This document shows, in pieces, positions 1 to 8,475 of a stretch of 8,475 nucleotides of DNA. The translations under genes and the position numbers were made by a program. The DNA is from a virus. Its lineage: Duplodnaviria; Heunggongvirae; Uroviricota; Caudoviricetes. The notes beneath the pieces are model-generated. The model had not been told where the DNA came from, did not search any database, and worked only from the letters and a program-made list of their open reading frames with translations. The number at the start of each line of letters is the position of its first letter. Within the stretch, counting starts at the first letter, position 1. The stretch lies in the IMG/VR virus record IMGVR_UViG_2648501235_000008. One strand, given 5' to 3'.

Positions 1-112
1 AGTCGCTGTCGTTCTCAAAATCGGTGGAGCTGCATGACAAAGTCATCGGGCATTATCTGAACATAAAACACTATCAATAAGTTGGAGTCATTACCCAAAA
101 CTTAAAAATGGA

Positions 113-1444
113 ATGCAGAAATACATTGATATTTCTCTTTGTTTGAATTTGGCTTTGTTAGATTTAAATGTCATTTTAGGTGATAAAGAGCCACAAAATA
201 GAGCTTTGGAAGGTTTGAAATCTTTAATTAAACAGTCCGATGGAATGTCTGTTCTAATTGAAAGATTTAGAAGCAGTAATTTGATTCGTCATAATCTAGT
301 GTCTTGGCCTTTAGCTAACTATACTAAATATAAAGGAGATCTTACTGAGGAGAATTTATACAGTAAGATGCATGGTATTCCACTTGATAATGATAAATTA
401 AATAAAACCCCTAGATATATTCATGCTGATGAAAAGCAGCTTTTCGATTTGATTGATGCTCTTCATACAAGAAAACTACATAAGTTTACGCATGAAAATA
501 AGCATCACTTAAAAAATTGCTCTGTTACTAAGATAAAAGATAATAAAGCTCTTGAAATAAAGGTAGGAATTGATGATAGAAGTGGTAATGACACAATAAA
601 AGTTGCGTTGGCAAATATGAGAGTTGAACGTCGTAATATTGAAAGTGCTTGCAGAAAAGATCAGTCTCCAAATTTAAGTTATGAACGACAAAGAAACCTT
701 TATCGTATTCTCAACTCGGCAACTGAAGAAAATGTGCAGATATTACTACTCCCTGAGTTATCAATTCCTGTGTCGTGGTTACCTTTTATGGCAGCACATT
801 CAAGGAGAAAACAAATATCTTTGATTTTCGGATTAGAGCATTGGGTTATTAACGAACGCGCATATAATATTTTGGTTGAAATGCTGCCTTATACTTCAAA
901 CTTTAAACACAAATCCAGTATGTTAGTTTTTCGAGTGAAAAATCATTACGCACCTAGTGAGATTACGATGCTGAATTCTTTAAGGTTAAAAATATCCTCT
1001 CCTAAACCTAGTAAACAACGGTATCATTTGATTAAGTGGAAAAACGTATCATTTTCTACATACAACTGTTTTGAACTGGCTAATATCGAGCATAGAGCAT
1101 TATTTCGTTCGCAGTTGGATATTTTATTTGCTTGCGTATGGAATCAAGATATAAATTATTATCAACATATCACTGAGTCAGCGACACGGGATTTACATTG
1201 TTATGTGGCTCAATCAAATACTTCGCATTATGGCGGTTCTTGTGTTCTACAACCGACCAGTAGCACTATTTCAAATAAGATATATGTAAAAGGTGGGGAA
1301 AACCATTGCATCCTAACTACTACTTTAAATATATATGCATTGAGAGAGGCTCAATATCGTTCATTCAGAATTAACTCCGATACTATTAAACACAATCCTC
1401 CAGGGTTTGACTATAATGCTCTATTAGAGCGAGGTGAGAAATGA
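113..1444 (+). CDS. Hypothetical 443-aa protein: unassigned N-terminal region (about aa 1-190) plus C-terminal carbon-nitrogen hydrolase (nitrilase-superfamily)-like domain; candidate defense effector
   Basis: Long ORF in the only AT-rich stretch of the window. Manual motif reading: hydrophobic strand then LLLPE (E215, nt 755-757); ISLIFG strand; FRVKNHYAPSE (K276 nt 938-940, E283 nt 959-961); FSTYNCFE (C319 nt 1067-1069); DILFACVWN; YVAQSN...GGSCVLQP. Order and spacing fit the nitrilase-superfamily E-K-E-C tetrad. No convincing SD before ATG 113, so the start is uncertain. Stop overlaps the next start (ATGA at 1441-1444). Confidence 0.7.
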   Translation: MQKYIDISLCLNLALLDLNVILGDKEPQNRALEGLKSLIKQSDGMSVLIERFRSSNLIRHNLVSWPLANYTKYKGDLTEENLYSKMHGIPLDNDKLNKTPRYIHADEKQLFDLIDALHTRKLHKFTHENKHHLKNCSVTKIKDNKALEIKVGIDDRSGNDTIKVALANMRVERRNIESACRKDQSPNLSYERQRNLYRILNSATEENVQILLLPELSIPVSWLPFMAAHSRRKQISLIFGLEHWVINERAYNILVEMLPYTSNFKHKSSMLVFRVKNHYAPSEITMLNSLRLKISSPKPSKQRYHLIKWKNVSFSTYNCFELANIEHRALFRSQLDILFACVWNQDINYYQHITESATRDLHCYVAQSNTSHYGGSCVLQPTSSTISNKIYVKGGENHCILTTTLNIYALREAQYRSFRINSDTIKHNPPGFDYNALLERGEK

Positions 1445-2130
1445 GTAGCTTTTGGGAAGGTATTTTGTCATCAAGCATTTCATTTGCAATTATTGGATTT
1501 GTTTGTAAGGCTTTTTTACAACATATTGATAAAAGAGAGTTAGAATCATTTAAAAATAAGTTGAAATATGAAAGTGAACAGAGAATTAAAGAGGATGAAC
1601 GTGCTTATAATTTTAAAAAAGCAAGAGATCTTGAAATCGGACGTTGGGGGTTAACATTACTTAGTGCTGCAAATGGTTTTTTAGGAAGGCTATGTTATAT
1701 TAAAGATCACAATGACCTATCGTCGGATCAATATTATATTGATAGTACAAGATTCTATCTATGCCAATATTTTTGCTGGGTACATCAATTCAGGAAAAAT
1801 AGAGATTCATCTGTATTTTCACCAACTAATGATGAAATGTTAATAACTGAATTAATCAAAAATATTTCTATAGCCCTACGAGAGAACGATATTGGTTTTC
1901 CTTGTATTAGATCTCTTGAACAAAAGTATATAGGTGAAAGCCTTAGCATTGGTGCTGAATGTATGTCCTATAAAGATTTTATCGATTCTAAAGTATTAGA
2001 AAACTATGCACCTCTAAATGATTTTGTTGAAGCAATTCTACAAAATAATAATAAAGATTATATCGATAAACTCGTTATCCCATTCCAAGATCTCAAGACC
2101 AGATTTGATGCGGCATTACAAAATAAATGA
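1441..2130 (+). CDS. Hypothetical 229-aa protein with N-terminal hydrophobic membrane-anchor-like segment; operon partner of the upstream gene
   Basis: ATG at 1441 overlaps the upstream TGA (ATGA). Good SD GAGG at 1431-1434, 6 nt before the ATG. Residues about 6-27 (WEGILSSSISFAIIGFVCKAFL) are hydrophobic, followed by a charged, probably helical region. Same AT-rich composition as the upstream gene. No recognisable catalytic motif. Confidence 0.65.
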   Translation: MSSFWEGILSSSISFAIIGFVCKAFLQHIDKRELESFKNKLKYESEQRIKEDERAYNFKKARDLEIGRWGLTLLSAANGFLGRLCYIKDHNDLSSDQYYIDSTRFYLCQYFCWVHQFRKNRDSSVFSPTNDEMLITELIKNISIALRENDIGFPCIRSLEQKYIGESLSIGAECMSYKDFIDSKVLENYAPLNDFVEAILQNNNKDYIDKLVIPFQDLKTRFDAALQNK

Positions 2131-2148
2131 TTTTTTTACCTGCGCGCA

Positions 2149-2167
2149 ATGCTCTCCCCGCCTCGCC
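2149..2167. other. cos cohesive-end core of P2/P4 type
   Basis: Minus strand of 2149-2167 reads GGCGAGGCGGGGAGAGCAT, 17 of 19 identical to the P2/P4 cohesive end GGCGAGGCGGGGAAAGCAC as I recall it. It sits just beyond the psu stop, where P4 carries cos. Confidence 0.55.
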
Positions 2168-2190
2168 CGCCCGCTTTGCGGGGCGGTTTT
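2165..2190 (+). terminator. GC-rich bulged hairpin followed by TTTT, terminator-like, overlapping the cos region
   Basis: gcccgcccgc-ttt-gcggggcgg then tttt (2187-2190), 35 nt after the ORF2 stop. The stem has one bulge. It may instead be part of the cos recognition region. Confidence 0.3.
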
Positions 2191-2212
2191 AATGCAGTTG
2201 CACTGACACGCT

Positions 2213-2240
2213 CAGACCGCGCCGGGAATGGCGCGGTCTG
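2213..2240. repeat. Perfect 11-bp inverted repeat with 6-nt loop
   Basis: cagaccgcgcc (2213-2223), loop gggaat, ggcgcggtctg (2230-2240). No flanking T-tract on either strand. Possibly a cos-flanking terminase recognition element or an RNA stability hairpin. Confidence 0.5.
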
Positions 2241-2270
2241 CAGAAAATGAGGCAGGGAAACGCATGCAAA

Positions 2271-2301
2271 GCCATGCACCTTATCGATGCATGGCTTTTT
2301 T
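2271..2301 (+). terminator. Rho-independent terminator between the convergent cargo operon and psu
   Basis: Stem gccatgca (2271-2278), 9-nt loop, tgcatggc (2288-2295), then TTTTTT (2296-2301). An A-run upstream (2268-2270) gives partial bidirectional character. Confidence 0.5.
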
Positions 2302-2331
2302 CAGTAAAAACAGGCGGATTTTCGGGGAATT

Positions 2332-2904
2332 TTACACAGACTGACGTGATGCCAGTTGCGCACTTTTACGCGAAAAAATCATGTTCTGCGCAGGGGTGAA
2401 TTTTTCACGGCTGTCATCCACCGAAGCCGCGTCAGGCCTGAATCCGATGGTCGTTAAAATGTCGCTATCCTGTGCGGAATAATTAATTTTTTCACCCTTC
2501 GCAAGCCAGGACAGGAGGGCTTCACGCAGGGCATCTGTGGCACGCTGTATGGCACAGTTTCGGGCAATGGCCGTCAGCTCACTGTAGCCCATCAGCTCCG
2601 GTGCCAGTGCCGCCGCCAGTGCTGTGCCGTGCTGCTGCATAAAATCATTCAGCCGGTCGCGGATGCTGATGTGCTGAACGGCTTCATGCGAACGAATATA
2701 ACGACCGGCAGCCTGATTCACCTGCCATTTTCTGACTTCGATAATATTGCGTAATTCGTCCAGGCGACTGACGTTTCTTCCTTCCCCTGACAGAAGCCGC
2801 AGATATTCCTGTTCGGCCGCAGCCAGCTCATTTTTGCGTTGCAGCCATGCTGCTTTGTTATTCTGACAGGTGTCAAAGGCCTGCTGTAAGGCTGTGCTTT
2901 CCAT
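2332..2904 (-). CDS. psu: Psu, polarity suppression / capsid decoration protein of P4-like satellite
   Basis: 190-aa ORF, the length of P4 Psu. N-terminus MESTALQQAFDTCQNNKAAWLQRKNELAAAEQEYL matches Psu as I recall it. Last gene of a sid-delta-psu arrangement. Confidence 0.9.
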   Translation of the reverse strand: MESTALQQAFDTCQNNKAAWLQRKNELAAAEQEYLRLLSGEGRNVSRLDELRNIIEVRKWQVNQAAGRYIRSHEAVQHISIRDRLNDFMQQHGTALAAALAPELMGYSELTAIARNCAIQRATDALREALLSWLAKGEKINYSAQDSDILTTIGFRPDAASVDDSREKFTPAQNMIFSRKSAQLASRQSV

Positions 2905-2977
2905 CGTTATCTCTTTCTCATCATGCTGAAGAATAAAAATACGGTGTGCGGCGACGGCCGGTGTTAACCGGCAGCCC

Positions 2978-3478
2978 TCATTCCAGACGCAGCGAATATG
3001 ATTGTGTTTTTAAGCGTACTGGCGGCAGTTCCTGTTTTTCATGCAGGCTTTCTGCCAGTTCGTCCGGCGTGACCGGGCGGACAATAAAACGGTTGATGGT
3101 CTGAAGCGTTTTAAACACCAGACCACATCCCGGATCCGTGCACACATAAAAACGCTCGGTGACTTCCTGAGACAGACGCCGCGATGTTCTTGACAGTGCA
3201 AGGCCTTTACATCTCCGACAACAATATCCGGTAACAAGCATTCTTTTCGGGCGTTTCATACTGCCGGAGGCTGACGTCAGTGAATCGCGGTATCTCTGTT
3301 TGCCTGAAATGTATTCCATTCCTGAATCTTTACTGTCAGAGAAAAAGCTTTCACTCGCTTCAAATGTCGCAGAGCAATAAATATTCCGGCACTGTGCAAT
3401 CATTATCTTGGTGCCATCGTCCATGAAATGTGCGCGGCGGGTGTGAGCAACATGTCCACACGACGGGCAGTAAATCAT
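2978..3478 (-). CDS. delta: Delta, late-gene transcriptional activator with tandem Ogr-type zinc-finger repeats
   Basis: 166 aa with two Cys-rich Ogr-like repeats (CPSCG...C...YC and CCRRC...C...GC). Start overlaps the sid stop (ATGA at 3475-3478). Confidence 0.9.
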   Translation of the reverse strand: MIYCPSCGHVAHTRRAHFMDDGTKIMIAQCRNIYCSATFEASESFFSDSKDSGMEYISGKQRYRDSLTSASGSMKRPKRMLVTGYCCRRCKGLALSRTSRRLSQEVTERFYVCTDPGCGLVFKTLQTINRFIVRPVTPDELAESLHEKQELPPVRLKTQSYSLRLE

Positions 3479-4209
3479 GACAGCAGTCCTCTGGCCTTAA
3501 GCACTGCTCCCTGCTGGTCTATTTTGTCCTGCCACACCTTGCGCTGTGCCGGTGTGCCTGCCACCTCATAATCCATGTGAGGAAGTGTTGCCGCTGACAG
3601 TCCGGTCAGCCGGAGAACCGGCTCGCCGGTGAGGCTGATTTGCATCTGTTTAATTTTCTGTTCCAGCGATGATTTCACCTGCTGCATGACAGCCTTTTCC
3701 GGTGCGACGTAGCCCTGATGGCCGGTGGTGTTGGCGAGCGGATTTTCCTGTACCAGAATGCTCAGATGCATTGCCCGGACAAGCGCCTCACAGGTTTCAT
3801 TCAGGGCGTGTTCCAGCTCATGCTCTGCATACAGACTCAGAAGGTGATGATGTGCCTTCCGGTAGGCGGTGGCCGTGCTGTCACACGCCCCTTTCAGGCG
3901 TTCACGTTCGAAATTCAGCACCACGGCCAGATTGTCATATTCCTGTACCAGCTCCCGGCGTGCCACGCGCTCAATGTGGCGCTGTTTCAGCTCGTCGCTC
4001 AGGACACCACCGGCTGCACGAAAGGCCGTGCGCCAGTCGTCAGCGTCGTTTCCGTCGGCCTGCGCCAGCGCATTTTTTTCCTGCTCTGCCCGTTCAATGG
4101 CCGTGACGGTCTCATCCATCAGTCGGGCGTTCTCAAGGTGGGCGGCTCTGGCCTTTTCCAGTTGTGCCAGTGCGGGTTGCAGATATTCAGGGATGGTGTT
4201 GTCAGACAT
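3475..4209 (-). CDS. sid: Sid, external capsid size-determination scaffold protein
   Basis: The track ORF runs to 4275, but the internal ATG at 4207-4209 has a strong SD (GAGGAG, complement of 4217-4222, 7-nt spacing) and gives 244 aa beginning MSDNTIPEYLQPALAQL. Helical, Q/E/A/L-rich. Position upstream of delta fits P4. Confidence 0.85.
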   Translation of the reverse strand: MSDNTIPEYLQPALAQLEKARAAHLENARLMDETVTAIERAEQEKNALAQADGNDADDWRTAFRAAGGVLSDELKQRHIERVARRELVQEYDNLAVVLNFERERLKGACDSTATAYRKAHHHLLSLYAEHELEHALNETCEALVRAMHLSILVQENPLANTTGHQGYVAPEKAVMQQVKSSLEQKIKQMQISLTGEPVLRLTGLSAATLPHMDYEVAGTPAQRKVWQDKIDQQGAVLKARGLLS

Positions 4210-4243
4210 TTTCCGGCTCCTCGTCACTTCAGGTTGAGAAAAT

Positions 4244-4299
4244 TGTGACGTACACCGGACAACAACACGACGCATTGCAGATGTGCCAGCCCTGACACA
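4244..4299. promoter_or_regulatory. Divergent late-promoter region with two TGT-N12-ACA dyads (Ogr/Delta-type activator sites)
   Basis: TGT-gacgtacaccgg-ACA at 4244-4261 (right half extends to ACAACAACA) and TGTG-ccagccctga-CACA at 4282-4299. They lie 35-90 bp upstream of the sid start on the minus strand. Confidence 0.45.
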
Positions 4300-4379
4300 G
4301 GAGACTCATCCTCACACCGGCAAGCCAGGAAAAGGTCGCTGGAAAAAACGGCTTACTGTTTATTTTTTTTATATTTTAC

Positions 4380-4483
4380 TGTTCACCTCTGTTCACCATA
4401 AGAAAAAAGATAAGTAATACAGTAAGTTAAAGGGTGAACAATCGCAGTAATGACTGTTCACCGTCTGTTCACCACTGTTCACC
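4380..4483. repeat. TGTTCACC octamer iteron cluster, P4 ori-type (alpha-protein binding sites)
   Basis: Direct TGTTCACC at 4380-4387, 4390-4397, 4455-4462, 4466-4473 and 4476-4483; inverted copy GGTGAACA at 4433-4440. An AT-rich tract (about 4355-4378) is adjacent. The octamer matches the P4 ori/crr type I iteron as I recall it. Confidence 0.6.
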
Positions 4484-4587
4484 CGTTGATGGGCTTTTTG
4501 TGCTGTTTATTACTGTTTGTTTTTATTAATTCGCCGGGAATGAATAAGAAAAAACGATTTGTATTTCACTATAAAAATTACGAATTG

Positions 4588-4617
4588 CTTTAAGTGGCTT
4601 TAAATGACTTTAAGTGG
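4588..4617 (+). repeat. Three tandem 10-bp repeats upstream of vis
   Basis: CTTTAAGTGG (4588-4597), CTTTAAATGA (4598-4607), CTTTAAGTGG (4608-4617). Candidate regulator binding array; function not determinable from sequence. Confidence 0.5.
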
Positions 4618-4762
4618 AGATGAACAAAAAATACACAAGCATTGTAAGGCTGCCGGAACAAATCCCCCCTGTTGCGTCTGCTGAAAATATTCACAAAATA
4701 AAGCGCTACCCGAAGCCGGACGGACTTATCCGGTGCTGTATGGACATTAACGAGGTAGCCCG

Positions 4763-5029
4763 ATGCAAGCTGTTTTTTCTTCCCCGTCTCCCGCCCCTGT
4801 GACGCCACTGATGCCGCTGCCGGACATCACACAGGAGCGTTTTTTACGTCTTCCGGAAGTGATGCACCTGTGCGGCCTGTCACGCTCGACCATCTATGAA
4901 CTCATCCGTAAGGGGGAATTTCCGCCGCAGGTGAGTCTTGGCGGTAAAAATGTGGCCTGGCTGCACTCTGAAGTCACCGCATGGATGGCCGGGCGCATTG
5001 CCGGACGCAAACGGGGGTACGACGCATGA
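4763..5029 (+). CDS. vis: Vis / AlpA-family helix-turn-helix DNA-binding regulator
   Basis: 88 aa, the length of P4 Vis (orf88). Core [30 protein letters not shown] is a typical AlpA-family HTH. SD GAGG at 4751-4754, 7 nt before the ATG. Confidence 0.85.
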
Positions 5030-5625
5030 TGATGCCCGCTCTGCAAAAACTCCCTTTTTCTGGCTTGCCTTTTTCCGGCATTTGCGGATATAGTTTTTCC
5101 GCTGTCGCAAAATCGGCAGCCGGGCGTGGAAACCCGAGCAATCTAACGGCGACATATGACGCGCCATGCGTCTTTTTTTGTGTCGCAATCAACGCCACAG
5201 AGCGCCAGATTATGGTGTGGTGTGTGGTCAGTCGAGCAGATGGCACTCCGTGCATCCTGCCCGCGTCCGCTCATTATGCCGCAGAGTCAATGGTAGCTCA
5301 GGCGGGGCAGCCTCCGGGCTGGCCGGTATCCGTTAGAGCCGGTATTTCCACCCCCGTCTGGGCTATCGCCATCGAGCGTGGAAACTCCGGCGATAGCGTA
5401 ACCTGCTATCTAACGGAGGCTGCCATCATGGCTACAACCCTTACCCCTTCACACCCTGAATTTGTCTTTGTGTTTGCGGCTGTCCGTCGCGCAGACCGTC
5501 ATCCCCGTATCTGCATGCTTCGCACCGTCGCCGGTGATGAACGCAGTGCCCGCCGTTCCCTTGTCCGTGACTATGTGCTCTCCCTTGCTGCCCGTCTGCC
5601 GGTGGTGGAGGTGTCCCGTGCGTAA
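5026..5625 (+). CDS. 199-codon ORF spanning the immunity region (P4 orf199-like); translation uncertain
   Basis: ATGATGATG at 5026-5034 overlaps the vis stop (ATGA). The length equals P4 orf199 from memory. Composition is weakly protein-like and the frame covers the seqA/B/C-like RNA elements, so it may not be translated as a whole. Confidence 0.3.
5065..5094 (+). promoter_or_regulatory. Candidate sigma70 promoter, PLE-like
   Basis: TTGCCT (5065-5070), 18-nt spacer, TATAGT (5089-5094). Lies just downstream of vis and upstream of the seqA-like element. Confidence 0.3.
5124..5416 (+). ncRNA. Immunity-type region with seqA / seqB / seqC-like elements; candidate cI-type regulatory RNA locus
   Basis: Direct copies of GCGTGGAAAC (5124-5133, 5376-5385) and ATCTAACGG (5141-5149, 5408-5416). 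Between them, 5330-5353 (ccgttagagccggtatttccaccc) is the inverted complement of both blocks (CCGTTAGA / TTTCCAC). A 9-bp hairpin (5362-5370 / 5389-5397) encloses the second GCGTGGAAAC. Precise RNA ends cannot be set from sequence. Confidence 0.4.
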
Positions 5626-5905
5626 TAAAAAAGCCCCTCAGACCGTCTCAGCGCGTCATGACGCCCGTGAACACCTCAGCATTGAGGCTTACCATAAGCT
5701 CAACCGCGCCAGCGCCGTATCCCAGTTTGTTGGGGGTGATTTGATTCACCGTGAACTCTCCGGCCTGCATCAGCTCTACATTCCGCATATTTTCAGCTAC
5801 CTGAATGAAGATATTGATTTTGTGCTGAATGAGCTGAAAGCCAAAGGCCTGTGCCGCGATTTTCTCGCCCAGCAGAAAGACCGGGGAGACAGGACGCATG
5901 TTTGA
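5618..5905 (+). CDS. 95-aa protein in the position of P4 epsilon (derepression protein); identity not established
   Basis: GTG start at 5618 with SD GGAGG (5607-5611, 6-nt spacing). The 52 codons upstream in the track ORF (from 5462) are not protein-like and overlap the preceding ORF. The 3' end overlaps the next start. Confidence 0.45.
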
Positions 5906-6353
5906 TTTTCCCCAGCCCGGTGAGATTTACCGTTCTGCCGGTTTTCCCGATGTGGCCGTGGTCGGCATTCTGGAAGACGGTATTCCGTGGGAAATGCCGT
6001 ACCGCTGTCCGGACATTGTCTGGAACCCGTACCGCCGAAAATTCAGTATCCTTGTGCGTATCCTCACTGACGGGCGCACCACAGACATCCCGCTGGGGCG
6101 TTTTCTGCGGGAATTTACCTGTGACCGTCCTGACCTGTTCAAACGCAGCCCCGTAAACCGGCATGCGGTACTGAAAGAAATGGCCGGAGACCCGGAATTA
6201 CAGAAATGGCGGGAGAAATATCTGGATATTTACCCGCAGGACACTGTTCCGGCCAGCCGGGCGGCACCGGTGGCGCGGGAATGGCGGGAAATTCCCCGCA
6301 CGGAGCCTGACCCGGAAATCACCCCGGATAACAGTTACCGCAATTATCTGTAA
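5898..6353 (+). CDS. 151-aa protein, P4 orf151-like
   Basis: Length equals P4 orf151 from memory. Protein-like composition, same strand and operon as alpha. Start overlaps the upstream stop. Confidence 0.6.
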   Translation: MFDFPQPGEIYRSAGFPDVAVVGILEDGIPWEMPYRCPDIVWNPYRRKFSILVRILTDGRTTDIPLGRFLREFTCDRPDLFKRSPVNRHAVLKEMAGDPELQKWREKYLDIYPQDTVPASRAAPVAREWREIPRTEPDPEITPDNSYRNYL

Positions 6354-6488
6354 TTAAAAAACGACACCCGAAAAATTAAATGTGCGTATTCGCGCAGGGA
6401 TACGCACGTCTTCAGGAGACGCAGATATGCCTTATCAGTTAATGCAACCGGCACGGAATGCAGTCATCTGTCACAGGGAGGAAAACAA

Positions 6489-6809
6489 ATGAAAACACCC
6501 TTACCGCCCGTCTTACGCGCTGCCCTTTACCGTCGCGCTGTCGCCTGTGCCTGGCTGACCGTGTGCGAACGTCAGCACCGCTACCCGCATCTCACCCTTG
6601 AATCACTGGAGGCGGCCATCGCCGCTGAGCTGGAGGGCTTTTATCTGCGCCAGCACGGTGAGGAAAAAGGGCGTCAGATAGCCTGTGCCCTGCTGGAAGA
6701 TTTAATGGAATCCGGCCCCCTGAAGGCCGCGCCGTCGCTGTCCTTTCTCGGGCTGGTTGTGATGGATGAACTCTGTGCCCGTCACATAAAAGCGCCGGTA
6801 CTGCACTGA
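6489..6809 (+). CDS. 106-aa hypothetical protein immediately upstream of alpha
   Basis: Strong SD GGGAGG (6475-6480, 7-nt spacing). Stop lies 14 nt before the alpha start. Confidence 0.55.
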
Positions 6810-6823
6810 AGGAGAACAACACC

Positions 6824-8379
6824 ATGAAAATGAACGTAACCGCCACCGTCAGCCATGCGCTCGGCCACTGGCCGCGTATTCTCCCGGCGCTGGGGATTCA
6901 GGTGCTGAAGAACCGTCATCAGCCCTGTCCGGTCTGTGGCGGGAGTGACCGTTTCCGTTTTGATGACAGGGAGGGGCGCGGCACCTGGTACTGCAATCAG
7001 TGTGGTGCCGGTGACGGCCTGAAACTGGTTGAAAAGGTGTTTGGTGTTTCCCCGTCCGATGCGGCCGCAAAGGTGGCTGCCGTGACCGGCAGCCTGCCCC
7101 CTGCTGACCCGGCAGTGACGGCTGCCGCCGGTGCTGAAACAGACGCTGCCCGGAAGAACGCCGCCGCACTGGCACAAACCCTGATGGCGAAAACCCGTCC
7201 CGGAACCGGTAACGCCTACCTGACCCGCAAGGGCTTTCCCGGCCGGGAATGCCGGATGCTGACCGGCACACACAGAGCCGGTGGCGTGAGCTGGCGTGCC
7301 GGTGACCTTGTGGTGCCACTGTATGACGACAGCGGCGAACTGGTTAACCTTCAGTTAATCAGTGCTGACGGCCGTAAGCGCACCCTGAAAGGCGGACAGG
7401 TCAGGGGCACCTGTCACACCCTTGAAGGACAGAATCAGGCCGGAAAACGTCTGTGGATAGCGGAGGGATACGCGACCGCACTTACCGTGCATCACCTGAC
7501 CGGTGAAACGGTGATGGTGGCGCTTTCTTCCGTGAATCTCCTTTCTCTGGCCAGCCTTGCCCGGCAGAAGCATCCGGCCTGTCAGATTGTCCTTGCTGCT
7601 GACCGTGACCTCAGCGGTGACGGCCAGAAAAAAGCCGCCGCAGCCGCAGGTGCGTGTGAAGGTGTTGTTGCCCTGCCGCCGGTCTTCGGTGACTGGAATG
7701 ATGCCTTCACGCAGTACGGCGGGGAAGCCACCCGTAAGGCCATTTATGATGCCATCCGGCCACCGGCTGAAAGCCCGTTCGACACCATGAGCGAAGCGGA
7801 GTTTTCCGCCATGAGTACCAGCGAAAAGGCCATGCGTATCTATGAGCATTACGGCGAGGCGCTCGCGGTCGATGCCAACGGCCAGCTTCTGTCCCGCTAT
7901 GAAAATGGTGTCTGGAAGGTGCTGCCGCCACAGGACTTTGCCCGGGATGTGGCCGGGCTGTTTCAGCGGCTGCGCGCGCCGTTCTCCTCCGGGAAGGTGG
8001 CCTCCGTGGTGGACACCCTGAAGCTGATTATTCCGCAGCAGGAAGCCCCCTCCCGCCGCCTGATTGGCTTTCGTAACGGCGTGCTCGACACGCAGAACGG
8101 CACGTTCCACCCGCACAGTCCGTCACACTGGATGCGCACCCTGTGCGATGTGGATTTCACCCCGCCGGTGGACGGTGAAACGCTGGAGACCCACGCCCCC
8201 GCGTTCTGGCGCTGGCTTGACCGTGCCGCCGGTGGCCGTGCGGAAAAACGCGACGTGATTCTGGCCGCACTGTTTATGGTGCTGGCAAACCGCTACGACT
8301 GGCAGCTCTTTCTGGAGGTGACCGGTCCCGGCGGCAGCGGCAAAAGTATCATGGCCGAAATCGCCACCCTGCTGGCCGG
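6824..8379 (+). CDS. alpha: Alpha primase-helicase (zinc-ribbon, TOPRIM primase, D5-like helicase with Walker A); 3' part absent or interrupted
   Basis: SD GGAG at 6811-6814. N-terminal zinc motif CPVCGGSDRF...WYCNQCG; TOPRIM-like LWIAEGYATALTV and VLAADRD; Walker A GPGGSGKS at 8327-8346. The frame stays open to 8475, but the expected helicase-like character is lost after 8379. Not in the ORF track because no stop occurs in the window. Confidence 0.85.
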
Positions 8380-8475
8380 CTGTCTCTTATACACAAATCC
8401 CCACCCGGGGATTTGTGATGTCTGTCAGTCTGCTTTAGGGGGACTCTTTCCATCCGGTAGTTTCCTTCCTCCCCG
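8380..8475. mobile_element. Putative terminus of an IS4-family (IS50-like) insertion sequence
   Basis: CTGTCTCTTATACACA at 8380-8395 is identical to the first 16 nt of the Tn5 mosaic end and 15 of 16 to the IS50 outside end, from memory. It is followed by a perfect palindrome cacaaatcccc-acc-ggggatttgtg. The junction coincides with the loss of alpha coding character. Confidence 0.35.

Follow-up and report, generated by a model that had tools for sequence, protein, structure and literature searches.

The question raised by this locus was whether two overlapping open reading frames beside the cos site of a P4-like satellite represent an undescribed anti-phage system, as an earlier note had proposed from the letters of the DNA. 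The stretch analyzed (the window, 8,475 nt) is an entire short-read contig, JHTL01000062.1, of the draft assembly GCA_001266445.1. Both frames are present on the plus strand (ORF1, 113–1444, 443 aa; ORF2, 1441–2130, 229 aa), and they share an ATGA overlap at 1441–1444. The block in which they lie is AT-rich as described (32.2% GC in 96–2130 versus 55.8% in 2131–8475), but it is not the only such block, as a second dip at 4351–4650 falls to 33% GC. Window 96–2130 (Table 1) is very probably the 3' 57% of a known cassette, "RT-nitrilase + 1TM", which resides in the hotspot of P4-like satellites at tRNA-Leu and was broken here by IS1. What had been taken for a two-gene operon is one whole gene and the 3' 47% of another, as seen from the abutting IS1 and from the identity to an intact copy.

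Table 1. Features of the window and the evidence for each.
Feature	Position (nt)	Strand	Evidence
IS1 right end (insB 3' end and right inverted repeat, 73–95)	1–95	+	95/95 identity
UG5-large RT-nitrilase, 3' remnant (codons ~510–958 of 958)	96–1444	+	PADLOC; identity to intact alleles
C-N hydrolase (nitrilase) domain, ORF1 ~159–433 = full-length ~674–948	587–1411	+	PADLOC RTasNitrilase, 5.1e-35
RTasTM gene, 229 aa, intact (Mestre cluster 1858; WP_000094232.1)	1441–2130	+	PADLOC; pFR76 identity
P4-type cos cohesive end, 19 nt, GGCGAGGCGGGGAGAGCAT	2149–2167	-	17/19 to P4
Terminator-like GC-rich hairpin followed by T run	2167–2186	+	Consensus scan, 1 found versus 0.9 expected; weak alone
psu, backbone gene bounding the hotspot	2332–2904	-	Pfam Psu, 1.3e-88

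Pfam and NCBIfam gave no significant name for either ORF1 or ORF2, the PHROGs search of both returned weak RT-family matches, none of them significant, and PDB sequence searches with ORF1 and with ORF2 found no relatives. By contrast, the defense-specific library PADLOC named both proteins immediately. ORF1 matched RT_UG5-nitrilase (PDLC02995; E = 0, 1069 bits) over profile positions 516–958 of 958, with a further RT_UG5-nitrilase match at 1.1e-118. It was identical (443/443) to residues 516–958 of an intact allele, and the first 399 residues of that allele are identical (399/399) to protein 1 of plasmid pFR76 (Table S2A of Rousset et al. 2022). At the DNA level, window 95–2130 equals nt 1528–3563 of the intact 2877-bp RT-nitrilase gene plus the 690-bp partner gene, without a single mismatch (2036/2036), and the ATG at 113 corresponds to Met516 inside the 958-codon gene. 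The residues 516–958 were equated with the E101 protein via the noisy DRT5L text, the PADLOC profile and RefSeq alleles, while the direct comparison with pFR76 covers the N-terminal part.

The literature already covers this system, including where it resides in the P4 hotspot, its activity against phage and its RT enzymology. It is known as UG5-large, of the class 3 UG/Abi RTs, or, in DefenseFinder style, as Rst_RT-nitrilase-Tm, and its RT protein as DRT5L. Rousset et al. 2022 (PMC9122126) validated the cassette from the P4 hotspot of E. coli E101 as anti-phage: carried on pFR76 under its native promoter, it shielded E. coli K-12 from phage in a room temperature assay. The name UG5-large comes from Mestre 2022 (PMC9226505), where the TM protein is stated to be necessary in the E. 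coli system. Purified full-length DRT5L was reported to make DNA without a template in a protein-primed reaction, with the product covalently attached (Neville 2026; PMC13275509). The DRT5L sequence in the machine-read PDF was identical to the RT-nitrilase at 926 of 958 residues (96.7%) in spite of OCR noise, and this alignment ruled out that DRT5L is a different protein. The anti-phage origin claimed for the block was correct; the identical cassette from a P4 hotspot was protective.

The intact protein scored 2254 bits against RT_UG5-nitrilase over residues 1–958 and matched Pfam RVT_1 over 171–328 (43.7 bits; cut-off 29.6), with a YVDD motif at 298–301. The window encodes no RT domain, and ORF1 comprises the inter-domain linker and the nitrilase domain. 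The CN-hydrolase fold assigned to ORF1 in the earlier note stood, while its "unassigned N-terminal region" turned out to be the linker that joins the RT domain to the nitrilase domain. HHpred as given in Table S3 of Rousset et al. (PMC9122126) places CN_hydrolase over 678–929 of the full protein with 99.7%. The signature residues are present in ORF1 as Glu215 in LLLPE, Lys276 in FRVKNH and Cys319 in YNCFE (730, 791 and 834 of the full-length protein), and they are the predicted catalytic triad, judged from the signature of the nitrilase superfamily. A housekeeping nitrilase (PF00795) was considered and rejected: Pfam CN_hydrolase scored 12.8 bits against a cut-off of 23.2, and no NCBIfam model matched.

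ORF2 matched PADLOC RTasTM over its whole length (1–229 of 229; 5.2e-164 and 1.2e-122) and was identical (229/229) to protein 2 of pFR76 in Table S2A. Its start overlaps the ORF1 stop, with a good Shine–Dalgarno sequence, GAGGTGA, ahead of it. One hydrophobic helix was found at about residues 8–26 (window 1462–1518; Kyte–Doolittle maximum 1.94), in line with the small membrane-anchored partner postulated earlier and with the annotation "1 TM in protein 2" in the pFR76 description (PMC9122126). A single-sequence AlphaFold2 model of ORF2 was all-helical and unreliable (mean pLDDT 39.1).

Directly upstream of the cassette, window 1–95 is identical (95/95) to the last 95 nt of a complete 768-bp IS1 and stops at the terminal base of the element; frame 3 encodes the 3' end of insB. 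The two ends of the reference 768-bp IS1 form the expected imperfect inverted repeat, and the end in the window has matches in 9,386 E. coli records, where the annotation reads IS1A/IS1B transposase. Judged from the junction, IS1 evidently entered the RT-nitrilase gene at codon 510 of 958. The window holds the right-hand junction; int and the missing 5' half of the RT-nitrilase gene may lie on another contig, as after a simple insertion, or may have been deleted. Since the window contains no RT domain and IS1 lies directly upstream, the locus was classified as a disrupted remnant of a UG5-large RT-nitrilase + TM member and not as a working member.

The consequences of the insertion can be considered by analogy with two related systems. 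In DRT1, RT and nitrilase activities are both required, and a DRT1 protein with a dead RT is monomeric and confers neither toxicity nor protection (PMC13275509). Both activities are likewise essential in DRT11, which shows an abortive-infection-like phenotype (PMC13436386). In the intact system, a DNA adduct would drive oligomerization, arming the nitrilase effector yet keeping it dormant; a phage replication function would then free the effector, and the infected cell would be sacrificed in an abortive infection. The IS1 insertion would split the RT domain (171–328) from the linker and the nitrilase and would leave the 3' piece without a promoter or a usable start. Given that DRT1 and DRT11 both depend on RT activity and that DRT1 is inert without it, the copy in the window has most likely lost its function, with only the small membrane-protein gene intact.

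Could the remnant nevertheless be active? Read-through from IS1 could express ORF2 and perhaps the nitrilase fragment, giving a linker-nitrilase plus TM protein without RT, or the split halves might reassemble in a UG5-small-like manner. The intact ORF2 with its strong ribosome-binding site, the intact nitrilase signature residues, and the integrity of the TM gene wherever it is present among 33 genomes speak for activity, as does the fact that natural UG5-small encodes its nitrilase separately. However, the promoter scan found no promoter-like site in 1–112 and none at the IS1 junction, promoter-like sites in 1–2400 were fewer than in shuffled sequences, and no convincing Shine–Dalgarno-like motif precedes ATG113. 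UG5-small, with RT and nitrilase on separate polypeptides, resembles the IS1-split state superficially, but its architecture is natural, with starts of its own, and it lacks a TM partner. Moreover, its RT profile runs to the equivalent of about residue 644, so that the break at 510 differs from the natural split, and the sparing of a 690-bp gene is statistically unremarkable for its size. With the requirement for RT activity in DRT1 and DRT11, an active remnant is very improbable.

An assembly artefact hiding an intact gene was judged similarly improbable. It would be compatible with the nature of the window as a complete short-read contig, the quality of which is open to question because its right end is chimeric, with an adapter-like 16-mer at 8380–8395 followed by 80 unrelated bases. 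The exact IS1/RT junction was also absent from 5,426 complete E. coli genomes, where the best matches (96.5%) were unrelated IS1 ends. However, IS1 gives way to the RT gene exactly after its terminal base, without an intervening adapter, as transposition but not a random chimera would yield; contigs that break off in a repeat typically end in such a stretch, here of about 95 nt; and IS1, ISEc60 and IS3 have hit the same gene in other strains. A complete, undescribed two-gene system, i.e., a CN-hydrolase enzyme with a novel N-terminus plus a membrane partner, can be practically dismissed in spite of the two open, ATGA-overlapping frames and the missing Pfam and NCBIfam names, which make it look unknown without defense-specific profiles, since PADLOC names both proteins (E = 0 and 5e-164), ORF1 covers profile positions 516–958 of 958 with IS1 abutting, the 2036-nt match continues as identical DNA 1527 nt further upstream as a single ORF in 18 complete genomes, and the cassette is published and validated. 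The disrupted remnant belongs to a described system, and such a match of both proteins is what the earlier note had itself named as refuting its proposal.

The surroundings agreed with the placement of the cargo in the cos-proximal hotspot. The cohesive end in the window (GGCGAGGCGGGGAGAGCAT) is identical at 17 of 19 positions to that of P4 (GGCGAGGCGGGGAAAGCAC) as given in Table S2A of Rousset et al., and the last base of the linear P4 record X51522 (nt 11624) aligns to window 2168. As the earlier note had stated, this end begins 19 nt past the ORF2 stop, and the cargo converges on psu. DNA identity to psu, delta and sid of P4 was 98.6%, and delta, sid, C4 RNA and alpha follow past psu. In intact relatives, the gene order is tRNA-Leu, int, RT-nitrilase, TM, cos and psu; in 20 related loci, 92 nt separate int from the RT gene downstream of it, and int adjoins tRNA-Leu where the analysis covered the flank. 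The window shows the cos/psu side of the hotspot, and the int side lies beyond IS1, outside it.

The closest likeness is to pFR76 "RT-nitrilase + 1TM", the same cassette at the same site of a P4-like satellite, with int on one side and cos/psu on the other. As published, the pFR76 clone is uninterrupted and gives protection, whereas the copy in the window is interrupted by IS1 at codon 510, with its RT part outside the window. DRT5L is the same E. coli RT-nitrilase, studied in full length (958 aa), in the absence of the TM partner and for DNA synthesis in vitro only; the window encodes only its residues 516–958. DRT11 of Sinorhizobium meliloti RMO17 (PMC13436386), likened here by its description, belongs to the same UG5-large family with the same RT-nitrilase fusion, but lacks a TM partner, is located on a megaplasmid and is divergent in sequence. 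DRT type 1 (UG1; Drt1a with or without Drt1b, Klebsiella pneumoniae) combines RT, linker and C-terminal nitrilase, sometimes with a downstream TM protein, and served as the mechanistic model, with semirandom DNA adducts primed on serine, a filament in a dormant state, a nitrilase as effector, and abortive infection. It belongs to another RT clade: the intact protein scored 96 bits on Drt1a versus 2254 on UG5, ORF1 matched Drt1a over the nitrilase part only (1.5e-10), and ORF2 had no match to the PADLOC Drt1b models at E ≤ 1. Membership in DRT type 1 was ruled out by these scores and the absent Drt1b match. Conservation of the DRT1 priming serine reportedly does not extend to other class 3 RTs (PMC13275509). 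The gop-beta-cII genes of P4 occupy the same cos-proximal hotspot and are also anti-phage, but their proteins are unrelated.

The block is horizontally acquired cargo of the hotspot between cos/psu and int. About 1,080 complete E. coli genomes carry the cos-psu flank, and the cargo was found in only 33 of them; an intact allele is present, for example, in strain Res13 (WP_000628823.1 and WP_000094232.1). The RT gene is broken in 15 of these 33 genomes, by at least eight independent lesions besides the IS1 of the window. Five other independent IS events hit the RT-nitrilase gene of complete genomes, three of them simple insertions with target duplications. All lesions (9/9) fall in the RT gene (2877 bp) and none in the TM gene (690 bp), a bias that is not significant (p ~0.14). 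Tested against int, psu and TM together, 9/9 gave p ~0.004, a value confounded by the preference of IS1 for AT-rich DNA, by selection acting on backbone genes and by homopolymer errors that may underlie annotated frameshifts. It is rather unlikely that the repeated loss of the RT-nitrilase was selected and not neutral. If it was, the RT-nitrilase might impose a cost or be autotoxic at body temperature; the published clone was assayed at room temperature only. Alternatively, the membrane protein or a nitrilase-TM remnant might have retained its own function.

The biological weight of this locus is small, since it is an IS1-broken copy of a known system. An ORF that starts near a contig edge beside an IS end should be suspected to be a gene fragment. 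Because nearly half of the copies in complete genomes are broken, gene or hit counts in censuses of defense systems can give too high a figure for working immunity. In strain AF14, the 3' remnant is labeled "hypothetical protein" by PGAP.

The window very probably carries an IS1-disrupted copy of a known system, composed of a reverse transcriptase-nitrilase (RT-nitrilase) and a small membrane protein (TM). PADLOC named ORF2 as RTasTM over its full length (5.2e-164) and ORF1 as RT_UG5-nitrilase (E=0, 1069 bits), the latter over profile positions 516-958 of 958 only; Pfam, NCBIfam and PHROGs were nearly silent on both. From base 95/96 onwards, the window aligned with 0 mismatches over 2,036 nt to nt 1528-3563 of the intact Res13 cassette, which consists of a 2877-bp "RNA-directed DNA polymerase" gene and a 690-bp partner. 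Since ORF1 was also identical over 443/443 residues to the 958-aa RT-nitrilase, it represents residues 516-958 of this protein with an IS1 end abutting, and not a complete enzyme, as the earlier note had assumed. Its ATG is an internal methionine, and the N-terminal part that seemed unassigned is the linker joining the RT domain to the nitrilase domain. In the intact protein (full-length UG5 match of 2254 bits), Pfam RVT_1 (171-328, above threshold) and YVDD (298-301) both precede codon 510, where IS1 breaks the gene.

The system is already known and is present here in a broken state. In a survey of P4-like satellites at their psu-int hotspot, Rousset et al. (2022) cloned "RT-nitrilase + 1TM" of E. 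coli E101 with its native promoter as pFR76 and listed it among validated defence systems; the intact cassette protects against phage, with pFR76 defence measured at room temperature (PMC9122126). ORF2 was identical to pFR76 protein 2 (229/229; Rousset Table S2A), and the printed first 399 residues of pFR76 protein 1 matched the RT-nitrilase gene of related loci in its upstream half (399/399). In their HHpred table, RVT_1 is placed at 99-337 and CN_hydrolase at 678-929 (PMC9122126). Mestre et al. (2022) assigned the system to UG5-large, class 3 UG/Abi, with TM cluster 1858, and stated that the TM protein is necessary (PMC9226505). Catalogues name it Rst_RT-nitrilase-Tm. The "DRT5L" protein purified by Neville et al. 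(2026) performs, like DRT1, template-free DNA synthesis covalently primed on the protein itself (PMC13275509), and its supplement sequence is that of the RT-nitrilase described here (926/958 identical, PDF-reading errors included).

In DRT1 (UG1) and DRT11 (UG5-large, S. meliloti), the catalytic residues of RT and of nitrilase are both needed and the phenotype is abortive-infection-like. DNA adducts of DRT1 assemble tetramers and filaments in which the nitrilase is kept dormant until it is freed by phage functions, T4 Dda among them; DRT1 with a dead RT stays monomeric and is neither toxic nor protective. By analogy, the family member studied here would follow the same logic, and the membrane protein would be a required partner. 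In this copy, IS1 would part RT from nitrilase and leave a 3' fragment with neither a promoter-like site nor a ribosome-binding site on the upstream side of ORF1. Defence has thus most likely been lost; an IS1-disrupted copy would probably be non-functional, and TM is the sole gene of the cassette still whole in the window. A remnant that is still active is possible, though unsupported. ORF1 retains its nitrilase motifs and ORF2 is intact, but the relatives need RT activity, and the break at 510 is unlike the natural UG5-small split.

Disruption by IS1 is read from the left edge, where window positions 1-95 were identical (95/95) to the final 95 nt of the complete 768-bp IS1, stopping exactly at the terminal base. 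A 112-nt query covering this end had matches annotated as IS1 transposase in 9,386 records of E. coli. The window is the entire short-read contig JHTL01000062.1 of GCA_001266445.1, which breaks within the IS1 repeat; short-read contigs usually break inside such repeats. An assembly artefact at the IS1/RT junction deserves mention, since the right tip of the same contig (8380-8475) is chimeric. There, homology to P4 alpha (primase-helicase) ends at 8379 and is followed at 8380-8395 by CTGTCTCTTATACACA (a single occurrence in the window against a chance expectation of 0), which we take to be the Nextera/Tn5 mosaic-end adapter; the last 80 nt matched about 1,300 E. coli genomes at 100%, in an unannotated and unrelated place. 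However, the left junction lies precisely on the IS1 terminus without an adapter, and IS elements strike the same gene in other strains. A complete novel system, as proposed in the earlier note, is excluded by the PADLOC names, the identities of both proteins, the Res13 alignment and the IS1 end.

The observation behind that proposal was real, but its gene model and novelty claim were wrong. ORF coordinates, composition, overlap (ATGA at 1441-1444), cos and convergence on psu were correct. ORF2 is preceded by a good Shine-Dalgarno sequence. GC content was 32.2% in 96-2130 versus 55.8% in the remainder, but this block is not the only AT-rich stretch, as 4351-4650, intergenic between sid and an AlpA-like gene, dips to 33%. 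The psu/delta/sid genes were 98.6% identical to phage satellite P4. The P4 alignment ended at window 2168, the terminus of the linear P4 record, which places the start of the cohesive end 19 nt past the ORF2 stop.

Features of the cargo region and adjoining satellite backbone in the window
Feature	Position	Strand	Remark
ORF1	113-1444	+	443 aa
ORF2	1441-2130	+	229 aa
cos cohesive end (19 nt)	2149-2167		17/19 identical to P4
psu	downstream of ORF2	-	Pfam Psu 1.3e-88
delta	beyond psu	-	Ogr_Delta
sid	beyond psu	-	follows with delta

Mechanical calling gave sid 266 aa (3475-4275, minus strand) from an upstream ATG, and the source-contig gene call (3475-4209) and P4 both have 244 aa; the disagreement is start-codon ambiguity only. 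The P4 immunity-region RNAs isrK (5101-5178, plus strand; Rfam 72.5 bits) and C4 antisense RNA (5286-5373, plus strand; 76.2 bits) fall within a mechanical ORF (4981-5625) and a 'Phage_ASH' gene call (5026-5625), so the protein call overlaps known RNA genes.

In intact relatives, the gene order was tRNA-Leu, int, RT-nitrilase, TM, cos, psu, delta, sid ... alpha. A query with the 201-nt cos-psu spacer matched about 1,080 complete E. coli genomes, but the cargo itself was matched in only 33. In the 31 genomes holding the whole cassette, RT and TM occurred together and always at this location; of the cassette, the other two retained just a stump from the 5' end of the RT gene. Cargo identity was 99.8-100% across carriers, int and psu alleles differed, and the window backbone was only 97.8-98.9% identical to that of the related locus L001, which fits spread of the cassette as a unit among P4-like backbones. 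In AF14 (locus L002, 9612-10609) and FDAARGOS_944 (locus L003, 8139-9137), the satellite ends immediately after psu, where a degenerate copy of IS1 and a fragment of IS4 cut it off, and chromosomal genes come next; both carriers are decayed P4 remnants with the defence cargo region kept.

The RT-nitrilase gene was intact (958 codons) in 18 of the 33 genomes (10 sequences fetched, 8 inferred from identical scores) and damaged in 15, by at least eight independent lesions. Five mouse isolates carry a stop at codon 174, and frameshifts are annotated in JNE170426 and in FORC_031/254D-1/360D-1. IS1 interrupts the gene at nt 1808 in two AF14 records and at nt 305 in FDAARGOS_943, and ISEc60 does so at nt 2738 in FDAARGOS_944; E1739 has a truncation bounded by IS1 at nt 1803, and A19 has one bounded by IS3 at nt 955. 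The insertion site of the window (nt 1527/1528) was absent among the lesions of these 15 copies. TM was intact wherever present. A cost of the system may underlie the frequent damage; equally, a preference of IS1 for AT-rich DNA, homopolymer sequencing errors or ordinary prophage-like decay may account for it.

A protein-based hotspot census under-describes the RT-nitrilase + TM system. In Rousset Table S1A, the mouse M-strain loci NZ_CP010186, CP010196, CP010206 and CP010213 appear as a lone 'hypothetical WP_000094232', because their RT gene is a pseudogene and so has no protein record. The IS1-split 3' remnant of AF14 (L002 7049-8125) is annotated by RefSeq/PGAP as 'hypothetical protein' (WP_016234064.1, 358 aa), the same misreading as that of ORF1 in the earlier note.

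What the first reader, a model, noticed from the sequence alone, without database searches (positions are those of the whole stretch)
113..1444. ORF1 carries a nitrilase-superfamily E-K-E-C signature behind an unassigned N-terminal region
Read by eye, the C-terminal ~250 aa follow the CN-hydrolase pattern in order and spacing: strand + LLLPE (E215), ISLIFG strand, FRVKNHY..E (K276, E283), YNCFE (C319), DILFACVWN, YVAQSN and GGSCVLQP. The first ~190 aa have no motif I can assign. CN hydrolases cleave non-peptide C-N bonds or act as N-acyltransferases, an enzymology not commonly reported for phage-defense effectors. A membrane partner raises the possibility of action on a membrane or cell-envelope substrate, or on a nucleotide/amide metabolite.
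Basis: inference. Interest (0 to 1): 0.75.

Follow-up and report, generated by a model that had tools for sequence, protein, structure and literature searches.

The report
IS1-truncated known RT-nitrilase defence gene
ORF1 does carry a real nitrilase-type catalytic domain, but it is only the back half of an already described and tested E. coli anti-phage gene (reverse transcriptase fused to a nitrilase, plus a membrane protein) that an IS1 insertion has cut in two, so it is a broken copy of a known system.

Summary
ORF1 residues ~160-443 form a nitrilase-superfamily domain, and E215/K276/E283/C319 are invariant in homologues. They align to E1017/K1077/E1084/C1116 of the solved DRT1 structure.

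The interpretation needs correcting. ORF1 is not a complete gene. Window 1-95 is the right end of IS1. From base 95 the sequence is 100% identical to codons 510-958 of a 958-aa "RT-nitrilase" gene that is intact in other E. coli. The ATG at 113 is internal Met516 of that protein. The "unassigned" first ~190 aa are the helical/connector region between the RT and nitrilase domains.

ORF2 is 100% identical to the 1-TM partner of the "RT-nitrilase + 1TM" system (UG5-large, class 3 UG/Abi RT). Rousset et al. 2022 cloned that system from the psu-int hotspot of a P4-like satellite in E. coli E101 and showed it defends against phage. The window is such a satellite: psu, delta, sid, alpA, CI/C4 RNA and primase are all present.

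Nitrilase domains in RT-linked defence have been known since 2020-2022, and their mechanism was partly worked out in 2026. Without its RT half (YVDD at 298-301 of the intact protein), this copy is most likely inactive.

Already known; low interest.

The parts
1..95 (+). Right end of an IS1 element. It holds the last 25 codons of InsB (frame 3, [25 protein letters not shown], stop at 78-80) and the terminal inverted repeat ending ...GTCATTACC at 95. Base 95 (C) could belong to either IS1 or the target gene. The contig starts inside IS1.
   Evidence: Identical base for base to the end of an annotated IS1A in L003 up to TACC, after which the two diverge. The IS1 piece matches thousands of E. coli records. 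Translation.
95..1444 (+). 3' remnant (codons 510-958 plus stop) of the UG5-large RT-nitrilase gene. The RT half (codons 1-509, including YVDD 298-301) is absent from the window.
   Evidence: 100% DNA identity over 95-2200 to intact-length copies in E. coli M19 and others. Window 95 corresponds to gene nt 1528. PADLOC model positions 516-958 of 958 are matched.
113..589 (+). ORF1 residues 1-159. It corresponds to residues 516-674 of the intact protein. Predicted helices span 2-132, followed by a small beta unit at 136-151. The ATG at 113 is internal Met516, not a native start.
   Evidence: BLASTP 442/443 identical to residues 516-958. Secondary structure from the AF2 model. Residues 40-129 match the C-terminal tail of the PADLOC RT_UG5_small model. 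No Shine-Dalgarno-like motif at a usable distance before 113 (sequence).
590..1441 (+). Nitrilase (CN-hydrolase) domain, ORF1 residues ~160-443. Catalytic-tetrad codons: E215 at 755-757, K276 at 938-940, E283 at 959-961, C319 at 1067-1069. The conserved CxE glutamate E321 is at 1073-1075.
   Evidence: Foldseek hits to nitrilase-superfamily structures. Invariant residues. Alignment to DRT1 E1017/K1077/E1084/C1116. Rousset Table S3 HHpred gives CN_hydrolase 99.7% at residues 678-929 of the full protein.
1441..2130 (+). Partner gene: a 229-aa protein with one N-terminal transmembrane helix (about residues 7-26). Its start overlaps the ORF1 stop (ATGA). It has its own GAGG Shine-Dalgarno at 1431-1434.
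   Evidence: PADLOC RTasTM 5.2e-164 over the full length. 100% identical to protein 2 of the validated pFR76 system. Hydropathy peak 1.94 at residues 8-26. The exact sequence is seen on 884 contigs.
2149..2186 (.). P4 cos-like core (2149-2167 on the minus strand, 2 mismatches to GGCGAGGCGGGGAAAGCAC) and a GC-rich hairpin followed by a T run (2167-2186). Together they mark the conserved end of the variable hotspot.
   Evidence: Rousset et al. state that hotspot cargo lies next to cos.
2332..2904 (-). psu (polarity suppression protein), one boundary of the P4 psu-int defence hotspot. The rest of the window is P4-like satellite backbone: delta 2978-3478, sid 3475-4209, alpA 4763-5029, primase 6824-8475 (cut by the contig end).
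   Evidence: Pfam families on the called genes. RefSeq annotation of the collinear locus L001.

Best explanation
The window is a complete short contig (JHTL01000062.1, E. coli) from a P4-like phage satellite. Its psu-int defence hotspot carries the known two-gene system 'RT-nitrilase + 1TM' (UG5-large, class 3 UG/Abi reverse transcriptase).

An IS1 element sits in the first gene at codon 510 of 958.

How the intact system works (inferred from relatives). The RT domain makes short untemplated DNA covalently primed on the protein itself. That DNA controls assembly and the activity of the nitrilase domain. On infection, the nitrilase (Glu-Lys-Glu-Cys centre, substrate unknown) and the single-pass membrane partner cause abortive infection.

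Why this copy is probably dead. Both the RT and the nitrilase active sites are required in the relatives that have been tested. This copy lacks the RT half on the same polypeptide, the native promoter and a usable ribosome-binding site. It is most likely a non-functional pseudogene remnant. The TM gene keeps its own ribosome-binding site, so it could still be made if IS1 read-through transcription occurs.

Basis of each step. Shown here: the IS1 junction, identity to the intact gene and to the validated system, the nitrilase fold and the conserved tetrad. Taken from papers: the defence phenotype and the biochemical mechanism of relatives. Inferred: loss of function of this copy.
For: Truncation by IS1:
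- PADLOC RT_UG5-nitrilase scores 1069 bits but covers only model positions 516-958 of 958.
- ORF1 is 442/443 identical to residues 516-958 of the 958-aa WP_024228187.1.
- Window 1-95 is identical to an IS1A right end. From 95 on it is identical to the intact gene, with the junction at gene nt 1528, codon 510.
- The window is the whole contig, and the 443-aa product is recorded on that one contig only, inside a cluster whose full-length member is 958 aa.

Identity with the validated system:
- ORF2 equals pFR76 protein 2 (229/229). The intact allele equals the first 399 aa shown for pFR76 protein 1.
- Rousset 2022 report defence from this system, measured at room temperature.
- Mestre 2022 classify it as UG5-large and state that the TM protein is needed.

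P4 context: psu, Ogr/Delta, AlpA, Ash and primase; C4 and isrK RNAs; cos-like site.

Nitrilase domain.

Mechanism of relatives:
- In DRT1, RT-dead and C1116A mutants lose defence. DRT1, DRT5S and DRT5L make protein-primed, untemplated DNA.
- In DRT11 (UG5-large), both catalytic domains are essential. Its K833-C876-E878 spacing equals K276-C319-E321 here.

Expression signals: no promoter-like site and no Shine-Dalgarno before the ATG at 113.
Against: - Only 95 bases of IS1 are visible, because the contig begins inside it. I cannot show that the 5' half of the gene lies on the other side (simple insertion) rather than having been deleted or rearranged.
- Loss of function is inferred, not tested.
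- A naturally split architecture exists (UG5-small, with RT and nitrilase in separate ORFs). In principle the two halves might therefore complement each other if both were expressed.
- I take 'DRT5L' in the DRT1 paper to mean UG5-large. The passages I read do not define it.
- The mechanism has been demonstrated for DRT1 (UG1), a sister family, not for this E. coli protein.
Confidence: 0.93

Rival explanations
1. ORF1 is a genuine stand-alone nitrilase gene with its own N-terminal domain. With the membrane protein it would form an RT-independent two-gene effector pair, comparable to the separate nitrilase ORF of UG5-small systems.
For: PADLOC RTasNitrilase, the stand-alone nitrilase of UG5-small (397 positions), matches ORF1 residues 159-433 at 5e-35. 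Split or fragmented homologues occur elsewhere: Psychrobacter has 648 aa + 358 aa ORFs, and a Snodgrassella-like contig has several fragments. ORF2 keeps its own Shine-Dalgarno.
Against: - The DNA from base 95 is 100% identical to the interior of a 958-codon gene, and the ATG at 113 is its Met516.
- An IS1 end abuts the ORF, with no promoter or Shine-Dalgarno in between.
- The cut falls inside the helical region. ORF1 residues 40-129 belong to the RT protein in the UG5-small model, so this is not the natural split point.
- The exact 443-aa product is on a single contig.
- RT activity is required in the tested relatives.
Confidence: 0.03
2. The IS1/gene junction is an assembly artefact of a short-read draft. 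The RT-nitrilase gene would then be intact in the real genome.
For: The window is a whole 8.5-kb contig that starts inside a multicopy IS1. E. coli genomes hold a median of about 10 places matching the query, almost all of them IS1 copies. Repeats are where draft assemblies go wrong.
Against: - IS1 ends exactly at its terminal inverted repeat base, and the gene sequence resumes with no foreign bases. That is the signature of transposition rather than a chimeric join.
- Assemblers normally break contigs at repeats rather than fuse them.
- Complete genomes show independent IS1 insertions in the same gene at nt 305 and nt 1808, each a 777-bp insert (768-bp IS1 plus 9-bp duplication). The gene is therefore a proven IS1 target.
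Confidence: 0.03
3. The E-K-E-C motifs are chance matches in an AT-rich protein, and there is no nitrilase fold.
For: Pfam CN_hydrolase is below its gathering threshold for this sequence alone (12.8 bits against 23.2, E=0.077). Sequence-only profile hits to canonical nitrilases in the PDB are not significant (E about 1).
Against: A confident model gives exclusively nitrilase-superfamily fold matches. The four residues are invariant in 21 homologues. There is a significant alignment to the DRT1 nitrilase, including its essential Cys. Ten of 21 homologues hit CN_hydrolase. Published HHpred gives 99.7%.
Confidence: 0.005

Closest known systems
'RT-nitrilase + 1TM' system of E. coli E101 (plasmid pFR76; Rousset et al. 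2022, Cell Host Microbe, PMC9122126), classified as UG5-large, class 3 UG/Abi RT (Mestre et al. 2022, PMC9226505)
   Same: Same locus type: the P4-like satellite hotspot next to psu and cos. The TM protein is 100% identical. The nitrilase half is 442/443 identical to an allele whose first 399 aa equal pFR76 protein 1. Same gene order, with the ATGA overlap.
   Different: Here the first gene is interrupted by IS1 at codon 510. The RT domain, the native start and the promoter are not attached, so this is probably a dead copy.
DRT11, the UG5-large RT-nitrilase of Sinorhizobium meliloti RMO17 (PMC13436386)
   Same: RT, connector and C-terminal nitrilase in one polypeptide of ~1,000 aa. The spacing K833-C876-E878 matches K276-C319-E321. 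Both catalytic domains are needed for an abortive-infection-like defence.
   Different: DRT11 has no TM partner and does not need one. It is plasmid-borne in a rhizobium and is intact.
DRT type 1 (UG1; PDB 9YFD; Gao et al. 2020; Neville et al. 2026, PMC13275509)
   Same: Class 3 UG/Abi RT fused to a nitrilase. The tetrad aligns residue for residue: E1017/K1077/E1084/C1116 against E215/K276/E283/C319, profile E=1.7e-11. A TM partner (drt1b) is found in a minority of loci. Protein-primed, untemplated DNA synthesis is reported for the class 3 enzymes tested.
   Different: Different RT clade (stated). The protein is longer (1,229 aa). The PADLOC Drt1a match is weak (37.6 bits) against 1069 bits for UG5-large. 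It is a relative, not the same family.
UG5-small: RT plus a separate nitrilase ORF (cluster 249; PADLOC RT_UG5_small + RTasNitrilase)
   Same: The nitrilase is a separate polypeptide of ~400 aa. The truncated ORF1 superficially resembles it (5e-35).
   Different: The natural split point differs: ORF1 residues 40-129 belong to the RT protein in UG5-small. UG5-small has no TM partner. ORF1 is a truncation product of a UG5-large gene.
Canonical nitrilase-superfamily enzymes (Nit2, aliphatic amidases, N-carbamoyl amidohydrolases, Lnt)
   Same: Same fold (TM 0.66-0.70 on the target). Same placement of the E, K, E and C residues at strand ends and helix starts.
   Different: Only 10-16% identity. 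The domain is fused to an RT in its native form. Substrate unknown. Defence role rather than metabolic role.

Membership tests
Nitrilase (CN-hydrolase) superfamily | Alpha-beta-beta-alpha sandwich fold | tested here: met
   AF2 model pLDDT 85.8. The 50 listed Foldseek PDB hits are all nitrilase-superfamily members, best E=2e-11, TM 0.66-0.70 on the target; 65 matches in all have E <= 0.001.
Nitrilase (CN-hydrolase) superfamily | Conserved Glu-Lys-Cys triad with a second Glu (E-K-E-C) | tested here: met
   E215, K276, E283 and C319 are invariant in 21 homologues. They align to E1017/K1077/E1084/C1116 of DRT1. E215 aligns with the PE glutamate of PH0642 and of the Synechocystis nitrilase in weak alignments. 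3D convergence of the side chains could not be measured because no coordinates are returned.
Nitrilase (CN-hydrolase) superfamily | Pfam PF00795 score at or above the gathering threshold | tested here: not met
   12.8 bits against 23.2 for ORF1 alone. Ten of 21 homologues match at E<=0.1, best 4.2e-6. This is a divergent clade, as Mestre 2022 also notes.
Nitrilase (CN-hydrolase) superfamily | C-N bond hydrolysis or acyl-transfer activity | not testable with these tools
   The substrate is unknown even for the solved DRT1 (Discussion).
UG5-large 'RT-nitrilase + 1TM' defence system (class 3 UG/Abi RT) | RT domain with a YxDD active site on the same polypeptide | tested here: not met
   Absent from the window. 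ORF1 covers only model positions 516-958. YVDD lies at 298-301 of the intact allele, upstream of the IS1 cut at codon 510. The locus is therefore a truncated member, not a functional one.
UG5-large 'RT-nitrilase + 1TM' defence system (class 3 UG/Abi RT) | C-terminal fused nitrilase domain of the UG5 clade | tested here: met
   PADLOC RT_UG5-nitrilase E=0, 1069 bits. 442/443 identity to the intact protein.
UG5-large 'RT-nitrilase + 1TM' defence system (class 3 UG/Abi RT) | Downstream single-TM partner protein | tested here: met
   PADLOC RTasTM 5.2e-164. 229/229 identical to pFR76 protein 2. One hydrophobic helix at about residues 7-26.
UG5-large 'RT-nitrilase + 1TM' defence system (class 3 UG/Abi RT) | Anti-phage phenotype | not testable with these tools
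   Published for the intact E101 system. Unknown for this interrupted copy.
P4-like satellite psu-int defence hotspot | Cargo lies between psu/cos and int of a P4-like element | tested here: inconclusive
   The psu side, the cos-like site and the P4 backbone are present. The int side is beyond IS1 and outside the contig. In the collinear loci L001 and L002, int lies directly upstream of the RT gene.
DRT type 1 (UG1) | RT of the UG1 clade; ~1,200-1,300 aa protein | tested here: not met
   The Drt1a model scores only 37.6 bits, against 1069 for UG5-large. The intact protein is 958 aa. Rousset et al. place the RT in a different clade.
UG5-small stand-alone nitrilase (cluster 249) | Nitrilase natively encoded as its own ORF after a ~630-aa RT, with no TM partner | tested here: not met
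   ORF1 is the interior of a fused gene. A TM partner is present. ORF1 residues 40-129 match the RT_UG5_small tail.
IS1 | InsB 3' end and terminal inverted repeat, ending exactly at the junction | tested here: met
   Window 1-95 is identical to an annotated IS1A end. The 9-bp target duplication cannot be checked because the left junction is not in the window.

The most novel reading that the evidence does not exclude
The most novel reading not excluded concerns repeated disruption of this gene. The three mapped IS1 sites are this window (nt 1528), FDAARGOS_943 (nt 305) and AF14 (nt 1808). The hit table also points to an ISEc60 interruption in FDAARGOS_944, which I did not map, and M19 carries a W174* nonsense mutation. 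This could reflect selection against a costly or autoimmune system rather than IS1's taste for AT-rich DNA. The leftover nitrilase-plus-TM module could then retain some RT-independent activity, either toxic or protective, driven by IS1 read-through transcription.
Probability: 0.06. Interest if true: 0.4.

Novelty: already known. Interest (0 to 1): 0.1.

Why it matters
It matters little beyond correct annotation. The nitrilase call is right, but the gene, its membrane partner, its location in the P4 satellite hotspot and its anti-phage role are all published, and this copy is a truncated one.

The real open question is what the nitrilase of class 3 defence RTs hydrolyses and what the TM partner does. 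That question belongs to the intact system and is not advanced by this window.

There are two practical lessons:
- ORFs that begin just after a contig edge or an IS end should be checked for truncation before an "unknown N-terminal domain" is proposed.
- Counts of defence systems should flag this locus as disrupted.

Tried and rejected
1. **Pfam and NCBIfam on ORF1 and ORF2.** Pfam gave only a sub-threshold CN_hydrolase hit, and NCBIfam gave nothing. These libraries do not cover this divergent clade. PADLOC settled the question.

2. **Sequence-only PDB searches for canonical nitrilases.** With the full protein and two family profiles, only DRT1 (9yfd) was significant. Hits to PH0642 and the Synechocystis nitrilase had E about 1. 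In the PH0642 alignment the Lys region is aligned to K121 rather than to the YRK motif eight residues earlier. I therefore did not use it for residue mapping beyond the PE glutamate.

3. **Direct measurement of the four side chains in the model.** This was not possible. The sandbox holds no coordinates, and fold search returns no residue maps.

4. **My first label, 'DRT type 1'.** I rejected it. The RT is UG5, not UG1.

5. **Looking for an identical IS1 junction in 5,426 complete E. coli genomes.** None was found. All full-coverage hits joined IS1 copies located elsewhere.

6. **Context of P0007.** The look-up found nothing on record. P0012 and P0018 showed fragmented or split homologues, which I take as probable pseudogenes. 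I did not resolve this.

7. **Promoter scan upstream of ORF1.** Nothing lies within the 112 bases available.
Full report
**What is in the window.** The window has a sharp compositional break. Bases 1-2100 are 30-35% G+C and the rest is 50-64%.

The AT-rich part holds two overlapping + strand ORFs:
- 1441..2130, 229 aa, ORF2.

The rest is the backbone of a P4-like phage satellite:
- psu (2332-2904, -), Ogr/Delta (2978-3478, -) and sid (3475-4209, -).
- An AlpA-type regulator (4763-5029), Ash, a derepression protein and DUF5375.
- A primase cut by the contig end.
- Rfam C4 antisense RNA (5286-5373) and isrK (5101-5178).
- A cos-like core at 2149-2167.

An exact look-up shows that the window is an entire 8,475-bp contig, JHTL01000062.1 of assembly GCA_001266445.1. 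NCBI names the ORF1 product as an E. coli hypothetical protein, WP_249436714.1, seen on this one contig only.

**Checking the observation.** Several independent results confirm the nitrilase assignment:
- PADLOC models containing the nitrilase of defence reverse transcriptases match strongly: RT_UG5-nitrilase E=0, 1069 bits; RTasNitrilase 5e-35; Drt1a 1.5e-10.
- An AlphaFold2 model built on 21 homologues is confident (pLDDT 85.8, pTM 0.87). E215 follows a strand. K276 ends a strand. E283 starts a helix. C319 sits at a strand-helix elbow.
- Foldseek against the PDB returns only nitrilase-superfamily structures among the hits listed: Nit2 2w1v at 2e-11, Nesterenkonia, P. horikoshii and G. pallidus amidases, carbamoylases and Lnt. 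TM-scores are 0.66-0.70 on the target.
- E215, K276, E283 and C319, and also E321, are invariant across 21 homologues of 34-53% identity.
- A profile of the domain aligns to the solved DRT1 chain 9yfd at E=1.7e-11. It pairs the four residues with E1017, K1077, E1084 and C1116.
- C1116A abolishes DRT1 immunity (PMC13275509).
- The K833-C876-E878 centre described for the UG5-large protein DRT11 has the same spacing as K276-C319-E321 here (PMC13436386).

Pfam CN_hydrolase alone is sub-threshold (12.8 bits against 23.2). This fits a divergent clade, and 10 of 21 homologues do hit it. The one thing I could not do is measure the 3D convergence of the side chains, because no coordinates are exposed.

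**What ORF1 really is.** The best PADLOC model is 958 positions long, and ORF1 matches only positions 516-958.

In other E. coli genomes the same DNA lies inside a 2,877-nt gene annotated "RNA-directed DNA polymerase". Window 95-2200 is 100% identical to it in a single piece. That gene sits between the P4-type integrase (next to tRNA-Leu) and the 229-aa gene and psu. ORF1 is 442/443 identical to residues 516-958 of the intact 958-aa product. Its ATG is therefore internal Met516.

Upstream, window 1-95 is identical to the right end of an annotated IS1A. It carries the last 25 InsB codons and the terminal repeat ending GTCATTACC. After that point the IS1 copy in L003 and the window diverge, while the window becomes identical to the intact gene. 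The junction is at gene nt 1528, codon 510.

No start codon precedes 113 in frame. No Shine-Dalgarno motif lies at a working distance, and no promoter-like site lies in the 112 bases available.

The "unassigned first ~190 aa" are the distal part of the helical region and a small beta connector between RT and nitrilase. Residues 40-129 match the tail of the UG5-small RT model. The RT active site, YVDD 298-301, lies upstream of the cut.

**Identity with a published system.** Rousset et al. 2022 (PMC9122126) described the psu-int locus of P4-like satellites as a hotspot of anti-phage systems. They cloned an "RT-nitrilase + 1TM" system from E. coli E101 (pFR76) and found that it defends, measured at room temperature.
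- Their Table S2A prints the proteins. ORF2 is 229/229 identical to protein 2.
- The intact allele I used equals the 399 aa printed for protein 1.
- Their HHpred table puts CN_hydrolase (99.7%) at residues 678-929 and RVT_1 at 99-337.
- Mestre et al. 2022 (PMC9226505) classify this system as UG5-large, class 3 UG/Abi RT. They state that the TM protein (cluster 1858) is needed.

It is related to, but not the same as, DRT type 1 (UG1). Rousset et al. note a different RT clade, and the Drt1a model scores only 37.6 bits here.

**How it most likely works.** For the intact system I rely on relatives.
- In DRT1, both the RT (D324N/D325N) and the nitrilase (C1116A) are required.
- The purified class 3 enzymes DRT1, DRT5S and DRT5L make DNA without template, covalently primed on the protein. 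I read DRT5S and DRT5L as UG5-small and UG5-large; the passages I saw do not define them.
- In DRT1 the DNA adducts drive tetramer and filament assembly and hold the nitrilase in a dormant, primed state. Defence is abortive.
- The nitrilase substrate is unknown, and the authors suggest an essential amine or amide metabolite.
- In DRT11 (UG5-large), both catalytic domains are again essential and no TM protein is needed.

The E. coli system adds a single-pass membrane protein. ORF2 has one hydrophobic helix at about residues 7-26. Its start overlaps the stop of the first gene (ATGA), and it has its own GAGG ribosome-binding site.

By inference, the copy in this window is inactive. It has lost the RT domain from the polypeptide, along with the native promoter and start.

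**Rivals.**
- A native stand-alone nitrilase (UG5-small-like) is excluded by the identity to the interior of the fused gene and by the IS1 end. The cut is also not at the natural split point.
- An assembly artefact is unlikely. IS1 ends exactly at its terminal base. Complete genomes show independent IS1 insertions in the same gene, each a 777-bp insert. It cannot be ruled out from this contig alone.
- Chance motifs are refuted.

**Population context.** The system occurs in 33 of 5,426 complete E. coli genomes, always on the chromosome. Several copies are damaged:
- IS1A at nt 305 plus a frameshift (FDAARGOS_943).
- IS1A in the opposite orientation at nt 1808, splitting the gene into ORFs of 603 and 358 aa (AF14). 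The match in E1739 ends at nt 1803.
- An IS4-like ISEc60 annotated under a two-piece match (FDAARGOS_944). I did not map that insertion.
- A W174* nonsense codon in M19.

The window's allele shares the R764 variant with M19 (ORF1 R249), so it may belong to that lineage.

**Verdict.** The feature is an IS1-truncated copy of an already known and experimentally validated defence system. Novelty: already known. Interest: low.

Noticed in passing
L003 (FDAARGOS_943), L008 (AF14), L001 (M19); hit table: The same RT-nitrilase gene is damaged repeatedly and independently in other E. coli. IS1A sits at gene nt 305. IS1A in the opposite orientation sits at nt 1808 (777-bp inserts), and the E1739 match ends at nt 1803. 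In FDAARGOS_944 an IS4-like ISEc60 is annotated under a two-piece match, which I did not map. M19 has a W174* nonsense codon. Only 33 of 5,426 complete genomes carry the system. This could reflect IS1's preference for AT-rich DNA (the gene is 31% G+C) or a fitness cost of the system. A 2026 survey reports that defence pseudogenes are rare in P4 hotspots (PMC13586616).
   Followed up: partly
window 857-859 (ORF1 R249, R764 of the full protein): The window's allele is 100% identical over 95-2200 to the M19-type allele, which carries R764 and an upstream W174* stop. The intact E1316 allele has H764. The gene in this strain may therefore already have been inactive before IS1 inserted. The upstream part is not in the window.
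   Followed up: partly
window 5101-5178 (+) and 5286-5373 (+): Rfam matches above the gathering score to isrK Hfq-binding RNA (72.5 bits) and C4 antisense RNA (76.2 bits). These correspond to the P4 immunity-region RNAs and lie inside the long mechanical ORF 4981-5625 / the Ash-family gene.
   Followed up: no
window 2149-2186: A P4 cos-like core (2 mismatches, minus strand) lies immediately next to a 6-bp all-GC hairpin followed by a T-rich tail (TTTTAATGCA). Both sit in the 200-bp gap between the TM gene and psu.
   Followed up: no
L007 3067-6077 (Psychrobacter sp. ER1, CP184640.1) and L005 3201-6110 (Logan SRR26941946): Homologues at ~50% identity appear as split or fragmented ORFs. In Psychrobacter a 648-aa RT ORF overlaps a 358-aa nitrilase ORF by 13 nt, inside a type I R-M / Mrr / KAP NTPase defence island. 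On a Snodgrassella-like contig there are fragments of 199, 291 and 369 aa. These may be frameshifted pseudogenes or natural two-ORF variants; I did not resolve which.
   Followed up: partly
window 1-2100 versus 2300-8475: G+C jumps from 0.30-0.35 in the defence cargo to 0.50-0.64 in the satellite backbone. This fits cargo acquired from a different, AT-rich source.
   Followed up: no
window 6824-8475: The P4 alpha-type primase-helicase gene runs off the right end of the contig (551 codons present). Both contig ends therefore cut genes, and the satellite is only partly represented.
   Followed up: no

Follow-up and report, generated by a model that had tools for sequence, protein, structure and literature searches.

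The closest described relative of the locus analysed here is the 'RT-nitrilase + 1TM' system of E. coli E101, a pair of genes encoding a reverse transcriptase (RT) fused to a nitrilase and a protein with one transmembrane (TM) helix. Cloned as pFR76, it showed anti-phage activity at room temperature from its native promoter (Rousset et al. 2022, PMC9122126), and it has been described as active against a podovirus-like phage (PMC13436386). The pair represents the UG5-large + TM architecture of Mestre et al. 2022 and corresponds to the PADLOC models RT_UG5-nitrilase and RTasTM.

Several other systems resemble this one in part. DRT type 1 (UG1; Drt1a with an optional Drt1b; structure 9yfd, PMC13275509) likewise joins a class 3 UG/Abi RT to a C-N hydrolase and has a TM gene in a minority of loci (~18% of drt1 loci, as against 31 of 299 UG5-large loci in Mestre et al.); DRT1, DRT5S and DRT5L, all of class 3, make covalent, template-free, protein-primed DNA (PMC13275509). 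However, DRT1 differs in RT clade and size (1229 aa, compared with 958 aa here, the match of E = 6e-9 covering the RT core only), and its priming Ser402 is not conserved outside DRT1. DRT11 (UG5-large, Sinorhizobium meliloti RMO17; PMC13436386) belongs to the RT-nitrilase fusion family, gives an abortive-infection-like phenotype and needs both catalytic domains, but it has no TM gene and functions without one; thus, UG5-large function does not always depend on a TM partner. UG6 systems combine a DnaG-like primase, RT_UG6 and a separate nitrilase. A remote relative of the protein studied here (P0034, profile E = 2.4e-24) heads such an operon, in the order TM, DnaG-like, RT_UG6, nitrilase, so that, unlike at our locus, the TM gene comes first rather than last, RT and nitrilase are encoded apart from each other, and the operon includes a primase. 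With Hailong (the HalA channel with the HalB nucleotidyltransferase), the likeness is confined to the logic of combining a membrane protein with an enzyme that produces template-free, protein-linked DNA constitutively; the protein studied here has one TM helix and an RT-nitrilase as partner, the nitrilase itself being an effector.

What the TM partner contributes to class 3 RT-nitrilase systems, when relatives work without one, is a question recognised in the 2022–2026 literature. Rousset et al. label the TM protein an 'effector' without a test (PMC9122126), and no TM-deletion experiment was found in the main text of that paper, which Mestre et al. cite for the TM protein being 'necessary'. 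For DRT1, robust immunity was reported without Drt1b (PMC13275509); a second-hand statement in PMC13436386 has it that TM deletion compromises DRT1 defence. Since RT-nitrilase systems work without a TM partner, the core effector is the nitrilase rather than the TM protein.

We analysed a stretch of 8,475 nucleotides, referred to as a whole as the window, whose second open reading frame, ORF2, is almost certainly the TM subunit (RTasTM, '1TM' or the UG5-large-associated TM cluster of Mestre et al.) of this two-gene UG5-large defence system. The gene and its start signals are as follows:

1431-1438, + strand: Shine-Dalgarno sequence of ORF2, GAGGTGAG, inside the 3' end of the upstream coding frame
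1441-1444, + strand: ATGA overlap, joining the ATG start of ORF2 and the TGA stop of the upstream frame
1441-2130, + strand: ORF2, 229 aa, ATG start; assigned as the RTasTM or '1TM' subunit, same sequence as WP_000094232.1

ORF2 is identical at 229 of 229 residues to pFR76 protein 2 from E. coli E101 (Table S2A, PMC9122126). It matches PADLOC RTasTM PDLC03013 (E = 5.2e-164) and PDLC03799 (E = 1.2e-122), in both cases over positions 1-229 of 229, and WP_000094232.1, with which it is identical, is annotated in locus L001 beside the 958-aa RT WP_024228187.1. The partner family, the ATGA overlap and the P4 cos/psu-int hotspot are also shared with E101; unlike there, the RT-nitrilase gene in the window is broken by IS1 at codon 510. 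The first-pass annotation, made from the letters of the DNA, had taken ORF2 for a small membrane-anchored protein coupled to an enzyme gene in a defence system. This was correct, ORF2 being the '1TM' subunit, yet the system had already been published and experimentally validated. The window holds an IS1-hit copy of a known UG5-large system and makes the role of the TM partner no more tractable than the intact published construct does. Taken as a whole, the reading set out below, in which ORF2 is this subunit, its partner is broken and its role is that of an accessory effector, has a probability of roughly 0.6.

ORF2 is a real gene because a 229-codon open frame has a chance probability of only ~4e-9 at the local GC content of 32% (stop probability 0.081 per codon), and because homologs of 45–76% identity keep its length unchanged. 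The good Shine-Dalgarno sequence and ATGA overlap ascribed to it at the outset were both borne out: GAGGTGAG has an anti-SD duplex energy of -9.5 kcal/mol, with a purine-rich sequence in the same position at most homologous loci, and the overlap is kept in all eight loci examined, down to 45% identity.

The frame upstream of ORF2, in contrast to what was first proposed, is not a gene in its own right. ORF1 had been called at 113-1444, but its ATG (113) is an internal methionine, residue 516 of a 958-aa protein, and its frame is closed upstream solely by a stop inside IS1 sequence. The upstream region contains two elements:

1-95, + strand: right end of IS1, including the terminal inverted repeat ...GTTGGAGTCATTACC, which interrupts the RT-nitrilase gene
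96-1444, + strand: 3' remnant of a UG5-large RT-nitrilase gene, codons 510-958 plus stop, encoding the linker region and the C-N hydrolase domain

Positions 1-95 are 100% identical over 95 nt to the end of an annotated IS1A copy in locus L002 and 97% identical to other IS1 copies. The remnant matches PADLOC RT_UG5-nitrilase PDLC02995 (E = 0, profile positions 516-958 of 958) and shares 99.8% DNA identity with the uninterrupted gene for the 958-aa protein in L001 (from position 9001). Its nitrilase part differs from WP_024228187.1 by one R/H exchange, retains the Glu/Lys/Cys motifs LLPELS, NHYAPSE and YNCFEL, and has its catalytic cysteine aligned with C1116 of DRT1. The RT active site, YVDD at residues 298-301 of the full protein, lies beyond the break and is absent from the window, which starts inside IS1; the sequence 5' of IS1, where the RT half would lie, is outside it. 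PADLOC RT_UG5_small ends near ORF1 residue 129 and RTasNitrilase begins near ORF1 residue 159. The possibility that IS1 had reproduced a natural UG5-small-like split was rejected, the break falling ~135–160 residues upstream of the natural RT/nitrilase boundary.

Thus, the pairing of ORF2 with a putative enzyme holds at the level of the partner family, an RT-nitrilase, and fails for ORF1 as a self-standing protein, which is a 3' remnant (codons 510-958) without its RT half. Since ORF1 is an IS1-interrupted remnant whose RT half is not in the window, the stoichiometric co-expression of a functional pair, claimed earlier, cannot be assumed here. This copy is probably dead for defence; in DRT1, an RT-dead protein is monomeric, non-toxic and non-defensive (PMC13275509). 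ORF2 may be transcribed by read-through from IS1. In more general terms, windows that open inside a gene or an IS element yield false 'ORF1' starts.

As a whole, the system forms a cargo cassette of low GC content, located at the cos/psu-int hotspot of a P4-like E. coli satellite. The satellite side of the cassette is marked by two features:

2167-2186, + strand: G+C-rich hairpin with a T run behind it, just 3' of ORF2, where P4 homology starts
2332-2904, - strand: psu, polarity suppression protein (Pfam Psu E = 1.3e-88; 98% identity to P4)

Positions 2168-8379 are 98% identical to P4 X51522 5414-11624, ending at cos, with the identity beginning at 2168, i.e., at X51522 position 11624 (the right cos end), and the GC content rises from 0.32 in the cassette to 0.56. 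The cassette occupies the site of gop-beta-cII in P4, at the cos end of the satellite, and psu bounds the P4 cos/psu-int defence hotspot, as defined in PMC9122126, on the side of the satellite. In the intact loci L001 and L017, the RT gene is immediately preceded by an integrase; the integrase side is outside the present window. The hairpin at 2167-2186 is the only terminator-like site in 1-2500 and is likely the terminator of the cassette transcript.

The ORF2 family is rare, with 49 representatives among 1.84 billion, and the arrangement of RT-nitrilase followed by ORF2 recurs in L001, L003-L006, L008, L010 and L013. For instance, homologs in Pantoea, Pectobacterium, Morganella, Dickeya and Erwinia each lie directly after a 957–968-aa RVT_1 protein, with the ATGA overlap kept. 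It had been suggested that homologs found consistently in housekeeping contexts without ORF1-like neighbours would speak against the pairing; the closer homologs examined (45–100% identity) all follow an RT-nitrilase, and the remote P0034 leads a UG6 RT/nitrilase operon. In the remote members L012 and L015, a conserved ~210-aa protein of unknown function comes next, with no visible RT-nitrilase.

The ORF2 protein is built by three regions, the boundaries of which are drawn from hydropathy, composition, family alignment and an all-helical AF2 model (pLDDT 87.1):

1459-1521, + strand: predicted single TM helix, ~aa 7-27, GILSSSISFAIIGFVCKAFLQ (hydropathy; AF2 helix 3-28)
1522-1644, + strand: charged helical stalk, aa 28-68, ~50% D/E/K/R (composition, AF2)
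1645-2127, + strand: conserved helical-bundle domain, aa 69-229, predicted to be cytoplasmic (family alignment, AF2)

In a 19-residue Kyte-Doolittle window, hydropathy peaks at 1.94 over aa 8-26, the sole segment above 1.6, and exceeds 1.0 over ~aa 1-31. This single peak agrees with the hydrophobic segment (aa 6-27) of the first-pass annotation, and its description of the rest of ORF2 as charged and helical agrees with the AF2 model and with the 12 K/R and 10 D/E found among residues 28-70. Every full-length family member has one hydrophobic helix. In ORF2 this helix is Ser/Gly/Ala-rich, and small and hydroxyl residues are abundant there family-wide: S12, C22 and K23 are invariant, and S10, S11, L15, A16 and G19 are at least 90% conserved in the family alignment. 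The N-terminal flank is 4–23 aa long, mostly 7, with no K/R in nearly all members, while the C-terminal flank is K/R-rich; from hydropathy and the positive-inside rule, we infer an N-out/C-in topology with a very short periplasmic N-terminus. The stalk varies in length from 35 to ~94 aa across the family. The cytoplasmic domain has many invariant Arg/Trp/Tyr/Asn/Gln/Glu residues, and its motifs, RWxLTLLSAANGxLGRL, YxCQYxCW, RxxRD and IRSLEQxYIG, are retained in remote relatives. In the intact system, we infer ORF2 to be an inner-membrane anchor bearing a charged stalk and a cytoplasmic helical bundle.

Pfam and NCBIfam gave no domain for ORF2, and Foldseek against the PDB returned no fold relative at E < 0.5. 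PDB sequence-profile matches to Mdm2 reached E ~0.1 only and were rejected as chance. In PADLOC, no model named Drt1b matched ORF2 at E ≤ 1 or the remote relatives at E ≤ 0.01–0.1. Neither sequence nor fold comparison detected a resemblance to HalA, and nothing in the PDB matched ORF2 significantly at either level.

For the role of ORF2, we tentatively favour that of an accessory membrane effector controlled by the RT-nitrilase, by analogy with the logic of HalA and HalB in Hailong. In general terms, its action could be rationalized into three steps. (i) Docking: the cytoplasmic domain of ORF2 would bind the RT-nitrilase assembly or its covalently attached, template-free DNA. (ii) Oligomerization: activation triggered by phage would cause ORF2 to oligomerise via its conserved Ser/Gly-rich TM helix. 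(iii) Membrane damage: oligomerised ORF2 would compromise the membrane barrier and thereby add to abortive infection or execute it. The authors of the DRT1 study suggest along the same lines a possible HalA-like action for Drt1b, with DNA adducts as the gate (PMC13275509). Because the TM helix is conserved (S12, C22, K23) and the cytoplasmic part carries invariant residues, ORF2 appears to be more than a passive anchor. Against the effector role, a protein with one TM helix has little from which to build a pore.

The same helix bears on the best-surviving alternative, in which ORF2 is a non-toxic membrane tether or sensor that recruits RT-nitrilase filaments to the inner membrane, the site of phage DNA entry, or relays a membrane-proximal infection cue to them, with the nitrilase as sole effector. 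In DRT1 and DRT11, the effector has been shown to be the nitrilase, and systems lacking a TM gene are abortive by themselves; furthermore, one TM helix, a stalk of variable length and a conserved domain fit docking at a set distance from the membrane, and the family occurs with two distinct arrangements of RT and nitrilase genes. Invariant Ser, Cys and Lys would, however, be unexpected in a mere anchor helix, and the 'effector' label of Rousset et al., itself untested, also speaks against a tether (PMC9122126). On balance, we consider this role unlikely.

A broader version of the accessory-effector reading would make the RTasTM family a membrane effector module that is portable, responds to the covalent template-free DNA of class 3 DRTs and may not be restricted to RT systems, as the remote members L012 and L015 might suggest. 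This reading strikes us as improbable; if it were true, proteins of the ORF2 type would be general single-pass effectors, gated by a DNA adduct or a partner, in several defence systems.

It is very unlikely that ORF2 instead restrains this particular RT-nitrilase until infection, as a negative regulator in the manner of a safety or antitoxin-like subunit. Conserved ATGA translational coupling is typical of toxin/antitoxin-like pairs, and class 3 DRTs need safety mechanisms, but DRT1 relies for safety on its own DNA adduct and filament, and TM-less relatives are not reported as toxic. E. coli copies with a broken RT gene beside an intact ORF2 also speak against such a regulator, although target size alone explains them.

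Weakest of all, and hardly credible, is a working two-gene system in the window made of the 443-aa nitrilase-only ORF1 and ORF2: separate nitrilase ORFs are natural in UG5-small and UG6, and the remnant keeps its Glu/Lys/Cys motifs and its coupling signals to ORF2, but ATG 113 is an internal methionine in a frame closed only by IS1, every homolog either is a ~960-aa fusion or shares its operon with an RT gene, DRT1 needs RT activity both for its nitrilase to oligomerise and for defence, DRT11 needs it for defence, and the break misses the natural boundary between the domains.

The AT-rich defence cargo of E. coli is often hit by IS1. Among the E. coli cassettes, all inactivating events that can be placed within the cassette hit the RT gene, and two genomes have lost ORF2 too. 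Selective preservation of ORF2 during RT decay was considered and rejected: at ~4x the length of ORF2, the RT gene is the larger target and would be expected to be the one hit with a probability of ~0.8 per event.

The protein encoded by ORF2 (1441–2130, 229 aa, ATG start) has been described before, as a component of a defence system validated by experiment. Its sequence is that of WP_000094232.1, matches both PADLOC RTasTM models along its full length (E = 5.2e-164 and 1.2e-122), and agrees at every residue with 'protein 2' of pFR76 ('RT-nitrilase + 1TM', E. coli E101; Table S2A, Rousset et al. 2022, PMC9122126). Expressed from its native promoter, the pFR76 system gave phage resistance in a room-temperature assay (PMC9122126), and RT-nitrilase + 1TM has been reported active on a podovirus-like phage (PMC13436386). 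The pair WP_024228187 and WP_000094232 is given as P4 hotspot cargo in Table S1 of Rousset et al. 2022 (PMC9122126), and Mestre et al. 2022 assign the system to the UG5-large reverse transcriptases (RTs) with an associated transmembrane (TM) protein (clusters 85/1858), a TM gene lying downstream of the UG5-large RT in 31 of 299. The first-pass annotation, which proposed a small membrane protein coupled to a putative enzyme, ORF1, was essentially right, but it misidentified the partner and assumed an intact pair, when the RT-nitrilase gene is split by IS1.

A run of 229 open codons has a chance probability of ~4e-9 at the local stop frequency (0.081 per codon), and the length is kept in homologs of 45–76% identity; thus, ORF2 is a real gene. 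The features first read from it were all recovered: a good Shine–Dalgarno (SD) sequence, GAGGTGAG at 1431–1438; an ATGA overlap at 1441–1444, in which the upstream frame ends and ORF2 begins; a hydrophobic N-terminal segment, the only strong one in the protein (Kyte–Doolittle 19-residue maximum of 1.94 at aa 8–26); and a charged remainder, about half of the next 40 residues being charged. Its helical character is likewise reproduced by an AlphaFold2 model built from an 18-sequence alignment, which is confident (mean pLDDT 87.1) and entirely helical, with helices at 3–28, a long one at 31–89, and a helical bundle at 97–228.

Other family members share this anatomy. A single hydrophobic helix, rich in Ser/Thr/Gly/Ala, lies near the N terminus of each full-length protein, with a short N-side flank (mostly 7 aa) essentially devoid of K/R and a K/R-rich C-side flank. 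The positive-inside rule predicts an N-out/C-in topology, which would place ~200 ORF2 residues in the cytoplasm, alongside the RT-nitrilase. Residues S12, C22, and K23 of the helix are invariant, and S10, S11, L15, A16, and G19 reach ≥90% conservation, which is unusual for an anchor. A charged helical stalk of 35 to ~94 residues follows, and then a conserved domain with numerous invariant Arg, Trp, Tyr, Asn, Gln, and Glu and the motifs RWx(N/L)(P/T)xL...NGxxGRL, QYxCW, RxxRD, and (R/F)SL(E/Q)QxxIG(E/D).

The family is small: 29 clusters at E ≤ 1e-3 in an index of 5.8 billion proteins, all from Enterobacterales, and 49 profile matches at E ≤ 1e-3 (11 at ≤ 1e-10) among 1.84 billion representatives. 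The cassette is carried by 33 of 5,426 complete E. coli genomes. Homologs without an ORF1-like neighbour, which would have spoken against the pairing, were not borne out: the closer homologs examined follow an RVT_1 protein. In Pantoea, Pectobacterium, Morganella, Dickeya, Erwinia, and Silvania, the TM gene lies directly after an RVT_1 protein of 957–968 aa, the pair usually adjoining an integrase, and the ATGA overlap is kept in all eight loci examined. The gene for a remote relative (P0034, E = 2.4e-24) opens a TM–DnaG-like–RT_UG6–RTasNitrilase operon (locus L014, 1393–7217); the TM family is therefore common to UG5-large and UG6 systems and tied to an RT and nitrilase module, not to one layout. 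A divergent Schlafen/AlbA_2-domain gene lies upstream of this four-gene operon. Two more remote relatives (P0040 and P0046; ~300–320 aa, with a longer stalk) each have a conserved ~210-aa protein directly 3′:

Remote TM genes with a ~210-aa neighbour
L012, 317–1908, TM gene and ~210-aa pair
L015, 114–1740, TM gene and ~210-aa pair

The two neighbours share 34% identity (E = 2e-32) and gave no PADLOC match and only a weak DUF7587 match. They may represent an RT-free TM pairing, on short contigs where an RT may lie nearby.

ORF1 (113–1444) did not hold up as an enzyme gene in its own right; its ATG at 113 codes for Met516, an internal residue of a 958-aa RT-nitrilase, of which ORF1 is a fragment. 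Its PADLOC match to RT_UG5-nitrilase (E = 0) is confined to profile positions 516–958 of 958. The right end of IS1 occupies bases 1–95, which match an annotated IS1A end at 100%, and the ORF1 frame stays open up to this boundary, its closing stop lying within IS1. An intact locus (L001) reads integrase, 958-aa WP_024228187.1 (annotated 'RNA-directed DNA polymerase'), 229-aa WP_000094232.1, and psu. Homology to its RT-nitrilase gene begins at codon 510, so the RT catalytic YVDD (residues 298–301) falls outside the window. The fragment keeps the nitrilase Glu/Lys/Cys motifs, and its Cys aligns with C1116, the active-site Cys of the related defence RT DRT1 (PMC13275509). IS1 parts the RT half from the nitrilase half inside the RT-side extension, not at a domain boundary; a natural RT/nitrilase boundary at this point was ruled out, the break lying ~135–160 residues upstream of the UG5-small split (PADLOC).

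DRT1 depends on its RT activity both to assemble the nitrilase and to defend (PMC13275509), and DRT11 defence likewise requires RT activity (PMC13436386). By analogy, because its RT half is split off, the system in the window is most likely inactive. ORF2 itself is intact, with its SD kept, and could still be expressed from any transcript that extends out of IS1. Such damage is frequent in E. coli: among the 33 complete genomes carrying the cassette, no fewer than 15 have an inactivated RT-nitrilase gene. The events are many and independent, with IS1 at three different sites, that of the window included.

Inactivating events in the RT-nitrilase gene (L, homologous loci; H, E. coli genome matches)
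This window, 1–95, IS1 insertion at codon 510
L016, 8823–9520, IS1 insertion near codon 604
L002, 5383–6095, IS1 insertion near the 5′ end of the RT gene
H53, ISEc60 insertion
L017, 1501–4377, internal stop, five mouse isolates
H39–41 and H52, 1-nt indels
H57 and H58, two truncations

All events placeable within the cassette fall in the RT gene, and the ORF2 sequence is identical wherever present in E. coli cassettes. Selective retention of ORF2 is nevertheless unsupported, since the RT gene is four times longer. IS1 prefers AT-rich DNA, which can explain the insertions; target size can explain why damage is confined to the RT gene, the AT preference possibly adding to it. A fitness cost of the RT-nitrilase may also lie behind the repeated inactivation. 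Outside E. coli, a degraded RT gene is likewise seen beside an intact TM gene: it is a 341-aa remnant on a Morganella contig (L007, 4979–6004) and lies in pieces of 128, 169, and 649 aa in L013 (3156–6004).

How the TM protein acts in class 3 DRT systems is a question already recognised in the literature. DRT1 forms quiescent filaments assembled by covalent DNA adducts, its nitrilase is the effector, the outcome is abortive infection, and without RT activity the protein stays monomeric and inert (PMC13275509). The same authors speculate that Drt1b, the DRT1 TM protein, may function like the HalA channel of Hailong, kept closed by DNA adducts. ORF2 might similarly be an accessory membrane component under RT-nitrilase control: anchored N-out/C-in, it would dock through its cytoplasmic bundle on the RT-nitrilase assembly or a DNA adduct and, upon activation, oligomerise via the conserved polar TM helix, compromising the membrane. 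We tentatively favour such a membrane effector, at a probability of roughly 0.35–0.4. The main rival, a non-toxic tether or sensor placing the filament at the membrane, is only a little less probable, and a regulator or antitoxin is less likely. The main text of Rousset et al. 2022 terms the TM protein an 'effector' without a deletion test (PMC9122126), and we found no direct experiment on it; Mestre et al. 2022 cite Rousset et al. for its being necessary. TM deletion compromises DRT1 defence, according to a second-hand account in PMC13436386. The intact published construct is better suited to addressing the role of the TM partner than the split copy in the window.

The cassette sits in a P4-like satellite. 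G+C content is 32% across bases 96–2130 against 56% for the remainder, and 2168–8379 shares 98% identity with satellite phage P4 (X51522, 5414–11624; the record terminates at the right cos end).

Features of the P4-identical part
2332–2904, minus strand, psu
2978–3478, minus strand, delta
3475–4275, minus strand, sid
4763–5029, AlpA-type regulator
5101–5178, plus strand, isrK RNA (Rfam, 72.5 bits, above gathering score)
5286–5373, plus strand, C4-type antisense RNA (Rfam, 76.2 bits, above gathering score)
5898–6353, orf151
6489–6809, DUF5375/orf106
alpha primase region, start only

The isrK and C4 matches mark the P4 immunity (CI RNA) region. Because P4 identity begins at 2168, the low-GC cassette occupies the exact gop-beta-cII position of P4, the cos/psu-int hotspot, a variable slot for anti-phage systems (Rousset et al., PMC9122126). 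The exact IS1/RT junction with a full P4-like element occurs in 0 of 5,426 complete E. coli genomes, the closest matches beginning at position 95; the source-strain arrangement is therefore unrepresented in that collection. A 37-nt spacer separates ORF2 from the P4 homology, which sets in at 2168 with the right cos end of X51522, and tgctctccccgcctcgcc (~2149–2166) within the spacer resembles the P2/P4 cohesive end in reverse complement. Within 1–2500, the sole terminator-like site is at 2167–2186, where a G+C-rich hairpin precedes a T run.

Follow-up and report, generated by a model that had tools for sequence, protein, structure and literature searches.

Positions 2149-2167 of the window, the whole 8,475-nt stretch of viral DNA analysed here (IMG/VR record IMGVR_UViG_2648501235_000008), very probably (about 0.93) form the cohesive-end segment of a cos site belonging to a P4-like satellite prophage, and lie inside a 55-bp core. 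On the plus strand the segment reads ATGCTCTCCCCGCCTCGCC, and its reverse complement, GGCGAGGCGGGGAGAGCAT, is to be compared with GGCGAGGCGGGGAAAGCAC, which forms nt 1-19 of both P4 and P2 and is labeled “cosL; left cohesive end” in the P2 record. A preliminary description of the window had given a 17/19 match to the P2/P4 cohesive end, situated between a cargo operon and psu. The match is borne out by the P2 and P4 records, the cos sequence on which it was based being correct, with differences at position 14 (A>G) and position 19 (C>T), and the location holds as well, the stop codons of the cargo (2128-2130) and of psu (2332-2334) lying on either side. This is the single site within ≤3 mismatches in the window, where 0.01 are expected by chance (200 shuffles). 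The last base of P4 (11624 in the linear virion genome record) aligns to window 2168, directly abutting the 19-mer, and in the virion genome of P4 psu is the final gene ahead of the right end. The segment therefore occupies the syntenic position at the virion genome-end junction, downstream of psu as in P4, and the same position is found in satellites of six genera. The alignment of the P4 terminus and this synteny together support the proposal that the cos core marks the satellite genome end directly after the cargo operon, and we found nothing that contradicts the cos identification. The features of the window are collected in Table 1.

Table 1. Coordinates of the features in the window and the evidence for each
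Feature	Position (nt)	Strand	Evidence
IS1, terminal ~96 bp, ending in inverted repeat	1-96		matches IS1 copies (P1, SfIV and others) at 100% identity
RT(UG5)-nitrilase gene, 3' half; RT half missing	97-1444 (ORF 113-1444)	+	PADLOC RT_UG5-nitrilase
RT-associated transmembrane partner gene (RTasTM), 229 aa	1441-2130	+	PADLOC RTasTM, E=5e-164, full length
P2-family cos core, TGCATTAAAACCGCCCCGCAAAGCGGGCG / 19-mer / TGCGCGC	2142-2196	-	(near-)invariant columns in P2, 186, five other P2-like phages, P4 and window
Putative 19-nt cohesive-end segment GGCGAGGCGGGGAGAGCAT	2149-2167	-	17/19 vs P2 and P4 nt 1-19; P4 11624 at 2168
GC-rich imperfect hairpin + T-run (TTTT)	2167-2190	+	fits intrinsic-terminator consensus; inside cos core, downstream of cargo operon
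Perfect 11-nt inverted repeat CAGACCGCGCC/GGCGCGGTCTG	2213-2240		GC-rich palindrome, right-end (psu) side of cos
TGCAT motif cluster ACGCATGCAAAGCCATGCAC...GATGCATGGC + 11-nt inverted repeat	2258-2298		right-end side, just downstream of psu
psu, polarity suppression / capsid decoration gene	2332-2904	-	aligns to P4 psu 10888-11460, within 98.1% alignment
delta	2978-3478	-	collinear with P4; helper-exploitation gene, P4 late operon
sid	3475-4209	-	collinear with P4; helper-exploitation gene, P4 late operon
orf88/vis, epsilon, orf151, orf106	within 2168-8379		P4 alignment
alpha primase-helicase gene, 5' two-thirds	6833-8379	+	P4 alpha homology stops at 8379
ISEc13 (IS4-like) end, CTGTCTCTTATACACAA...	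8380-8475		cuts alpha; window 8376-8475 100% identical to ISEc13 copy ends in E2348/69

The satellite backbone and its cargo

Judged by its homology, the window comes from a P4-like satellite prophage, of which it covers a fragment. Collinear alignment with P4 (NC_001609 / X51522) runs from 2168 to 8379 (P4 positions 11624-5414) at 98.1% identity over 6.2 kb, up to the point where alpha, which P4 needs for replication, is interrupted (8379/8380, at about codon 516 of 777). Both ends of the window are IS ends, which suggests that it is a short-read contig broken at repeats. Within the backbone, Rfam matches were obtained to isrK (5101-5178, plus strand, 72.5 bits) and to C4 antisense RNA (5286-5373, plus strand, 76.2 bits), the latter corresponding to the P4 CI immunity RNA region.

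On the other side of the cos core, the cargo is an RT(UG5)-nitrilase plus transmembrane anti-phage system, recognised as such by PADLOC. The RT_UG5-nitrilase profile matches (E=0) at profile positions 516-958 of 958, so that the C-terminal 443 codons, the nitrilase half, remain; a search for Pfam matches to the two cargo proteins gave none. Intact relatives have a 2.9-kb gene annotated as “RNA-directed DNA polymerase” at the cargo position, homology to the RT gene of these relatives begins at window 95, and it is IS1 that truncates the gene, having removed or displaced its RT half. The RT(UG5)-nitrilase system is presumably inactive in the window copy because the RT half is missing. The same IS1/RT junction was absent from 5,426 complete E. 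coli genomes. The int side of the element lies outside the window, IS1 ending at nt 96, and its arrangement is seen in the relative NZ_AP027217 (L002), where the order is tRNA-Leu, int, RT, TM, cos, psu...alpha, with int directly upstream of RT and beside tRNA-Leu, and with att repeats 12,614 bp apart. The annotation of NZ_AP027217 marks its RT-nitrilase gene (7475-10350) as frameshifted. Past the satellite attR, this genome has a second tyrosine integrase (18763-20028), and the locus may be a tandem island at tRNA-Leu.

A fixed boundary between cos and cargo

The preliminary description placed a break in base composition at the cos site, and the composition of the window agrees: GC content is 32.2% from 98 to 2140 and 55.9% from 2141 to 8379, with a maximum-likelihood change point at 2138. 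The cargo stop codon lies 18 nt from the 19-mer cut. The same boundary is seen when window 2100-2340 is aligned to E. coli genomes, the alignments beginning at window 2141-2144 in nearly every case (~1,060 genomes, as judged from 40 alignments spread down the whole ranking of the 1,081 matching genomes); the exceptions are a few genomes with the same cargo. Among ~85 satellite loci, ~50 unrelated clusters of cargo-proximal sequence follow the cos site after the same TGCGCGC, that is, from 8 nt past the 19-mer. Variable content thus begins at a fixed cos-side boundary, as in the defence hotspot of P4-like satellites. The earlier proposal that this point delimits the foreign cargo from the packaging signal is correct, the boundary itself lying ~8 nt past the 19-mer and being general to the family.

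The 55-bp core and the elements flanking it

The preliminary description had suggested aligning 2100-2331 to the P4 and P2 cos regions, and the homology extends well past the 19-mer, over 55 bp with the helpers and over 6.2 kb with P4. In an alignment of the window, P4 and seven helpers (P2, 186 and five other P2-like phages), the window aligns without gaps to the core columns TGCATTAAAACCG.CCC...AAG.GGGC., the 19-mer and.GCGCGC., and the conserved 55-bp core of the P2/P4-family cos is found at window 2142-2196. On this alignment the core is the sequence common to P4-like satellites and P2-family helpers, and its size agrees with the core of 55 bp that PMC5694545 and PMC9594776 attribute to Ziermann & Calendar 1990.

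Beyond the core, the two sides of the site behave differently. On the left-end side, satellites keep ~7-8 nt (TGCGCGC) past the 19-mer and no more, and it is because only these few nucleotides are conserved that unrelated low-GC cargo can abut the cut site. The helpers have ~60 further conserved nucleotides on this side, reaching the portal-gene terminator, which P4 and the window lack. On the right-end side, the psu-to-cos spacer is kept together with the 19-mer and TGCGCGC in P4-like satellites of six genera; in Enterobacter, Tatumella, Citrobacter, Kluyvera and Photorhabdus satellites, conservation runs from the psu stop codon to the 19-mer and TGCGCGC, after which divergence is complete. 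These loci come from a Psu-based scan of genome contigs (6 loci) that served for breadth across genera, the statistics being drawn from viral contigs instead.

As for terminase-binding elements in the flanks, for which the preliminary description had proposed a search, conserved motifs were found on the psu side. A CCAG..CTGGCGCGG element in the 2213-2240 region is common to the window and the 186-type helpers at equal distance, and within 2258-2298 helpers and satellites alike show invariant or nearly invariant GTGCAT and TTGCATGCGT columns. On grounds of conservation, these motifs are candidate terminase-recognition elements.

Cohesive-end haplotypes and possible cargo exchange

The two substitutions in the window fall within a restricted pattern of variation. 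Across ~85 P4-like loci the 19-mer varies only at position 5 (A/T), position 14 (A/G/T) and position 19 (C/T), and the window shares the cohesive-end consensus of the P2-family helpers, GGCG(A/T)GGCGGGGA(A/G/T)AGCA(C/T), its differences from P2 and P4 being confined to these family-variable positions. In phage 186, which is known to act as a helper of P4, these positions are T5/A14/T19, and T19 is native there. The combination T5/G14/T19 followed by TGCGCGC is present in 19 IMG/VR helper contigs, identified by a P2 Q-type portal ~190 nt away, and in 85 IMG/VR contigs encoding Psu, that is, satellites (IMG/VR loci L103-L205). Since G14 and T19 are found natively in the cos of helpers as well as satellites, each base of the window 19-mer is native in some functional family member, and we rejected the idea that the substitutions are damage. 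Cos haplotypes hence seem to match between satellites and helpers. The window's own combination, A5/G14/T19, was found with cos flanks only in satellites (2 IMG/VR contigs and E. coli relatives), and no helper contig with this 19-mer was found in IMG/VR.

The exact 19-mer GGCGAGGCGGGGAGAGCAT is also present in two related metagenomic viral contigs from IMG/VR (L012, 4383-4401; L013, 1409-1427). These were left out of the comparison, neither having flanks with cos homology, and they are probably chance occurrences in a very large database.

Comparison of loci with one another suggests where cargos may be exchanged. The window and three further loci (L047, L061 and L085) are identical over 110 nt of psu-side flank and have four different 19-mers (AGT, AAC, TGT and AAT at positions 5/14/19) and four unrelated cargos; L030 and L039 are also among the loci with differing cos 19-mer haplotypes. 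Where the same cargo is found on divergent backbones, the last difference is at position 19 of the 19-mer in one pair (L052 vs L097) and one base past the 19-mer in another (L042 vs L205), and in uninformative pairs, which share the 19-mer, it is 4-12 nt before it. The exchange junctions map to ~30 nt centred on the cut site, as estimated from few independent events. Cargo “cluster 6” (L061/L062 vs L096) was examined as possible evidence that the 19-mer moves together with its cargo and was dropped, the shared cargo-side sequence being ~28 nt.

This haplotype pattern fits cargo swapping through the joining of cohesive ends or through recombination confined to cos, and point mutation at the three hypervariable positions could also have given rise to it. 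That the window 19-mer (A5/G14/T19) is itself a haplotype brought in along with the cargo, rather than a drifted P4 cos, we regard as a tentative and rather unlikely reading. If it were true, it would provide sequence-level support for the idea of Rousset et al. 2022 that cargos are swapped by cohesive-end joining or by recombination at the cut site, and cos would be both a packaging signal and an exchange junction. The 19-mer haplotypes could mark cargo-exchange junctions across thousands of satellites.

Proposed packaging and the present state of the element

Cleavage and packaging are inferred from what is known of P2 and P4 and from the record annotations, and we set them beside the homology, the synteny and the fixed boundary observed here. 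In the proposed scheme, the satellite would be excised and circularised, and a helper terminase of the P2 gpM/gpP type would recognise the core together with the conserved psu-side elements. On the model of the P2 and 186 record annotations, it would introduce staggered nicks 19 nt apart, between 2148/2149 on the plus strand and 2167/2168 on the minus strand, giving linear virion DNA with 5' overhangs of 19 nt. After cutting, 165 nt would separate psu from the right end, and the cargo operon would have its 3' end ~8 nt inside the left-end duplex. The earlier suggestion that the cargo sits at one terminus of the packaged linear genome is thus supported by homology, which would make it the left terminus. 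For the window copy such packaging is hypothetical, because it carries two IS insertions, IS1 truncating RT and ISEc13 cutting into alpha.

Two other readings of the site have to be weighed against this one. A GC-rich 19-mer could resemble the cohesive end by chance, or could be nothing but the intrinsic terminator of the cargo operon and no packaging site at all. The hairpin and T-run on the plus strand at 2167-2190 do overlap the site directly downstream of that operon, and the exact 19-mers in unrelated flanks in L012 and L013 demonstrate that isolated chance occurrences are possible. However, the chance expectation in the window is far below one, and the homology, which covers 55 bp with P2 and 6.2 kb with P4, ends exactly at the P4 terminus. 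Moreover, shuffled sequences fold as well as the hairpin does (z=-0.36), and although the hairpin is conserved in all satellites it is equally so in all helpers, in which the cargo position is taken by a portal gene that has its own terminator; any terminator role would therefore be additional to the cos function and not an alternative to it. The P4 alignment, the shuffles and the conservation in satellites and helpers refute chance or a terminator as the sole explanation, which we consider highly improbable, and a secondary terminator at 2167-2190 is possible within the cos site that we favor.

It is an even question, by contrast, whether this true cos homologue is by now a relic, belonging to a decaying prophage in which the site is no longer a genome end and the substitutions possibly reflect drift. 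Both ends of the window are the ends of gene-interrupting IS elements, one of which cuts alpha two-thirds of the way along; the absence of the IS1/RT junction from complete E. coli genomes suggests a recent, strain-specific disruption; and the addition of two IS copies would make the element longer than its intact relative (~12.6 kb). The 55-bp core is nevertheless intact, and relatives in which alpha is uninterrupted and RT is full-length (frameshifted in one of them) have an identical cos region (100% over 241 bp), so the substitutions predate the IS insertions. That G14 and T19 are native in helper cos sites and in many satellite ones likewise speaks against random decay. In any event, decay of this kind would bear on the current activity of the window copy and not on the identity of its sequence as a P4-like cos. 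We conclude that the element has an intact cos sequence and is probably no longer mobilisable as a unit.

Relation to known systems

The preliminary description had treated the arrangement of cargo and cos as new. This part of it does not stand, as the arrangement has been published down to the type of cargo by Rousset et al. 2022 (Cell Host Microbe, PMC9122126). These authors place the hotspot of P4-like satellites “directly adjacent to the cos”, depict the conserved and variable cos-proximal sequence in their Figure 1A, validated an RT(UG5)-nitrilase + 1TM system from the P4 hotspot as anti-phage, and speculate, without testing it, that cohesive ends could drive gene exchange. The cos/cargo arrangement is restated by de Sousa & Rocha (PMC8628076) and in a 2026 NAR paper (PMC13586616), and both P4-like satellites and P2-like phages are known to have their defence hotspots placed against cos (Rousset et al. 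2022; de Sousa & Rocha 2021/2022). The cos-adjacent defence cargo of the window is hence real, correctly interpreted and already known. Its value is mainly one of annotation: it fixes the virion genome ends of the satellite and the boundary between packaging signal and defence cargo (~2141), and it allows the cargo to be named as the known RT(UG5)-nitrilase + TM system; the window alone makes no open question newly testable.

Compared with the cos site of P4 (NC_001609 / X51522, junction nt 11624/nt 1), that of the window has the same position, 165 nt downstream of psu, and the same 55-bp core, and its psu-side flank differs by scattered substitutions only, two of them in the last 110 nt. Non-essential genes lie directly on the left-end side in both. 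The window differs in A14G and C19T, in having T rather than C as the first base after the 19-mer, and in its cargo, which is RT(UG5)-nitrilase + TM beginning 8 nt after the 19-mer, whereas P4 has gop/beta/cII, with gop 228 nt after it; the window element is also disrupted by IS copies. The P2-family helpers (P2 NC_001895, 186 NC_001317 and others) share the same 19-nt consensus and the flanks TGCATTAAAACCG..CCC...AAGCGGGC. and.GCGCGC., and to the right-end side of the site the TGCAT motifs and the GC palindrome of the window recur in the 186-type helpers. The variable hotspot of the helpers (old/tin in P2), in contrast, is on the opposite side of cos from the window cargo.

The locus itself is the known psu/cos-int hotspot of P4-like satellites (PMC9122126), with the same low-GC variable cargo adjacent to cos. 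There is no difference in kind from this hotspot, the window being distinguished by a system truncated by IS1 and by an int side that lies beyond its end. A further parallel is provided by the retrons Ec67 and Ec86, which, according to the account of Dodd & Egan 1996 in PMC5694545, in 186-related prophages take the place of the DNA that separates cos from a terminator. RT-encoding accessory DNA is thus directly next to a P2-family cos in both cases, with retrons occupying this position in helper-type prophages and a DRT-like RT-nitrilase occupying it in the satellite described here.

Follow-up and report, generated by a model that had tools for sequence, protein, structure and literature searches.

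A cluster of six copies of the octamer TGTTCACC, five direct and one inverted, occupies a 104-bp stretch of the 8475-bp DNA segment analyzed here in full (hereafter, the window). We consider it very likely that the whole of the evidence is best explained by the replication origin ori1 of phage P4 residing in a P4-like prophage, with the DNA of the origin intact, the alpha gene split, and the origin most likely silent. Judged by sequence identity, the six repeats are those of P4 ori1, a known site with an existing GenBank annotation, and the importance of this assignment beyond correct annotation is small. The window can be viewed as a snapshot of decay: in this P4-type satellite prophage, the origin has stayed intact, and both the initiator gene and the defense cargo are broken. 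The coordinates of the features are collected in Table 1.

Table 1. Features of the window, with positions counted from its first base (strand: +, - or, for features without orientation, a point)
Feature	Position	Strand	Remarks
cos	2149-2167	.	
psu	2332-2904	-	
delta	2978-3478	-	
sid	3475-4209	-	
Two TGT-N12-ACA dyads upstream of sid	4244-4261, 4282-4299	-	putative delta/Ogr activator sites of leftward Psid
AT-rich tract	4357-4379	.	91% A+T; borders iteron 1 on its upstream side
Type I iteron 1, TGTTCACC	4380-4387	+	exact search; corresponds to X51522 9406-9413, 'ori type 1 repeat'
Type I iteron 2, TGTTCACC	4390-4397	+	exact search; corresponds to X51522 9396-9403
AT-rich spacer	4398-4432	.	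35 bp, 80% A+T; separates iteron 2 from iteron 3
Type I iteron 3, inverted TGTTCACC	4433-4440	-	exact search; P4 alignment
Type I iteron 4, TGTTCACC	4455-4462	+	exact search; P4 alignment
Type I iteron 5, TGTTCACC	4466-4473	+	exact search; P4 alignment
Type I iteron 6, TGTTCACC	4476-4483	+	exact search; P4 alignment
Three tandem 10-bp 'ori type 2' repeats, CTTTAAGTGG / CTTTAAATGA / CTTTAAGTGG (+ strand reading)	4588-4617	-	X51522 9176-9205
TGT-N12-ACA dyad upstream of vis	4643-4660	+	putative activator site of rightward PLL
vis/ORF88 homologue	4763-5029	+	AlpA-type HTH
PLE -10 hexamer	5089-5094	+	
Immunity RNA, Rfam isrK	5101-5178	+	72.5 bits
Immunity RNA, Rfam C4 antisense RNA	5286-5373	+	76.2 bits
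ORF151	5898-6353	+	
cnr (P4 ORF106)	6489-6809	+	intact, 106 aa; full-length DUF5375 match
alpha, first 518 codons	6824-8379	+	frame then broken by insertion sequence
Left terminus of ISEc13-like IS4-family element, CTGTCTCTTATACACA...	8380-8475	+	interrupts alpha

An exact search of the window returned the six copies of the octamer, all of them within positions 4380-4483, and no copy elsewhere. The array is composed of two direct copies, an AT-rich spacer, one inverted copy and three direct copies, with a spacing near the helical repeat, and iterons 3 and 4 pair up as a 30-bp imperfect inverted repeat. A first-pass annotation of this DNA, made from the letters of the sequence, had reported the same six copies, and the search reproduced their number, orientations and coordinates exactly; the adjoining AT-rich tract that it described is also present, both upstream of iteron 1 and in the spacer (the A+T content of the whole window is 50%). 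The spacer between iterons 2 and 3 is presumably the DNA-unwinding region, a role that we assign from the P4 ori1 literature. An AT-rich region of approximately 35 bp was reportedly described for P4 ori1 by Tocchetti et al. 1999.

Using blastn against phage records, we found that window positions 4200-4700 match phage P4 (X51522 / NC_001609) over their full length with 96.6% identity. The matched stretch of P4 is X51522 9093-9591, and the features annotated under the match are an 'origin of DNA replication', six copies of an 'ori type 1 repeat' and three copies of an 'ori type 2 repeat'. According to the feature table, the P4 type 1 repeats are 8-mers located at X51522 9310-9413 in the pattern ++-+++, and a search of the P4 segment with TGTTCACC returned exactly the six annotated type 1 sites. 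The alignment of the origin was constructed three-way, from the window, P4 and an intact Escherichia coli relative (NZ_AP027217). In this alignment, the six iterons, their orientations and all spacings are unchanged compared to P4, and there is no indel in positions 4380-4483. The spacer between iterons 2 and 3 contains two substitutions compared to P4; both are also found in the intact E. coli relative, which marks them as natural polymorphisms. In the AT-rich tract, 15 bp upstream of iteron 1, the window has a G-to-A change and an additional T (at approximately 4365), and the ori type 2 repeats are identical to those of P4. Thus, the likeness to P4 ori1 (X51522 9310-9413, within rep_origin 9086-9809) extends to the order, orientation and spacing of the iterons, the 35-bp length of the AT-rich spacer, the three type II 10-mers and the neighbors, i.e., sid on one side and ORF88/vis on the other, as in the P4 gene order. 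The differences are the two spacer substitutions, the G-to-A change with the extra T, and the cognate alpha gene, which in the window is split by an insertion sequence.

The first-pass annotation had identified the octamer as the type I iteron of P4 ori and crr, and this identification proved accurate, for X51522 annotates the repeats of both sites as such; the comparison with P4 ori1 that it proposed yields the same six octamers, with the same consensus, in the 96.6% identical segment. Its statement that the origin appears intact stands for the sequence (six iterons and spacings unchanged compared to P4) and does not carry over to function: the origin is intact as far as sequence and spacing are concerned, which does not imply the ability to fire.

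The similarity to P4 extends far beyond the origin. Positions 2168-8379 of the window are colinear with P4 11624-5414, with 98.0% identity and one gap, in a blast comparison for which only unambiguously assigned rows were used (window 2168-8379 to locus 1-6211), and the gene order is that of P4, psu-delta-sid-ori-vis-...-cnr-alpha. The homology to P4 begins at position 2168, immediately to the right of cos. Compared to the reverse complement of the P4 left end, GTGCTTTCCCCGCCTCGCC, the cos sequence itself, ATGCTCTCCCCGCCTCGCC (2149-2167), has two changed bases. The isrK and C4 RNAs, which follow the PLE promoter, constitute the P4 immunity region; between them, window positions 5186-5288 are unaligned to NZ_AP027217, the closest E. 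coli relative, which has only 58 bp there, and P4 is colinear with the window across this stretch. The gene cnr encodes the protein that regulates the copy number of the oriI replicon.

The alpha gene is the point at which this similarity breaks off. The alpha fragment of the window is 99% identical to residues 1-518 of P4 alpha and contains the zinc ribbon, the Toprim primase, the D5_N domain and the Walker A motif GPGGSGKS. The homology to all P4-type alphas ends at position 8379, and from position 8380 onward the sequence (CTGTCTCTTATACACAAATCC...) matches ISEc13-family IS4-like elements at their left terminus; such elements are found in several genomes, with left flanks that are all different. 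The ISEc13-like element is thus inserted after alpha codon 518, just past the Walker A motif, and the interruption of alpha downstream of the origin, which the first-pass annotation had noticed, is borne out by the end of the P4 homology and the IS4-family terminus that follows it. Residues 671-770 are the sole part of P4 alpha with a solved structure (PDB 1KA8), which is reportedly the structure described by Yeo et al. 2002. As the alpha frame of the window ends at codon 518 and the origin-binding domain is located at residues 671-770, this domain is not encoded in frame. The paper on the origin-binding domain of P4 alpha is Yeo et al. 2002. A 3' portion of alpha may be present on the far side of the insertion sequence, but it would not be joined in frame. 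When the window was examined for the components of a functional oriI replicon, cnr was found to be present, and a full-length alpha in cis was not.

The other end of the window is damaged as well. The terminus of an IS1 element was observed in bases 1-94; this element cuts a UG5-nitrilase-type (DRT class 1) defense reverse transcriptase, located at 113-1444. The truncated reverse transcriptase keeps only profile positions 516-958 of 958 and is followed by an intact 229-aa 'RTasTM' partner at 1441-2130. The reverse transcriptase/RTasTM pair occupies the P4 accessory-gene position beside cos and replaces P4 gop/beta/cII. Neither the IS1 junction nor the ISEc13 junction is present in the complete E. 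coli genomes searched. The window is a P4-type prophage that is undergoing break-up by insertion sequences.

P4 alpha is an origin binder, a helicase and a primase in one polypeptide, and its C-terminal winged-helix domain binds the type I iterons of ori1 and of crr, the site with which ori1 is paired in the oriI replicon. Replication of P4 is of the bidirectional theta type and is independent of the host DnaA, DnaB and DnaG proteins; P4 ori1 requires each of the six iterons as well as their relative spacing. The Cnr protein binds alpha and limits the copy number. This mechanism is said to go back to Flensburg & Calendar 1987, Ziegelin et al. 1993 and 1997, Tocchetti et al. 1999 and Yeo et al. 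2002. In an intact element, alpha would occupy the six phased iterons and crr, open the adjacent AT-rich DNA, load itself as a helicase and then prime bidirectional theta replication, whereas Cnr would restrain alpha and thus control the copy number. In the window, with the alpha gene located 2.4 kb downstream and split after codon 518, the origin-binding domain is no longer made in frame. The ori1 copy of the window would still be expected to bind alpha. Because alpha is split and its origin-binding domain is not in frame, the origin is most likely silent, unless another P4-type element supplies alpha in trans. It is conceivable that the orphan ori1 fires in situ and amplifies the neighboring chromosome, or that it titrates alpha against an incoming satellite, the alpha protein being derived from a co-resident or superinfecting P4-type satellite. 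We regard this as unlikely; if true, such activity in trans could explain the perfect iterons at a time when the flanking genes take hits from insertion sequences.

It should be noted that the P4-type origin resembles the iteron origins of theta plasmids and phage-inducible chromosomal islands in its phased short direct repeats, in the initiator encoded by the element itself and in the adjacent AT-rich unwinding region. Unlike those origins, it is bipartite (ori1 and crr), and in the P4 initiator, which is not a protein of the Rep/pi/RepA type, a primase and a superfamily-3 helicase are fused and the C-terminus is a winged helix. The independence of DnaA also sets the P4 origin apart from the iteron-type origins of plasmids and islands.

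The same octamer is found in P4 at a second site. The P4 crr is annotated at X51522 4291-4590, directly 3' of alpha, and contains ten repeats of the type I octamer. The octamer of the window cluster and its feature name are identical to those of crr; however, crr consists of two 120-bp direct repeats located 3' of alpha, with five iterons of mixed orientation in each, whereas the cluster in the window is arranged like ori1 and is located 2.4 kb 5' of alpha. In NZ_AP027217, the intact E. coli relative, both the ori cluster and a second cluster of TGTTCACC are present, the latter at +2385 to +2641 from the start of alpha. The window ends at position 8475 inside the insertion sequence, short of crr and of the remaining 3' part of alpha.

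A search with the alpha fragment gave 77 loci from other species, and the upstream layout was judged in the 52 P4-like loci, from other genera of enterobacteria, that had at least 2.7 kb of upstream flank. For each locus, the layout was read from the best upstream cluster of near-matches to the octamer. Most of the 52 loci repeat the ori layout upstream of alpha, at alpha identities of 63-84%: one or two direct iterons, 43 bp, one inverted iteron, 21-22 bp, and three direct iterons 10-11 bp apart. The iteron consensus across these relatives is T[G/C/A]TTCAC[C/T], with variation mainly at positions 2 and 8. The spacing is kept while the flanking sequence diverges, as is expected of a protein-binding array that depends on the helical phase. 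The ori1 iteron layout is thus kept down to approximately 64% alpha identity, and it could aid automated annotation of origins in P4-like satellites.

The surroundings of the iterons raise the question of transcription. The TGT-N12-ACA dyad is the pattern of the activator site of P2/P4 late promoters, and the putative assignment of dyads to promoters in Table 1 follows from this consensus. If an activator site is centred at -55, Psid would start near position 4235 and run leftward, with its second dyad at approximately -18. The spacing between PLL and PLE is about 400 nt. Given the dyad at 4643-4660 placed at -55 and the fit to this spacing, PLL would start near 4706 and run rightward, approximately 395 nt upstream of PLE. 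The iterons are, then, probably flanked by the late promoters Psid and PLL, which diverge from one another, with approximately 470 bp between the two starts. The first-pass annotation had placed them between the late promoters and vis, which is correct in outline and imprecise in detail, since the dyads assigned to Psid would lie to the left of the iterons and the dyad assigned to PLL to the right. A PLL start at approximately 4351, derived from the '5' untranslated region' of X02534, would make that wording literally true; this candidate was dropped, as the 4643-4660 dyad and the PLE spacing favor a start at approximately 4706.

A location within the ~470-bp interval predicted between the two promoter starts is what one would expect if the repeats were mainly transcriptional operators of Psid and PLL and not an origin. 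We consider this very improbable, because the octamers recur in the cluster 3' of alpha, far from both promoters, Psid and PLL have activator-type TGT-N12-ACA dyads of their own outside the iteron cluster, and the P4 record labels the sites as origin repeats. Binding of alpha at the iterons may have a secondary regulatory effect. The inverted pair at 4433-4462 could be read in transcriptional terms as well, i.e., as an intrinsic terminator or RNA hairpin for leftward transcription, in which case the other copies would be incidental. Indeed, a consensus scan yields a terminator-like stem of 11 pairs on the minus strand (4462..4433), but one such site was found compared to 1.3 expected from shuffles, the tail CTTTAACTTA is a poor U-run, and the arms of the stem are two iterons. 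In addition, iterons and helical phasing are both kept at the level of DNA in the relatives, including the four copies outside the hairpin. A terminator at iterons 3 and 4 is thus highly improbable, and we rejected it as no better than chance and as having a poor T-run.

The remaining reading, that of a chance cluster or a low-complexity repeat without function, has a practically negligible probability. In 200 dinucleotide-preserving shuffles, the octamer occurred with a mean of 0.23 copies and a maximum of 2, so that none reached six, and a Poisson estimate for at least six copies of TGTTCACC in 104 bp is approximately 1.5e-17 per window. Unrelated chromosomal DNA of E. coli, of which 110 kb were covered, contains five copies (0.045 per kb), the nearest pair being 623 bp apart; thus, the octamer is not frequent genome-wide, a possibility that the first-pass annotation had raised against its own reading. 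Conservation of the architecture across genera also speaks against chance.

Two further observations were made in the relatives. In a group of loci of the Pantoea/Erwinia type (L049-L076), with alpha 63-68% identical, the iterons on the ori side are mostly TCTTCACC, mixed with TGTTCACC. They are located at approximately -1950 to -1660 from the start of alpha, with the spacing unchanged, and the mixture of the two octamers implies that iteron position 2 varies between lineages. In many relatives outside E. coli, a lone inverted TGTTCACC was observed inside the alpha coding sequence, at a fixed position of +1766 or +1769 from the start of alpha. This internal copy is absent from P4, and its position is past the end of the alpha fragment of the window; it could be a codon-constrained coincidence or an internal binding site.

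Follow-up and report, generated by a model that had tools for sequence, protein, structure and literature searches.

Positions 5026–5625 of the DNA analysed here, an 8,475-nt stretch referred to below as the window, are occupied by one long open reading frame on the plus strand, within which short words recur in direct and complementary copies. The question raised by this locus is whether it is essentially a protein gene in which the repeats are incidental, or a set of RNA elements spanned by an open frame. We conclude that the region is the antisense-RNA immunity switch of a P4-family satellite prophage in E. coli, working in the manner of P4, and we attach to this reading a probability of about 0.93. 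The system is one already known. The element is an ordinary natural allele of P4 immunity, its mechanism is not new, and the established picture of P4 immunity is left unchanged.

Repeats and gene context

Analysis of the repeats revealed two exact copies of GCGTGGAAAC, at 5124–5133 and 5376–5385, and two of ATCTAACGG, at 5141–5149 and 5408–5416, the latter word having in addition a minus-strand complement with one mismatch at 5330–5338. The complements of both words lie between the direct copies, at 5329–5351. A repeat search of the window gave the same picture as the exact-word search, returning the direct families D1 and D4, the inverted pairs I1, I2 (5117–5132 with 5345–5360) and I7 (5329–5337 with 5409–5417, 9/9) and a 9-bp hairpin, I8 (5362–5370 with 5389–5397). 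Both searches recovered the two direct copies flanking an inverted complement that the first-pass annotation had described. The hairpin that it had drawn around the second copy is real, with the full 9 bp, and encloses the GCGTGGAAAC half of that copy; the ATCTAACGG half lies 3′ of it. Taken singly, the two words are within chance, the observed counts being reached in 34/200 and 37/200 shuffles when one mismatch is allowed. It is the joint arrangement that exceeds chance: none of 2000 first-order Markov simulations of the window produced an 8-mer and a nearby 7-mer that both recur, in the same order, as a direct, an inverted and again a direct copy.

The first-pass annotation had likened this arrangement to the logic of P4 immunity, with seqA, a cI-encoded seqB and seqC, and had proposed alignment to the P4 immunity region as a check. 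That alignment extends over 1001 nt at 96.4% identity, and the likeness is borne out further by matches to the Rfam families C4 and isrK and by compensatory variation among 47 relatives, described below. The homology continues well beyond the immunity region. Window positions 2168–8379 match P4 at 98.1% identity over 6212 nt; the match is in reverse orientation and extends from the cos end of P4 into alpha. This 6.2-kb block holds the P4 genes psu, delta, sid, vis, epsilon, orf151, orf106 and alpha (P4 annotation and Pfam), of which psu, delta and sid are divergent and lie on the minus strand. The plus-strand gene vis (P4 ORF88 in NC_001609; 4763–5029), which encodes an AlpA-family excisionase/regulator (Pfam Phage_AlpA, E=7e-21), lies just 5′ of the immunity region and ends in a stop codon that overlaps the start codons of the long frame. 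Downstream, epsilon (5618–5905, plus strand) encodes the helper derepression protein (P4 annotation; Pfam Derepression, E=8e-51) and would be the first gene silenced by the immunity, followed by orf151, orf106 (DUF5375) and alpha, of which only the start is inside the window.

Gene order, promoter, terminator t1, CI fold, nested kil and eta frames and flanking genes are all the same as in P4. The order PLE–seqA–t1–cI–seqC–kil/eta is reportedly that set out in the papers on P4 immunity by Ghisotti (1992), Sabbattini (1995), Forti (1995 and 1999) and Briani (2000). We assign the locus to the P4 immunity systems on the grounds of its homology to the P4 region in a P4 gene context, a C4-family RNA gene between two targets, the presence of PLE and t1, nested kil and eta with seqC at the kil ribosome-binding site, and a seqB complementary to both seqA and seqC on one strand, the complementarity having been kept in evolution.

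The RT-nitrilase gene, a neighbouring defence gene, is truncated at the left edge of the window, where it adjoins one end of IS1, and the hotspot of the prophage is occupied by a DRT-type reverse transcriptase system. No integrase was found within the window or between IS1 and the hotspot, unlike in an intact relative, where the integrase is beside tRNA-Leu. Because the left end is damaged by the IS1 truncation and the integrase is absent from the window, the prophage may be cryptic, even with its immunity cassette intact. Damage of this kind would also fit a case in which the elements, though intact, are an inert remnant in a cryptic prophage that is decaying, neither expressed nor selected in the host strain. 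We consider this very unlikely. By comparison with P4, there is no disabling change in the promoter, t1, cI, seqA, seqC, kil or eta. Moreover, of 5426 complete E. coli genomes, 55 carry an exact copy of the 45-nt segment around seqB, which covers the greater part of the CI RNA (the P4 allele is present in 206), and published TraDIS work in Salmonella Typhi indicates a requirement for the IsrK-like elements of P4-like prophages. The region as a whole is matched in 1253 of the 5426 genomes.

The CI RNA and its two targets

The leader begins at a PLE-type sigma-70 promoter on the plus strand at 5065–5094, recognised in a consensus scan as TTGCCT, an 18-nt spacer and TATAGT. The stretch is identical to that in P4, and X02534 has its −10 hexamer annotated at the corresponding position. 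We infer a transcript start near 5101, the position at which the Rfam isrK model begins. This model (RF01394) matches the leader, or SeqA RNA, at 5101–5178 on the plus strand with 72.5 bits against a gathering score of 50, all of model positions 1–77 being covered. The leader comprises a hairpin at 5101–5120, a second at 5121–5136 and the terminator t1. The c4-a1b1 model (RF03163), aligned in full length to 5088–5140, scores 45.8 bits (E=3e-9), which is 0.9 bit below its gathering score of 46.7.

Both halves of seqA lie in this leader on the plus strand. The first, GUGGAAA (5126–5132), occupies the loop of hairpin 5121–5136 and pairs with the seqB tail at 5345–5351; in an alignment of 47 distinct sequences, from which all our covariation counts are drawn, this helix is paired in 99.7% of cells and shows GC/AU to AU/GC covariation at two positions. 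The second, UCUAACGG (5142–5149), is single-stranded and pairs with the seqB loop at 5330–5337, and in six of these eight pairs both sides are changed among the 47 sequences. Between seqA and cI stands the intrinsic terminator t1 (5158–5179, plus strand), identified by consensus scan and by Rfam, in which GACGC-GCCAU-GCGUC (5158–5172) is followed by U7. Its stem is conserved, with one covarying pair, GC to CG. Promoter and t1 are thus found at the places expected of them by the consensus scan, and both are identical or near-identical to their P4 counterparts.

The isrK family takes its name from IsrK/STnc1160 of the Salmonella prophage Gifsy-1, and it is the model of this RNA that the leader of the window matches end to end. 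Its authors describe IsrK as a structural homologue of the P4 SeqA RNA, with a CI-like processed RNA following it, and according to published work C4 and IsrK are what the P4 literature calls the CI RNA and seqA. The roles of the two leaders differ: IsrK, in a lambdoid prophage, activates the translation of orf45-anrP in trans, whereas the leader of the window would, by analogy with P4, be a cis target of the CI RNA.

The cI gene at 5286–5373 (plus strand) matches the Rfam family C4 (RF01695) with 76.2 bits against a gathering score of 45 (E=5e-14). The predicted CI RNA has a long closing stem, 5291–5307 with 5352–5368, which carries two hairpins. Its minimum free energy is −48.1 kcal/mol (z=−4.4 to −4.9), equalled by none of 200 shuffles, and in the 47 sequences all cells of its three helices are paired, with covariation. 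Two modules of seqB are presented by this fold on the plus strand. The loop module, UCCGUUAGA (5329–5337), is the loop of hairpin 2 and is probably the main determinant of specificity; the tail module, UUUCCAC (5345–5351), is unpaired between hairpin 2 and the closing stem. When the CI fold and the seqA:seqB helices are scored together, 97.8% of cells are paired, with 181 double-change cells against 56 in shuffles.

Downstream of cI, a 9-bp hairpin on the plus strand (5362–5397; 5362–5370 with 5389–5397) holds the first half of seqC in its loop. Four of its pairs are changed on both sides and 99.8% of cells are paired. The 5′ arm of this hairpin doubles as the 3′ strand of the stem that closes the CI fold, so that only one of the two structures can form at a time. 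At two variable positions, the CI stem undergoes only G-C to G-U or U-A to U-G changes, and the downstream hairpin undergoes true double changes; from these pair changes, both conformations appear to be under selection. The hairpin may be the counterpart of t4, the atypical terminator of P4. The first half of seqC, GUGGAAA (5378–5384, plus strand), pairs with the seqB tail in 100% of cells, with two covarying pairs. The second half, UCUAACGGA (5409–5417, plus strand), pairs 9/9 with the seqB loop and overlaps GGAGG (5415–5419), the Shine-Dalgarno sequence of kil. For seqB:seqC and the downstream hairpin together, 98.1% of cells are paired, and there are 160 double-change cells against 49 in shuffles. 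The unpaired cells in the second half of seqC reflect a 1-nt alignment shift in GATAAC-type sequences, which are 9/9 complementary in a complementarity scan. Controls with slid partners were paired in 35–46% of cells.

Co-folding of the CI RNA with the leader by RNAcofold gave no favourable complex (ddG +2.5), in a calculation whose nested folding cannot represent loop–loop, or pseudoknotted, contacts. The co-fold would need the very stable CI stem to be opened.

These elements suggest the following course of events. Constitutive transcription from PLE would produce a leader carrying seqA, t1, cI, seqC and kil in that order. The cI segment would fold as a tRNA-acceptor-like stem with two hairpins and be excised as a CI RNA of about 78–79 nt, by RNase P and 3′ trimming (PNPase) if processing is as in P4; the CI RNA is listed among the substrates of RNase P. 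The exposed hairpin loop and unpaired tail would together act as seqB. Pairing of seqB with seqA would bring about termination at t1 and with it the autoregulation of the CI RNA. Pairing with seqC would cover the kil ribosome-binding site, and kil translation is predicted to be blocked because the second half of seqC overlaps that site; transcription would then end before epsilon and the alpha primase gene. The prophage would in this way be kept quiescent, and incoming satellites with the same target sequences would be shut down. Transcripts from the upstream late promoter, PLL, would be translated throughout as eta and so be shielded from the block. In P4 the immunity factor is an RNA, the antisense CI RNA, which is processed from the leader and whose pairing with seqA and seqC leads to premature termination; it is from this literature that we infer, for the window, that the RNA is processed, that CI makes transcription terminate at t1, t4 and timm, and that eta translation allows read-through.

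A similar layout is known from the immI systems of phages P1 and P7, in which the c4 RNA acts on the targets a1/b1 and a2/b2 (RF01695 and RF03163). The RNA family, the fold and the two recognition segments are as in the window; in both, the transcript that contains the RNA gene also carries a target pair on either side of that gene, and the downstream target is at the ribosome-binding site of a small Icd-like open reading frame. The cassette might accordingly be of the immI type, with a c4 RNA controlling an icd-ant antirepressor operon, rather than a P4-type control of replication genes. The shared C4 family, the Icd-like domain of Kil and the common order of target, RNA, target and ribosome-binding site would all fit this, as would the occurrence of related cassettes in P1-like and N15-like phages and in loci with non-P4 upstream sequence that lack a vis-like end (L014, L017, L018, L046 and others). 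The flanks of the cassette, however, are P4 genes at 98% identity, vis on one side and epsilon, orf151, orf106 and alpha primase on the other. No Ant homologue is encoded downstream of kil, where epsilon, orf151, the DUF5375 gene and alpha are found instead, and P1-family phages match only some 110–180 nt at 70–80% identity. We give membership of immI scarcely any credence. The P1 and P7 systems control ant in a plasmid prophage, whereas the genes at stake in the window are epsilon and alpha in a satellite, and we conclude that the P4-type cassette of the window works like immI but is no member of it.

The eta and kil reading frame

The long plus-strand frame, 5026–5625, comprises 199, 198 or 197 codons according to whether it is read from the ATG at 5026, 5029 or 5032, which together form ATGATGATG at 5026–5034. 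Promoter, seqA, cI and seqC all lie within it, and kil (5428–5625, plus strand), which shares its frame and stop codon, makes up its last 65 codons and encodes an Icd-like protein (NCBIfam phage_ICD_like at residues 146–193 of the long product). We take these frames to be the nested eta and kil genes of P4. The Eta products of the window and of P4 are 93% identical, differing at 14 residues, all of them within residues 1–134 and none conservative, and the Kil products are identical.

It might be held that the region is essentially protein-coding, for a 137-residue 'cI transcriptional repressor' or an 'Ash family' protein, and that its repeats are incidental. NC_001609 does annotate a 137-residue cI 'transcriptional repressor' at this place, Pfam Phage_ASH matches Eta residues 22–146 with E=1e-28, and the frame is open and conserved among relatives. 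The pattern of substitution does not support this. In kil, pairwise differences fall 72/71/274 at the three codon positions, with a synonymous to nonsynonymous ratio of 239:104; in the eta spacer the corresponding counts are 12/9/11 and 9:17, all of these being pairwise counts that are not phylogenetically independent. Upstream of kil there is thus neither a third-position excess nor a synonymous surplus, and pairwise codon-position counts over the leader, CI and seqC similarly show no third-position excess. All 14 amino acid differences from P4 lie in this upstream part, where substitutions obey base-pairing between three separate sites. Pfam and NCBIfam searches of the frame found no DNA-binding or helix-turn-helix domain, and the literature has the P4 immunity factor as an RNA. 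The protein-repressor reading is largely refuted, and we hold it to be extremely improbable that the region is essentially protein-coding.

The frame is nevertheless kept open. It is conserved in about 70 of 75 related loci, and ahead of kil it continues for at least 110 codons without a stop in nearly all of them, distant loci whose upstream genes are unrelated included; in the two alternative frames, the open stretches there usually reach only 16–60 codons. The distance between seqA and seqB takes seven values (145, 151, 157, 193, 196, 199 and 202), all congruent modulo 3, and the lone exception, a distance of 201 in locus L059, accompanies a broken frame. Judged by these comparisons, protein-like constraint is confined to kil and the upstream 134 codons appear free of constraint at the amino acid level. 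An open, in-phase frame without protein constraint fits translation as such being the function. The upstream part of eta is probably translated, but its sequence would be dictated by the RNA elements. The first-pass annotation had suspected the 199-codon frame of being largely non-coding, which agrees with the lack of amino acid constraint over the upstream 134 codons; it does not hold for the 65 codons of kil, which evolve as a gene, and the upstream frame is itself kept open. Forti et al. (1999, J Bacteriol 181:5225) are said to have found that eta is translated from upstream PLL transcripts, that this translation prevents termination, and that on PLE transcripts kil comes first in translation.

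The region is properly annotated as PLE, seqA with t1, cI (the CI RNA), seqC and kil/eta; it is misleading to call it 'transcriptional repressor', 'ash family protein' or 'hypothetical protein'. Both the P4 RefSeq record and Pfam PF10554 (Phage_ASH) carry the older protein reading of what is mainly an RNA region, and the locus of one relative is entered in RefSeq as an 'ash family protein' pseudogene.

Specificity alleles among relatives

Comparison of positions 5030–5640 with P4 reveals about 25 differing positions, mostly in seqA, seqB and seqC. Ten or so mutually compensatory substitutions are concentrated in these three elements, and four more lie between the two halves of seqC. In seqA, GUGAGAA followed by UUCACAGG in P4 corresponds to GUGGAAA followed by UCUAACGG in the window, and seqC has undergone the same change. 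In seqB, CCUGUGAA and UUCUCAC in P4 are replaced by CCGUUAGA and UUUCCAC, such that the loop reads UCCGUUAGA in the window and UCCUGUGAA in P4.

The consequences for pairing were estimated from duplex energies computed on isolated seqA, seqB and seqC segments, not on whole folded RNAs. On this basis, seqB of the window forms duplexes of −34.6 and −33.1 kcal/mol with its own seqA and seqC, but only of −20.7 and −23.8 kcal/mol with those of P4; the P4 duplexes have energies of −35.4 and −33.9 kcal/mol, respectively. Matched substitutions together with weaker cross duplexes form the pattern expected for a changed immunity specificity. A precedent is offered by the P4-like retronphage phiR73, which Sabbattini et al. 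(1996) reportedly found to be heteroimmune to P4 and in which a change of specificity goes with matched changes in seqB and its targets, of the kind seen in the window. The two elements differ in their hotspots, phiR73 having retron Ec73 in place of the DRT-type system. From the duplex energies and this precedent, we predict that the element most likely falls in another specificity group than P4 and is heteroimmune to it. The matched substitutions point to a means by which satellites may diversify superinfection immunity, through a handful of base changes at three sites.

To place these alleles, IMG/VR was scanned with the CI scaffold and degenerate seqB positions, which gave 48 loci, and one genome per species was scanned with a looser CI pattern, which gave 27, including loci in Yersinia, Serratia, Pantoea, Pectobacterium, Klebsiella and Enterobacter. 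Targets were located by complementarity scan. One match, L054 from Micromonospora, was excluded as a chance occurrence of the pattern without complementary targets. Among the roughly 75 related loci there are at least 12 loop alleles (hexamers) and two tail alleles, and in almost every locus both targets, the upstream and the downstream one, fit the seqB found there. The P4-type and window-type loops and tails occur in all four combinations, which therefore imply recombination.

Taken together, these observations lead us to favour, by a modest degree, a joint reading in which specificity is a combinatorial code of two modules, with at least 12 loop and two tail alleles mirrored in seqA and seqC, shuffled by recombination across Enterobacterales satellites and unrelated prophages. 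Under this code, a GUUAGA loop with a UUUCCAC tail would define a group heteroimmune to P4, and the N-terminal two-thirds of eta would be kept as an open frame only, for ribosome override. The survey provides a catalogue of natural specificity alleles, mismatched-target recombinants among them, with which the rules of antisense switches may be probed. In L022 the seqA type differs from that of its own seqB and seqC, and in L029 and L020 the targets are partly mismatched; if the combinatorial code is correct, recombinants with a mismatched seqA (L022 and L029) would be partly deregulated variants. The loop and tail combination of the window is the commonest among the retrieved loci.

Pairing of the seqB loop with its two targets

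Among the 47 distinct sequences aligned, the two duplexes that the CI RNA can form with its targets are of unequal length. U 5329 in the seqB loop lies opposite a C of seqA (window 5150) and is never paired, in 47 of 47 sequences; opposite seqC (window 5417) the same residue meets A in 44 sequences and G in the remaining 3. The seqC duplex is consequently 1 bp longer than the seqA duplex, and consistently so.

Three of the related loci are natural recombinants whose targets are mismatched. At L022 (8609–8948), seqB and seqC are of the same type, with a TGTGAA loop and a TTTCCAC tail, and seqA is of a different type, with GTGAGAA and TCTAACGG. At L029 (6842–7181) and L020 (6932–7271), the second half of seqA or of seqC fails to match the seqB loop TATGAC, and at L029 the eta frame is also broken.

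Protein labels and distribution of the cassette

The region spanning seqA, CI and seqC is covered by a protein family, Pfam PF10554 (Phage_ASH), at window 5089–5463, equivalent to eta residues 22–146. Conservation across this interval is driven by the RNA and not by protein. In the P4 RefSeq record, a 137-aa ORF at the same region is still labelled 'transcriptional repressor', and in E. coli RefSeq the region appears as two separate features, a pseudogene named 'ash family protein' and a protein named 'Icd-like'.

Loci with a seqA-to-seqB distance of 157 nt (L014, L017, L018, L039, L046, L049, L051, L057, L067, L068, L072 and L073) have the promoter, seqA, t1, CI, seqC and Icd-like ORF all in place around a spacer that is 45 nt shorter, and they also keep a long in-frame ORF upstream. 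Because their upstream sequence is unrelated to the vis end of P4, the gene context of these cassettes probably differs from that of P4.

CI-like sequences also occur in records with hosts outside the Enterobacterales: a Ralstonia syzygii contig of 957 nt (L075), Ralstonia phage YO084_2 (H22), and two MAGs labelled Clostridiales and 'bacterium' (L055 and L071). The short MAG contigs resemble enterobacterial P4-like DNA, so that contamination or mis-binning is possible for these records; the Ralstonia matches may be genuine distant relatives.

Left end and alpha gene

The left end opens with an IS1 end (window 1–103, 98–100% identity), adjoined by an ORF at 113..1444 whose match to the PADLOC RT_UG5-nitrilase model of DRT type 1 is confined to the C-terminal portion (profile positions 516–958 of 958) and then by a full-length RTasTM partner ORF at 1441..2130. 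Together, these features indicate that the P4 hotspot beside cos (about 2168) holds a DRT defence system whose RT gene has been cut off by IS1. In a relative, L078, the RT gene is complete at 2.9 kb, frameshifted according to the annotation, and an integrase gene lies beside tRNA-Leu.

Within the alpha gene, a second direct/inverted/direct triple of an 8-mer, GTGCCGGT, is found at window 7005, 7262 and 7296. It is probably due to chance, since about 10% of simulated windows have a single triple of this kind. Near-identity with P4 and the closest E. coli relatives ends at 8379, within this primase gene, and the final 96 bases of the window, up to 8475, diverge.

Follow-up and report, generated by a model that had tools for sequence, protein, structure and literature searches.

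The 8,475-nt stretch analysed here (the window; IMG/VR record IMGVR_UViG_2648501235_000008, Caudoviricetes) carries genes of a P4-like satellite, and its last gene, the P4-type primase-helicase gene alpha, stops resembling a helicase gene shortly before the window itself ends. The locus raises the question of what the final 96 nt are. An earlier note, made from the letters alone, had read them as an IS50/Tn5-type end that inactivates the replication protein and leaves behind a domesticated satellite with its defence cargo, and had offered a library adapter as the alternative source of the first 16 nt. We therefore asked which sequence follows alpha, how it came to be joined to it and what the join means for the satellite. 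The coordinates of the features discussed are collected in Table 1.

Table 1. Features of the 8,475-nt window, in the order of their positions.
Feature	Position	Strand	Evidence or remark
IS1 terminal 95 nt (insB 3′ end and right inverted repeat, ending ...GGAGTCATTACC)	1..95	+	100 % to L007:8158-8252
drt1a 3′ half (DRT type 1 reverse transcriptase-nitrilase), codons about 510-958	96..1444	+	PADLOC RT_UG5-nitrilase
drt1b (DRT type 1 membrane partner), intact	1441..2130	+	PADLOC RTasTM 1-229/229, E 5e-164
Late genes psu (2332-2904), delta (2978-3478) and sid (3475-4275, longest ORF)	2332..4275	-	All open
P4-type alpha (primase-helicase), 5′ two-thirds	6824..8379	+	518 codons + 2 nt of 777; Pfam, identity to L016:8927-11260
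Walker A codons (GPGGSGKS, alpha residues 501-508)	8324..8347	+	
Predicted left copy of 8-bp target-site duplication, CTGGCCGG	8372..8379	+	Predicted from young ISEc13 copies
ISEc13 nt 1-96 (IS4 family, IS50 group)	8380..8475	+ (same orientation as alpha)	96/96 identity
19-bp terminal transposase-binding end, CTGTCTCTTATACACAAAT	8380..8398	+	17/19 to Tn5 outside end, 17/19 to mosaic end
TTATACACA within the 19-bp end	8387-8395	+	
Inverted repeat, hairpin-forming, 11-nt arms, 4-nt loop	8392..8417	+	Arms 100 % complementary
Hairpin arms	CACAAATCCCC at 8392-8402; GGGGATTTGTG at 8407-8417		

Identity of the sequence that interrupts alpha

The P4-like core genes psu, delta, sid, alpA, ash/epsilon and alpha are all present in the window in their conserved order, with Pfam hits to Psu, Ogr_Delta, Phage_ASH, DUF5375 and the primase-helicase domains; psu and delta were assigned by the Psu and Ogr_Delta models, and sid by its position and its annotation in relatives. 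Positions 95-8379 are identical to two loci that each carry an intact 777-aa alpha (L016 and L018: 100.000 % identity, 8285 nt, zero mismatches). The window is likewise collinear with, and 100 % identical to, satellites that carry int, the int gene itself lying outside the window.

Identity to intact alpha is 100 % up to position 8379 and then stops. An alignment with P4 itself and with intact relatives places the end of P4-type alpha homology at exactly this base, and a megablast search with window positions 7300-8475 against 5,426 complete E. coli genomes returned best hits covering query positions 1-1080 of 1176, which also stop at 8379. The sequence across the break is ...ATCGCCACCCTGCTGGCCGG/CTGTCTCTTATACACAAATCCCCACCCGGGGATTTGTG... 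(the slash marks the break); intact alpha continues after it with GGAGGATAACGCC, whereas the window has CTGTCTCTTATAC. The break falls after 518 full codons and 2 nt of alpha, 32 nt past the Walker A codons, and the reading frame runs on as CLLYTNPHPGICDVCQSALGG... in place of the EDNATSATIETLESP... of intact alpha. Both the position at which the helicase-like character had been said to end and the loss of that character in the continuing frame are thus borne out.

The 96 nt beyond the break are identical at 96/96 positions to the left end of a canonical ISEc13 copy (L025:236-331) and to an E. coli O157 copy (L001:4001-4096), the latter being the left end of a degraded IS4/Tn5-family element, and the junction coincides with the first base of ISEc13. 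The same 96 nt have a match in 1375 of the 5426 complete E. coli genomes, and in more than 600 the match is at 100 %, so that the agreement lies well outside what chance could produce. A translated search of plasmids revealed intact copies that bear the PGAP name 'IS4-like element ISEc13 family transposase', and PGAP also annotates ISEc13 in E. coli E2348/69. Canonical ISEc13 (L025:236-1785) measures 1550 bp and encodes a 457-aa transposase, the ATG of which lies at IS nt 166 and so beyond the window, which stops at IS nt 96. In reference copies this transposase contains the Pfam domains Tnp_DNA_bind, DDE_Tnp_1 and Dimer_Tnp_Tn5, and its residues 8-450 match Tn5 transposase structures (4dm0, 1muh and others, E 1.5e-77). 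The tail of the window is therefore truly the left end of ISEc13, an E. coli IS that is related to Tn5 and already catalogued, with no difference in the part that is visible, and the proposal that an IS50/Tn5-type end interrupts alpha just after the Walker A motif was correct. Some lineages have active ISEc13, with 27-30 copies in enteropathogenic E. coli (EPEC) E2348/69 and 4-10 identical copies in several other strains. The name ISEc13 appears once in each of eight open-access papers, and in none of them in the title or abstract.

Comparison with IS50 of Tn5 indicates that ISEc13 is a natural sibling of that element. The two transposases are homologous over their whole length and share the same three Pfam domains. 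The right 19 bp of reference ISEc13 copies (CTGTCTCTTGATCAGATCT, at the terminus …AGATCTGATCAAGAGACAG) match the IS50 inside end at 19/19 positions, including the GATC sites and the stop codon inside the end; the sequence of the IS50 inside end was confirmed in a Tn5 remnant, where it immediately precedes aph(3′)-IIa. At the left end, ISEc13 agrees with the Tn5 outside end at 17/19 positions and keeps TTATACACA, which we take to be the DnaA-box sequence of that end (a putative role). They are nonetheless separate elements, IS50 having been compared from a remnant without its outside end. Features in which ISEc13 is unlike IS50 include a target made up of a C-run, N8 and a G-run, and an 11-bp hairpin inside the left end.

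Target site and origin of the junction

Young copies of ISEc13 (flanks examined at L025, L027, L029-L034 and L036) point to the kind of site that the element prefers. Nine of 10 are flanked by an 8-bp duplication, as against the 9-bp target duplication of Tn5, and in two of these nine an accidental match lengthens the 8 bp to 9 bp. The targets of the young copies are C-run/N8/G-run palindromes with ISEc13 at the centre, mostly terminator-like hairpins between convergent genes (agp/yccJ, ybaY/MGMT-family gene, symE/DUF1127 and yehA/rcnB), and recall the GGG-N5-CCC preference of IS231A. Several older copies (L001, L003, L026 and L035) have no target duplication. When a symmetrised weight matrix built from nine other ISEc13 insertion sites was run along an intact satellite, the alpha site (cgccaccctgCTGGCCGGggaggataac) scored 6.85 and ranked 9th of 9,430 positions, a score inside the leave-one-out range of real target sites (2.1-16.1). 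It is possible, though we would stop short of calling it probable, that ISEc13 is a target-selective relative of IS50 that makes 8-bp duplications at C-run/N8/G-run palindromes, and that the alpha site mimics such a target. A mimic of this kind just after the Walker A codons would explain why alpha was hit. If the preference holds and has not been described before, ISEc13 would provide a natural transposase of the Tn5 type with a strong and predictable choice of target.

The adapter alternative arises from a real resemblance. The 16-mer CTGTCTCTTATACACA matches exactly at 8380-8395 and occurs once in the window, against 0.04 occurrences expected even with three mismatches allowed, and the first 16 nt of the Nextera/Tn5 mosaic end (CTGTCTCTTATACACATCT) are identical to the ISEc13 left end. 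The resemblance ends there: positions 17-18 are TC in the mosaic end and AA in ISEc13. Whereas the mosaic end is an engineered hybrid of both IS50 ends, the ISEc13 left end is natural and has a T at position 4 by coincidence (Tn5 outside end and mosaic end sequences as given in PMC2566895). Only these 16 nt are shared with the 19-nt mosaic end, and the remaining 80 nt of the tail are ISEc13; nt 20-96 follow ISEc13 throughout and are not adapter sequence. The suggestion that the 16-mer comes from a library adapter is therefore rejected.

An artefact in the wider sense, either adapter read-through or an assembly or library chimera of alpha with an IS end, is extremely improbable. It would account for the 16 nt held in common with the 19-bp tagmentation end and for the absence of the junction from the other public sequences searched, and the window is evidently a short-read contig. 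Against it, positions 17-18 do not fit, and the 77 nt after the 19-bp end are ISEc13 sequence present in many complete genomes. De Bruijn assemblers usually work with a k of 21 or more, so that 16 bases common to adapter and IS are too few to bridge two sequences. A random chimera would be unlikely to join at the first base of the IS and also at a site within the top 0.1 % of targets; the two together are unexpected for a chimera and support a true transposition junction. The other end of the window, moreover, shows the same clean pattern with IS1. The resemblance has a practical side, since the Nextera-like sequence is a natural IS end: contamination screens may flag ISEc13 ends, which they should not, and at each copy of ISEc13, of which E2348/69, for example, has about 30, real reads will be cut back by adapter trimmers.

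Searches for a second instance of the join found none in the collections covered. The exact pattern of the left junction was absent from GTDB representative genomes, IMG/VR and JGI metagenomes, and no alpha/ISEc13 junction was found among the 5,426 complete E. coli genomes or in the plasmid and phage collections. The predicted right junction, with a duplication of 8-11 bp allowed, was absent from GTDB representatives and metagenomes. At the protein level, an exact look-up of the alpha-IS fusion gave no match in a collection that lacks the source assembly's own protein, and among 5.8 billion protein clusters searched with the fusion peptide there was no fusion of the IS end with alpha. Contigs encoding the window's own Drt1b and ORF151 proteins showed only loci with intact alpha or with unrelated decay. 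The junction thus rests on one assembly, and among ISEc13 insertions in the other records searched the alpha gene of a P4-like satellite did not occur as a site. In the same peptide search the IS end did turn up in read-through fusions with unrelated genes (TauD, an NAD(P)-binding protein, an ESPR protein and a phage tail protein), and several of these were partial proteins at contig ends. ISEc13 thus inserts at many different sites, and it is common for draft contigs to stop within it.

This window appears to be one such contig. Both of its ends stop 95-96 nt into multi-copy IS elements; at the other end, a search with positions 1-95 hits E. coli genomes at about 71,700 places, where the annotation reads IS1 family transposase. 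The window thus looks like a short-read contig broken at repeats, in which case the missing downstream sequence would reflect a limit of assembly and is not evidence of a deletion.

We consider it very likely that ISEc13 transposed into alpha of a P4-like satellite prophage of E. coli, most probably as a simple insertion with an 8-bp duplication. ISEc13, a cut-and-paste DDE element close to IS50, would have inserted between alpha codons 518 and 519, at a short C-rich/G-rich palindrome of the kind that it prefers, and would probably have duplicated CTGGCCGG in doing so. The junction could also be real without marking a simple insertion, if it arose by an IS-mediated adjacent deletion, an inversion or recombination between two ISEc13 copies; the 3′ part of alpha and the right end of the satellite would then have been removed or moved, with unrelated DNA beyond the IS. 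Such events have precedents: relatives of this satellite are often cut short by IS-associated deletions (L004-L007, L011 and L012), IS1 links a frameshifted drt1a with unrelated genes in L014, the older ISEc13 copies mentioned above lack a target duplication, and the source strain evidently has both IS1 and ISEc13 active. We nevertheless regard a rearrangement as unlikely, because secondary events would have had hardly any time to occur, given 8285 nt without a difference from intact satellites, the site is a good fit to what ISEc13 prefers as a primary target, as is expected of a first-hand insertion, and nine of the 10 identical young copies keep their duplication. The base-for-base identity to intact copies means that both IS events in this satellite are very recent.

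Replication and defence genes of the interrupted satellite

Intact alpha consists of a zinc ribbon (residues 30-66), a Toprim domain (210-299), D5_N (336-467), a helicase P-loop core (DUF5906, 500-608) and a C-terminal Pox_D5 domain (670-768), the last of which matches the structure of the P4 alpha C-terminal domain (PDB 1ka8, E 1e-63). The interrupted gene keeps the zinc ribbon, Toprim, D5_N and the Walker A motif (Pfam) and has lost residues 520-777, that is, everything of the helicase core downstream of Walker A, together with the C-terminal domain that binds the origin, so that no alpha with its primase, helicase and origin-binding parts together is present in the window. Continued with the canonical IS sequence, the frame would run for about 98 further residues to a stop at IS nt 298, predicting a 617-aa fusion in which the primase part and Walker A are joined to IS-derived residues.

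Alpha is described as indispensable for the replication of P4 DNA (PMC8628076, citing Ziegelin et al. 1993). Some P4-like satellite variants are reported to be without alpha (PMC8628076). With most of the helicase core and the origin-binding domain missing, the satellite should, on its domain content, be unable to replicate, which agrees with the earlier reading of an inactivated replication protein and a replication-defective element. It would fail to replicate after induction, yet could be carried passively in the chromosome.

A second IS event has struck the defence gene. In L016 and L018, drt1a is a full 958-aa gene, whereas in the window the IS1 terminus adjoins drt1a at about codon 510 of 958, and the ORF at 113-1444 covers only profile positions 516-958 of 958 of the DRT type 1 reverse transcriptase-nitrilase (PADLOC). 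Drt1b is complete and Drt1a is split by IS1; the window accordingly holds no DRT type 1 system with both proteins at full length. The earlier statement that the element retains its defence cargo fails on this point, as it is the catalytic gene that is split. A hit in strain E1739 that apparently had the same IS1/drt1a junction turned out to be a different rearrangement.

These observations bear on the idea that inactivation of alpha by an IS gave rise to a domesticated, immobile satellite kept by its host for a working defence cargo. Alpha is indeed knocked out, and drt1b, psu, delta and sid are open; in defective P4 and P2 elements, moreover, the primase is reported as the core gene most often pseudogenised, and such elements can keep their defence genes (PMC13586616). 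The cut in drt1a speaks against a working cargo, and the zero divergence from intact satellites elsewhere means that the events are too recent for selection to have acted, with no sign of long-term retention. We therefore think domestication very unlikely, and the term is not supported for the element, which looks instead like the onset of decay in an IS-active strain.

As in the defective P4-like satellites described previously (PMC8628076, PMC13586616), the replication gene is inactivated while the late genes are open. Here, in contrast, an identifiable and very recent IS insertion is the cause, and the defence system is disrupted along with the replication gene. P4 hotspots are reported to contain few defence pseudogenes (PMC13586616); the alpha knock-out thus fits the survey pattern, and the simultaneous knock-out of drt1a is the less common part. 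Knock-outs of prophage or satellite genes by an IS are routine events, and ISEc13 itself is a catalogued element, so the case matters little for biology at large. Its interest lies in what may be the first steps of satellite decay caught in the act in an IS-active E. coli strain, in agreement with the surveys of primase loss. With both its replication gene and its defence gene broken, the element should be counted neither as a working satellite nor as a working DRT1 system.

The exact satellite variant (100 %, 8285 nt) was found only in the two draft assemblies that contain L016 and L018 (GCA_016836405.1 and GCA_024926925.1), the nearest match among the 5,426 complete E. coli genomes being at 98.6 %. 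Other related loci show IS elements at other places. In L004-L007, L011 and L012 psu is the last satellite gene, adjacent to IS1 remnants, and host genes follow; L007 has IS1 inside drt1a at another site, and in L014 it is IS1 that joins the frameshifted drt1a to unrelated genes. Some sister satellites (among L004-L007, L011, L012, L017 and L021) carry an insertion of the IS21 family (ISEc12) in the ash region. Downstream of alpha, the intact relatives L015-L018 contain another integrase together with an island that includes TGT-like and DndB-like genes (locus 12014-16456), an arrangement of tandem integrative elements at the same site.

An inverted repeat inside the ISEc13 end

The earlier note had also described a perfect palindrome after the 16-mer. 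An inverted repeat with perfectly complementary arms is present; the arms are, however, split by a 4-nt spacer, and the repeat overlaps the last 4 nt of the 16-mer instead of lying downstream of it. As RNA it is predicted to fold with -31.2 kcal/mol (z = -2.9). A consensus scan recognised neither a canonical rho-independent terminator at the hairpin nor a sigma-70 promoter within IS nt 1-285. Diverged ISEc13 copies in Nissle and on a Salmonella plasmid (L003:3013-3036 and L027:234-260) retain the arms but differ in the loop. This conservation of the arms hints at a role at the RNA level, which might be, for example, the damping of read-through from outside the element. In the Salmonella plasmid copy one arm has changed from A to G, and pairing is still possible there as G-U.
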